NCBI GenBank assembly: GCA_039800365.1 | Contig: JBDLQW010000041.1 | Location: forward strand, 1 to 48,040 | Direction of reading: 5' to 3' | Source: Pseudomonadota bacterium | Lineage (GTDB): Bacteria; Bdellovibrionota; UBA1018 | Length of the DNA: 48,040 nucleotides | Shown: in pieces, positions 1-48,040 of the stretch | Layout of the letters: each line of letters starts with the position of its first letter | How positions within the stretch are numbered: the stretch's first letter is position 1 | Program-made: the position numbers and the translations under genes | Notes under the pieces: generated by a model | What the model saw: only the letters and a program-made list of their open reading frames with translations | Told to the model about the DNA's origin: nothing | Databases searched by the model: none

Positions 1-41
1 TACATTTTGAAAAAAATCGAAACAAGCGGAGTTTTCTCATC

Positions 42-1055
42 TTGAGCCGAACAAGATCACGCTCGCATACCAAGCCCCGATGGAAGTTCTCTGGCGGTAG
101 ATCCTCGGGGCGCTATCGATGGATGATTTTTTCGATGATTGTAGGCGTGTCACTCTCGGTAGCCCTGGGGGTTTGGGCCGCCGTGGGCTTCTGGTCTTCG
201 GAGTTCCCAGATCTTACGCTCCTGAAAAGGCGCTATCCTGTGATCATCCCCTTAGGGGCGAGCTCTCGGGCTGGTCGCTCGGGACCCTCATTTCGAGTGG
301 ATTGGTCTTCGCAACGTCCGAGTGGCTGGAAGTCTCTCACAGAGATCTCGCCTCTTGCCGTTGGCGCCGTGGTGGTTTCTGAGGATTGGGCGTTTTTCTC
401 CCATCGCGGCTACGACTCGGTTCAGATTCGGGAAGCCCTGAGGCATGACCTGGAGCAGGGTTCGTTTGCTCGAGGCGCCAGCACGATTACTCAGCAGGTC
501 GTTAAGAATCTCTTTTTAACTCAAGAAAAGACTTTGTGGCGTAAAGCGAAGGAGCTCCTTTTAGCTACCCGCTTGGATCGGCAGCTCGGAAAGCGGAAGG
601 TCTTGGAGACCTACTTTAATATCGTGGAATGGGGTCCGGGGGTCTTTGGGATCGCCGCCGCGAGTTCTTATTATTTCGGCAAGGCCCCTTCGGCTTTAAA
701 TGCCCGCGAGGCAGCGTTTCTCGCGATGCTCTTGCCGAGCCCCATTCGGTATTCGCAGTCGTTTCGTCAGAAAAACCTCACTCGCTTTGCGCGCCATTCG
801 ATCAGTCGCATTCTCGGAAAAATGGTGAGCGCCGGATATTTGACGCCTGAAGAGGCCGATCAGGCAGTGCAGCAGCGCCTGAGTTTCGAGAGTGGTGCGC
901 CCGATTCGCAGGAGTCTGAGGCAGAGGAGCTGAGCTCAGCGTCCTCCTTCGAGTCGGACTCTCCTTCTGAATCTCCTCACGAGCCCGAGAGCGACTTGTC
1001 GGACGAGGGGGCGGTGCCGGATTCCGAAAGCGCGGCTGAAGAAATTGACCAGTAA
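42..1055 (+). CDS. mtgA: Monofunctional peptidoglycan glycosyltransferase (GT51, MtgA-like) with N-terminal TM helix and acidic Ser/Glu/Asp-rich C-terminal tail
   Basis: GT51 motifs EDWAFFSHRGYD, GASTITQQVVKNLFL and RKAKE...LETYFNIVEWG. TM segment MIFSMIVGVSLSVALGVWAAVGFW. No transpeptidase domain. TTG start at 42; alternative ATG at 123. Confidence 0.85.
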   Translation: MSRTRSRSHTKPRWKFSGGRSSGRYRWMIFSMIVGVSLSVALGVWAAVGFWSSEFPDLTLLKRRYPVIIPLGASSRAGRSGPSFRVDWSSQRPSGWKSLTEISPLAVGAVVVSEDWAFFSHRGYDSVQIREALRHDLEQGSFARGASTITQQVVKNLFLTQEKTLWRKAKELLLATRLDRQLGKRKVLETYFNIVEWGPGVFGIAAASSYYFGKAPSALNAREAAFLAMLLPSPIRYSQSFRQKNLTRFARHSISRILGKMVSAGYLTPEEADQAVQQRLSFESGAPDSQESEAEELSSASSFESDSPSESPHEPESDLSDEGAVPDSESAAEEIDQ

Positions 1056-1064
1056 GCCAAGGCC

Positions 1065-2381
1065 ATGGACAATGAAGAGTCTATGCTGGCGCCTTCAAAT
1101 CAGATCAATGCCCTGAACTCTTCGAAGCGAGGCTGGAGACTCCTGGTTCTGCCCGTGGGCCTTCTGGCTTTGATCTTGAGCGCGCGAATCGCCGGAAGCG
1201 TCCAGTCTTCGTCAGTTCATCAAGGGCCCTTGCGTTCTTCGTTAACGCGACAAGAGCTTGCACAGGCCCTTTCTCAAGCACCTGTCGGGCCTGGCCTGCC
1301 TCGCACTTTGGAGGTCTCGTTCAGCGGCAAGAAACGCTCGGCTCGGATCGAGTATACGTTTGATGTTCGCTTGCAAGAGGCGGTCGAAAAAATGCTCTTA
1401 AGCTCAGACCCGGACTACGGGGCTTTGGCCGCTGTCGATCCTCAAAGCGGTCGCGTCCTGGCTCTGGCGAGCCACGAGTCTCGACGAGTGACCTCCAAGG
1501 CTCACAAGCCTCGCTCTTTAGACGAGCATTTGGCCCTTCGAGCCTCTTTTCCGTCGGCCTCGATTTTCAAAGTCGTCACAGCTGCCGCAGTGATCGCCGA
1601 AAAACGATTTACCGCCGACACTCGGGTGGCCTTCAGCGGCTCTAATCACACCCTCTATAAAAAGCAGGTCCTAACGGATCATCCTAATCGCTGGACGCGT
1701 TCGATGTCCTTAAGAGACGCTTTCGCAAAGTCGGTAAATACTGTTTTTGGAAAAATTGGTGTTTTCAATCTTGGCGCTGAGCCCCTTCGCGAATATGCGG
1801 GTCGATTTGGCTTCAATCGCAGTATTGCTTCGGATCTTCCTGTTCAGCCAGGTAAGGCCCCGATTCCTGAGAACGCTGATGCATGGACTTTAGCTGAGGC
1901 TGCTTCGGGGTTCACCCGTGAGAACACCATGAGTCCTCTTCAAGGGTCGTTGATTGCTGCAGCGCTGGTAAACGATGGGAAAATGATCGCGCCGCAAGCC
2001 GTGCAGTCGGTTTGGCTCGAGGATGGGCAAGCCGTTTATCAGATGAACCCGAGCGAAAGCTATGACGTGGTTTCTCCTCAGGTGGCTGCTCAGATGCGCG
2101 AGTTGATGCGAGAAACCGTTGTTTCTGGAACCTCCAGAAAAACCTTTCGCGGATTTCACCGTGGAAAGACCGCGAGTATCGATGCAGGCGGAAAGACCGG
2201 ATCGCTCACCGGAAATGATCCTGAGGGTAAATACGATTGGTTCGTGGGGTTTGGGGCTTTGCAGGGAAAAAAGATCGCCCTGGCGGCTTTGACGATTCAT
2301 AAGAAACAGTGGCGAATCAAGTCTTCGGCCCTCGCTCGTCGCGCGATAGAAACTTATTTGCTTCCGGTGAGACAGCGGTGA
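1065..2381 (+). CDS. Penicillin-binding protein, transpeptidase domain only (membrane anchored)
   Basis: SxxK (SASIFKV), SxN (KSVNTVF) and KTG (GGKTGSL) motifs. N-terminal TM ([17 protein letters not shown]). Lies 9 nt after mtgA. Confidence 0.8.
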
Positions 2382-2830
2382 GAGCGGTTATTCAGCGGGT
2401 TGCTGAGGCCGAAGTTCAAGTGGGTGGGCGCACCGTAGGGAAAATTGATCGCGGAATCTTGACCTTTTTAGGGGTCGGCGCGGGTGACTCTAAGGCTACG
2501 GTCGAGAAACTGATTCAAAAAATCCTGCGATTACGAATTTTCGAAGACGAAAGCGCCAAGATGAATCTCAGTCTTCAGGAGATCCAGGGCGGACACCTGA
2601 TCGTCTCTCAGTTCACCCTTTATGCCGATCTCTCTAAGGGAAATCGCCCCAGCTTTATCGATGCCGCAAAGCCAGACGTGGCTAGGGAAATCTACAACCA
2701 CGCTCTTGAATTCAGTAGCGCTCAGGGCGTTCTGACCCAGGCCGGAGAGTTCCAGGCCGATATGCAGGTTCGACTCGTGAATGACGGCCCTGCCACCCTG
2801 ATCTTGGTGCAAGACGGAGGAATCGAGTGA
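2378..2830 (+). CDS. dtd: D-aminoacyl-tRNA deacylase
   Basis: RAVIQRV N-terminus, [14 protein letters not shown] and NDGPATL motifs. The GTG at 2378 overlaps the PBP stop (GTGA). The ORF-track start at 2309 would overlap the PBP by 73 nt and add a non-Dtd extension. Confidence 0.85.
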
Positions 2831-3786
2831 CCTCGCCTACGGTGCATGTGCCGATCATGACGGCTCCGATTGTTGAGTTTCTTGCCGAACCCTTCGGTAA
2901 GCGCCCGGGTACCTACCTGGATTGCACTTTGGGCGGAGGCGGTCATCTTGAAGCAATGCTTCGAGCCTTAGATCAAACCCCGTTTGCCTCAGAGCATCGG
3001 GTCTTAGCTGTGGATCAAGATCTTTTGGCGATTGATCGCGCTCGAACTCGTTTCTCGGGCGAGCTTCAGAGGGGGCGTTTGATTTTGCTTCACGCGCGCT
3101 TCAGCGAACTTGAAATTCCTCCAGGACTTCCTCCTGTTCTTGGGGTTTTGGCCGACTTGGGTTTCTCGAGCGATCAGATCGACTCGGCAGATCGAGGTTT
3201 GAGTTTTCGTCTTGAAGGGCCTTTAGACATGAGGCTTGATCCGTCTCGGGGAGAGTCGGCGTATCAACTTTTGAGAAGACTCTCTGAGCGAGAGCTCTCT
3301 GATCTTATTTTTGAATTCGGCGAAGAGCGTTTAGCGCGTAAAATCGCTCGATTGATCGTTGAATCGCGAGAAAAGAGTCAGCTTTCTGACAGTACGGGGG
3401 CCTTTGCCGCACTGGTTTCGCGAGCTTTTCCGCCGGCTCAGAGGTACGGCCGTATCCACCCTGCCACTCGAACTTTTCAGGCGCTTCGAATCGCGGTTAA
3501 TCAAGAGCTTGAAGAGCTCGATCAGCTTCTCGACCGTGTGCTACCCTCGACCCTAGAGTCTGGTGGTCGAGTGGCGATCCTCTCATTTCATTCTTTAGAG
3601 GACCGCCGGGTCAAGCAAGCCTTTCAGGGTAAGGATCACTCGTGGAAGGCCATGACGAAAAAACCATTAGAAGCTGACGAACAAGAAATTTCGAGGAACC
3701 CTCGATCGCGAAGTGCGAAGCTTCGACTGGCTGAGTGGAGGCCCGCTGAGAGAGGGCCAGAACAGAGGAAGGCGGAAGGGTCATGA
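2827..3786 (+). CDS. rsmH: 16S rRNA (cytosine1402-N4)-methyltransferase
   Basis: [32 protein letters not shown] and [11 protein letters not shown] motifs. GTGA overlap with dtd. Confidence 0.9.
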
Positions 3787-4067
3787 AGGGTAATGCCAAG
3801 GATTGGTTTCCCGGTTGGATTTGGCCGGTTTTTCTTTTTCTGACCATCGGAAGTGTTTGGGTTCGACTCTCGATCGTAAAAACGACCTATGCAGTCACCC
3901 AAGCCGATCGCAACCTTCGCAGCTTGAGGCAGGACCGCGAGCAGATTGAGCTTCGTGTGGCGGGTCTCAAGTCACCGCGTCGATTAGAGATGATTGCGCG
4001 CTCACGCTTTGGATTGGCGCAGCCCAGAGCAGATCAAGTCGTTCACCTTGGGACGGGTTCGCGATGA
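3783..4067 (+). CDS. ftsL: Cell division protein FtsL-like (small bitopic membrane protein)
   Basis: 94 aa with one TM (WPVFLFLTIGSVWVRLSIV), a coiled-coil segment and a C-terminal RLEMIARSRFGLAQP motif. It occupies the canonical position between rsmH and ftsI, with ATGA overlaps on both sides. Confidence 0.65.
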   Translation: MKGNAKDWFPGWIWPVFLFLTIGSVWVRLSIVKTTYAVTQADRNLRSLRQDREQIELRVAGLKSPRRLEMIARSRFGLAQPRADQVVHLGTGSR

Positions 4068-6139
4068 CTTCGCCTCAAGATCTCGCGCGCAAGCGGCTGA
4101 AGTGGGTCGCCCTGGGCACCGGTGCTGCAGCGTTACTCGTTTTAGCCCGAGCTTTCAGCATTCAAGTCGTCACTGATCCCCGGCTCGAGCGCCTGGCGAA
4201 GCGCCAATTTCAGAGCAAAGTCCTGCTTTCTCCGCGTCGGGGCTCGATTATCGACCGCAACGGTGAGGCGCTTGCTGTCAATATCGAAACTAGTAGTCTA
4301 GCTGCCAATCCCAAGAAAATTCGCGGCAAGAGTAACGTGATTCGCCTGCTTGCGCGCGCGCTGGATCTTCCGGTTGAGCGCCTTCAGCAAAGGCTCAAAG
4401 AAAAGCGCGAGTTCATCTGGTTGCGCAGGCACTTGAAGGAAACCGAGATTAATCTCCTTAAAAAATCGCAAATCATTGCTGCCGATGGCGACTTGGTTGA
4501 GGGGCTCTGGTTGGTTCGTGAAAGCAAGCGCGTTTACCCCCATCACGAGCTCGCTGCTCATATTTTGGGTGATACCAATGTCGACAATAACGGCATGGAA
4601 GGCGTCGAGCTTTGGTTCAATTCGATTTTAAAAGGGAAAGTGGTTTCAGTCGACACGACTAAGGATGCATTGGGGCGACCAACATTCTTGGACGCATCGG
4701 TTGCGGGGTCGGTTAAGGATGGCGAGACGGTTCAGCTGACTCTCGATGCGTCGCTTCAGTATTCGGTTCAGCAAGAGCTCAAGAGCGCAGTGGCGCGCAC
4801 CAGCTCGCAAGGTGGCACTGTCATCGTCATGAACGCCGTGAATGGCGAGGTTCTCGCGATGGCCAATGAGCCCGCGTTTGATCCGAACCGAGATGATGCT
4901 CCGGTTGCCAATCGCAGAAATCGCGCCGTGACTGATGGATACGAGCCTGGTTCGACTTTGAAGCCGGTGCTTTTGGCTGCCGCACTCGCCGGAGGAATGA
5001 AGCTGACCGATCAGATTTACGGCAATCTGGGCAGCTTCAAGGTGCAGGGACGGACGATTTCTGAAGCCGAAAGTCATGAAAAGTTCGAGTGGATCAGCTT
5101 AAAGAAAATGATTCAGGTCTCCAGCAACGTGGTTTCGGCAAAGCTTGCCTTAAAGCTCGGAGCAGAAGGCTATTCGAAGGTGCTACAGTCTTTGGGGTTC
5201 GGATCCAAGACCGGCATTGGGTTTCCAGGTGAGATCGCCGCTCGAGTTCCTCCCAAGAAAGCATGGCAGCCCTTAACCCTCGCTAATATCGGCTTCGGTC
5301 AGGGCGTTTTGGTGACCCCGATTCAGATGGTTCGGGCGTACGCGACGTTTTTAAATGGCGGCTGGCTGGTGGATCCGACCCTGGTGCTCGGCAGTCCGGA
5401 TGAACGGTATGTTCGGCAGGCGCCGCGGCGGATATTTCCTCAAGCAGTTGCTGATGGCGTGGTTTCGGCCCTCCTTTCGGTTACTGAAGAGGGCGGCACT
5501 GGGAAAAAAGCCGTTCTCGACGGCTATCGGGTAGCGGGTAAGACGGGCACTGCTCAAACGGTCGACCCGAACACGGGGCGGTATTCACGCTCGCACTACA
5601 TTTCCAGCTTTGTGGGTTTCGCTACGGGAGTCGATCCGAAACTGGTCATTTACACTGCTTTGGATGGTCCTCAGGGAATTTACTATGCTTCTGAAACTGC
5701 GGCTCCATTGTTTCGCCAAGTCCTTGCGGCAGTGGTGAATCGGTACAGCATGCCCTCCGATCCCTTGTTGCTTCATCAAAAAACGCTCGCTTCATCTGAG
5801 GCAAGCCTCAAAGGTGACGAGGTTGCCATGAGTCAGGCTCAAGCCGAGCCACCCATCCTTCGAGCGCCAACCCCGAGTGGATCGTCAGCTGGTGAGGTTT
5901 CTTTGCCTCCGCAGGAGAGTGCCCCCGTTCTGGTGGGTCAAGAGCCTGGTGATTTTGCTTTGCCTCGAAAAATGCCGAATGTGCATGGGCTGACCGCCCG
6001 CGAAGCGTTGCGTTCCCTTCAGGGGTTTCCTCATGAAATCGAAATGGAGGGGCGAGGGGTCGTTCGCTCTCAGCACCCCGAGCCTGGGAAGGCGGTTGCC
6101 GAACGGATGACGATTCGGCTAAGTCTTGCGGCTCCATGA
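4064..6139 (+). CDS. ftsI: Class B penicillin-binding protein FtsI/PBP3 with low-complexity linker and C-terminal PASTA domain
   Basis: SxxK (GSTLKP), SxN (SSNVV) and KTG (GKTGTA) motifs. N-terminal TM. C-terminal MPNVHGLTAREALRSLQG...GVVRSQHPEPGKAV...IRLSL is PASTA-like. Confidence 0.9.
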   Translation: MTSPQDLARKRLKWVALGTGAAALLVLARAFSIQVVTDPRLERLAKRQFQSKVLLSPRRGSIIDRNGEALAVNIETSSLAANPKKIRGKSNVIRLLARALDLPVERLQQRLKEKREFIWLRRHLKETEINLLKKSQIIAADGDLVEGLWLVRESKRVYPHHELAAHILGDTNVDNNGMEGVELWFNSILKGKVVSVDTTKDALGRPTFLDASVAGSVKDGETVQLTLDASLQYSVQQELKSAVARTSSQGGTVIVMNAVNGEVLAMANEPAFDPNRDDAPVANRRNRAVTDGYEPGSTLKPVLLAAALAGGMKLTDQIYGNLGSFKVQGRTISEAESHEKFEWISLKKMIQVSSNVVSAKLALKLGAEGYSKVLQSLGFGSKTGIGFPGEIAARVPPKKAWQPLTLANIGFGQGVLVTPIQMVRAYATFLNGGWLVDPTLVLGSPDERYVRQAPRRIFPQAVADGVVSALLSVTEEGGTGKKAVLDGYRVAGKTGTAQTVDPNTGRYSRSHYISSFVGFATGVDPKLVIYTALDGPQGIYYASETAAPLFRQVLAAVVNRYSMPSDPLLLHQKTLASSEASLKGDEVAMSQAQAEPPILRAPTPSGSSAGEVSLPPQESAPVLVGQEPGDFALPRKMPNVHGLTAREALRSLQGFPHEIEMEGRGVVRSQHPEPGKAVAERMTIRLSLAAP

Positions 6140-7650
6140 GCGCTCTTTCGTTAATGATGCAGGAACTGGTGGTCTCGGGCTCTGAACCCTTTCAGGATTC
6201 TCGTTCGATTCCACTGGGTGGGTTGTTCTTCGCGATTCGCGGTACGGCCAACGATGGACATCAGTATGTTCCAGAGATCTTGTCTCGGTCTGACGCCCGC
6301 TGTGTGGTGGCTCAAGATTATCAGTTACCCGTTGGGTTTGACGAATCTTACGAATCCCGCCTGATTCGGGTTCTTGACCCCCGAGAGGCCTATGCTTGGG
6401 CCTGCGCGTCTTTTTTTCGGCATCCTTCACGCTCTTTGCTGATGGTGGGAGTTACTGGAACCAGCGGAAAAACCACCACCACGTATTTAATCGAATCGGT
6501 GCTTCGCGCAGCTGGGCATCGCGTGGGCTTGATTGGAACCGTAAACTTTCGAATTGGCGATCGAGTGATTCCCTCAACCCATACCACTCCCGGTTGCAGA
6601 GAGCTTCAGCAGCTTCTTGCTGAAATGAAGCGAGAAGGTTGTACGGCAGTGGTCATGGAGGTTTCTTCGCACGCGCTCAAGCAGCATCGTTCTTTGGGTA
6701 TCGCCTTTGATGCGATGGTTTTCACGAACTTGTCTCGCGAGCACCTCGATTACCATCCCGATATGGAGGACTATTTTCAGTCAAAGCGCCTCTTGTTCAC
6801 TCGGTATTTTGAGGATGCGAAGTCTGCGGGAAAAACCCCTCAGTTGATCATCAATGGCGAAGATGACTATGGCCAGCGTCTCAGCTCGGGTCTTGAGTCT
6901 CCCTCGCTGTGGACTTTTTCTTTGAAGGACTCTGGCGCTCATCGCGTGGTGGCCCGATCGCTTGAGATGAGCGCTGATGGCATTATTGCTGAGGTTTGCC
7001 ATCGAGGTGAGCCGAAGTTTCAATTGAAGACGCCCCTGGTGGCGCGGTTTAACGCTTCCAACGCGATGGCCGCAGCGACCGTTGGGCTTTCTCTGGGCTT
7101 TTCACCCGAGGTCGTTGCAGCAGGAATTTCGAGCTTGAGCGGGGTTCCTGGGCGGCTTGAAAAGGTCAGTAATCCCCTCGGGCTGACGATTCTGGTAGAT
7201 TACGCTCATAAGCCCGATGCCCTTGAAAAAGTCTTGTTGACCTTGCGCGAGCTTCGGCGACCTGGCCAGCGCATCATCACTGTCGTGGGTTGCGGAGGCG
7301 ATCGAGATCGCACCAAGCGTCCGGTAATGGGCAAAATCGCAGAGTCACTCTCTGACCTCGTGGTGGTGACGTCGGATAACCCCCGCACCGAGAATCCTTC
7401 TCAAATCATCGAGCAGGTCGTTTCGGGGATCGCTCGGCGCGAGCGGGCGATCGTCGAGGCCGATCGACGCCAGGCGATTTTTAAAGCGGTTCGCGAAGCG
7501 CGTCCGGGCGATTTGGTTTTGATTGCAGGCAAAGGGCATGAAGATTATCAGATCATCGCTGATCCTTCGGGGACAGGTGGGGTTCGAAAGATTCCTTTTG
7601 ACGATCGACAGGTTGCCTCAGAGGCATGTCAGACCCGTTCGGAAAGCTAA
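6136..7650 (+). CDS. murE: UDP-N-acetylmuramoyl-L-alanyl-D-glutamate--2,6-diaminopimelate ligase
   Basis: P-loop GVTGTSGKTTTT. The DNPR motif (TSDNPRTENP) is typical of meso-DAP-adding MurE. ATGA overlap with ftsI. Confidence 0.9.
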   Translation: MSALSLMMQELVVSGSEPFQDSRSIPLGGLFFAIRGTANDGHQYVPEILSRSDARCVVAQDYQLPVGFDESYESRLIRVLDPREAYAWACASFFRHPSRSLLMVGVTGTSGKTTTTYLIESVLRAAGHRVGLIGTVNFRIGDRVIPSTHTTPGCRELQQLLAEMKREGCTAVVMEVSSHALKQHRSLGIAFDAMVFTNLSREHLDYHPDMEDYFQSKRLLFTRYFEDAKSAGKTPQLIINGEDDYGQRLSSGLESPSLWTFSLKDSGAHRVVARSLEMSADGIIAEVCHRGEPKFQLKTPLVARFNASNAMAAATVGLSLGFSPEVVAAGISSLSGVPGRLEKVSNPLGLTILVDYAHKPDALEKVLLTLRELRRPGQRIITVVGCGGDRDRTKRPVMGKIAESLSDLVVVTSDNPRTENPSQIIEQVVSGIARRERAIVEADRRQAIFKAVREARPGDLVLIAGKGHEDYQIIADPSGTGGVRKIPFDDRQVASEACQTRSES

Positions 7651-7654
7651 TTTC

Positions 7655-7684
7655 TTGACTTCAAACTTTTAAAATCAGTAGCAT
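7655..7684 (+). promoter_or_regulatory. Putative internal sigma70-type promoter upstream of mraY
   Basis: TTGACT (7655-7660), an 18-nt spacer, then TAGCAT (7679-7684). The mraY ATG at 7695 follows 10 nt later with no Shine-Dalgarno sequence. Confidence 0.3.
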
Positions 7685-7694
7685 TTCGCTCACG

Positions 7695-8771
7695 ATGCTT
7701 TTTCATCTTCTGTATCCGCTTCACGAACGATTCTCGGCTCTGAATGTGTTTAAGTACATTTCGTTTCGTACTTTCGGAGCAGCGATCACTGCCATTTTGG
7801 TCTGCATGTTGATCGGCCCAGGGTATATTCACTGGCTCAAGAAAAAGCAGATGGGACAGGCCATTCGTGATGATGGGCCACAGTCACATCTTTCGAAAAA
7901 GGGCACCCCCACGATGGGCGGGGGCATGATTCTGCTCAGTATCGCGGCTGCGACGCTGTTGTGGTCTGACTTGAGCAATCTTTATGTTTGGGTCGCCTTG
8001 ATCACGACACTGGCATACGGCGGCATTGGGTTCGTCGATGATTATCGCAAAGTGGTGCGAAAAAACCCAAAAGGCCTTTCTGGTCGCGAGAAGCTTTTTT
8101 TTCAGACGCTTTTTGCTCTGGTGGCAGCTCTGGTCTTGTTTCGCATGGGCGAGGGTGCCCCAGCTCTGAAGTTTCCTTTCTTTAAGGGGTGGTCCATTGA
8201 GCTGGGATTGCTTTTTGTTCCGTTCACGGTCTTGGTCATCGTGGGATCTTCGAATGCCGTCAATTTGACCGATGGCTTAGACGGGTTGGCGGTCGGTCCT
8301 ACGGTCACCACTTCAGTGACTTTACTCATTCTCACCTATTGTGCGGGTCACCTTCGAATCGCCGAATATCTCCAGATTCCGCATGTTCCCGGCTCAGGCG
8401 AGCTGGCGATTTTCTGCGCCTCGGTGGCGATGGCTTGCTTGGGATTCCTTTGGTTCAATACCTATCCTGCCCAGGTTTTCATGGGTGACGTCGGATCTCT
8501 TGCTCTGGGGGCGGCTCTCGCGGTGGTGGCGGTCATTAGCAAGAACGAAATTTTACTGGCTCTCTGTGGCGGCGTATTTGTGGTAGAGGCGCTGTCGGTG
8601 ATGGCTCAGGTGGCTTCTTTTAAGATGACCGGTAAGCGGGTTTTTCGGATGGCGCCCATTCATCACCATTTCGAACTAAAGGGTTGGGCAGAACCGAAAG
8701 TCATCGTTCGCTTCTGGATTATTTCGATTCTTTTGGCGTTAATCACGTTGTCGACATTGAAACTTCGATGA
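7695..8771 (+). CDS. mraY: Phospho-N-acetylmuramoyl-pentapeptide transferase
   Basis: Polytopic membrane protein. Motifs [24 protein letters not shown] and HHHFEL. Confidence 0.92.
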
Positions 8772-8799
8772 ACTACGGGCTGGGTTTGAGGGAGTACTG

Positions 8800-10182
8800 A
8801 TGAGCAGGTTTAAGGGAAAGCGTATTTTGGTCGTGGGGTTTGGCAAGTCGGGGGTTTCGGCCGCTCGCTATTTAAGCAAGCAGGGCGCTAAGGTTACCGT
8901 CACCGACATGAAGCAGAAAACAGAGCTTGCTGACAGTGTGGCAGCCTGTGCCGACCTCAAGATTGAGTACGAACTCGGGCGCCATCAGAGTAAGACCTTC
9001 ACTTCAGCTGAATTGATCGTCGTCAGTCCCGGCGTGGCACTTAGTCAGAAGATTTTTGAGGAAGTGCGAGCTGCGAATGTTCCGATCACCAATGATATCG
9101 AGATCGCGGCAACTCAGCTTGAGGTGCCCCTGGTTGCCGTGACAGGCACCAACGGAAAGACGACGACGACGAGTTTGATCGGTGAGATGTTCAAAGCGGA
9201 TCGTCGCGAAGTCTTCGTTGGGGGGAATATCGGAAAACCCCTTCTCGATTTCTATTTGGATGAGAAGCCAGCGTCGACAGTCGTTGCCGAGCTATCGAGC
9301 TTTCAGCTGGAATTGGCCGATAAGTTTACCCCGGCGGTAGCCGTATTCACGAATATCGAACCCGATCATCTTGATCGATATCCTTCGCTTGAGGCTTATG
9401 CCGCCGCCAAGAAGAAGCTCTTGCAGCTTTGCGATCGGAACAGTTTTGTCGTTCTGAATTTTGATAATCCCACGGTTTCGCAGCTGGCGAGCGAAGCAAA
9501 GGGCAAGCTGATGTGGTTTTCGAAACGAAACCCCATGAGCATCGGTGGCGAGTTCGCAGAGAACTTCTGCGGCTGTTATTATAATGCCTCTACCAGCCGA
9601 ATTGTGGCGAAGATCACTGGAAAAGATGAGATTTACGACGTCTCTACCTTCAAGCTTTTTGGTGAGCACAATAAAGAAAACCTCATGGCAGCGATCTGTG
9701 CCGCTCGGGCTCAAGGGGTATCTCCGGCTGCGATTCAGTCGGTGATTCAAAACTTCAGGGGCGTTCCTCATCGTCTTGAGTTCGTCCGGAAAAAAGATGG
9801 TGTGTACTTCATCAATGACTCGAAGGGCACCAACGTCATGAGTTTGCAGCGCAGCCTCATGGCATTCCCAAAAAATCCGATTATTTTGATCGCGGGCGGA
9901 AAAGACAAGAATATGGAGTTTTCTCCGCTAGCTGATCTGGTTCGAGAGCGATGCAAGCTCTTGATCCTTTTGGGAGAGGCTAAAGAGAAGATCAACCGCG
10001 CGCTAGGCGATCATGCCGATACGTTTTTGGTAGGAACTTTCGAAGAAGCGGTTCTGCTGGCCTATCAAAAGTCGCGTAGCGGCGATATTATTCTCTTGTC
10101 GCCTGGATGCGCGAGTTTCGACATGTTCCGAAATTTCGAAGAACGGGGCGATTACTTCAGGAAGCTCGTCTCTCAGCTCTAA
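8800..10182 (+). CDS. murD: UDP-N-acetylmuramoylalanine--D-glutamate ligase
   Basis: Rossmann N-terminus VVGFGKSGVSAARYL and P-loop GTNGKTTTT, in the canonical position after mraY. Confidence 0.9.
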   Translation: MSRFKGKRILVVGFGKSGVSAARYLSKQGAKVTVTDMKQKTELADSVAACADLKIEYELGRHQSKTFTSAELIVVSPGVALSQKIFEEVRAANVPITNDIEIAATQLEVPLVAVTGTNGKTTTTSLIGEMFKADRREVFVGGNIGKPLLDFYLDEKPASTVVAELSSFQLELADKFTPAVAVFTNIEPDHLDRYPSLEAYAAAKKKLLQLCDRNSFVVLNFDNPTVSQLASEAKGKLMWFSKRNPMSIGGEFAENFCGCYYNASTSRIVAKITGKDEIYDVSTFKLFGEHNKENLMAAICAARAQGVSPAAIQSVIQNFRGVPHRLEFVRKKDGVYFINDSKGTNVMSLQRSLMAFPKNPIILIAGGKDKNMEFSPLADLVRERCKLLILLGEAKEKINRALGDHADTFLVGTFEEAVLLAYQKSRSGDIILLSPGCASFDMFRNFEERGDYFRKLVSQL

Positions 10183-10224
10183 AGGGCTCTACGAGCTAGA
10201 GCAGCAATAGGAACAGGAGGTCCC

Positions 10225-11394
10225 TTGCTCGGCGCTAGACCTTGGAATTGGAATACTCTTCGAACACGGCTCACGCTCAGCATGAAGGGTGTTGACCCCG
10301 TGATCTTGGTTTTGACCTGCGGAATGGTGATTTTTGGGCTGGTTATGGTTTACAGCTCATCATTCATTCTTGCGCAAGAGCGCACGGGCAGTGGGTTTAG
10401 CTTCATTCAAAAGCAGCTGGTCTTTGCCATCATCGGGGCCTTAGCCATGGTCTTCTCGTCGCAGATTCCCTACGAGCGATGGAAGGAGCGTGCGTATCCA
10501 GTGCTGGGTTCAGCCGCTTTTCTGCTCCTTCTGGTTTTGATTCCGGGAATTGGTGCGAAGTCAGGGGGGGCGCAACGCTGGATTGGGCTAGGAGCTTTGC
10601 GATTTCAGCCAAGCGAATGGGCTAAGTTTGCGGCGATGGTTTTCGTGGCTCGGCAGCTTACCGTGAAGCAGGACCTTCTGAAACGCTTCGTTCCGTCTGT
10701 GGGAGCCGTCTTTCTGCTCTTGATTCCGATTTTTGGTCTGCTGCTGTTACAGCCAGACTTTGGCAGCACTATGGTCATCGTCGGAGTTTCGTTTCTTCTG
10801 CTTTTCCTTGCGGGCGTTCCGATGCTTTTTCTCGGTAGCGTGATGACGGTTGCGGGCGCGGGCGCTGCCGTTCTGGCAATGAGTTCTGCCTATCGGCGGG
10901 CTCGTGTTCTGGCCTTTCTTGACCCCTGGAGTGACCCAGCAGGCAAAGGCTTTCAAGTCATTCAGAGTATGGTGGGGCTGCACTCGGGCAGTTTGACCGG
11001 CGTAGGTTTAGGGAATGGCAAGGAGAAGCTTTTTTTCCTTCCTGAGGCTCATAATGACTTCATTTTTTCCGTCATTGGCGAAGAGCTTGGATTTATCGGT
11101 GTGGCCGCTGTTCTGGTGTCATTTTTAGTCTTCATCCAGCGAGGGCTGATGATTGCCGCTCGTTGCCGCGAGACCACCGGTGATTTGTTCGGAAGTCTTT
11201 TGGCTGCAGGCATTACCTTACTCCTGGGTCTACAAGGTCTCGTGAACATGGCGGTGGTTATGGGTTTGGTTCCTACCAAGGGCCTGGCCTTGCCATTCAT
11301 GAGCTACGGGGGCTCGGCGTTGGTGATCGATCTTTTTGCGGTCGGTGTTTTGTTAAATATCTCACGTCGCCAGTCCGTTGGGCGTCACGCATGA
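10225..11394 (+). CDS. ftsW: SEDS-family peptidoglycan polymerase / cell division protein FtsW
   Basis: Polytopic membrane protein with LPEAHNDFIFSVIGEELG and PTKGLALPFMSYGGS motifs. AGGAGG lies 4 nt upstream of the TTG at 10225; alternative ATG at 10282. Confidence 0.88.
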   Translation: MLGARPWNWNTLRTRLTLSMKGVDPVILVLTCGMVIFGLVMVYSSSFILAQERTGSGFSFIQKQLVFAIIGALAMVFSSQIPYERWKERAYPVLGSAAFLLLLVLIPGIGAKSGGAQRWIGLGALRFQPSEWAKFAAMVFVARQLTVKQDLLKRFVPSVGAVFLLLIPIFGLLLLQPDFGSTMVIVGVSFLLLFLAGVPMLFLGSVMTVAGAGAAVLAMSSAYRRARVLAFLDPWSDPAGKGFQVIQSMVGLHSGSLTGVGLGNGKEKLFFLPEAHNDFIFSVIGEELGFIGVAAVLVSFLVFIQRGLMIAARCRETTGDLFGSLLAAGITLLLGLQGLVNMAVVMGLVPTKGLALPFMSYGGSALVIDLFAVGVLLNISRRQSVGRHA

Positions 11395-12494
11395 AGGTGT
11401 TTTTCGCGGGGGGCGGTACCGCCGGGCATTTGTATGCGGGCATTGCCTTGGCCGATCGCTTGAAGCAAATTCATCCGAATGCCTCGATTTGCTTTTTTGG
11501 GGCTCGAGGAGGAATGGAAGAACGCTTGGTTCCCAAAGCCGGCTATTCGCTGCGTCTGGTGGCTATTGGCGCTTGGAATGGAAGCTCGCTTCTCAGGAGA
11601 GCCAAGACCGCTGTTCAGCTTCCGTGGGCCTGCCTCCGTGCGCTTTTTTGGCTTTTGAGCGCTCGTCCCGAACTCGTCATTGGGGTCGGGGGATATGCTT
11701 CTTTTCCGGTGGTCGGGATGGCAGGGCTGACCTCGTGGCTGTGGCGCGGTCGAGTGGTGGTTCTTGAGCAGAACGTGCTTCCCGGGCTTACGAATCGGAT
11801 TTTAGGTCGGCTCGCCAGTCGAGTTTTCGCGGCTTTTCCGGGCGCAGAGGGCGTTTTCTCTGAAGGCAAAGTCGTGGTGACGGGAAACCCGATCCGAAGT
11901 TCGATGAGGCGGGTGCCACCCGCTCAAGGTGAAGTCTTCACTGTTTTTGTTTTTGGCGGAAGCCAAGGTGCTATCGGCATCAATAGCCTGGTCATCGAAG
12001 CGATTGAAGCGTTGGCAGTTCGCAATGCGCCCGATCGCCAGCGGCTTCGGTGGATTCACCAGACCGGCGAGAAGGACTTTGAGCGCGTTCGAGCGGCTCA
12101 CGAACGTTTCAGCACTGGGGCTCGAGTCGAAAAGTTCATCTACGACATGCCGGATTGTTATGCGCAGTCGAGTCTGCTGATCTGTCGAGCGGGCTCTTCG
12201 ACGCTGGCAGAGGTAGCGACTGTGGGCCGGGCAGCGATTCTAATTCCTTTGGTCTCGGCCGATCGCCATCAAGAGTTTAACGCCCAGCTTTTCGCAGAAG
12301 CAGGCGCAGCTGAGATCCGGCTTCAGAAACAAACGAATGGGGCTCAGCTCGCAGACTTGATCCTTGCCCTGGCTAACGATAGGGGACGGGTCGAAGCCAT
12401 GGAAAACAAGGTCACTCAATTTGCTCGTCCTGATGCGATTGATCGGATTTTTGCCGACCTTTTTCCGAGCGCTAACGAGAAAGAACGAGCATGA
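11391..12494 (+). CDS. murG: UDP-N-acetylglucosamine--N-acetylmuramyl-(pentapeptide) pyrophosphoryl-undecaprenol GlcNAc transferase
   Basis: GGGTAGH motif and the GT28 C-terminal region (LLICRAGSSTLAE). ATGA overlap with ftsW. Confidence 0.9.
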   Translation: MKVFFAGGGTAGHLYAGIALADRLKQIHPNASICFFGARGGMEERLVPKAGYSLRLVAIGAWNGSSLLRRAKTAVQLPWACLRALFWLLSARPELVIGVGGYASFPVVGMAGLTSWLWRGRVVVLEQNVLPGLTNRILGRLASRVFAAFPGAEGVFSEGKVVVTGNPIRSSMRRVPPAQGEVFTVFVFGGSQGAIGINSLVIEAIEALAVRNAPDRQRLRWIHQTGEKDFERVRAAHERFSTGARVEKFIYDMPDCYAQSSLLICRAGSSTLAEVATVGRAAILIPLVSADRHQEFNAQLFAEAGAAEIRLQKQTNGAQLADLILALANDRGRVEAMENKVTQFARPDAIDRIFADLFPSANEKERA

Positions 12495-13894
12495 AAATCC
12501 GAAAAGAGCGAAGCGATCTCAACCTTCATTTCATTGGCGTTGGCGGGATCGGCATGAGCGGGATCGCCCAAGTATTCCTTAATCAGGGATTTCGAGTCAG
12601 TGGATCAGACCTGGCCGACTCCGATACCTCGCGCCGGCTTGAGCAGCTCGGGCTGAGGTTTCACGTAGGCCACTCTTCAGATCACGTGCGAGACGCAGAT
12701 GTGGTGGTCGTCTCGTCAGCCGTAAAAAGCGATAATCCAGAGGTCTTAGAGGCTCGTCGTCGCCATATTCCGGTCATTCCTCGGGCCGAGATGTTGGGAG
12801 AGCTGATGCGGGGAAAATGCGGCATCGCTATTGCCGGCACCCACGGAAAGACCACGACGACCTCGATGCTAGCCACGGTCTTAACGGCGGCTCACTGGGA
12901 TCCCACCATGGTCATCGGCGGAAAGGTCGATTCTTTAGGTGGCAATGCGAAGCTCGGTCAGGGCGAATTCGTAGTGGCTGAAGCCGATGAGAGTGATGGG
13001 TCTTTTCTGCATCTTCCGGCTACTTATTCGGTGATTACCAATATCGATAACGACCATCTCGATCACTATGGGTCATTGAAAGCCATCGATGACGCTTTCG
13101 CTGAGTTTGTCGCTAAAATCCCATTCTACGGACTTGCCGCCGTTTGTGCCGAAGACTCGGGGGTGCGGCGCAACCTTTCGCGCTTCATTAAGCCGTTTGT
13201 TACGTATGGGTTCTCAGATCAATGGGATTATTCTGCTTTTGATTTAGTCTCTGAAGCCTTTGGCTCGCGCTTTCAGGTTCGACATCGCGTAGATGGGAAC
13301 CTGGGCGAAGTGACCTTGCAGGTTCCAGGTCGTCACAATGTTTTGAATGCTTTAGCTGTGGTTGCGATTTGCCGAGCGCTGCAGATGCCGTTTTCGCAGA
13401 TTGCCTCAGGACTAGCGCAGTATTGCGGGGTAAAGCGCCGATTTGAGATTCGTTGGCGCGATGAGCGTTCGAAGCAGATGATTGTAGACGATTACGGTCA
13501 TCACCCCACCGAAATTGAGGCCACTCTTGCGGCAGCTCGGCAGGTTTGGAAGGGAAGGCTGGTGGTGGTTTTTCAGCCCCATCGCTACACGCGTACTTTG
13601 CATTGCCGAGACGGGTTTATGCGGGCGTTTCACGATGCAGATGTCGTTCTGCTTACCGATATCTACGGTGCTGGCGAGTCACCGATTGAGGGCGTGAGTT
13701 CCGAGGCTTTGGCCGATGAAATGCGTCGGGTGGCCCGCTCTGATCAACAAATTCATCATGTGGGAAATCTCGCTGGCGCTACCTCCGAGGTGCTCAGGCG
13801 ATTTCAGCAGGGTGATCTCGTGCTTTGCATGGGGGCTGGTACGATTACGAAGCTTCCTGATGAGCTGATGAAGCATCTGGTGATTTCGACATGA
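12491..13894 (+). CDS. murC: UDP-N-acetylmuramate--L-alanine ligase
   Basis: HFIGVGGIGMSGIA and P-loop GTHGKTTTTSM. ATGA overlap with murG. Confidence 0.9.
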   Translation: MKIRKERSDLNLHFIGVGGIGMSGIAQVFLNQGFRVSGSDLADSDTSRRLEQLGLRFHVGHSSDHVRDADVVVVSSAVKSDNPEVLEARRRHIPVIPRAEMLGELMRGKCGIAIAGTHGKTTTTSMLATVLTAAHWDPTMVIGGKVDSLGGNAKLGQGEFVVAEADESDGSFLHLPATYSVITNIDNDHLDHYGSLKAIDDAFAEFVAKIPFYGLAAVCAEDSGVRRNLSRFIKPFVTYGFSDQWDYSAFDLVSEAFGSRFQVRHRVDGNLGEVTLQVPGRHNVLNALAVVAICRALQMPFSQIASGLAQYCGVKRRFEIRWRDERSKQMIVDDYGHHPTEIEATLAAARQVWKGRLVVVFQPHRYTRTLHCRDGFMRAFHDADVVLLTDIYGAGESPIEGVSSEALADEMRRVARSDQQIHHVGNLAGATSEVLRRFQQGDLVLCMGAGTITKLPDELMKHLVIST

Positions 13895-14823
13895 CGGCAT
13901 GGCAGTGGTTTCGTGAGCATGCGTCTGAATTTCAAGGCGAGCTTCGCTTTGACGAGCCTCTGAGTCGTCACACGTACTATCGAATCGGCGGCGCTACCCC
14001 GCTCATGGCTCTACCGAAAGGCGAATCGGATCTGGCTTGGCTCAAGCAAGGCATAGAGCAAACTGGGGTTGAGTTTTTTATCTTGGGGCTGGGATCGAAC
14101 CTCTTGGTTTCAGATGAGGGATATCCAGGGCTGGTGATCAAGACTTCGCGGCTTGATCTTTCAATTGGGCTCGATGCCTCTTCAAGCCTACTGCGTACAG
14201 GGGCGAGTGTGGCTGTTTCAAGTTTGCTTCGGCGCGCGGCCCAGGAAGGATGGTCGGGGCTCGAGTGTTTGGCCGGGGTTCCAGGCTCAGTGGGGGGCGT
14301 TGTGGTCATGAACGCAGGAACCCATCTCGGCGAGGCACAAGAGCGGGTTCATCGCGTGGGCGCCTATCTGCTTCATGCTGCGCAACTTCAGGTTTGGGAC
14401 CGATCCGAAATGGCGTTTGAATACCGTCGTCATCGATTTTTGCCGGAAGGCGCGATCGTTACCTGGGTCGACTGGAAGATCACTCCGACTGACCCTCAGC
14501 AAGTGAAGCGAGTGCTTGACGAGACTCTTGAACGACGAAAAAGCACTCAGCCCGTTGATTTTCCATCCTGCGGAAGCGTTTTTAAAAACCCGCGAGCGAC
14601 GGGTCTTCGCGCTTGGCAAGTCGTTGATCGCTTAGGCCTTCGAGGGCATCAAATCGGAAACGCGCAGTTTGCCGAGAAGCACAGCAACTTCATCATCAAT
14701 CGGGGCGGGGCACTCGCTGCCGATGTTCGAGCCTTGATTGAGCTGGCCAAGGCTCGTGCAAAGGCCGAGCTAGGAATCGAGCTCGAAGAAGAAGTGAAGT
14801 ACCTCGGCCCCTTTCGCTTTTGA
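13891..14823 (+). CDS. murB: UDP-N-acetylenolpyruvoylglucosamine reductase
   Basis: FAD-binding YYRIGGA...LGLGSNLLVSD and GSVFKNP motifs. ATGA overlap with murC. Confidence 0.9.
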   Translation: MTAWQWFREHASEFQGELRFDEPLSRHTYYRIGGATPLMALPKGESDLAWLKQGIEQTGVEFFILGLGSNLLVSDEGYPGLVIKTSRLDLSIGLDASSSLLRTGASVAVSSLLRRAAQEGWSGLECLAGVPGSVGGVVVMNAGTHLGEAQERVHRVGAYLLHAAQLQVWDRSEMAFEYRRHRFLPEGAIVTWVDWKITPTDPQQVKRVLDETLERRKSTQPVDFPSCGSVFKNPRATGLRAWQVVDRLGLRGHQIGNAQFAEKHSNFIINRGGALAADVRALIELAKARAKAELGIELEEEVKYLGPFRF

Positions 14824-14853
14824 GCGAGTGGGCCCTTCTTTCGATCTTGTACC

Positions 14854-16227
14854 TTAGTCTGCAGTGTAGGGAACCACCACAACTCGCTCTTCGGCAACTC
14901 CGGCTTTCTCAGCAAGTGCTGACTTCAGGTTTTTGGCAGTGCCCAAGACCGTGATTGTCAGTTTACTAGGATCAAGAAACCGAGAGAGGGCTCGATTCAC
15001 GTCAGTACGACTGACGGACCGTAAGTTTTTCGACAAATCCTTGAAGAAGCCGCGAGGAAGGTTGAGTGTTTCCTCAAGAATTCGGTTTTCCATTCGCTTC
15101 TTCGGGGTGTCATTCAAGAATGCGGCCCCATTAATCGAGCTCGTCTTGGCAATGGTGAATTCCTGTTCAGAAATGCCTTCGCGTTGCAGCGTCTCGATCA
15201 TCCCGAGAGTATGTGCCAGGGCTGCCGGGGTGTCCTTCTCAGCCGGAAATAGATACACTTGCCAAGATCGTGGTTGCAGGCCGAAACGAAATTGGCTTCG
15301 AGCTCCATACGACCAACCGCGCTTCACGCGAATTTCCTGCATCAGCCGTGAAGTGAAGGATCCTCCTCCGAAAGCTGCATTGCCGAGATAAAGCGCGTAA
15401 TAATCCTGATCCGTCATTTTTACGCCAAGCTGTCCGATGAGGATCTGGGTTTGAGTGCGCTCAGGCTTGTCAACGATCTCTAAGCGACGTCCGCTGGGAA
15501 GAGTGGGAGGTGACACTCGGACTAGTGCGGGTTCGGTCTTCTTTCGAAGCGCGCTCTCTAGACGAGTAGCCCAGTCCTGAAGAGTCGCCGCAGACCAATC
15601 GCCAGTCGCTAAGAGCAGAAAAGACGCGGGCTGAAGCAGTTGTTCGTAATGGGTCGTGAGGTCAGAGGATTGAAAGCTCGAGACTTCAGAGGCGATTCCT
15701 TCGACCGGTCGTCCATAGGGATGGCCCGCAAAAAGAAACTGAGTGAACTTCGTGCTCGCTAGCGCCTGGTCATTTCCTTTTTGGGCCAGCAGAGCCGAGA
15801 GGGTTTCTTTTTTGAGTTTCTCGAGCTCTACTTTCGGAAATCCAGGCTCGGTGAGGATCTCGGTTAGTAAAGATAAGAGCTCGGGTGTTTTTGAGCTTAA
15901 AGAGGCCGCACGCAGGATGACCGCTTCGGCTCTGGTTTCAATAGCCAGCTCGGCGCCCCACTGATCCAGCAGCACGTCGATCTGACTTTTGGTGTGCTTT
16001 CGGGTTCCACGCAAAAGCATTTCGGTCATGAAATCAGTGAGTCCGGTTTTTCCCTTGGGGTCGCTGACGGCCCCCTGGCGAATGACGAGATTCAGGTAAG
16101 CCAAAGGAAGTCGTCGATCTTCTTCAACAATGACGTCAAAGGCGTTCGCGGCGGTAGCTTTCGCGATCATGATGGCAAGTGATAATGCGGTCAGGAGGGT
16201 GATTCGACGGGATGGATTTGTTTTCAT
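14854..16227 (-). CDS. Secreted M16 (pitrilysin) family peptidase, non-catalytic-type subunit (no HxxEH)
   Basis: Sec signal (LLTALSLAIMIAKATAANA). M16 fold-like sequence without the zinc motif. Paired with the upstream HxxEH-bearing M16 gene, 22-nt gap. Confidence 0.75.
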   Translation of the reverse strand: MKTNPSRRITLLTALSLAIMIAKATAANAFDVIVEEDRRLPLAYLNLVIRQGAVSDPKGKTGLTDFMTEMLLRGTRKHTKSQIDVLLDQWGAELAIETRAEAVILRAASLSSKTPELLSLLTEILTEPGFPKVELEKLKKETLSALLAQKGNDQALASTKFTQFLFAGHPYGRPVEGIASEVSSFQSSDLTTHYEQLLQPASFLLLATGDWSAATLQDWATRLESALRKKTEPALVRVSPPTLPSGRRLEIVDKPERTQTQILIGQLGVKMTDQDYYALYLGNAAFGGGSFTSRLMQEIRVKRGWSYGARSQFRFGLQPRSWQVYLFPAEKDTPAALAHTLGMIETLQREGISEQEFTIAKTSSINGAAFLNDTPKKRMENRILEETLNLPRGFFKDLSKNLRSVSRTDVNRALSRFLDPSKLTITVLGTAKNLKSALAEKAGVAEERVVVVPYTAD

Positions 16228-16249
16228 CGTGTGGTCCTCAAGTGGGTGG

Positions 16250-17608
16250 CTATTTTTTTAAACCTAAGACGACGGTTCGCGCCCGCCCCATGAAGTACTT
16301 GCGGGCAACCTCGCGAATTTCCTTCGGCGTCACCGCTAGTCGACGGTGATGAAATTCAAGCCCCCGCTCGAGACCTCCCGCTTGCAGCTCGTGATGGCCG
16401 ATGAAGCGCGCCTTTTCAGAGTTGCTTTCAAGGCCACCGTAAAATTCAAAGCTCAGGAGATTTCGAGCTCGCTCGAGTTCTTGCATCGAAACCTCGTGGC
16501 GGCTCAGGCGCTCGAGCTCTTTGAGGATGACCTGCTCAGCGGTCGTCGCTTTGGCTTTGGCTTGCATCGAGGCCGAGAACAAGAAAAGCGATGGTGATCG
16601 TGCATCAATAGCGTATCCACCCGCTGAGCTGGCGATACCTGACTCGACTAGAGCTTTTTGGAGACGACTGCTTCGACCGCCTGAGAGAATCATTTGAATC
16701 ATGTCGAGAGCGGCCATGTCAGGGTGATCGAGGGCTGGAATGTGAAAAGCCATCATCAATTTCTCGACCTGAATGTTCAGTCGAAGAGATTTTCTTCGAG
16801 TCGAAATTTGAGCGGGCTCAGCCGAGTAATGAGGCGTTTCAAGCGGTATCGCAGAATAACTTCCGTAGTATTTCTCGATGAGACCTCTGACTTTTTTTGC
16901 GTTCACATCGCCTGAGACGACGATTACTGCCCGATTTGGGGCATAGTGCTGCTGATAGAAGCTTCGAGCATCCTGAGCGGTCATTTTCGCCAGATCGTCG
17001 GCATATCCAATCACGGGCCAATGATACGGATGCTTTTCAAAGGCCAAGTGATAGATCTCTTGATAGATCAGGCCATCAGGACTGTTTTCGTTTCGAAAAC
17101 GCCGCTCATTCTGCACAACCTCTTGCTCGGTTTTGAAGGATTGATCGTTTACGATCAGATTTCGCATGCGGTCGGCTTCGAGCTGGATCACAAGTTCGAG
17201 GCGATCGTTCGGAAGCTCTTCAATATAAGTAGTGTGGTCGTGCGTTGTATAGGCGTTTTGGCCTTCTGCGCCCGCTTCGTCCAAAATGCGATCAAATTCG
17301 CCATCCGGAACTGCAGGAGTTCCCTTGAACATCATGTGCTCAAATAAGTGAGCAAGACCCGTCTTCCCCGGGACTTCGTCTCGTGACCCGACGTCAAACC
17401 AGGTCTGATAAGCAAAGGTGGGGGCAGAGTGGTCTTCGTGCACGATCAGCCGCAGCCCATTGGGCAAAAGATACCGAGTGGCTTGTAGCGAGGGGATCAT
17501 CTCGATCGATTCTGGGGCTCGTGCTTCTCTGGGGCTGGGTTGAAGACTGGAGCAAGACGCGAGAGACAAGATTCCGACGCCCGCAAAAACAGCTTTTTTG
17601 ATTTTCAT
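16250..17608 (-). CDS. M16 (pitrilysin) family zinc peptidase, probable lipoprotein
   Basis: HLFEHMMFKG (inverted zinc motif HxxEH). Start placed at the ATG at 17608, giving MKIKKAVFAGVGILSLASCSS (lipobox LASC). The ORF-track start at 17710 would overlap ftsQ. Confidence 0.85.
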   Translation of the reverse strand: MKIKKAVFAGVGILSLASCSSLQPSPREARAPESIEMIPSLQATRYLLPNGLRLIVHEDHSAPTFAYQTWFDVGSRDEVPGKTGLAHLFEHMMFKGTPAVPDGEFDRILDEAGAEGQNAYTTHDHTTYIEELPNDRLELVIQLEADRMRNLIVNDQSFKTEQEVVQNERRFRNENSPDGLIYQEIYHLAFEKHPYHWPVIGYADDLAKMTAQDARSFYQQHYAPNRAVIVVSGDVNAKKVRGLIEKYYGSYSAIPLETPHYSAEPAQISTRRKSLRLNIQVEKLMMAFHIPALDHPDMAALDMIQMILSGGRSSRLQKALVESGIASSAGGYAIDARSPSLFLFSASMQAKAKATTAEQVILKELERLSRHEVSMQELERARNLLSFEFYGGLESNSEKARFIGHHELQAGGLERGLEFHHRRLAVTPKEIREVARKYFMGRARTVVLGLKK

Positions 17609-17649
17609 ATTGGCCTCGTGAAGAATGATTTTTACACTGTAAGCTACCC

Positions 17650-18450
17650 ATGCGGTCAACGAAAGCACTACCGACATTGATTTTCTCAGGCCTGATGTTT
17701 CTGGCGGCAATCGTCGGAGTCTATTCGGCTCTTCATTCCTCTCTTTTTATGGTTCGAGTGCTGGAGGTCAACGACCAGCCCGCCGATGCGCCACTCGACT
17801 CGAAAGAAGTGATCGCGCTTGCAGCCGTCGAGCTAGATAAGAAGAGCTTGTTTGCTTTGAATTTGGAAGAAATCCAAACGAGGTTAATGAAAAACCATTG
17901 GGTTCGCGGAGTGATTCTGACTAAACGCTTTCCGCAGACCTTGGCGATTCAGGTCATTTATCGACAGCCCATCGCGCTCATGCAGGGTACGCAGGGGTTG
18001 CTCAAGTATGTTGATGCTGATGGAAGTCTCTTTGGTCCGGTAACCTTGAGGGGGAGGGCGGACCTCCCCGTGATTCATGGACTTCCCTTGGGGGCTGCGG
18101 GTGAGCGGCTTCTTGCGCGAGCCACCAAGACGCTTCAAGTTTGGAGTCAACACTCTTGGAAGACGGCAAACCAAGTGTCGCAGGTCACTTGGGATGAGGA
18201 AGAGGGAATCAGTTTGTGGATTGCTTTTGAGCCCTCGTATCGAGTTTCTGTGGTTCTCGGGCCCGAATGGGAGCCCGAAGCCACTCCAGTCGGCGCTCCC
18301 GGAGGTGAGGGGGGGCGTCCCGAGGCGGCTGAGCTATTCGCCCGAATTGATTCGGTTCTTCAGTATTCGGTCGCCCATTCGGTTCCGGTTCGTCAAATCT
18401 TCGCCGATGCTCACAAAAAAATAGTTGTCAGGACTGCTCGACGTTCTTAG
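17650..18450 (+). CDS. ftsQ: Cell division protein FtsQ/DivIB (POTRA domain)
   Basis: N-terminal TM followed by a POTRA-like V.V.GN-type region (VRVLEVNDQ...). Positioned directly upstream of ftsA-ftsZ. Confidence 0.75.
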   Translation: MRSTKALPTLIFSGLMFLAAIVGVYSALHSSLFMVRVLEVNDQPADAPLDSKEVIALAAVELDKKSLFALNLEEIQTRLMKNHWVRGVILTKRFPQTLAIQVIYRQPIALMQGTQGLLKYVDADGSLFGPVTLRGRADLPVIHGLPLGAAGERLLARATKTLQVWSQHSWKTANQVSQVTWDEEEGISLWIAFEPSYRVSVVLGPEWEPEATPVGAPGGEGGRPEAAELFARIDSVLQYSVAHSVPVRQIFADAHKKIVVRTARRS

Positions 18451-18467
18451 ACTTCCTTAGAGCCAAG

Positions 18468-18517
18468 AGATCGACGCAGGATGCTCGATCTTTGACGACC
18501 GGGAAAGAATTTCCCGG
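18468..18517 (+). promoter_or_regulatory. Two stem-loops in the ftsA 5-prime leader; the first displays AGGAU in its loop
   Basis: First hairpin: AGAUCGA(C)GC-AGGAU-GC UCGAUCU (18468-18491). Second hairpin: CCGGGAAA-GAA-UUUCCCGG (18499-18517). Further GGA motifs (CAGGAAC, AAGGACGAGGGG) overlap the ftsA SD. Confidence 0.4.
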
Positions 18518-18544
18518 CTCAGGAACCAAGGACGAGGGGCAATC

Positions 18545-19783
18545 ATGTCCAACAAGAAGGATTTTGTTGTCGGGCTGGATATTGGAACCACGAAGATCTG
18601 CTGCATCGTGGGAGAAGTGAGTGAGGCAGGTCCGAATTCCATGATCGACATCATTGGAATCGGAACCGCCCCTTCGAATGGGCTCCGTAAAGGGGTCGTG
18701 ATCAATATCGATAGTACTGTCGATAGTATCAGCAAAGCCGTTGAAGAGGCTGAGCTCATGGCCGGAGTAGAGATCTCCACCGTTTATACGGGTATCGCCG
18801 GTGGCCATATCAAATCCTTCAATTCCAACGGAATTGTCGCGATCAAAGATAAAGAAATTCAGCAGGGAGATGTTCAGCGGGTCATTGATGCTGCCAAAGC
18901 GGTAGCCATTCCCCTCGACCGTGAAGTGATTCATATTATCCCGCAAGAGTACGTCATCGATGATCAAGATGGCATCCGCGATCCGATCGGAATGAGTGGC
19001 GTGCGCCTCGAAGCCAAGGTTCATATCGTTACAGGCGCTGTTTCCTCTGCTCAAAATATCATTAAGTGCGCTAACAAAGCGGGCCTGAATGTCGCTGAGA
19101 TTTGCCTCGAACCCATTGCTTCAAGCGAAGCGGTCTTGGCTCAGGACGAAAGAGACATCGGTGTCGTTCTGGTCGATATTGGCGGTGGGACGAGCGATAT
19201 CGCAATCTTTAAGGATGGCGCGATTGTACATACGGGAGTTCTGGCTATCGGTGGTCACCATATCACGAATGACATTTCGGTTGGACTTCGCGCACCGATC
19301 AGCGAAGCCGAAAAGATCAAGATTGATTACGGCTGCGCTCTAGCGTCGCTAGTGAATAGCGATGATACCATCGAGGTCGCCGGCGTCGGAGGCAGGAAGC
19401 CGCGCATTCTTTCGCGCAGGCTCTTGGCAGAAATCATCGAGCCTAGGGTTGAAGAGATTTTTCAGCTGATTCACACCGAAATTCAGAAATCAGGCTTTGC
19501 AAATGTTCTCTCAGGCGGCGTGGTCATCACGGGCGGTAGCACGCTCTTGGAGGGGATGCCTGAGCTGGCAGAGTGTGTTTTTGAGATGCCGGTGAAGCGA
19601 GGGCTGCCCATGGGAATCGGGGGCCTACGTGATGTCGTGAACAGCCCAAAGTACGCGACCGGAGTCGGTCTGCTGAAGTACGGTGCCCGACAATTGAGTC
19701 GCACTCGATTTCCGATTCGCGAGAAAAACATTTACGACAAGGTTCGAGGTTCGATGCGGAGTTGGATGAAGGATTTGTTTTAA
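18545..19783 (+). CDS. ftsA: Cell division protein FtsA (actin-like ATPase)
   Basis: VGLDIGTTKICCIVGE, VDIGGGTSDIAIF and VITGGSTLLEGM motifs. Confidence 0.92.
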   Translation: MSNKKDFVVGLDIGTTKICCIVGEVSEAGPNSMIDIIGIGTAPSNGLRKGVVINIDSTVDSISKAVEEAELMAGVEISTVYTGIAGGHIKSFNSNGIVAIKDKEIQQGDVQRVIDAAKAVAIPLDREVIHIIPQEYVIDDQDGIRDPIGMSGVRLEAKVHIVTGAVSSAQNIIKCANKAGLNVAEICLEPIASSEAVLAQDERDIGVVLVDIGGGTSDIAIFKDGAIVHTGVLAIGGHHITNDISVGLRAPISEAEKIKIDYGCALASLVNSDDTIEVAGVGGRKPRILSRRLLAEIIEPRVEEIFQLIHTEIQKSGFANVLSGGVVITGGSTLLEGMPELAECVFEMPVKRGLPMGIGGLRDVVNSPKYATGVGLLKYGARQLSRTRFPIREKNIYDKVRGSMRSWMKDLF

Positions 19784-19797
19784 GTCGGTAGGACAGG

Positions 19798-19859
19798 CCG
19801 GCCTGAGGCCGGTAAATCGTTCGGCGAAACGCCGAACCATCTTAAGGAAGAGGATCTTC
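19798..19859 (+). promoter_or_regulatory. Three stem-loops in the ftsA-ftsZ spacer
   Basis: CCGGCC-UGA-GGCCGG (19798-19812) and GUUCGGCG-AAA-CGCCGAAC (19819-19837). GAAGA-GGA-UCUUC (19847-19859) overlaps the ftsZ SD. None is followed by a U-tract. Confidence 0.4.
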
Positions 19860-19863
19860 TGGT

Positions 19864-21243
19864 ATGTTCGAAATCGATCAGGTGGCAAGCACTGGGGCTA
19901 AAATCAAAGTTGTGGGCGTAGGTGGCAGCGGATGCAATGCCGTCAACACGATGATTCGGATGGGGCTTTCTGGGGTAGAGTTCATTACCGCTAACACAGA
20001 TAAGCAAGCCCTGGATGCTTCGATGGCCCCCACCAAGATGCCGATTGGTCAGGAACTGACCAAAGGGCTTGGCGCTGGAGCGAACCCCGAAGTGGGTCGT
20101 AAAGCCGCGCTCGAAGATTATGCGCGAATTTCAGAAATCTTGGCCGGCGCCGACATGGTGTTCATCACCGCCGGTATGGGTGGCGGTACCGGAACGGGAG
20201 CAGCTCCTGTTTTCGCGAAGATCGCCAAAGAAATTGGTGCGCTAACGGTTGGAGTCGTCACGAAGCCCTTTCAGTTCGAAGGACGCAAGCGCATGAAGCA
20301 TGCTGAGCAGGGAATGGCGTGGTTGCGAGAGAATGTCGATTCACTGATCACGATTCCAAACCAAAGGCTTCTAGCAATCTCGGGAGCTTCGCTTTCGATG
20401 ATGGACGCCTTCAAAAAAGCGGATGAAGTTCTGTTGAATGCAGTTCAAGGGATCTCTGATCTCATCAACCACACAGGCTTAATCAACAGCGACTTCGCTG
20501 ACGTGAGAACCATCATGCAGAACAAGGGTCTGGCGCTGATGGGTATCGGCATTGCCGAAGGCGAGAACCGCGCCGTTCAAGCAGCTACCAATGCGATCTC
20601 AAGTCCTTTGCTCGAGGACGTCTCGATCGAGGGGGCAACTGGAATCATCATTAACATCACCGGTAGCTCGAACTTGAGTATTCATGAAGTCAATGAAGCA
20701 ACCACTTTGATCATGGAAGCCGCTCATGAAGATGCTGAGATCATCTTCGGTACGGTCATTGACGAGGCACTCAAGGATCAAGTGAAGGTCACCGTGATTG
20801 CTACGGGGTTGGGCGGAGCGAACCTTGCCGCCACTGCTGCGATTCATGCGAATGCTCAGGCTCAAGCTCCTGCTCAAGCGCCGATTCAGGCGGCAGTCAC
20901 CACGTCTGCGCCCGCAGAGATGGCTCCGATTGCGGCTCCATTCATTCAGCCGCAGCTGATTCCTGCTCATTCCGCGAATCCTGCATCGGTTCCGGGCTTG
21001 GCTCCAACTGCAGCACTCAATCCTGAGCAGCTTGGTGCTCGATCGAGCGTTGGCGTTCCACCGATGCCGAATGCGGCCATGCTTGCTTCGGTTCGGGGAG
21101 AGATGGGAACTGGCGCTGAGGGCGGCGAGCTTGCGCGCGCACGTGCACTTGCGACTCGGTTGGGGATTTCCAACCTCACTGACGATGAATATGATTTGCC
21201 GACGTATATTCGTCGTCAGCATGACCGTGAATTGAACTCGTAA
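19864..21243 (+). CDS. ftsZ: Cell division GTPase FtsZ with long Ala/Pro/Gln-rich linker and conserved C-terminal peptide
   Basis: Tubulin signature [11 protein letters not shown] and NTDKQAL. C-terminal [13 protein letters not shown]. Confidence 0.95.
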
Positions 21244-21268
21244 CTGTTTCTGAGATCGACAGAGACTC

Positions 21269-21300
21269 GGGGCGCGTCACTTGACGCGCCCCTTTTTATT
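21269..21300 (+). terminator. Rho-independent terminator after ftsZ, shared with the convergent minus-strand gene
   Basis: Perfect 10-bp stem GGGGCGCGTC / GACGCGCCCC with a 4-nt loop, followed by TTTTTATTTT. Confidence 0.8.
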
Positions 21301-21646
21301 TTATGAAAGCGATGGCAACTGCTGCCAAAATCAGCCCGAACGAAATGAAGTGCTTCAGTTGAGGGGCCTCGCCCAGCCAGCCCCAAGCAAAAGCCATGAA
21401 GACCAGGAGAGTAATGCACTCCTGAAGGACCTTGAGTTGAAAAGCACTCAGCGCACCGTGGCCGAGTCGGTTCGCCGGAACTTGAAGTGCGTACTCAGGA
21501 AGCGCGATGAGCCAGCTGAGTAAAATCGCCGAAATCAAAGAAACTGATTTGAATCGAAGATGGCCGTACCACGCAAAAGTCATGAAAATATTCGAGAGAA
21601 TCAGAAGAAAAATGGTGCGCAACGCGACCCAAGTATTTGCAGCCAT
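21296..21646 (-). CDS. Small DMT-superfamily membrane protein (DUF486-like)
   Basis: 116 aa with about 4 TM helices. The FAWYGHLRFK motif is recalled from the DUF486 family. Confidence 0.6.
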   Translation of the reverse strand: MAANTWVALRTIFLLILSNIFMTFAWYGHLRFKSVSLISAILLSWLIALPEYALQVPANRLGHGALSAFQLKVLQECITLLVFMAFAWGWLGEAPQLKHFISFGLILAAVAIAFIK

Positions 21647-21811
21647 TTCGATTTGCGAACATTAGTTTGAAATCAGAGTAATGCAATAGCCCCGTGCAAA
21701 AATAAATCCGTGCTTGAGATTTGCAATTCTGAAACTCCCGTCTACACTCCGAGCCATAGAGTGTGTGTGTTTTAGAAGTTGTCCGAAGTTGGAACCTAAG
21801 GGGGGGAGTCC

Positions 21812-23254
21812 ATGTCGTTGTCACGGAAGCTGACTATTCTCGCTATTGCAATGCAAGGTTTTGCTCTTGCTGCAGTAGCTTCACCAGAATTCAAAGAACA
21901 TGAAGTCATTGTGAAATATCGCGACGGCGTTTCGCGTCCGCGTATTGCCATGAATCAACTTTACAGTAAGGCAGGCGTTCGAGGAGTTCGCTTCATGGGC
22001 GGAAGCCTCAAGCAGTTCGAACATGTGCTGCTTGAAGATGAAGTTAAAGTTCAGGACGCAATCGCCGAGTTCGAGAAGAACCCGATGGTTGAGTACGCTC
22101 AGCCCAACTACGTCATTCGAATCTCACCACAAGAGTTACGCCCTCAAGAGGGGCTTCCTTGCATTCCAGGATTCGACATTCCTGGGTGTGATCCTAATAT
22201 GAAGTTGCCTTGTCTTTTTCCTGGAATTCCATTTCCTCCGGGATGCGAAGATAATGGCGGTGGAATGCCTGGAAATCCGGGTGGGCCTGGAAACCCTCCC
22301 GCTACCCGGCCCGACTTGACCCCTCCGCCCGCAGAAGTGAATCCTCCGGTGGCGGATCCCGATTTGGCGAAGGCCTATGGAATTGGTAAGGTTGGTGCGA
22401 CCCAGGCCTGGGCCCAGCATCAGGGCAATAAAGACATGATTGTCGCAGTGATTGATACCGGTATCGATTACAATCATGAAGACTTGAGCTTCAACGTCTG
22501 GCGCAATCCGAATCCCACCAAGGGCGATGTTGTTGGTTTTGATTTCATCCACAACGATGGAATTCCTTACGACGACCAGGGTCACGGATCGCACTGCGCA
22601 GGAACGATCGGCGCCGTCGGTGGAAATGGCGTCGCAGTTTCGGGTGTGTCTCAGCGAGTTTCGATCATGGGCGTGAAGTTTCTCTCTGCAGAGGGAAGCG
22701 GCACGACCGAAGGCGCTATTCAGGCGATCGATTATGCTGTCGAGCATGGCGCGCGGGTCTTGAGCAACTCTTGGGGAGGTCCGATGGACGGACAAAACAA
22801 GGCGCTCTACGATGCGATTGATCGTGCCAAAGCTAAGGGAGCGCTCTTTGTTGCCGCAGCAGGTAATGACGGCAAGAATAACGATGACTCTCGTCAGGCC
22901 AGCTATCCCGCAGCCTTCGACAACGACAACATCCTTGCTGTTGCTGCTACCGATGACAAAGACGGAATGGCATTCTTTTCGAACTACGGAAAGACTTCCA
23001 CCGACGTGGGAGCCCCTGGTGTGAATGTTTACAGCTTGGCGCCTGGAAATAAGTACGCCTCGATGTCTGGCACCTCGATGGCGTGTCCGCATGTGGCGGG
23101 CGCAGCGGCCTTGCTTTGGTCTAAGAATCCTTCATGGGATTACAAGAAGGTGAAGGAAGTTCTGATGAACACCGCTGATCCTGTTGCGTCGCTAGCCGGA
23201 AAGACGGTCACCGGCGGACGCATCAACGTCGCCAAGGCGTTGCAGGTTCAGTGA
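21812..23254 (+). CDS. Secreted subtilisin-like serine protease (S8) with I9-type propeptide and Cys/Pro/Gly-rich linker
   Basis: Signal peptide (LTILAIAMQGFALAAVA). Catalytic triad contexts VAVIDTGID, HGSHCAGTIGA and SGTSMACPHVAG. AAGGGGGGGAG SD upstream. Confidence 0.9.
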   Translation: MSLSRKLTILAIAMQGFALAAVASPEFKEHEVIVKYRDGVSRPRIAMNQLYSKAGVRGVRFMGGSLKQFEHVLLEDEVKVQDAIAEFEKNPMVEYAQPNYVIRISPQELRPQEGLPCIPGFDIPGCDPNMKLPCLFPGIPFPPGCEDNGGGMPGNPGGPGNPPATRPDLTPPPAEVNPPVADPDLAKAYGIGKVGATQAWAQHQGNKDMIVAVIDTGIDYNHEDLSFNVWRNPNPTKGDVVGFDFIHNDGIPYDDQGHGSHCAGTIGAVGGNGVAVSGVSQRVSIMGVKFLSAEGSGTTEGAIQAIDYAVEHGARVLSNSWGGPMDGQNKALYDAIDRAKAKGALFVAAAGNDGKNNDDSRQASYPAAFDNDNILAVAATDDKDGMAFFSNYGKTSTDVGAPGVNVYSLAPGNKYASMSGTSMACPHVAGAAALLWSKNPSWDYKKVKEVLMNTADPVASLAGKTVTGGRINVAKALQVQ

Positions 23255-23270
23255 TCCAGTGATCTCGACG

Positions 23271-23593
23271 GAATGAAACCACTCTTTTCAAGAGTGGCGG
23301 CCAAGGATTAGGCCAATCAACACGAGGGCCGGAGCATGAAGCTCCGGCCCTCACCTTTTTTGAGCGCATCCTGCGCTATTTGAACGAAGCGAAATCCTTT
23401 TGCTCCGATGATCTTCCTTGATGATCCACATCCTCAACTTGCTCGCCTCCTGCGCGCAGGCTTCGGATGTTCCCGCCTCCATCCATAGACGCGGGCCCTC
23501 CTTACGAACGGAATCCTCCTGATTCGATTTCGGCCCCACCAGTCCGTGGTGAGACCCTCTCCCTCTGATGTTTTTAAGTCGATGAATTCGCGC
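23271..23593 (-). ncRNA. Candidate CsrA/RsmA-binding GGA-hairpin RNA (stand-alone sRNA or structured 3-prime UTR of the dksA-like gene)
   Basis: I count 16 GGA triplets on the minus strand. At least six short hairpins carry GGA in the loop, and several have an AGGAUG core. The array ends in GC-rich hairpins at 23326-23350 and 23279-23297. No supported ORF. No promoter identified. Confidence 0.35.
23326..23361 (+). terminator. Rho-independent terminator after the S8 protease gene
   Basis: 10-bp stem GGGCCGGAGC / GCTCCGGCCC with loop ATGAA, followed by TCACCTTTTTT. Confidence 0.75.
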
Positions 23594-23998
23594 TTATGCG
23601 AACCGCATCTTGGTACCAAGGCTCTTGTAGCGATGGCCATCGATGTGAAGCGCCTCATTTCGCTCTTGGGCCTCTTTGCAGTCCACGCAATGGGTTGCCG
23701 TGGGTCGGGCCTCGAGTCTTTTTAGGCTGATCTCATCGTCGCACTCCAGGCAGATTCCAAATGACCCTGCATGGATACGATCAAGCGCCTCCTCGATTTT
23801 CTTGAGGAACAGAGCCTCGCGATTGCGAAGTCGCATGCGCATCGCGGTCTCGGTCTCAGTGGAGGTGAAGTCGACTTCGTCAGCGAGATCCTCTGCCCGA
23901 AGATAGAAGTCTTCGTTCGCGATCTTGCCGCTGTAAAGCAGCTCACGCTTCTGCCAGTTGAAAAGCGCCTTAAAGCGATTGAGTTTCTCGGTTTCCAT
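23594..23998 (-). CDS. DksA/TraR-family C4 zinc-finger protein (paralogue A, coiled-coil tip DxxDxT)
   Basis: CLEC...x17...CVDC zinc finger, RMRLRNRE and LEARPTATHC motifs. Start placed at the ATG at 23998, preceded by AGGAGGTGA. The ORF-track GTG at 24016 lies upstream of this SD. Confidence 0.85.
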   Translation of the reverse strand: METEKLNRFKALFNWQKRELLYSGKIANEDFYLRAEDLADEVDFTSTETETAMRMRLRNREALFLKKIEEALDRIHAGSFGICLECDDEISLKRLEARPTATHCVDCKEAQERNEALHIDGHRYKSLGTKMRFA

Positions 23999-24197
23999 CT
24001 CGTCACCTCCTGCCACCTAGTAGTGCGAGAGGTGCGCCAAGCTTTTCACACCCAAGTTCAGGGGCCGTGAAAACACCGAAATCGGGGCTAAGGCCCTGAG
24101 ACTCGAGGGTTTTTTTGTGTATCGAGAGGTCGGATAGAAAAACCGGCAGGGTGGGGTAATTTTCACCCCAGAGCCAAAACGGCTCCGATTGAAAGCA

Positions 24198-24215
24198 GGG
24201 GCCATCCTTGGCCCC
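24198..24215 (-). promoter_or_regulatory. Stem-loop with AGGA tetraloop downstream of dksA-like paralogue B (weak terminator or protein-binding site)
   Basis: Minus strand GGGGCCA-AGGA-UGGCCCC, followed by UGCUUUCAAUC. Confidence 0.4.
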
Positions 24216-24239
24216 CAAGAACTAAAGATGTCGAGTGGG

Positions 24240-24650
24240 TTAAGCCCACTTGCGATTCATGGTATCGCCCAGGCTCTTGCTGGTGCGTCCTGCGGCAGTG
24301 ATGATTTCTTTGCGCTCTTGTTCTTCCTTGCAGGAAACGCAAAGGGTGGCTGTAGGACGGGCCAGCAACCGGTTGTGGCCAATTTCTTCTCCGCACTCTT
24401 CGCAATCGCCGAAGGTTCCTTCCTCAATTCGCAAAAGCGCTTCCTCGAGCTTCTTGAGATACAGGGCTTCGCGGTTTCTTAATCGCATCCGCATCGATTG
24501 CTCGATATCAGAAGTGGCCTGATCCAGTTCGTCGAAACGATCGTCGGTATTGACGCTAAAATCTTCACGAACGACTCGGTCACTGAAAAGAAGTGACTTC
24601 TTCTGTTCCTCGAAGAGCTTCTTGAATTTTTTTAGAGCATCTTTTCTCAT
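24240..24650 (-). CDS. DksA/TraR-family C4 zinc-finger protein (paralogue B, canonical DxxDxA tip)
   Basis: CEEC...x17...CVSC zinc finger. DELDQA aligns with the E. coli DksA D71-x-x-D74-x-A76 tip. RMRLRNRE motif. ATGA overlap with the mglA stop. Confidence 0.85.
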   Translation of the reverse strand: MRKDALKKFKKLFEEQKKSLLFSDRVVREDFSVNTDDRFDELDQATSDIEQSMRMRLRNREALYLKKLEEALLRIEEGTFGDCEECGEEIGHNRLLARPTATLCVSCKEEQERKEIITAAGRTSKSLGDTMNRKWA

Positions 24651-25237
24651 GTTTTCCCCCCTTTTAACTCACGGATCACCCACTGGCTGATTGCCTGTAG
24701 AGTCTCCATGACCCCTTCCCCACGGTTTGCGATTGCCTCAAATGCTGGCCTCTTGACTGCGTTGAAGGTCGCTTCGAGCTGCGCCACGGACACCGCACCG
24801 GGCACATCTCGCTTGTTGTACTGCAGGACCACTGGAAGCTTCAGGATATCGTAGCCCTGGTGATCGAGGCTCTTGGCCAGCGATTCAAAGCTTTCGATAT
24901 TTGCTTCCATTCGTTCCGCCTGGCTGTCGACGACGAACACCACACCGTCGACCCCCTTCATAATGAATTGGCGGGACACTTCATAAAAGGTCTGCCCCGG
25001 AATCGTGTAGAGATGAAAGCGGGTTTTGTACCCGCTAATTTCTCCAACCGATAAGGGCAAGAAATCGAAAAAGAGCGTGCGCTCATTTTCAGTACTGAGA
25101 TTCACGAGCTTTCCGCGGCGCTCCTGCTGGGTGTGCTCGTAGATGTATTGAACGTTCGTCGTTTTTCCGCAAAGCCCGGCGCCATAATAGATAATCTTGC
25201 AGTGAATTTCTTTAGCCGCGTAATTGATGAAGCTCAT
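24647..25237 (-). CDS. mglA: Ras-like polarity/motility GTPase MglA
   Basis: MSFINYAAKEIHCKIIYYGAGLCGKTT, RTLFFDFLP, HLYTIPGQ and QYNKRD. By eye, near-collinear with the Myxococcus xanthus MglA sequence as I recall it. ATGA overlaps at both ends. Confidence 0.88.
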   Translation of the reverse strand: MSFINYAAKEIHCKIIYYGAGLCGKTTNVQYIYEHTQQERRGKLVNLSTENERTLFFDFLPLSVGEISGYKTRFHLYTIPGQTFYEVSRQFIMKGVDGVVFVVDSQAERMEANIESFESLAKSLDHQGYDILKLPVVLQYNKRDVPGAVSVAQLEATFNAVKRPAFEAIANRGEGVMETLQAISQWVIRELKGGKT

Positions 25238-25839
25238 GAAGCGATCTCCACGCGATTCTGAAGGGCTTTGCCGATAGTCTGGCGATCACTATACTCAAGG
25301 GTTCCACCCACTGGAATTCCGTGCGCGAGCTTCGTCACCTTAATACCCAAAGGCTTGACCAAACGACCCAGATACATGGCAGTGGCTTCGCCTTCAACGC
25401 TGGGGTTGGTTGCAAGAATGAGCTCTTGAATCGAGTTCGATTGCACTCGGCCAAGTAATTCTCGAATCTTCAAATCATCAGGCCCGATACCGTCAAGAGG
25501 CGATAGAGCGCCGTGAAGCACGTGGTAGAGTCCTGGGTGAGACCCTGATTGCTCGATCGCCATCACGTCCGAGGGACGCTCCACCACGCAAACGATCTGT
25601 TGCAAACGCTTTTGATCGGAACAAATTCGGCAAGGGCTCACATCAGTGAACGTGAAACAAGAATCGCACAGCCCCGTTTTCGACTTGGCATCGCGAATGG
25701 CGTCGCCGAGGGCCTGAGCGAAAGAGGCCTCTTGTTTCAGAATAAAATAGGCTAACCGGGTTGCCGTTTTCTCCCCAATTCCTGGGAGCTTCGAGAGTTC
25801 GAAAATCAGCCGGGCGACTGGATCGGTGTTACCCCGCAT
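25234..25839 (-). CDS. recR: Recombination protein RecR
   Basis: HhH (LPGIGEKTATRLAYFIL), C4 zinc finger (CDSC...CRIC) and Toprim (VCVVERPSDVMAIE). Start placed at the ATG at 25839, 5 nt after the dnaX stop. The ORF-track start at 25920 overlaps dnaX. Confidence 0.88.
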   Translation of the reverse strand: MRGNTDPVARLIFELSKLPGIGEKTATRLAYFILKQEASFAQALGDAIRDAKSKTGLCDSCFTFTDVSPCRICSDQKRLQQIVCVVERPSDVMAIEQSGSHPGLYHVLHGALSPLDGIGPDDLKIRELLGRVQSNSIQELILATNPSVEGEATAMYLGRLVKPLGIKVTKLAHGIPVGGTLEYSDRQTIGKALQNRVEIAS

Positions 25840-27538
25840 CGCCGCTTCCTTCCGAAGGGTCTTCTGGATTTCTGATTTCAATTGGGCTGAGTTCGCCGCC
25901 GAATAAATTCTTTGCTTCACGAATCACAGGGTGATTTGCGGCTACCTGTTTCGAGCGCTCTTCTTGTTCCCTGGTCTCCCGGGCTTTTCTTGCTGCTATG
26001 GTCTCTGAGGCCCCAAGGGTTTGATCAGAGGCTGCGATTTCGACAGCGACTTGAGTGGCTGCTCCGAAATAATCGCGAGCGAAGGTAAAGAGAGGCTCAG
26101 CATTCGATTTGTTAATGAGCTGCTCACGATAAAATCCTTCATGTGGAAGGCAAACCAACGCGAGTCGGTGCTGATGAAGCGAGGGCAGCTGCTCGGCATG
26201 GAAGTGCTCGAGGACGCTCGCCAACAAGGGGCGTTGTTGTCGAACATGCTCTACGAACCCTTCGTAACTTCGAGAGGGCGAAGGTGTTGGAACTGGCTGT
26301 GAAATGGGCTGTGCCGGGATTCCGGGGGATCTGCTTGTCGTCGCTGACGATTTCCCGAGAGCTGACGGGGTGGGGCGCTGAACGGAGGCGGGATTTGGAG
26401 ATCGCTCGGCTGGCGCGCCATCCGAAGCAAGAAGGGCTTCACTGCTGGAGCATTTAATCAAAAGAACATCGAGCACCAGCTTTGGAGTCGGCGAGCGTGC
26501 AATCCACTCAACGCCATGGTGCAGTGCCTGAAAAATGAGCTCTAGCTCCTCGAGATCTCTGAGAGGTGCCAAGGATTCGATCTCTTGCCACTCCGAAGCC
26601 GAAAACAAGGTCAAAGACGGCGCCGTTGCTCCCACTTTCGCGAGAATGACTCCATGAAGAAACTCGATCAAATGTCTGGCCAGGAGTTTTAAGTCATGGC
26701 CCTGTTGATAGGCGCTCTGAACTCCGGCCAAAGCAGGAAGGGGCTCTCGGGCTAGAACGCTTTTGAGCACTTCGAGAATGAGTTGGCTCTCGATAATTCC
26801 AGTGCTCTCGCGAACCGTCTGTACCGAGATGCGAGGTCCTGAAAAGGCGATGACTTGATCTAGAAGAGAAAGCGCATCGCGCAGCCCACCTTCGGCGGCT
26901 CGGGCGATCAGTGCTAACGCTCCCGTTTCAGCTTCGATTCCTTCTGCTTTCAGAACTTCGGACAGTCGTTCTTCGATTTGAGCGGCACTGACGCGCTTGA
27001 GGTCGAAGCGCTGACATCGCGAAAGAATCGTTGCGGGAATCTTGTGAGGCTCGGTTGTGGCTAAGATGAACAGGACATGCGCTGGAGGCTCTTCCAGGGT
27101 TTTCAGTAGCGCATTAAAAGCAGCGGTACTGAGCATGTGAACTTCATCGATAATGTAAACTTTGCGGGTTCCGCTGGAAGGAAGGAATCGTGCGTTTTCA
27201 CGGATCTCGCGAACATGTTCGACGCCGTTATTCGAGGCACCATCAATTTCGATGACATCCACCGAACTGCCCCGAGCAATCTCAAGGCAAGACGAGCATT
27301 GGTCGCAGCAGCGTAGCCATGTGCCATCCCACTGGTGATTGGGGCATCGAATGGCCTTTGAAATAATTCGGGCAATCGATGTCTTTCCGATGCCTCGTGA
27401 GCCAGTAAACAAATAGGCTTGATGGAGGCGATTGGATTGAATCGCATTCATCAGAGTGCGTACGACGGGGCCCTGGCCGACGATGTCGGCAAACTGCGCG
27501 GGCCGCCATTTTCTGGCTAATACGACATAAGACGCCAC
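25829..27538 (-). CDS. dnaX: DNA polymerase III subunit gamma/tau
   Basis: LARKWRP, Walker A GSRGIGKTS, a Cys-rich zinc module and the DEVHML box. GTG at 27538 is preceded by GAGGTGGGGG. The ORF-track TTG at 27553 is the alternative start. Confidence 0.9.
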   Translation of the reverse strand: MASYVVLARKWRPAQFADIVGQGPVVRTLMNAIQSNRLHQAYLFTGSRGIGKTSIARIISKAIRCPNHQWDGTWLRCCDQCSSCLEIARGSSVDVIEIDGASNNGVEHVREIRENARFLPSSGTRKVYIIDEVHMLSTAAFNALLKTLEEPPAHVLFILATTEPHKIPATILSRCQRFDLKRVSAAQIEERLSEVLKAEGIEAETGALALIARAAEGGLRDALSLLDQVIAFSGPRISVQTVRESTGIIESQLILEVLKSVLAREPLPALAGVQSAYQQGHDLKLLARHLIEFLHGVILAKVGATAPSLTLFSASEWQEIESLAPLRDLEELELIFQALHHGVEWIARSPTPKLVLDVLLIKCSSSEALLASDGAPAERSPNPASVQRPTPSALGKSSATTSRSPGIPAQPISQPVPTPSPSRSYEGFVEHVRQQRPLLASVLEHFHAEQLPSLHQHRLALVCLPHEGFYREQLINKSNAEPLFTFARDYFGAATQVAVEIAASDQTLGASETIAARKARETREQEERSKQVAANHPVIREAKNLFGGELSPIEIRNPEDPSEGSGDAG

Positions 27539-27624
27539 GTTCCCCCACCTCAATTAAAGAGGTCGCGAACATATAGTGGGGTCTGGAGGCGAACAAGAAA
27601 AAACTTGCGCAACTAGTCGAATTC

Positions 27625-27673
27625 ACAAGAGAAATCGCGCGCCGCAGCAGCGCATGGCGTTACTGGCGGCGCG
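27625..27673 (-). terminator. GC-rich stem-loop between the HEAT-repeat gene and dnaX (possible terminator or attenuator)
   Basis: Minus strand CGCGCCGC(C)AG ... CUGCGGCGCG, a 10-bp stem with one bulge, followed by CGAUUUCUCUUGUG. Confidence 0.4.
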
Positions 27674-27695
27674 TTACGGCGAAGAGCTGATTTCC

Positions 27696-28673
27696 TCAGG
27701 GCTTCGTTTTGGTCGCAGCTGCAGGCGCTGCCTTGGCGGAGCATGGTGAGGGGATCTGGGGGTTCTCAAGTTGTTTTCGCAGATTCTCAGCAAAATCTGG
27801 GTTCACATTGAGCCGCTTCTCAGAAGCCTTAAAGATCGCAAGCGCATCTGGCCCTGAGTGAAAAATCAATTCGTTCAAAGTCTGGGTAACTGCAGCAGGC
27901 GTCAAGTTCGGACGTGCAAGAGCCTCTTTGAAAATGGTGTAGCGTTGAGCAGGACAATAAATCTTGAGTGCCCGAATCGTGGCGACCATCGTGAACTCAT
28001 CCGATGTCTTCACCTGGGTGATCAGCTTCGCGAAGAATTTTTCAACTTCGGGAGATCGAGGATTGAGGAAGAACACCTGGCTCACGAGGTAGATCCTCGC
28101 AGCCGGATCTAGAGTGCTACGATCCAGCTCTGATAGAATTGCTTTTACCAGCCCCTCGCGCGCTTCGGGATTCGAGTTCAATCGCATCTCCGCAATCATG
28201 AAGCGAGCCTTCTCCTGATCACTCTTGGCGGCGGCCTTGCTTTCCTCGAGTAGCTTGAGTTTCTCGGGATGATTTCGAGTGCCTAGCGCATCAATTGCTG
28301 CTTCCCGAACGAGAGGATTTTCAGATTGAAGTTGTTGTTTCAGAATTTTCAGGCCTTCGGAAGAGGTGAAATAGCCCAATGCTCGTGTCGCCCAAGGAAC
28401 GATCTGGGTGTTGTTTCGTTTAATTTGCTCTTCGATAAAATCGAGTGCCTCGGAATTCTCTTGAATCGCAAGGCGCATCAGCGCTTGGCTTTTTTCAGGT
28501 AAAGAGGCTTTATCGTTTTCGAGGGTTTCGATGTCCTTCTCTACCTGTGCAGATTGGCCAGAAGAACTGCCAGATCTGAAGAAGCCTTTTTTCGATACAA
28601 AGAAGGTCACTCCGGCGATGACGACGAGGATTGCGATCGTGACGGCCACGGGCTTTTTCAAAAAAGTGTTCAT
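27696..28673 (-). CDS. Membrane-anchored HEAT/ARM-like repeat protein, function unknown
   Basis: N-terminal TM (VAVTIAILVVIAGVTFFV). Helical repeats with a HEAT-like signature (NPLVREAAIDALG). Confidence 0.65.
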   Translation of the reverse strand: MNTFLKKPVAVTIAILVVIAGVTFFVSKKGFFRSGSSSGQSAQVEKDIETLENDKASLPEKSQALMRLAIQENSEALDFIEEQIKRNNTQIVPWATRALGYFTSSEGLKILKQQLQSENPLVREAAIDALGTRNHPEKLKLLEESKAAAKSDQEKARFMIAEMRLNSNPEAREGLVKAILSELDRSTLDPAARIYLVSQVFFLNPRSPEVEKFFAKLITQVKTSDEFTMVATIRALKIYCPAQRYTIFKEALARPNLTPAAVTQTLNELIFHSGPDALAIFKASEKRLNVNPDFAENLRKQLENPQIPSPCSAKAAPAAATKTKP

Positions 28674-28778
28674 GAATTCAAGTGTAGCTGAACTGAGAGA
28701 GAATTCGAGGGCGACTTCATCGGGATTCGTTTAGCGCTTGTCAGACCGTCGCGATGCATTTACGTTCTTGCGGCCGCG

Positions 28779-29366
28779 ATGAATCATTGTCACTTGCCAA
28801 CCCCGATAGGAACTCTCCTGCTGACTTGGAATAGTCGGGGTGCTGTCGCGCGTGTCGATTGGTTGCCCCTTTCGGGTCAGATGCCGTCAGATGAACCTCT
28901 TTTACCGGGGCTTTTCGTCGGATCGTTAGCATCGAAGGCGCTTGAAGCGATTCGCGCCTATTTTTTGACGGGCGAGCCTTTAGATCAGGCGCTCGGCTTT
29001 TTTGAGTCGGAGGATTCCTCGTCTGGCGGCGAGCGGTTCGACGAGCTTCTTGATGGCTCTTCATGGACGGAATTTGAGCGACAAGTTTACGGCGCCGTCA
29101 TGCGAATTCCTCATGGCGAGACCCGCACTTATTCCTGGGTTGCCGAGAAAATCGGGAGGCGTGGGGCAACCCGAGCTGTTGGTCAGGCTCTTCGAAGAAA
29201 TCGGCACCTTATTTTTGTGCCCTGTCACCGCGTTGTCTCTTCCCATGATGTGGGAGGGTACCTGGGTTCGGTTGACCCACAAGCTCCTGAGGTTCAATTC
29301 AAGCAGCGGCTCTTGGCCTGGGAGCACGCTTGGAGAAATCCTCTTTTTAGTTTTCTGAGCGCTTGA
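28779..29366 (+). CDS. ogt: Methylated-DNA--protein-cysteine methyltransferase
   Basis: Active-site PCHRVV, and YSWVAEKIGRRGATRAVGQAL. Confidence 0.85.
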   Translation: MNHCHLPTPIGTLLLTWNSRGAVARVDWLPLSGQMPSDEPLLPGLFVGSLASKALEAIRAYFLTGEPLDQALGFFESEDSSSGGERFDELLDGSSWTEFERQVYGAVMRIPHGETRTYSWVAEKIGRRGATRAVGQALRRNRHLIFVPCHRVVSSHDVGGYLGSVDPQAPEVQFKQRLLAWEHAWRNPLFSFLSA

Positions 29367-30456
29367 TCGTTTCGAGGGCAGTCTTCGTGAGATCCCGCCA
29401 GCTTTTTCCTTCTCGGGCTTTTGGGTCGAGTTGAAACTTCCGAACGGCCTGAGAGTGTTCCTCAAAACTTTTGGTGAAGACGTGTCTGCCGTCGTTTTGA
29501 GAAACGAAGAATAGAAACTCGCTCATCGATGGATTGAGGGCAGCCTCCAGTGCAAGCCTTCCTGGATTGGCAATCGGTCCGATCGGAAGCGCCGGAGTCG
29601 TATAAGTATTGAAAGGAGTGGGTGTGAGTAAATCCTGCTTCCGAATATTGCCCTGATAATTTTCCCACATTCCGTAGATCGTGGTGGGGTCGCTTTGAAG
29701 TCTCATCTTTTTTTGTAATCGATTGTGAAAAACAGAGCTGATCATGGGCCGCTCCTCGGCAGCGCCAGTTTCCTTTTCAATCATGGACGCCAGAGTCACG
29801 ATTTGGTGTTCGGTCAGTCCTAATTGCTCGATCTGAGCCGAGTACTTCGACTGAAGATCGGCCCACACGCTTCGGTATTTTCTGGTCATGATGGCCAGCA
29901 TCTCTTCAGGGCTCTGCAATCGAGTAAAGTGGTAGGTCTCGGGAAAAAGATATCCTTCAAGCGATGGGGGGAGGGGGGCCTTAAATCCCAGCTTGCTCAT
30001 GAATTCGGGACTTCGACAAAGCTCGAGAGTCCTCGCTCGAGAGGTAAGTCCGCTGCGTTCAATGGCATCGGCAATTTCAAAAATGTTCTCGCCCTCACGA
30101 ATCGTGATGGGATGTTGGATGCTCTGACCTGAGCCAAGAAGCTCGAAGATCTCCAAGGGGCTCATCCGGGGCGAAACCTCGTATTCCCCCATTTTAATGT
30201 TCTTCCATTTTCTCAAGACCCTGCCGAGAAGAACAAACGACTTGGCGCTAGATATGGTCTGAGTCTTCTCGAGTTGCAGAGCGAGCTCGGTGGGGCCCAT
30301 CCCCCGACCCACGAAGATCGTAGTGGTGCTTCCCTCAGAATTTGCTGGCTCGAGCCCAAATCGGGCGAGCTGCACTGTGGGAATACCCAAGGCGATGACG
30401 CCCAAAAGGGGGATCAAGGCGAAGATCCAACGGCGATTCGAGGATGAAGAGCGCAT
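29347..30456 (-). CDS. mltG: Endolytic peptidoglycan transglycosylase MltG (YceG-like)
   Basis: N-terminal TM plus YLFPETY and ASMIEKE motifs. Its 3-prime end overlaps convergent ogt by 20 nt. Confidence 0.85.
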   Translation of the reverse strand: MRSSSSNRRWIFALIPLLGVIALGIPTVQLARFGLEPANSEGSTTTIFVGRGMGPTELALQLEKTQTISSAKSFVLLGRVLRKWKNIKMGEYEVSPRMSPLEIFELLGSGQSIQHPITIREGENIFEIADAIERSGLTSRARTLELCRSPEFMSKLGFKAPLPPSLEGYLFPETYHFTRLQSPEEMLAIMTRKYRSVWADLQSKYSAQIEQLGLTEHQIVTLASMIEKETGAAEERPMISSVFHNRLQKKMRLQSDPTTIYGMWENYQGNIRKQDLLTPTPFNTYTTPALPIGPIANPGRLALEAALNPSMSEFLFFVSQNDGRHVFTKSFEEHSQAVRKFQLDPKAREGKSWRDLTKTALETIKRSEN

Positions 30457-30597
30457 GCCTCTCAGGGTCGCTTTTTTTCTTTACGGGCGCAAATGGCTTT
30501 GCTACCCGAAAAGCGTCCGCATTCTGGCGGGCGTCCAATCAACGATCAGTCAAAAAACTAGCGCCCCGTTCAGGTGTGCGATCCAGGAAAAATCGAA

Positions 30598-31845
30598 ATG
30601 CATTTACGTGAGCTGAAGGAAAAGAAAATCGGTGAACTGGTCGAGCTCGGCAAAGAGCTCGGAATCGAAAACGCGGGCGGCCTTCGCAAGCAGGATCTCA
30701 TTTTTGCTGTTCTCCAGAAAAAGGCCGAAAAAGATGAACACATTTATGCCGACGGAGTTTTAGAGTGTCTGCCCGACGGCTTCGGATTCCTTCGGGCTCC
30801 TGACTATAACTATCTGCCGGGGCCGGACGATGTGTACGTTTCGCCTTCGCAAATTCGTCGCTTCGGGCTTCGAACCGGCGATACGGTCAGCGGTTCGGTT
30901 CGTGCTCCAAAGGAAGGCGAGCGCTATTTTGCGTTGCTAAAAGTTGAGAACGTGAACTTCCAAACGGCTGAAATGAATTCAGAGAAAGTTCTCTTTGATA
31001 ATCTCACGCCGCTTTATCCCAACCAGCGCATCAATTTAGAGTACCAGCCCACCAACTACAGCACCCGAATCATCGATATGATGGTGCCGCTGGGCAAAGG
31101 ACAGCGCTGCCTGATTGTGGCGCCTCCTCGGGCCGGCAAGACCGTTTTGATGCAAGATATCGCCAACGCCATTACGACCAATCATCCTGAAATTAAGTTG
31201 ATTGTGCTTTTGATCGACGAGCGTCCAGAAGAAGTGACCGACATGCAGCGCTCGGTCAAAGGTGAAGTCGTCAGTTCTACTTTCGATGAGCAGGCTTCGC
31301 GTCACGTACAAGTGGCTGAAATGGTTCTCGAAAAGGCGAAGCGTCTAGTTGAGAACAAGCATGATGTGGTCATTCTCCTAGACTCCATCACTCGATTGGC
31401 GCGTGCCTATAACTCCGTGGTTCCTCCCTCGGGCAAGATCCTGTCTGGCGGGGTAGACTCCAATGCGCTTCATAAGCCGAAGCGCTTCTTCGGAGCTGCT
31501 CGAAACATTGAAGAAGGGGGCTCTTTAACCATTATCGCCACGGCGCTGGTTGAAACCGGCTCTCGAATGGACGAAGTGATTTTCGAAGAGTTTAAAGGAA
31601 CCGGAAATTCTGAAATCCACTTGGACCGTAAGTTGATGGAAAAGCGAATCTTCCCTTGTCTGGACATCAATAAGTCCGCGACAAGAAAGGAAGAAATGCT
31701 TCTTCCAAAGGACATGCTCACCCGACTTTGGATCCTGAGAAAGGTCCTTCATCCGATGAACACTTTGGATGCGATGGAATTCCTTTTGGATAAGGTCTCC
31801 CACACGAAGACCAATGAAGACTTCATCAAGGGGATGAGCGGTTAA
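30598..31845 (+). CDS. rho: Transcription termination factor Rho
   Basis: [17 protein letters not shown]-terminus, RNA-binding GFGFLR and Walker A PPRAGKT. Start placed at the ATG at 30598 rather than the ORF-track GTG at 30574. Confidence 0.93.
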
Positions 31846-31860
31846 AACATTCCTGATCGA

Positions 31861-31896
31861 CCAGGGGGGTCATTGACCCGCACCTGGATTTTTGTT
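31861..31896 (+). terminator. Stem-loop plus T-tract after rho and 15 nt before rpmE
   Basis: CCAGG-G-GGGTC-ATT-GACCC-GCA-CCTGG, followed by ATTTTTGTT. Confidence 0.55.
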
Positions 31897-31911
31897 AACA
31901 GAGGCGAACTT

Positions 31912-32112
31912 ATGAAACAGGCTATTCATCCGCAGTATGTTGAAACGACCGTGTCCTGCGCTTGCGGGCACGTGATTGAAACTCGGGCAACGACCGAGAA
32001 TATCAAAGTAGAAATTTGCTCGAACTGTCACCCGATGTGGACAGGCAAGCATAAGCTTCTCGACACCGAAGGTCGTGTTGAGCGGTTTATGAACAAGTAC
32101 AAGAAAAAGTAA
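31912..32112 (+). CDS. rpmE: 50S ribosomal protein L31 (zinc-binding type)
   Basis: MKQAIHPQY; CxC...CxxC (SCACG, CSNCHP); FMNKYKK. ATG at 31912 preceded by AGAGG. Confidence 0.9.
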   Translation: MKQAIHPQYVETTVSCACGHVIETRATTENIKVEICSNCHPMWTGKHKLLDTEGRVERFMNKYKKK

Positions 32113-32136
32113 GGGACGTTGTCTCTGATTTTTTCC

Positions 32137-32179
32137 AAGGCCCTGGGCGCTTGATTGCGACCGGGGCCTTGTTCTTTTT
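32137..32179 (+). terminator. Rho-independent terminator after rpmE
   Basis: 10-bp stem AAGGCCCTGG / CCGGGGCCTT (one G-U pair), followed by GTTCTTTTT. Confidence 0.6.
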
Positions 32180-32204
32180 AATTCCGAGTCAGTAGACTGA
32201 GACT

Positions 32205-33287
32205 ATGGCGGCCATCTTCGACAAGCTCCACAGTGTTGAGCAGCGTTTCTTAGAACTCGAGTCACGTTTGGCTGACCCTTCTCTTGCGGATCAGCCTGGA
32301 GAGTTTCGTAAGCTCTCGCGTGAGCACGCGTCGTTACAAGAGCTGATCGAGGAATTTCGGAATTACAAATCGATTGAGCAAGAGATCACTTCGAATCGCG
32401 GACTCCTTGAGGATGCCGACAACGATATTTCGCAAATGGCTCGCGACGAGCTTCGTCGCCTCGAGCCAGAGCTCGAGGGTTCTAAACGCAGGCTTCAGAT
32501 TCTCTTGCTTCCCAAAGATCCCAATGACGAAAAAAACGTGATGTTTGAAATTCGTGCGGGGGCGGGAGGCGATGAGGCTGCGCTTTTTGTGGGCGAGCTT
32601 TTTCGGCTGTATCAGCGCTATGGCGAGCGACAGGGCTGGAAGGTTGAAGTTTTGTCGGCGAATTCCACGGGCATCGGTGGCTTTAAAGAAATCATTGCGA
32701 TGATTGAAGGCCAAAAGGTCTTTAGTCGATTGAAATGGGAGGGGGGCGTTCATCGAGTGCAACGGGTGCCTGCCACTGAGGCTCAAGGCCGAATTCATAC
32801 TTCCACGGTCACGGTTGCGGTTCTTCCCGAAGCAGAAGATGTCGATGTTGCTATTAATCCTACCGACCTGCGAATCGATGTTTTTCGCTCGGGAGGCGCG
32901 GGAGGCCAGGGCGTGAATACGACGGATTCTGCAGTGCGAATCACTCATATTCCCAGCGGGCTTGTTGTGGTCTGTCAGGACGAGCGTTCTCAGCATAAAA
33001 ATAAAGACAAAGCGATGAAGATCCTGCGATCTCGACTTCTTGAGGCTGAGCAAGAGCGTGCAGCGCGCGAACATTCCGATGCTCGAAGAACCATGGTGGG
33101 CACTGGAGATCGAAGTGAGCGAATTCGTACGTATAATTTTCCTCAGGGACGCCTGACCGATCACCGAATCGGCCTCACGCTTTATCAGCTGCCCGAAGTG
33201 ATGGAGGGCAAGATTGACGAGATCCTCGACGGTCTTCAGGCGTACTATCAGGTGGAGGCCTTGAAGGCTCAGGGAATCGCAGGCTGA
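32205..33287 (+). CDS. prfA: Peptide chain release factor 1
   Basis: GGQ motif ([11 protein letters not shown]) and the RF1-type P-x-T tripeptide (PATE). Confidence 0.93.
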
Positions 33288-33289
33288 CG

Positions 33290-34204
33290 ATGAGTGACGA
33301 TCGTGTGCCTTCAGCTCTCGAGAAATATTTTCAAGATTTTTCAGCAGCCCTACCTCAGCACGAGCTCGAGCTTTTTCTAGAGGCAGCTTTTCATCGAGAG
33401 TTTCCTCGGCTTCCGCGTTTGACTCGTTCACAACTTTACAGTGGAGATCGTCTCATCGAAGGCGATTGGATGACTCAGGCTCGCATCTGGGCCGAAAAGC
33501 GTCGAGCAGCTCGAGTCCCCCTTCAGCATTTGGTTCGTGAGCAGTGTTTTTATGGCCGGTATTTTGAGGTCGGCCCAGAGGTCTTGATTCCACGTCCTGA
33601 AACTGAGGTTTTGGTTGAGGCGGTTTTGAGCTGGATTTCGAGACAGCCAGTCACTGGCCGTTCGCTTGTGGGAGCCGAGATTGGAACCGGGAGTGGCGTC
33701 ATTCCAGTGACCTTAGCTCTGGAGTGCCCATCGCCCTTGCGTCTGTTTGCGACTGAAGTCAGTCCCGAGGCCTTGTTTCGCGCTCAACGAAACGCCGAGC
33801 TTTTGCGAGTTCCCTCCCAATCAATCGAATGGGTGGAAGTGATCGATCCCTCCGATGTGTTGCAGACGCTTCAGTCGCGACTGGCAGCTAGGTCCACTCC
33901 GTTAGACTTCATTGTGAGTAACCCGCCGTACCTCAGAAATGATGCGTCTGAGGTAGAAAGCGAGGTGGCGCGATTTGAGCCTCCGCAATCGTTGTTCGCT
34001 CCCGAGCAGGATCTGCTCTACTATTATCGAGAGATTTCGCTGAGGGCGTCCCTCACGCTTCGTCCCGGGGGGAGGGTTTTTCTTGAGATTCCCCACGAGA
34101 GAGCCCTTGAGATTCGCGCGCTTTTTGAGGGGTCCTATGAGGACCTTCGAATTCTTAAAGACCTTTCCGGAAGAAACCGGGTTTTAGAAGCTAGGGTGAA
34201 ATGA
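33290..34204 (+). CDS. prmC: Release factor glutamine N5-methyltransferase
   Basis: NPPY motif (IVSNPPY) and SAM-binding GTGSG. Immediately downstream of prfA. Confidence 0.88.
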   Translation: MSDDRVPSALEKYFQDFSAALPQHELELFLEAAFHREFPRLPRLTRSQLYSGDRLIEGDWMTQARIWAEKRRAARVPLQHLVREQCFYGRYFEVGPEVLIPRPETEVLVEAVLSWISRQPVTGRSLVGAEIGTGSGVIPVTLALECPSPLRLFATEVSPEALFRAQRNAELLRVPSQSIEWVEVIDPSDVLQTLQSRLAARSTPLDFIVSNPPYLRNDASEVESEVARFEPPQSLFAPEQDLLYYYREISLRASLTLRPGGRVFLEIPHERALEIRALFEGSYEDLRILKDLSGRNRVLEARVK

Positions 34205-35463
34205 TGGATCAGATGAAAATCGTTGGTGGCAAGGCGTTATGTGGCGAAGTGGAAGTGAGTGGAGCCAAGAATGCAGCACTTCCAATTTTGGTTTCAGCCA
34301 TCCTGGCAACCAAGCCGTGTCGATTTGAACGAGTGCCAGACTTAATGGATATTCGCACGCTGGGTAAGCTGTTGCAAAATATGGGGATGGGGGTGCAGTT
34401 CGAGCGTGAGGCTAATTGCGCGATTTTAGATCCCACGACAATCCATTCCCAAGAAGCGCCCTATGATCTGGTGAAGACGATGCGGGCTTCAGTTTTTGTG
34501 CTCGGACCGCTGGTGGCGAAATATGGCTACGCCAAAGTCAGTTTGCCCGGGGGGTGCGCGATCGGGGCCCGGCCGATTAACTATCATTTGACGGGTTTAG
34601 AGAAGCTCGGCGCTCAAATCCAGCTCGAAGAGGGTTACGTTGTCGCGAGCGCGAAACGTCTGGTGGGAAATCGTGTGGCGTTTGAATATCCCAGCGTTGG
34701 GGCGACCGAGAACATCTTGATGGCAGCCGTTTTGGCAAAGGGCGAGTCAGTGTTGGAGAATTGCGCGAAAGAGCCCGAGATTGTTGATCTTGCCCGAGCG
34801 CTTCGAGCCATGGGGGCGACGATCGAAGGAGAGGGTACCGAGACGATTCGGGTTCAGGGGAAGGATCATTTGGGAGCGTGCGACTACCGGGTGATTGGTG
34901 ATCGGATTGAGGCAGGAACATTCTTGTCAGCGGCCTTTGCGACTGGCGGAGAAGTGCGAGTGAATGGCTTAGACTCTGAATTTCTCGAGCCTGTTCTCGT
35001 CAAATTCGAAGAGTCTGGAGCTGTCATTGAGCGTGGCGCGAATTCTATTTTCTTGAAAAGTCACGGTCGTCCAAAGGCAACGGATGTGACCACTTTGCCA
35101 CATCCTGGGTTTCCAACCGATATGCAGGCCCAGTTCATGGCTGCAATGACGATTGCTGATGGAACTTCTGTGATCACCGAGACTGTTTTTGAGAATCGAT
35201 TTATGCACGTTCCAGAGCTCACTCGGCTTGGTGCGGATATTTCGGTGAAGGGAAAGAGTGCCGTCGTCAAGGGTAAGGCTGGGCTCAAGGGTGCGCCCGT
35301 GATGGCGACAGACCTTCGTGCGAGCGCCAGCCTGATCATCGCCGGGCTTTGCGCCAAGGGCGAGACTGTGGTCAGCCGCATTTACCATCTCGACCGGGGA
35401 TATGAGCGAATGGAGTCGAAACTTCGCGCCCTTGGGGCAACCATTGAGCGAGTGTCTGAGTAA
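34201..35463 (+). CDS. murA: UDP-N-acetylglucosamine 1-carboxyvinyltransferase
   Basis: SGAKNAALPIL and the active-site Cys loop PGGCAIGARP. ATGA overlap with prmC. Confidence 0.93.
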   Translation: MMDQMKIVGGKALCGEVEVSGAKNAALPILVSAILATKPCRFERVPDLMDIRTLGKLLQNMGMGVQFEREANCAILDPTTIHSQEAPYDLVKTMRASVFVLGPLVAKYGYAKVSLPGGCAIGARPINYHLTGLEKLGAQIQLEEGYVVASAKRLVGNRVAFEYPSVGATENILMAAVLAKGESVLENCAKEPEIVDLARALRAMGATIEGEGTETIRVQGKDHLGACDYRVIGDRIEAGTFLSAAFATGGEVRVNGLDSEFLEPVLVKFEESGAVIERGANSIFLKSHGRPKATDVTTLPHPGFPTDMQAQFMAAMTIADGTSVITETVFENRFMHVPELTRLGADISVKGKSAVVKGKAGLKGAPVMATDLRASASLIIAGLCAKGETVVSRIYHLDRGYERMESKLRALGATIERVSE

Positions 35464-35478
35464 CGGAGGCGCGAATTC

Positions 35479-35829
35479 ATGCAGAATTCTTCGTGTGTTT
35501 TTTGCAAAATTATTGGGGGCGAGATTCCTTCTGCGCGGGTTTACGAAGATTCAGACTTTATTGTGATTCGCGATATCCAGCCTCAGGCTCGTACGCATCT
35601 TTTGCTGATTCCGAAGGTACATTTAGACGCCCTAGATGATGCGTCGGTTGACGGTGAGCGTGTTCGTTCGACGATTCTTGGGGTGGCAGTTCAAGTTGCG
35701 CAGAGCGAGGGACTATCTGAGAACGGCTACCGCCTGGTAACCAATGTTCGAGAGTGGGGAGGTCAGACCGTACGGCATTTGCATTTGCATGTGCTTGGGG
35801 GCGAGCCGCTTCGAGGTCGGTTCGCTTAG
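35479..35829 (+). CDS. HIT-family (histidine triad) nucleotide hydrolase/transferase
   Basis: CVFCKI N-terminus and the histidine triad HLHLHVLGG. Confidence 0.88.
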   Translation: MQNSSCVFCKIIGGEIPSARVYEDSDFIVIRDIQPQARTHLLLIPKVHLDALDDASVDGERVRSTILGVAVQVAQSEGLSENGYRLVTNVREWGGQTVRHLHLHVLGGEPLRGRFA

Positions 35830-35839
35830 TGGTTTTTTT
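35801..35839 (+). terminator. Possible terminator overlapping the 3-prime end of the HIT gene
   Basis: 8-bp stem GCGAGCCG / CGGTTCGC (one G-U pair). A T7 tract starts 7 nt downstream. Confidence 0.4.
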
Positions 35840-35908
35840 GTTCCCGCCCGCTGGCTTTTGGGTGTGTTCTGGTTCCATTGCCTCATAGAAATCACGTACA
35901 GTGTCGAC

Positions 35909-36607
35909 GTGAAGCGAGTATTGATCGTCGATACAGATGGGCAGTTGAGATCGAATTTGAAGTGCGTGCTCGAGCGACAGTTCGAGGTTCTTGAAGCAGA
36001 GAGCGTTTCAGCAGCAGTTCAGTTTTTAGGAAGAAATCACCCCGACTTGATCTTTCTGAATGAGTCGTTGATCGACGTGTGCTCTCGAGTTCGAGCAAAT
36101 CCTGGGACTCGTTGCATTCCCGTGTTTGCTTTCGTTGATCCTTCGAGATTCGATTCATCTGTCGGACGTGGGCTTCGTCGAGCTGCTCTTTTGGATCTCG
36201 GAGTTGATGATGTCCTCGAAATCGATTTTTTTCCCGAAGAGCTTTTGGCGCGCGTGCGCTCGCGTTTGCGTTTGAGGCGTTTCGAACTGGACGAAGAGGT
36301 CGAGTGCGCTGCCGGAAATTTGAGGCTAGAGCCCTCGACTCTATCGGCTCGCCTTGACGGTCAGCGAATTACCTTAACTCCTACCGAGTTCGATCTTCTT
36401 CGTTACTTTCTTCTGCAGGTCGGCCGTGTGGTTCTTCGGCGAACGCTCTTAGGCGATCTGTGGCCCGATGCCGTGGTCACTCGCCGGACGATCGACACTC
36501 ATGTCGCTAACTTGCGAAAAAAGCTGGTGGGATTCGATCATGCTTTTGAAACCATCTATGGGTCTGGCTATCGTTTGGCTCCCCAAGAGCGAGCGGCTTC
36601 GGCCTGA
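35909..36607 (+). CDS. OmpR/PhoB-family winged-helix regulator with degenerate (pseudo-)receiver domain
   Basis: wHTH region LTPTEFDLLRYF...RTIDTHVANLRKKL...GSGYRL. Receiver-like N-terminus KRVLIVDTDG, but PDLIFLN replaces PDLILLD. Start placed at the GTG at 35909 (no SD). The ORF-track ATG at 35744 overlaps the HIT gene by 86 nt. Confidence 0.75.
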   Translation: MKRVLIVDTDGQLRSNLKCVLERQFEVLEAESVSAAVQFLGRNHPDLIFLNESLIDVCSRVRANPGTRCIPVFAFVDPSRFDSSVGRGLRRAALLDLGVDDVLEIDFFPEELLARVRSRLRLRRFELDEEVECAAGNLRLEPSTLSARLDGQRITLTPTEFDLLRYFLLQVGRVVLRRTLLGDLWPDAVVTRRTIDTHVANLRKKLVGFDHAFETIYGSGYRLAPQERAASA

Positions 36608-36615
36608 CGCTGTGA

Positions 36616-37035
36616 TTACCCTGCCTTGTCAACAACGACCCCTTTTTTGAAGCGCTGAACCGAGCGCTTGGTGCCCGAGGCTTGGCGGTATTTGCGAAGT
36701 CCTTGAGGACGAGAGCTGATGGGGTGTCGGAGGAGTTCGTCGTGAAGCGCTGTCCAGTTGGCGCTCTCGAGCTGATCGGAGGGTGGCGGTGTCGGGATCG
36801 GATTTTCAGAATCCTTTTCGGCGGATTGGGGTTGAGGGTCTTGAGGAGAGGGGGGCGCGCTTGAGGCTTGTCGCCACTGTGGATCAGGAGCGGGCTCTCG
36901 GAAGCCTGCCCCTTGAGGCAAGTCGCCATCACTGGCACTGGACTCGCTTGCTTCTTGAGGGGGTTGCGCCTCCTCAGTCGAGCTGGCAAGCCAGTGTCCT
37001 AGGGTTAAGCCTACTTTTGAAACCTTCGGAAGCAT
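36616..37035 (-). CDS. Hypothetical Pro/Gln/Ser-rich, probably disordered protein with a basic C-terminus
   Basis: ATG at 37035 is preceded by GAGGAAG with a 5-nt spacer. Convergent with the regulator gene and divergent from the SPT-like gene. No recognisable domain. Confidence 0.45.
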   Translation of the reverse strand: MLPKVSKVGLTLGHWLASSTEEAQPPQEASESSASDGDLPQGAGFREPAPDPQWRQASSAPPSPQDPQPQSAEKDSENPIPTPPPSDQLESANWTALHDELLRHPISSRPQGLRKYRQASGTKRSVQRFKKGVVVDKAG

Positions 37036-37255
37036 GGGTCTTCCTCACGATGATTGCGCACCGCGCCTAGGTGCGTAATCTGCTACTCATCTTCAAGTTT
37101 ACTGGAAGTTTTTACATCCGGCAGCTGTGTCGGTTTTGGCCTGTAAATTCATAGGTTTCGGTGTTGTTTCAAGCCCTTAACGCAAGTCGTTGACCTGAGA
37201 ATTTCTGGATGCTAAACGGGCAGCTCAAGTATTTTCCTTCAGGAGACTTTTGTTC

Positions 37256-38536
37256 ATGATCGATCTTTTCGAGAAGTGCCGTCAGTACGAAGATGCGAAG
37301 CGGATCCAAGCGGCTGGGGTTTATGCCTTTTTTCGACCGATTGAATCGACTTCTGGCTCTCGCGTGGTCACTCACGGTCGACGACGAGTGATGATCGGCT
37401 CTAACAACTATCTCGGCCTGACTCATCACCCCCGGGTGCAGGAGGCGGCAAAGCGAGCCATCGATCAATACGGAACGGGTTGCACGGGCTCTCGTTTTCT
37501 GAACGGAAACCTGGTGGCGCACGAAGAGCTTGAAGCTCGCTTGGCAAAATTCCTTGGAAAGGAAGCTTGCTTGGTTTTCGCAACGGGCTTTTTGACGAAT
37601 GCGGGTGTGCTCTCCTGCCTGATTGGCAGAAGTGATGTGATTTACTCTGATCGTGAAAACCACGCGTCGATTGTGGAAGGCACTCGCTTGGCGATCGGTG
37701 ATACGGTCAGATTCAAGCACAACGATATGGAAGATCTCGAGCGCGTTCTGCGAAATACTCGTTCGAAATATCAAGGGGCCTTGATTGTTGCTGACGGGGT
37801 ATTCTCGATGTCGGGCGATATCCTGAATCTGCCGGCAGTCGCTGAGCTCGCTAAAAAATATCAATGCCGTCTTTATGTTGATGACGCCCATGCCTTGGGG
37901 GTTCTGGGGCCTAAAGGTCAGGGAACAGAGCACCATTTTGGGATGGTTGGGGCTGCCGATCTGGTGATGGGAACTTTTTCAAAATCCTTCGCGTCGTTGG
38001 GCGGATATGTTGCGGGATCTGCTGACGCGATTCACTATATCAAGCATAAGGCTCGAACATTCATGTTTAGTGCAGCGATGCCTCCCGCCGCCGTTGGAAC
38101 GGTTTTGGAGTGCTTGAATATCGTTGAAACCCAGCCCGAGCATTTACAGAATTTGCGTCGTAACGCCGCGAAGATGCAGCGCGAATTGACGGCTATGGGC
38201 TACAATATTTTGAACTCGACGACACCGATCGTTCCGCTTTTGATTGGTGACGATATGGCGGCCTTTTCGTTCACTCAGCGTCTTTATGAACATGGAGTTT
38301 TCGCAACTCCAGTTGTGAGCCCAGCCGTTCCTGAGGGGTGCGCTTTGATTCGCACTAGCTATATGGCCACTCATACCGATGAAGACCTCGACTACGCGCT
38401 TCAGGTGCTTGAAAAGCTCGGACGCGAATTCGGAATCATTGGTTCGAATAGTCGGGCGTCTGAGCTGGCGCAGTTGGCGCGGTCGCATTTCGGCCAGAAG
38501 GAAATCGCCTCTCCTTCAGTGACAGCGCAGATCTAA
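37256..38536 (+). CDS. PLP-dependent alpha-oxoamine synthase, serine palmitoyltransferase-like
   Basis: GTGCTGSRFLNGN resembles bacterial SPT more than the BioF or KBL motifs as I recall them. PLP-lysine context GTFSKSFASLGGY. AGGAG upstream. Alternative TTG at 37250. Confidence 0.8.
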   Translation: MIDLFEKCRQYEDAKRIQAAGVYAFFRPIESTSGSRVVTHGRRRVMIGSNNYLGLTHHPRVQEAAKRAIDQYGTGCTGSRFLNGNLVAHEELEARLAKFLGKEACLVFATGFLTNAGVLSCLIGRSDVIYSDRENHASIVEGTRLAIGDTVRFKHNDMEDLERVLRNTRSKYQGALIVADGVFSMSGDILNLPAVAELAKKYQCRLYVDDAHALGVLGPKGQGTEHHFGMVGAADLVMGTFSKSFASLGGYVAGSADAIHYIKHKARTFMFSAAMPPAAVGTVLECLNIVETQPEHLQNLRRNAAKMQRELTAMGYNILNSTTPIVPLLIGDDMAAFSFTQRLYEHGVFATPVVSPAVPEGCALIRTSYMATHTDEDLDYALQVLEKLGREFGIIGSNSRASELAQLARSHFGQKEIASPSVTAQI

Positions 38537-38553
38537 TCTGTAAGACTTCGTTC

Positions 38554-39690
38554 ATGCTCGAACTTCGCTTGGTGAGAAGCTCTCAAGACTGGGAGCGTTT
38601 TATTGGTTTCCCATGGAAGGTGTACGCAGGTGATCCGAACTGGGTTCCTCCTCTGAGGATTGCGGTGCGCGATGCCCTCGATGTTCGTAAAAATCCGTTT
38701 TTTCGGCATGCCTTCATGTCTGCCTGGATCGCCATTCAGGACGGTGAAGTTGTTGGTCGGATCGTGGGAGTGATCGACGATAAGCATAATCGGATGCACG
38801 AGGAAAAAGCCGTTTTCTTCGGGTATTTTGAGTCTCTCCAGGACCCTGAAATTGCTAAAGGCCTTTTTGGCGCCGTGGAATCTTGGGGGCGTGAGCGGGG
38901 CATGACCCTGTTGCGCGGGCCGATCAATTTGAGCACGAATCATGAGTGTGGGCTTTTAGTTGAGGGCTTCGGAGATTCACCCTCCGTCATGACGACCTAC
39001 AATCCACCGTACTACGTCTCGCTTGTCGAGAGTGCCGGGTTCGTGAAGGCAAAAGATCTTCTGGCGTATAATGTTCATGGAAACTCTAGGTTTTCAGAGC
39101 GCTTATTGGCTCAGTCTGAGCGTCTGAAGGCGAATGGCAATGTTCAGTTTCGAACAATCAACCTTCGGCGATTCGAGCAAGAGGTGAAGACGATTCTCGA
39201 GATTTACAACGACGCATGGGAGGACAATTGGGGTTTTGTTCCCATGGATACCGAAGAGTTCCTTCACACGGCGAAGGATATGAGGGCAATTCTGGATCCT
39301 CAATTGCTGTTGATCGCAGAGGTTCGGGGCGTGCCGGCAGGCTTTGGCTTGGCCCTTCCCGATGTTCATCAGGTTTTTAAAAAGATTCCTGATGGCAAGC
39401 TCCTGCCAACCGGTCTGTTGAAGTTGTTGTGGTACTTGAAGGGACCTGGTCGCGCATCGACTGTCAACCGCTGCCGAGTGTTGACCTTGGGGATTCGAAA
39501 GGCTTATCGCAATTTTAGCTTGGGTCCTCTTTTTTACACCGAATACTTGAAGCGTGGTCCTGCGGCCGGCTATCCTGTCGGTGAGGCTTCTTGGATTCTT
39601 GAAGATAACCGGGCCATGAACCGTGCTCTTGAGATGATGTGCGGAGAGCGCACCAAAGTGTATCGGATTTACGATCGTTCTATCTCGTGA
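38554..39690 (+). CDS. Uncharacterised protein of about 380 aa, probable GNAT-fold acyltransferase
   Basis: N-terminus ...FPWKVYAGDPNWVPPL...NPFF and the RGPINLSTNHECGLLVEGF region match a widespread family that I recall being annotated as GNAT N-acetyltransferase. The family assignment is from memory and is unverified. Confidence 0.6.
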   Translation: MLELRLVRSSQDWERFIGFPWKVYAGDPNWVPPLRIAVRDALDVRKNPFFRHAFMSAWIAIQDGEVVGRIVGVIDDKHNRMHEEKAVFFGYFESLQDPEIAKGLFGAVESWGRERGMTLLRGPINLSTNHECGLLVEGFGDSPSVMTTYNPPYYVSLVESAGFVKAKDLLAYNVHGNSRFSERLLAQSERLKANGNVQFRTINLRRFEQEVKTILEIYNDAWEDNWGFVPMDTEEFLHTAKDMRAILDPQLLLIAEVRGVPAGFGLALPDVHQVFKKIPDGKLLPTGLLKLLWYLKGPGRASTVNRCRVLTLGIRKAYRNFSLGPLFYTEYLKRGPAAGYPVGEASWILEDNRAMNRALEMMCGERTKVYRIYDRSIS

Positions 39691-39700
39691 GGGTTGAAGC

Positions 39701-40336
39701 ATGAAAGTCCTTGGAGTCGACCCAGGATCGCGACTCACGGGTTATGGCTGCGTAGAGGTTCGCGGGCGTGAAATGCGTTCTGTGGATCATGGCACGCTGA
39801 AACTAGCCAGTACTTCGGGTCGGCAGGAAATTGCTCTAGAGCAGAGGCTTCTCGATCTATTTTTGGGGCTTTCCGAAGTCATCGATCGGATTCGGCCTGA
39901 TGTCCTTGCGGTTGAACGAGTTTTTTTCGCCAAAAACGCGGTGTCCTCGCTGAAGCTCGGACAGGCTCGGGGAGTGGTGATTGTTTGCGGCGCTTTGAAG
40001 GGGCTGACTATCGTCGAGTACAGTCCCACCGAGGTCAAACGTGCAGTCGTGGGAAGTGGTACTGCCGATAAGGATCAGGTCGCTCGTGTGCTCGAAATTC
40101 TCCTAGGAAAGCAGAACTTTTCGACGGCAGATTCCTCCGATGCGTTAGCTCTCGCCGTTTGTCACGGTCAGCAGTTTTTGGGTCAGCCCCAATCCGGTGG
40201 CGCGGGGGCGGTTGCCGCTTTAGCAAAGGCAAGGCGCCGATCCTCTCGTCAGGGCTCGGGTCTGGCTGCCATGCTAGGATTGACTCCCGAAGTTGTGGGT
40301 AATCGCCGGCGCGTGGACTTCTCAAAGAAATCCTGA
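39701..40336 (+). CDS. ruvC: Holliday junction resolvase RuvC with a C-terminal extension of about 40 aa
   Basis: MKVLGVDPGSRLTGYG, VERVFF and DSSDALALAVCH motifs. Confidence 0.9.
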   Translation: MKVLGVDPGSRLTGYGCVEVRGREMRSVDHGTLKLASTSGRQEIALEQRLLDLFLGLSEVIDRIRPDVLAVERVFFAKNAVSSLKLGQARGVVIVCGALKGLTIVEYSPTEVKRAVVGSGTADKDQVARVLEILLGKQNFSTADSSDALALAVCHGQQFLGQPQSGGAGAVAALAKARRRSSRQGSGLAAMLGLTPEVVGNRRRVDFSKKS

Positions 40337-40348
40337 TTAGGTTCCCCT

Positions 40349-41011
40349 ATGATTGGGTTTCTGCGTGGTGAGGTCCTTGAAGTCGTCGATAATCGGGTTC
40401 TTCTGTTAGTTGGGGGCGTGGGGTACCAAGTCACTCTACCCCAAGGGGCTGAGCTTGGATCTTTGGCGGTGGGCTCGAAGCTCGACGTACAAATTCATAC
40501 TCACGTGCGAGAAGACGCCCTCGATCTTTATGGCTTTCTAAAAAAAGCCGACAAAGAGCTGTTCTTGCTGTTGTTGGGGGTTAACGGAATCGGTCCCAAA
40601 GGGGCTTTGGCAGTGCTGTCCGGAATGTCAGTAGGTGCCCTCGTCGAAGCAATTCTTTCGGGCAACCACGGACTGCTGCAGAAAATCCCGGGAGTCGGAA
40701 AAAAAACGGCGGAGCGATTGGTTCTTGAGCTCTCTGATGTTCTAAAGAAACGGCCCGACCTAGCAGCCGAGGCAGCGGGAGCATCGCATGGAGCCCCAGC
40801 GGTTCGAAAAGTCGTCGCGCCCAGTGTACTGGGATTTGCCCTCAGGGCTTTTTCGGATGCCCAGGATGCTTTGGTTCAGCTTGGCTTCCGCGAGTCGGAT
40901 GTCATTACGGTGCTCAAGCGCATTGAGACGGAAAGGGCTGATTCTGGCGAGGCTTTGGGCGCGTTTGCTCCAGAAGATCTCGTGAAGGTGGCCCTTCAGC
41001 AGCTTCGTTAA
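40349..41011 (+). CDS. ruvA: Holliday junction branch migration complex subunit RuvA
   Basis: MIGFLRGEV N-terminus and HhH motifs (GVNGIGPKGALAVL, IPGVGKKTAERL). Confidence 0.9.
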   Translation: MIGFLRGEVLEVVDNRVLLLVGGVGYQVTLPQGAELGSLAVGSKLDVQIHTHVREDALDLYGFLKKADKELFLLLLGVNGIGPKGALAVLSGMSVGALVEAILSGNHGLLQKIPGVGKKTAERLVLELSDVLKKRPDLAAEAAGASHGAPAVRKVVAPSVLGFALRAFSDAQDALVQLGFRESDVITVLKRIETERADSGEALGAFAPEDLVKVALQQLR

Positions 41012-41026
41012 TCGCAAGGAGTTCTC

Positions 41027-42085
41027 ATGAATCCATCTGAAGATTTGTCAGTTCAGAATCCCTCCAGAATCTTGAGTCCCGATCTGCAACGGGATTGGGA
41101 TGAGAGCGATAAGGGCCTGCGTCCTGAGCACCTCGACGAGTACGTGGGTCAGGAAAAGGTGAAGGAAAATCTCCGGCTTTTTATCGAAGCCGCGCGGCTT
41201 CGGGGTGATGCCCTCGATCATGTGCTTTTGGCGGGGCCTCCGGGTTTGGGTAAGACGACTTTGGCGCATATCGTGGCACGCGAGATGGGAAGTCAGCTTC
41301 ATACGGTCTCGGGTCCGAATATCGAAAAAAAGGGCGATCTCGCGGCTCTTCTCACGAATCTTCAGTCGAAAGATGTTCTTTTCATCGACGAGATCCATCG
41401 GTTGCCGAAGCCCATCGAAGAAGTTCTCTACACTGCGATGGAGGATTTTAAGCTCGACCTGATCATGAACCCGGGCCCAGGGGCCAGGACTCTGAGGATC
41501 GATTTGGCTCGGTTTACTTTGGTCGGTGCAACGACCCGTACCGGATTGCTCTCGAGTCCGCTTCGGGACCGCTTTGGTGTTCCTTTGCGGTTAGATTTCT
41601 ATCCTGTTCCTGAATTGCAAAAAATCGTTGAGCGCTCAGCGCGTCTCCTTGGTGTTGATCTCGATTCATCGGGCTCTGCTGAAATCGCTCGCCGCTCTCG
41701 AGGCACGCCTCGTATTGCGAATCGTTTGCTGAAACGCGTTCGTGATTTTGCCCAGGTTCGAGCGCGGGTTTCTTTGATTTCTGCGTCGGTGGCGAAGAGC
41801 GCGTTGTCGCTATTTGAGGTGGATGATCGGGGTTTAGACCCGCTCGATCGCAAGTTTCTTAAGACGATTATCGAGAAATTTGATGGAGGCCCTGTGGGCA
41901 TTGAGACCCTGGCGTCTGCGTTGGGTGAAGAGCGGGATACACTCGAAGATGTTTATGAGCCCTACCTCCTTCAGGAGGGGTTGATTCAGCGAACCCCTCG
42001 GGGACGCCTAGCTACTCGCCTTGCTCATGAGCATCTCGGGTTTGAGTTCGCGCCAGCGAGCGGGGGTCAAGGGGCCCTACTCTGA
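41027..42085 (+). CDS. ruvB: Holliday junction branch migration DNA helicase RuvB
   Basis: [10 protein letters not shown], Walker [18 protein letters not shown] and [10 protein letters not shown]. Confidence 0.95.
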
Positions 42086-42305
42086 TCGAAAGCCGCGAGC
42101 CGGCACTGTCTCACAAATCCCACAGTGTCGAGGAAAAGCGCTGTGACGAAAATGACACAGTTGGGATCTCGAGTTTTCGAAGGTCGAGCTGCGCCGGGAC
42201 TGTTTTTTAAGCTGTTGTTTTTACTGGGAAAAATCTCCAGAATTTTTTTCTTTTTTCGGGGCTTTGGTGAGGTAAAGGGCATGGGACTTGCCTTATTGGA
42301 GCACC

Positions 42306-43211
42306 GTGACGAACCATCAAAGAACGATCAACAGGATGTTGGAGTGGAAAGGAATCGGGTTGCACTCGGGTCGCGAGGTCACCCTTCGAATTCTTCCTTT
42401 GCCTGCTCATAGCGGAATTCGCTTTGTCAGAACCGATTTGCCGGGCTCAGAAGAAATTCCCGCACGCGTCGATTTTGTTGTGAACACGCGTATGGCAACA
42501 ACTCTCGGACGGGGCGCAGCTCTGGTGAGTACGGTAGAGCATTTGATGTGCGCACTTTATGGAGCAGGCATCGACAATGCCCGGATCGAGCTTGATGCCG
42601 GTGAGGTGCCGATCTCTGATGGAAGTGCCATGGAGTTCTATCGCGCTATCTTGGCTGTCGGTACAAGTGTTCAAGGGGCCCCTCGTAAGGTGTGGCGCCT
42701 CAAGAAACGGGTCGATGTAAAAGACGGCGGAAAGTGGGGATTTGCTGAACCCGCGACAGGTCTTGATGTTTCTGCATCGGTTGAGTTTGATCATGCAGCA
42801 ATCGGATTTCAGTCTTTTCGATATATCCAGGGACAGACTCGCTTTGAAGAGTTTGGTTTGGCTCGCACCTTTGGATTTTTGAAAGAAGTCGAAGCGCTCA
42901 AGAAAATGGGGTTGGCCCTTGGGGGCTCATTAGACAATGCTGTCGTTCTTGACGACTCGGGGGTTTTGAATCCGGACGGGCTTCGTTACGGAAACGAATT
43001 TGCTCGGCACAAAGTCTTAGACGCTCTCGGTGATTTCGCGCTTGCGGGCGCTACCCTCGAAGCACGGATTCAGCTGCACCGATCTGGCCATGACTTGCAT
43101 CGTGCGCTCTTGGTCAAGATGCTTGAAGCTTCAGAGCTGGTTGAGGCTACCGACGTTGAGCTTCAGAGAGTGCCCATTCGTTTTCGCCGCGTTCGCGCGG
43201 CTGCAGTTTAA
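42306..43211 (+). CDS. lpxC: UDP-3-O-acyl-N-acetylglucosamine deacetylase
   Basis: QRTI...GIGLHSG N-terminus and HKVLDALGD. GTG at 42306 is preceded by GGAG with a 5-nt spacer. The ORF-track TTG at 42288 is the alternative start. Confidence 0.88.
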   Translation: MTNHQRTINRMLEWKGIGLHSGREVTLRILPLPAHSGIRFVRTDLPGSEEIPARVDFVVNTRMATTLGRGAALVSTVEHLMCALYGAGIDNARIELDAGEVPISDGSAMEFYRAILAVGTSVQGAPRKVWRLKKRVDVKDGGKWGFAEPATGLDVSASVEFDHAAIGFQSFRYIQGQTRFEEFGLARTFGFLKEVEALKKMGLALGGSLDNAVVLDDSGVLNPDGLRYGNEFARHKVLDALGDFALAGATLEARIQLHRSGHDLHRALLVKMLEASELVEATDVELQRVPIRFRRVRAAAV

Positions 43212-43222
43212 GTAAAATCGGT

Positions 43223-43251
43223 TTGACTCTGCGACCGGATTTCCGTACTGA
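43223..43251 (+). promoter_or_regulatory. Putative sigma70-type promoter for tRNA-Pro
   Basis: TTGACT (43223-43228), a 17-nt spacer, then TACTGA (43246-43251). The tRNA begins 18 nt downstream. Confidence 0.35.
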
Positions 43252-43269
43252 TCAAAGCTCCTGATAGGT

Positions 43270-43347
43270 CGGGATGTGGCGCAGCCTGGCTAGCGCACTT
43301 GCATGGGGTGCAAGGGGTCGTGGGTTCAAATCCCGCCATCCCGACCA
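43270..43347 (+). tRNA. tRNA-Pro (anticodon GGG), CCA encoded
   Basis: Manual cloverleaf: acceptor CGGGATG/CATCCCG, D stem GCGC/GCGC and anticodon stem CTTGC/GCAAG. Anticodon loop AUGGGGU, T arm GTGGG-TTCAAAT-CCCGC, then ACCA. Confidence 0.9.
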
Positions 43348-43348
43348 T

Positions 43349-46231
43349 TTAAATCCTTCGCTGCTTTTTTCGTCCTTTGTTGGCAGCCGTTTTCTGAGAC
43401 AGACTCTGGGACAACGCGAGGCTCGCTTGAGCTGCTGCTAGTCTGGCAATCGGAACGCGAAACGGCGAGCAGCTCACGTAGTCTAAGCCCATTTGTTCGC
43501 AAAGTTTAACTGAGGCCGGTTCGCCTCCGTGTTCGCCACAGATACCAATCTTTAATCCCGGGCGGGCGCGGCGACCTTCCTCGATCGCGATTTTCATGAG
43601 CCTCGAGACTCCTTTTGGATCAAGAGTCGCAAAGGGGTCCTTTTCGTAGATTTTGGCATCGAGGTAATCCTTCAGGAACAACCCAGAATCGTCTCGAGAT
43701 AGACCGTAAGTGGTCTGAGTCAAATCGTTCGTCCCAAAGCTGAAGAACTCAGCGTGAAGCGCAATCTCATCCGCAGTCAGAGCTGCGCGAGGTAGCTCAA
43801 TCATCGTGCCAATCAGCACTTTGACTCCAGGGGTTTTTCCTGTCTTCTTTTTGAATTCCAGCAGAACTTGGTCGGCTTCTGTGCGGCAAGCGTCGCCCAC
43901 GATCTTCAGTTCTCGCCAATCTCCAACCAAAGGAATCATGATCTCGGGGGTTATCTTAACCCCTTCTTCAATCGCCCATTCACAGGCCGCTTCGAGAATC
44001 GCGCGAACTTGAGTTCGGTAGATCTCAGGGTAGCTCACAGCCAAGCGGCAGCCCCGATGACCGAGCATGGGATTAAACTCATGCAGGCTCTCGGCTTTTC
44101 GCTTTAGGCGCTCGAAGGGAACTTCGATTTTGGTGGCCAAAGCTCGAAGTTCCTCGTCGGAATGCGGAATGAACTCGTGCAGTGGGGGGTCGAGCAGTCG
44201 GATCGTTACTGGCAGGCCCTTCATCTCTGCAAAAAGCTTTTTGAAGTCGCTCTTCTGAATCGGAAGGATTTTAGCCAGAGCCCTCTCTCGGCCCTCGCGC
44301 GAGTCTGCAAGAATCATTTCGCGAACGGCATCGATGCGATCGGCTTCAAAAAACATGTGCTCTGTTCGGCAAAGTCCAATGCCTTCGGCTCCGAACTCAC
44401 GAGCGATCCTCGCATCGGTCGGCGTGTCGGCATTGGCTCGGACCCGTAAACGGCGCACTTGGTCGACCCATTTCATGAGTTCGCGGAAGTCTTCATTCAT
44501 CGTGGGAGCAATCGTTGGCACTTTCCCTTCGATCACTTCGCCGCTGCCCCCATCGAGGGTAATGAAGTCACCCTCTCTTAGAGTCAGCGTGCCGACCGAG
44601 CACTCTTTTCGCTGATAATCGATCTTCAGGGCCGAGCATCCTGAAACGCAGCATTTCCCCATGCCGCGAGCAACTACCGCTGCATGCGAGGTCATTCCTC
44701 CACGCGCGGTTAGAATTCCCTCCGCCACCGACATGCCGTGGATGTCCTCGGGCGACGTTTCTGAACGAACGAGAATCACTTTTCTTCCTAAGTCAGTTTT
44801 CCAGTGCTCAGCGGTGTCGGGGTCGAAAACAATCTGTCCCGAGGCGGCTCCTGGTGAGGCAGGCAGTCCTCGGGCGATCACCTTTTTTTGAGCCTTCGGA
44901 TCGATGCGCGGATGCAAGAGCTGGTCGAGCTGGTCGGGCTGAATGCGCGCGATTGCCTCGTCTTTCGAGATCAGTTTCTCACGAACCATGTCGACTGCGA
45001 TTTTCATCGCGGCCGCCGCAGTCCGCTTTCCGTTTCGAGTTTGAAGCATGTAAAGAACGCCACGCTCAATCGTAAACTCGATATCTTGCATGTCGCGATA
45101 ATGCTTCTCGAGCTTCTGATACGCTCGCACCAGTTCCCGATAGGGCCTGGGCATGACCTGCTCGAGCGACGGGAGCTTCTCGCCGTTTTGGTGACGAGAG
45201 GCTTCATTGATCGGCTGCGGAGTGCGAATTCCCGCGACCACGTCTTCGCCCTGAGCATTGACAAGAAATTCGCCGAAGAATTTTTTCGTTCCTACCGAAG
45301 GGTCACGAGTAAAGGCCACACCGGTGGCGCAATCGTCGCCCATATTGCCAAAGACCATGGACTGAATATTCACTGCAGTTCCCCAGTGTTCAGGGATCTC
45401 ATTCAGTTTTCGATAGGTAATGGCGCGAGGACTCATCCATGACCCAAAGACTGCGCCAATGGCGCCCCAGAGCTGCGCCCAGGGGTCTTCCGGAAAGGTC
45501 TTTCCGTTGAGTTTCACGATCTGCTTGAACTGCGCGACCAGCCCCTTGAGATCATCGGCGGAAAGCTCAGTATCGAGCTCAACGCCTCGGGAGTGTTTCA
45601 GTTCTTCGAGAGCCGCTTCGAAATGGTTCGTGTGAATATTCAGAACCACATCCGAGTACATGGTGATGAAGCGGCGGTAACTATCATAGCCAAACCGGGG
45701 GTCTTTCGATTCAGCGATGAGACCCTCAACGGTTTCGTCGTTGAGACCGAGATTCAAGATGGTATCCATCATTCCCGGCATCGATGCGCGAGCGCCCGAG
45801 CGCACAGAAACTAAGAGAGGGGAGCGCTTTCCTCCGAAGGTTCGCTTCATTTGGCGCTCAAGTCGAGTCATCGCGGCACGCACCTGAGCCTCCAGGAGCT
45901 TCGGGTAGGTGCTTTGATTCGAGTAAAAATAGGAGCAGACTTCGGTCGTAATCGTGAACCCCGGAGGCACCGGAAGACCTAGTCGAGTCATGCCGTGCAG
46001 GTTGGCGCCCTTGCCCCCAAGGAGGTCCTTCTGACTCTCAAGCCCGTCGGCTTTGCCTCCACCGAAGGAAAAGACTAATTTGTCCGCAAGCGCTCGAGAC
46101 GAATTAAGAGGACTTGCCCCAGTTTTCGAACTTTTCTTCGATGTACGAGACGAGCTTTTCAGCCGAGACCCTTTCTTGGGCCATGCTGTCGCGGTGCCGG
46201 ATCGTGACGGTGTGGTTCGAGAGAGTGTCAT
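43349..46231 (-). CDS. ppdK: Pyruvate, phosphate dikinase
   Basis: LLGGKGANL; catalytic His loop [15 protein letters not shown]; C-terminal [17 protein letters not shown]. The only canonical in-frame start upstream of the conserved [12 protein letters not shown]-terminus is the ATG at 46231. That start overlaps glyQS by 128 nt. Confidence 0.85.
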
Positions 46232-47465
46232 AATCGATAGTCACTCCAAAGGGTGTACCGATTTCATCCTGTCGGCGATAACGCTTGCCGATAGATCCCG
46301 CATCATCGGTGGTCGCGCGGAATTTTTTTCGAACGGTATTGAAGATTTTGTCTGAATACTCGACCAGTTCAGGCTTCTTCATCAGGGGGTAAATCGCCAC
46401 CTTGTACGGCGATAGGTGGGGGTGAAGTTGGAGCCAAACGCGATCGCCGTCGCTGCGGTAAGCATCGACTAATGCGACCAGAAGAGTACGGTCGCAGCCT
46501 GCTGACGTTTCGACGATATAGGGAATGTATTTTTCTTTCGCCGCTTCGTCAAAATACTCCAGCTTCTTGCCGCTGAATTCTTGATGGCGTCCTAAGTCGA
46601 AGTCAGAACGATTATGAATTCCTTCGAGCTCCTGCCATCCGAACGGAAATTCGTATTCGATATCAAAGGCCGCTTTGGCGTAGTGGGCAAGCTCTCCGGG
46701 GCCATGTTCATGAAAGCGAAGCTTCTCACGACGAATGCCGTTTTCGAGGTGCCATTGAATTCGGATGGCCTTCCATTTTTCGAACCACTCCATGTCGCTG
46801 CCAGGCTTCACGAAGTACTGCATTTCCATTTGCTCGAACTCACGGGTTCGGAAAATAAAATTTCCCGGCGTGATCTCATTTCGAAAGGCTTTCCCGATTT
46901 GGGCAATTCCAAAGGGAACCTTCTGTCGCGAACTTTGTTGGACGTTCAGAAAGTTGACGTAAATGCCTTGAGCTGTTTCGGGTCGAAGGTAAACCACGGA
47001 AGCAGTGTCTTCGAGAGGGCCCATATGGGTTTTAAACATCAGATTAAATTGCCTAGGCTCGGTCAGCTCACCGCCACAGTCAGGGCATTTCTTGGCTGCC
47101 AAGACGGCAGCATCTAATTTGTCAGCTCGAAATCGGGCCTTACATTTTTTGCAATCGACCAGCGGGTCAACGAACCCTGCGACATGTCCCGATGCCTCCC
47201 AGACCTTGGGGTGCATCAGAATCGCGGCGTCAATCCCCTCGACGTCTTCTCGGTCGCACATTGAACGCCACCAGCGTTCTTTGACATTCCGTTTGAGCTC
47301 AATCCCCAGAGGGCCGTAGTCCCAGCAAGCGTTGATTCCGCCGTAGACTTCGCTCGAGGGAAAAACAAATCCACGCCGCTTGGCGAGAGATACAAGGTCT
47401 GCCATGTCCTTCAGATCGGAGACTTGGCGTGGGGCTTCGGTAACAACAGGGGTATCGGTGCTCAT
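46104..47465 (-). CDS. glyQS: Glycine--tRNA ligase (homodimeric class II, GlyQS type)
   Basis: [40 protein letters not shown] (motif 2 region), and the anticodon-binding C-terminus [10 protein letters not shown]. Confidence 0.92.
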
Positions 47466-47519
47466 GGCTTGTAAAAATCGTTAACAGAGGGTCGTCGCGG
47501 ATCCAAGCGGATACTCACG

Positions 47520-47999
47520 CTACATTGCCAGAAAAAGTGCGAGCTCTGCACGGTCTTTTCCCCAACGCACCGGTATCCATAGGGTGCGTGTCGGCATTTG
47601 AATGCGTCGTTTGAAAATCTCATCGGGACGCAGCATGCGCTCTTCCCAATTTAAAACCGTGGGCTTGCTCAGGATGGGCCGGATTTTTTTCTGGGCGAAC
47701 TCGACGCCGGTATGACGATGGAGGGCGTTCCAAATCTCGAGAATGGGCGGGGTGTCGCTTTGAAAAAGCAGACCTGTGAATCCTGAAGCGCTCTTTCCAG
47801 CAGTGCTGCCTGGGGAGCTGGCAGGGATGTCTACTTCGGTGATTAAAAATTGGGCAGGGAGGCGCAGAGGCTCTGGAAACTTAAAGCCCGGTAGTCTTTG
47901 GGGCATTCCGAGCTCGAGAACTGGATTTGCGCCTTGCTGCTTGAGCGCAGATACGAACGCCGAGTGGAGCGCTTCGAGAAGTAAAGTCCAGCCCGTCAT
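47520..47999 (-). CDS. Hypothetical protein (159 aa), no recognisable motif
   Basis: ORF with coding-like composition, directly upstream of glyQS on the same strand. Confidence 0.45.
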   Translation of the reverse strand: MTGWTLLLEALHSAFVSALKQQGANPVLELGMPQRLPGFKFPEPLRLPAQFLITEVDIPASSPGSTAGKSASGFTGLLFQSDTPPILEIWNALHRHTGVEFAQKKIRPILSKPTVLNWEERMLRPDEIFKRRIQMPTRTLWIPVRWGKDRAELALFLAM

Positions 48000-48040
48000 G
48001 GCTTCAGTTTACCGAATCCAGTCATAATTAAAAGAAACAC

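Follow-up and report, generated by a model that had tools for sequence, protein, structure and literature searches.

Does the GGA-rich spacer behind a dksA paralogue in an uncultured Bdellovibrionota genome specify an RNA that soaks up CsrA, and would such an RNA be a gene of its own or part of an mRNA? CsrA RNA sponges are textbook regulators in Gammaproteobacteria. Beyond that class, CsrA is usually partnered by a protein antagonist, FliW. Control by CsrA-soaking RNAs is so far known almost only from Gammaproteobacteria; elsewhere, CsrA control is thought to run mainly via FliW, and many CsrA-bearing bacteria are without such sRNAs (PMC4894983, PMC7652899).

The window is the whole stretch of DNA analysed, 48,040 nt (48 kb) of the uncultured Bdellovibrionota genome. 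Its minus strand carries dnaX, recR, mglA and two dksA-like genes, in that order (here dksA#1 and dksA#2; Table 1), and the spacer between the dksA#2 stop and a convergent protease gene measures 339 nt. The dksA#2 product has the Pfam domains DksA_N and zf-dskA_traR. An identical protein was found on 7 public metagenome contigs (locus tag of the NCBI copy, RJB38_552), and its 263 homologues carry, where names are given, the names Bdellovibrionales, Bdellovibrionota or Oligoflexia. The protease gene is syntenic in most relatives. Public gene callers annotate a 36-aa ORF at 23376-23486, within the array of hairpins described below.

Table 1. Features of the dksA#2-protease locus, in positions of the window; P(unpaired) refers to the GGA of each hairpin.
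Feature	Positions	Strand	Sequence and remarks
dksA-like #1	24650-24240	-	Upstream paralogue, after mglA
dksA#1 3′ hairpin	24196-24217	-	8 bp, UGGGGGCC-AAGGAU-GGCCCCUG; ~25 nt past the dksA#1 stop
Sigma-54-type -24/-12 motif	24024-24039	-	TGGCGC-N5-TCGCA; 26 nt upstream of the dksA#2 ATG
dksA#2 SD		-	GGAGG inside CAGGAGGUG; contains GGA
dksA-like #2	23594-23998	-	134 aa; ATG at 23998; TAA stop at 23594-23596
H1	23532-23556	-	GGUCUCACCA-CGGAC-UGGUGGGGCC; P(unpaired) 1.0
H2	23511-23525	-	GAAUC-AGGAG-GAUUC; P(unpaired) 0.84
Linker GUAAGGAGGG	23496-23505	-	GGA single-stranded or weakly paired; window-specific insertion
H3	23472-23495	-	CCCGC-GUCUAUGGAUGGAG-GCGGG; GGA at 23484, P(unpaired) 1.0
H4	23441-23457	-	Core CGC-AGGAG-GCG (23444-23454); P(unpaired) 1.0
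H5	23410-23432	-	Alternatives GAUG-UGGAU-CAUC / GAUC-AUCAAGGAA-GAUC
H6	23386-23406	-	GGAGCA-AAAGGAUUUCG-CUUC; loop GGA at 23397, P(unpaired) 0.99; AUCGGAGCA on the 5′ side
H7	23363-23377	-	AGCGC-AGGAU-GCGCU; P(unpaired) 1.0
GC hairpin	23324-23352	Both (convergent transcripts)	12 bp; T6 run on the plus strand; minus-strand tail GUGUUGAUU
Protease 3′UTR module	23264-23314	+	CUCGACGGAAUGA at 23264-23276; hairpin at 23279-23297; GGCC-AAGGAUUA-GGCC at 23299-23314
S8 subtilisin-like protease gene	21812-23254	+	Convergent to dksA#2; Pfam Peptidase_S8 and Fervidolysin prodomain

An earlier note on this DNA had counted 16 GGA triplets on the minus strand of 23326-23593. The recount was exact, against 3 on the plus strand, and no 268-nt window of the 48 kb has more than 16 on either strand (mean 3.7, sd 2.2). 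The same note expected 4-5, which fits the genome-wide rate; the segment is, however, itself rich in G and A, so that local shuffling gives an expectation of 8-10 (means of 8.0 for mononucleotide and 9.7 for dinucleotide shuffles). Sixteen GGAs were reached in 4 of 5,000 mononucleotide and 15 of 5,000 dinucleotide shuffles. Folded against shuffled controls, the 341-nt stretch has an MFE of -143.4 kcal/mol, compared with -114.5 ± 5.6 (z = -5.2). Inside MFE hairpin loops lie 6 GGAs, compared with 1.1 in shuffles, none of 300 of which get to 6; in all, the array has 6-8 loop-placed GGAs, where shuffles have about 1. The GGAs at 23545, 23519, 23484, 23450, 23397 and 23371 are unpaired with probabilities of 0.84-1.0. 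A looser hairpin scan counted 8 GGA-loop hairpins per 300 nt at the array, the window maximum, over a background of ~1.4. The array is ~240 nt in size and holds ~6 GGA per 100 nt.

The hairpins listed in that note all lie at the coordinates claimed for them. One of its linkers, GCAGGAGGC, is actually the loop of the H4 core hairpin, for which relatives have a conserved homologue. The AGGAUG core that it placed at several sites is present, but the exact match occurs only twice in the array. A strict A-N-GGA hairpin scan also flagged 33810-33902 on the minus strand, which was dismissed as lying within a coding gene of the other strand.

Orthologous loci came from species-representative genomes (L007-L013), metagenomes (L087-L090, at least 4 loci) and contigs encoding homologues (L167-L181), with 144 other dksA loci from the same scans as a control. 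Among the assemblies that bear the array are the RJB38 MAG, GCA_964432565.1, GCA_018266355.1, JAGWZD01 and ENA ERZ28594784 (scaffold_1). The same architecture is found directly 3′ of the orthologous dksA paralogue in 20 non-redundant Bdellovibrionota relatives, and in essentially all of the orthologous loci A-N-GGA-N stem-loops on the dksA strand start 8-40 nt past the dksA#2 stop. These stop-proximal stem-loops are present even with different flanking genes (L172 and L177). Across 18 non-redundant spacers, we detected 75 GGA-loop hairpins in sense and 25 in antisense, with a shuffle expectation of 39. Within the first 200 nt past the stop, the 20 Bdellovibrionota loci have on average 3.25 sense and 0.55 antisense hairpins, compared with 0.65 and 0.84 at the 144 control loci (Mann-Whitney p = 2e-11).

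Between members of the window's clade (68-74% identical in DksA), hairpins can be matched one for one. In an alignment of 7 distinct sequences and 58 pairs (A3), 89.6% of the cells are paired, compared with 33-41% in slid controls; compensatory changes occur in 17 pairs, and none of 500 shuffles reaches any of five measures. A 5-sequence alignment (A2) had the same outcome. Compensatory changes affect 6 of 10 pairs in H1 and 6 of 9 in H3, and H2 shows A-U to G.U changes that are compatible with the minus strand only. The GGA is retained in all 6 clade sequences having the H1 region, in 6 of 6 at H2 and in 7 of 7 at H3, where relatives form GGCC-AUGGAY-GGCC with an outer CCGA/UCGG stem. H4 corresponds to GYGC-AGGAW-GCRC in relatives (GGA retained in 5 of 7). 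The conserved core of H5 is AUC-AAGGAA-GAU (23411-23422); its block CAUCA-NGGAN-GAU is invariant except for the N positions in all 7 sequences, each of which retains the GGA. At the position of H6, relatives have CUCGAC-AGGAM-GUCGAG or CGGC-AUGGAU-GCCG (6 of 7 with GGA), and the stem of H7 is conserved, with its GGA retained in just 3 of 7. Stems covary, and loop GGAs are largely kept. Shuffles and conservation agree with the proposal of a non-random minus-strand array of GGA-presenting stem-loops: an RNA element that is real, structured and conserved and that has sites of the CsrA type.

Single hairpins have been gained and lost among the relatives, so that the copy number is fluid while the type of element is constant. 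L012 and L170 have 7-10 hairpins, and the array has expanded independently in the distant lineage of L012, which has 10. Three observations count against titration. The array is nearly absent from the close relative L008, whose 184-nt spacer has a single 3-bp GCC-AAGGAA-GGC hairpin; two further relatives have spacers of just 185-200 nt; and distant relatives have merely 2-4 hairpins, enough for control in cis and few for a sponge.

The consensus over the 75 hairpins is C(47%)-A(63%)-N-GGA-U(48%)-G(68%), N being mostly A or U. AUGGAU is the commonest loop and, together with AUGGAC and ACGGAU, accounts for many of them. This C-A-N-GGA-U-G consensus matches the CANGGANG apical-loop site, a hexaloop cited as a high-affinity site for CsrA/RsmE (PMC4894983), and the median hairpin spacing of 30 nt is compatible with bridging by a dimer. 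By tblastn, csrA was found neither in the 48-kb window nor in ~180 fetched loci. When a protein database was queried with a synthetic consensus of CsrA, the matches listed (at least 120) came from Planctomycetota-like or unlabelled sources, and no Bdellovibrionota-labelled protein was among them. As csrA is absent from the window and the fetched loci and the probe is uninformative, CsrA in this lineage rests on phylum-level literature: the CsrA of B. bacteriovorus represses a GGA-dependent reporter and has been run in a hag-reporter system of B. subtilis, and Bdellovibrionota are rich in CsrA homologues predicted to be functional (PMC13443453). The phylum has functional CsrA, and no RNA that antagonises it has been described there (PMC13443453); our literature search gave no paper connecting Bdellovibrio with CsrB- or Rsm-type RNAs. 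E. coli links the two circuits in both directions, with CsrA repressing dksA and DksA/ppGpp activating csrB/C (PMC7652899). The form of the loops points to CsrA as the probable ligand, with titration as the predicted effect.

Where would the transcript begin? The earlier note had found no promoter for the array. A scan of 22900-24300 for sigma-70-like promoters was also empty, as was a check in relatives for a conserved motif between the last 75 nt of the dksA#2 ORF and the first hairpin. Upstream of dksA#2, TGGCNC-N5-TCGCA, a sigma-54-type motif, has its single match in the window (0.14 expected). Of 18 Bdellovibrionota loci, 15 have a slightly relaxed form of it, TGG[CT]-N7-T[CT]GC[AT], ahead of dksA#2 and on the same strand as the gene, exactly 26 nt from the start in 5 loci of the window clade, 30 nt in L008 and 200-535 nt elsewhere. 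The sigma-54 assignment is by motif alone and the -12 element is TCGCA, not TTGCA, which counts against the titration model. The long dksA#2 leader of distant relatives often has extra GGA hairpins and sometimes a small ORF. Because the first hairpin follows the stop by 8-40 nt and the only conserved promoter lies upstream of dksA#2, the array is best read as the 3′UTR of the dksA#2 mRNA and is probably not a stand-alone sRNA. Of the two possibilities left by the earlier note, a structured 3′UTR is the one that this promoter and spacing evidence favours, at the expense of an independent sRNA gene. Both sigma-54 dependence and the boundaries of the transcript are predictions from sequence.

The asymmetry of GGA and UCC, the G.U pairs (C.A if read from the opposite strand) and the MFE preference, seen in 13 of 18 loci, place the array on the dksA strand. 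The GC hairpin in which the array was said to end with 10 bp has 12, and its T6 run belongs to the plus strand. A terminator scan calls it on that strand only; the minus strand is without a proper U tract, another point counted against titration. In 3 relatives, the outermost bases of the stem pair as G.U on the plus strand and would be A.C on the minus strand; L180 has a single compensatory change from G-C to A-U. A U tract does follow on the dksA strand in some distant relatives (L010, L012, L013 and L177).

Beyond this hairpin, a protease 3′UTR module is conserved in 14 syntenic loci, with the MFE favouring the protease sense in 12 of them. Its general form is CUCGAYGGANUGA, a variable hairpin, GGCC-A[ACG]GGA..-GGCY, a terminator and a T run. 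In relatives, the variable hairpin (23279-23297), read in the protease sense, shows UUCG tetraloops as well as G.U pairs, and the loop of the GGCC hairpin is always A-[ACG]-GGA on the plus strand. Given the T run, the UUCG loops and the G.U pairs, the GC hairpin and the hairpins downstream read best as parts of the convergent protease transcript, namely its 3′UTR and terminator, and not, as had been suggested for two of them, as the terminator of the array. The array and the protease module meet at the GC hairpin, which is common to both and effectively bidirectional. A further A-N-GGA-N loop, that of the dksA#1 3′ hairpin, is conserved in L007, L167, L168 and L170. In L175, a weak CsrB match lies in the 5′ region of the protease gene, outside the array.

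On balance, we judge that the array is likely a new mRNA-embedded, CsrA-titrating RNA in the 3′UTR of a sigma-54-driven dksA-paralogue mRNA. Positions 23353-23593 of the minus strand would be the 3′ untranslated tail of a DksA-like mRNA starting at the sigma-54-type promoter. This tail is predicted to fold into 7-8 short stem-loops with (C)A-N-GGA-N(G) loops, the high-affinity element for dimers of the CsrA/RsmA family. When a sigma-54 activator fires, the DksA paralogue would be produced together with an RNA able to hold several CsrA dimers, to which 6-8 exposed sites at a median spacing of ~30 nt would be available. Free CsrA would then fall and CsrA targets would be de-repressed. The active form may be the full-length, dual-function mRNA or a processed 3′UTR fragment, with an RNA 3′ end presumably at or past the GC hairpin common with the convergent protease gene. 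Going further, and only tentatively, one may see here an RNA that antagonises CsrA in Bdellovibrionota, with an evolutionary origin separate from that of the Csr/Rsm sRNAs of Gammaproteobacteria: a sigma-54-controlled dual-function mRNA fusing a DksA-family factor with a CsrB-like multi-site sponge, with the protease and mglA-dksA#1 3′UTRs as clients of the network.

The main rival is a 3′UTR that acts in cis only, through which CsrA or another protein would control how stable the dksA#2 mRNA is, how its 3′ end forms or how it is translated, with no meaningful titration of the cellular CsrA pool. The hairpins lie physically within the mRNA and have no promoter of their own, the SD of dksA#2 includes a GGA, CsrA represses dksA in E. 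coli (PMC7652899), and the 2-4 sites of distant relatives would suit such a role. That dksA#1 and the protease gene each have a lone conserved GGA hairpin in their 3′ region also suggests that regulation through 3′UTRs is general at this locus. Even so, the array has expanded independently to 7-10 sites in L012 and the clade of the window, which is more than control in cis usually needs and matches CsrB/CsrC-like densities, and the hairpin number varies while the ORF is conserved, as expected of an element of dosage or titration; we regard control in cis alone as rather unlikely. Loops that serve a ligand other than CsrA, either a different RNA-binding protein or UCC-containing RNAs with which the GGAs would pair (anti-SD-like), seem improbable. 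That csrA was found in neither the window nor the fetched loci speaks for this idea, as does the conserved UCC-containing UAAUCCUU and CAUUCCGUC (23264-23314) that minus-strand read-through would meet, whereas the extended apical-loop consensus CANGGAUG is specific for CsrA/RsmE-type proteins and most loops (AUGGAU, ACGGAC) are poor SD mimics.

An independent sRNA gene of the CsrB/RsmZ type, with its own promoter within the 3′ end of the dksA paralogue, would account for the ~240-nt size and the GGA density, both typical of Csr sRNAs. At gathering thresholds, Rfam finds only one tRNA in the whole window. Among 9 matches at E <= 10 in 23150-23750, the best is PrrB_RsmZ, a weak but full-length alignment (E = 6e-4 in the 601-nt search) of 25.7 bits against a threshold of 44; on 11 relatives, Rfam gave no match on the array. 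Membership in the CsrB, CsrC, RsmX, RsmY or RsmZ families, with which the earlier note had compared the array, is not borne out by these models. As there is also no sigma-70-like site in 22900-24300, no motif conserved over the final 75 nt of the ORF or just past the stop, and no GacA/UvrY box, we consider such a gene very improbable. What remains is chance or base composition, a small coding ORF, or filler resembling terminators or REP elements. The purine-rich segment by itself doubles the expected number of GGAs, and the publicly called 36-aa ORF would favour coding, but chance is rejected by the shuffles, the slid-pair controls and the 144 natural control loci. The ORFs of the array are unconserved and broken by indels in relatives, which makes the called ORF probably spurious, and a search for tandem repeats in the array, as a possible origin, found none. 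These readings are effectively refuted.

For RNA-based control of CsrA beyond the Gammaproteobacteria, the array offers a concrete candidate that is easy to test. If the titration model is true, the DksA-Csr link of the E. coli type would be hard-wired into one transcript, with both nodes on one RNA, and a single induction would reprogramme RNA polymerase and the CsrA regulon together. A sigma-54 promoter, a dksA paralogue and then CANGGAUG hairpins provide a motif definition with which further members can be sought.

With CsrB/CsrC and RsmX/RsmY/RsmZ (Rfam clan CL00106), the array shares its many A-N-GGA-N stem-loops, ~6 GGA per 100 nt, a GC-rich end hairpin, the presumed ligand, a CsrA-family dimer, and a functional link to DksA/ppGpp, known from E. 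coli. It differs from these sRNAs in having no sequence or model homology to them and no GacA/UvrY box, and in being, probably, an mRNA tail, with a sigma-54-type promoter motif, in a Bdellovibrionota host. TwoAYGGAY, an orphan Rfam family without known ligand, has two hairpins with AYGGAY terminal loops. The array resembles it in its loops (AUGGAU, AUGGAC and ACGGAU), but the model is absent from the 9 matches at E <= 10 in 23150-23750. CrcZ and CrcY of Pseudomonas are protein-sequestering RNAs whose sigma-54 promoter is controlled by an enhancer-binding protein; unlike the array, they are independent sRNAs and carry A-rich motifs for Hfq/Crc, not GGA for CsrA.

The probable 3′UTR origin of the array has a precedent in RsmW, which stems from the 3′UTR of a protein-coding gene lying upstream. 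Unlike the array, this gammaproteobacterial sRNA is short and has few GGA sites, and the two are unrelated in sequence. RsmW binds RsmA in Pseudomonas aeruginosa (PMC4950607). The flaA leader of C. jejuni and the fimAICDHF leader of Salmonella belong to dual-function mRNAs that titrate CsrA (PMC4894983). Like the array, they are coding transcripts with CANGGANG hairpins and the potential to antagonise CsrA, and antagonism of this kind occurs in an organism without canonical Csr sRNAs, as would be the case here. These leaders have 2 sites in the 5′ leader of a message for a structural protein, whereas the array has 7-8 sites in the 3′UTR of a message for a transcription factor. Most likely, the array works like CsrB/RsmZ but stands outside those families, set apart by its placement in an mRNA, its type of promoter and its phylum.

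A sigma-54-type -24/-12 motif lies upstream of dksA#2, the second of the two dksA-like paralogues, and a closely similar motif is kept in 15 of 18 relatives, with a variable distance to the dksA#2 ORF. In distant relatives, represented by the orthologous loci L177 and L013, a small conserved ORF of about 70 aa (...FWSVFGPAARY.F..PEYAYAVSLK), without a Pfam match, is placed between the motif and dksA#2. Another small ORF, of 36 aa, lies within the GGA-loop hairpin array read as the dksA#2 3′UTR; it is not conserved in relatives and is therefore probably spurious.

Features of the dksA and protease loci (window positions unless a locus is named)
Feature	Position	Strand	Remarks
Sigma-54-type motif TGGCGC-N5-TCGCA	24024-24039	-	26 nt 5′ of dksA#2
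Conserved small ORF, about 70 aa	L177 2030-2245; L013 equivalent position		
36-aa ORF	23376-23486	-	Annotated by public gene callers
Strong 8-bp hairpin UGGGGGCC-AAGGAU-GGCCCCUG	24196-24217	-	Immediately 3′ of dksA#1 stop
Conserved hairpins/palindromes	24080-24190	-	Between dksA#1 and sigma-54 motif
Protease 5′ region, conserved blocks TGCAATA-CCCCGTGCAAAAATAAAT and GAGATTTGCAATTC	about 21670-21811	+	
Conserved 3′UTR module of S8 protease	23264-23352	+	CUCGACGGAAUGA, variable hairpin, GGCC hairpin, terminator with T run
Perfect 8-bp tandem duplication CAGTGATC x2	23249-23264	+	Overlaps protease stop codon

Located 3′ of dksA#1 and 5′ of the sigma-54 motif, the hairpins or palindromes such as CGGAGCC-GUUUU-GGCUCUGG and GGGGU-GAAAAUU-ACCCC show covariation in relatives; they could terminate the mglA-dksA#1 operon or serve as a site for an enhancer-binding protein. 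The strong hairpin following dksA#1 is conserved across the clade, where its loops are of the A-N-GGA-N type. The pattern GGCC-N-GGA-N-GGCC occurs in only two copies in the window, one on either side of the dksA#2 unit.

In the 3′UTR module of the convergent S8 protease gene, the A-N-GGA loop of the hairpin GGCC-AAGGAUUA-GGCC is invariant, and the variable hairpin has UUCG loops in relatives. The 13-mer of this module (CUCGACGGAAUGA in the window) overlaps the final protease codons and the stop codon in some relatives; in the window clade (close relatives, 68-74% DksA identity) the same 13-mer is non-coding, yet invariant. The tandem duplication at the stop codon may be the reason that, in this lineage, the protease stops short of the conserved 13-mer. 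At the other end of the gene, GGA occurs twice in the protease leader, in UUGGAAC and in the SD GGGGGGGA, and the L175 equivalent of this 5′ region, from another relative, gave a weak CsrB match (16 bits).

Upstream of the dksA#2 unit, mechanical ORF calls give a 4-nt overlap at each recR/mglA/dksA#1 junction (24647-24650 and 25234-25237, minus strand), the published recR start being further downstream than the mechanical one. Thus what comes after MglA is a DksA-like gene, with no mglB within about 10 kb.
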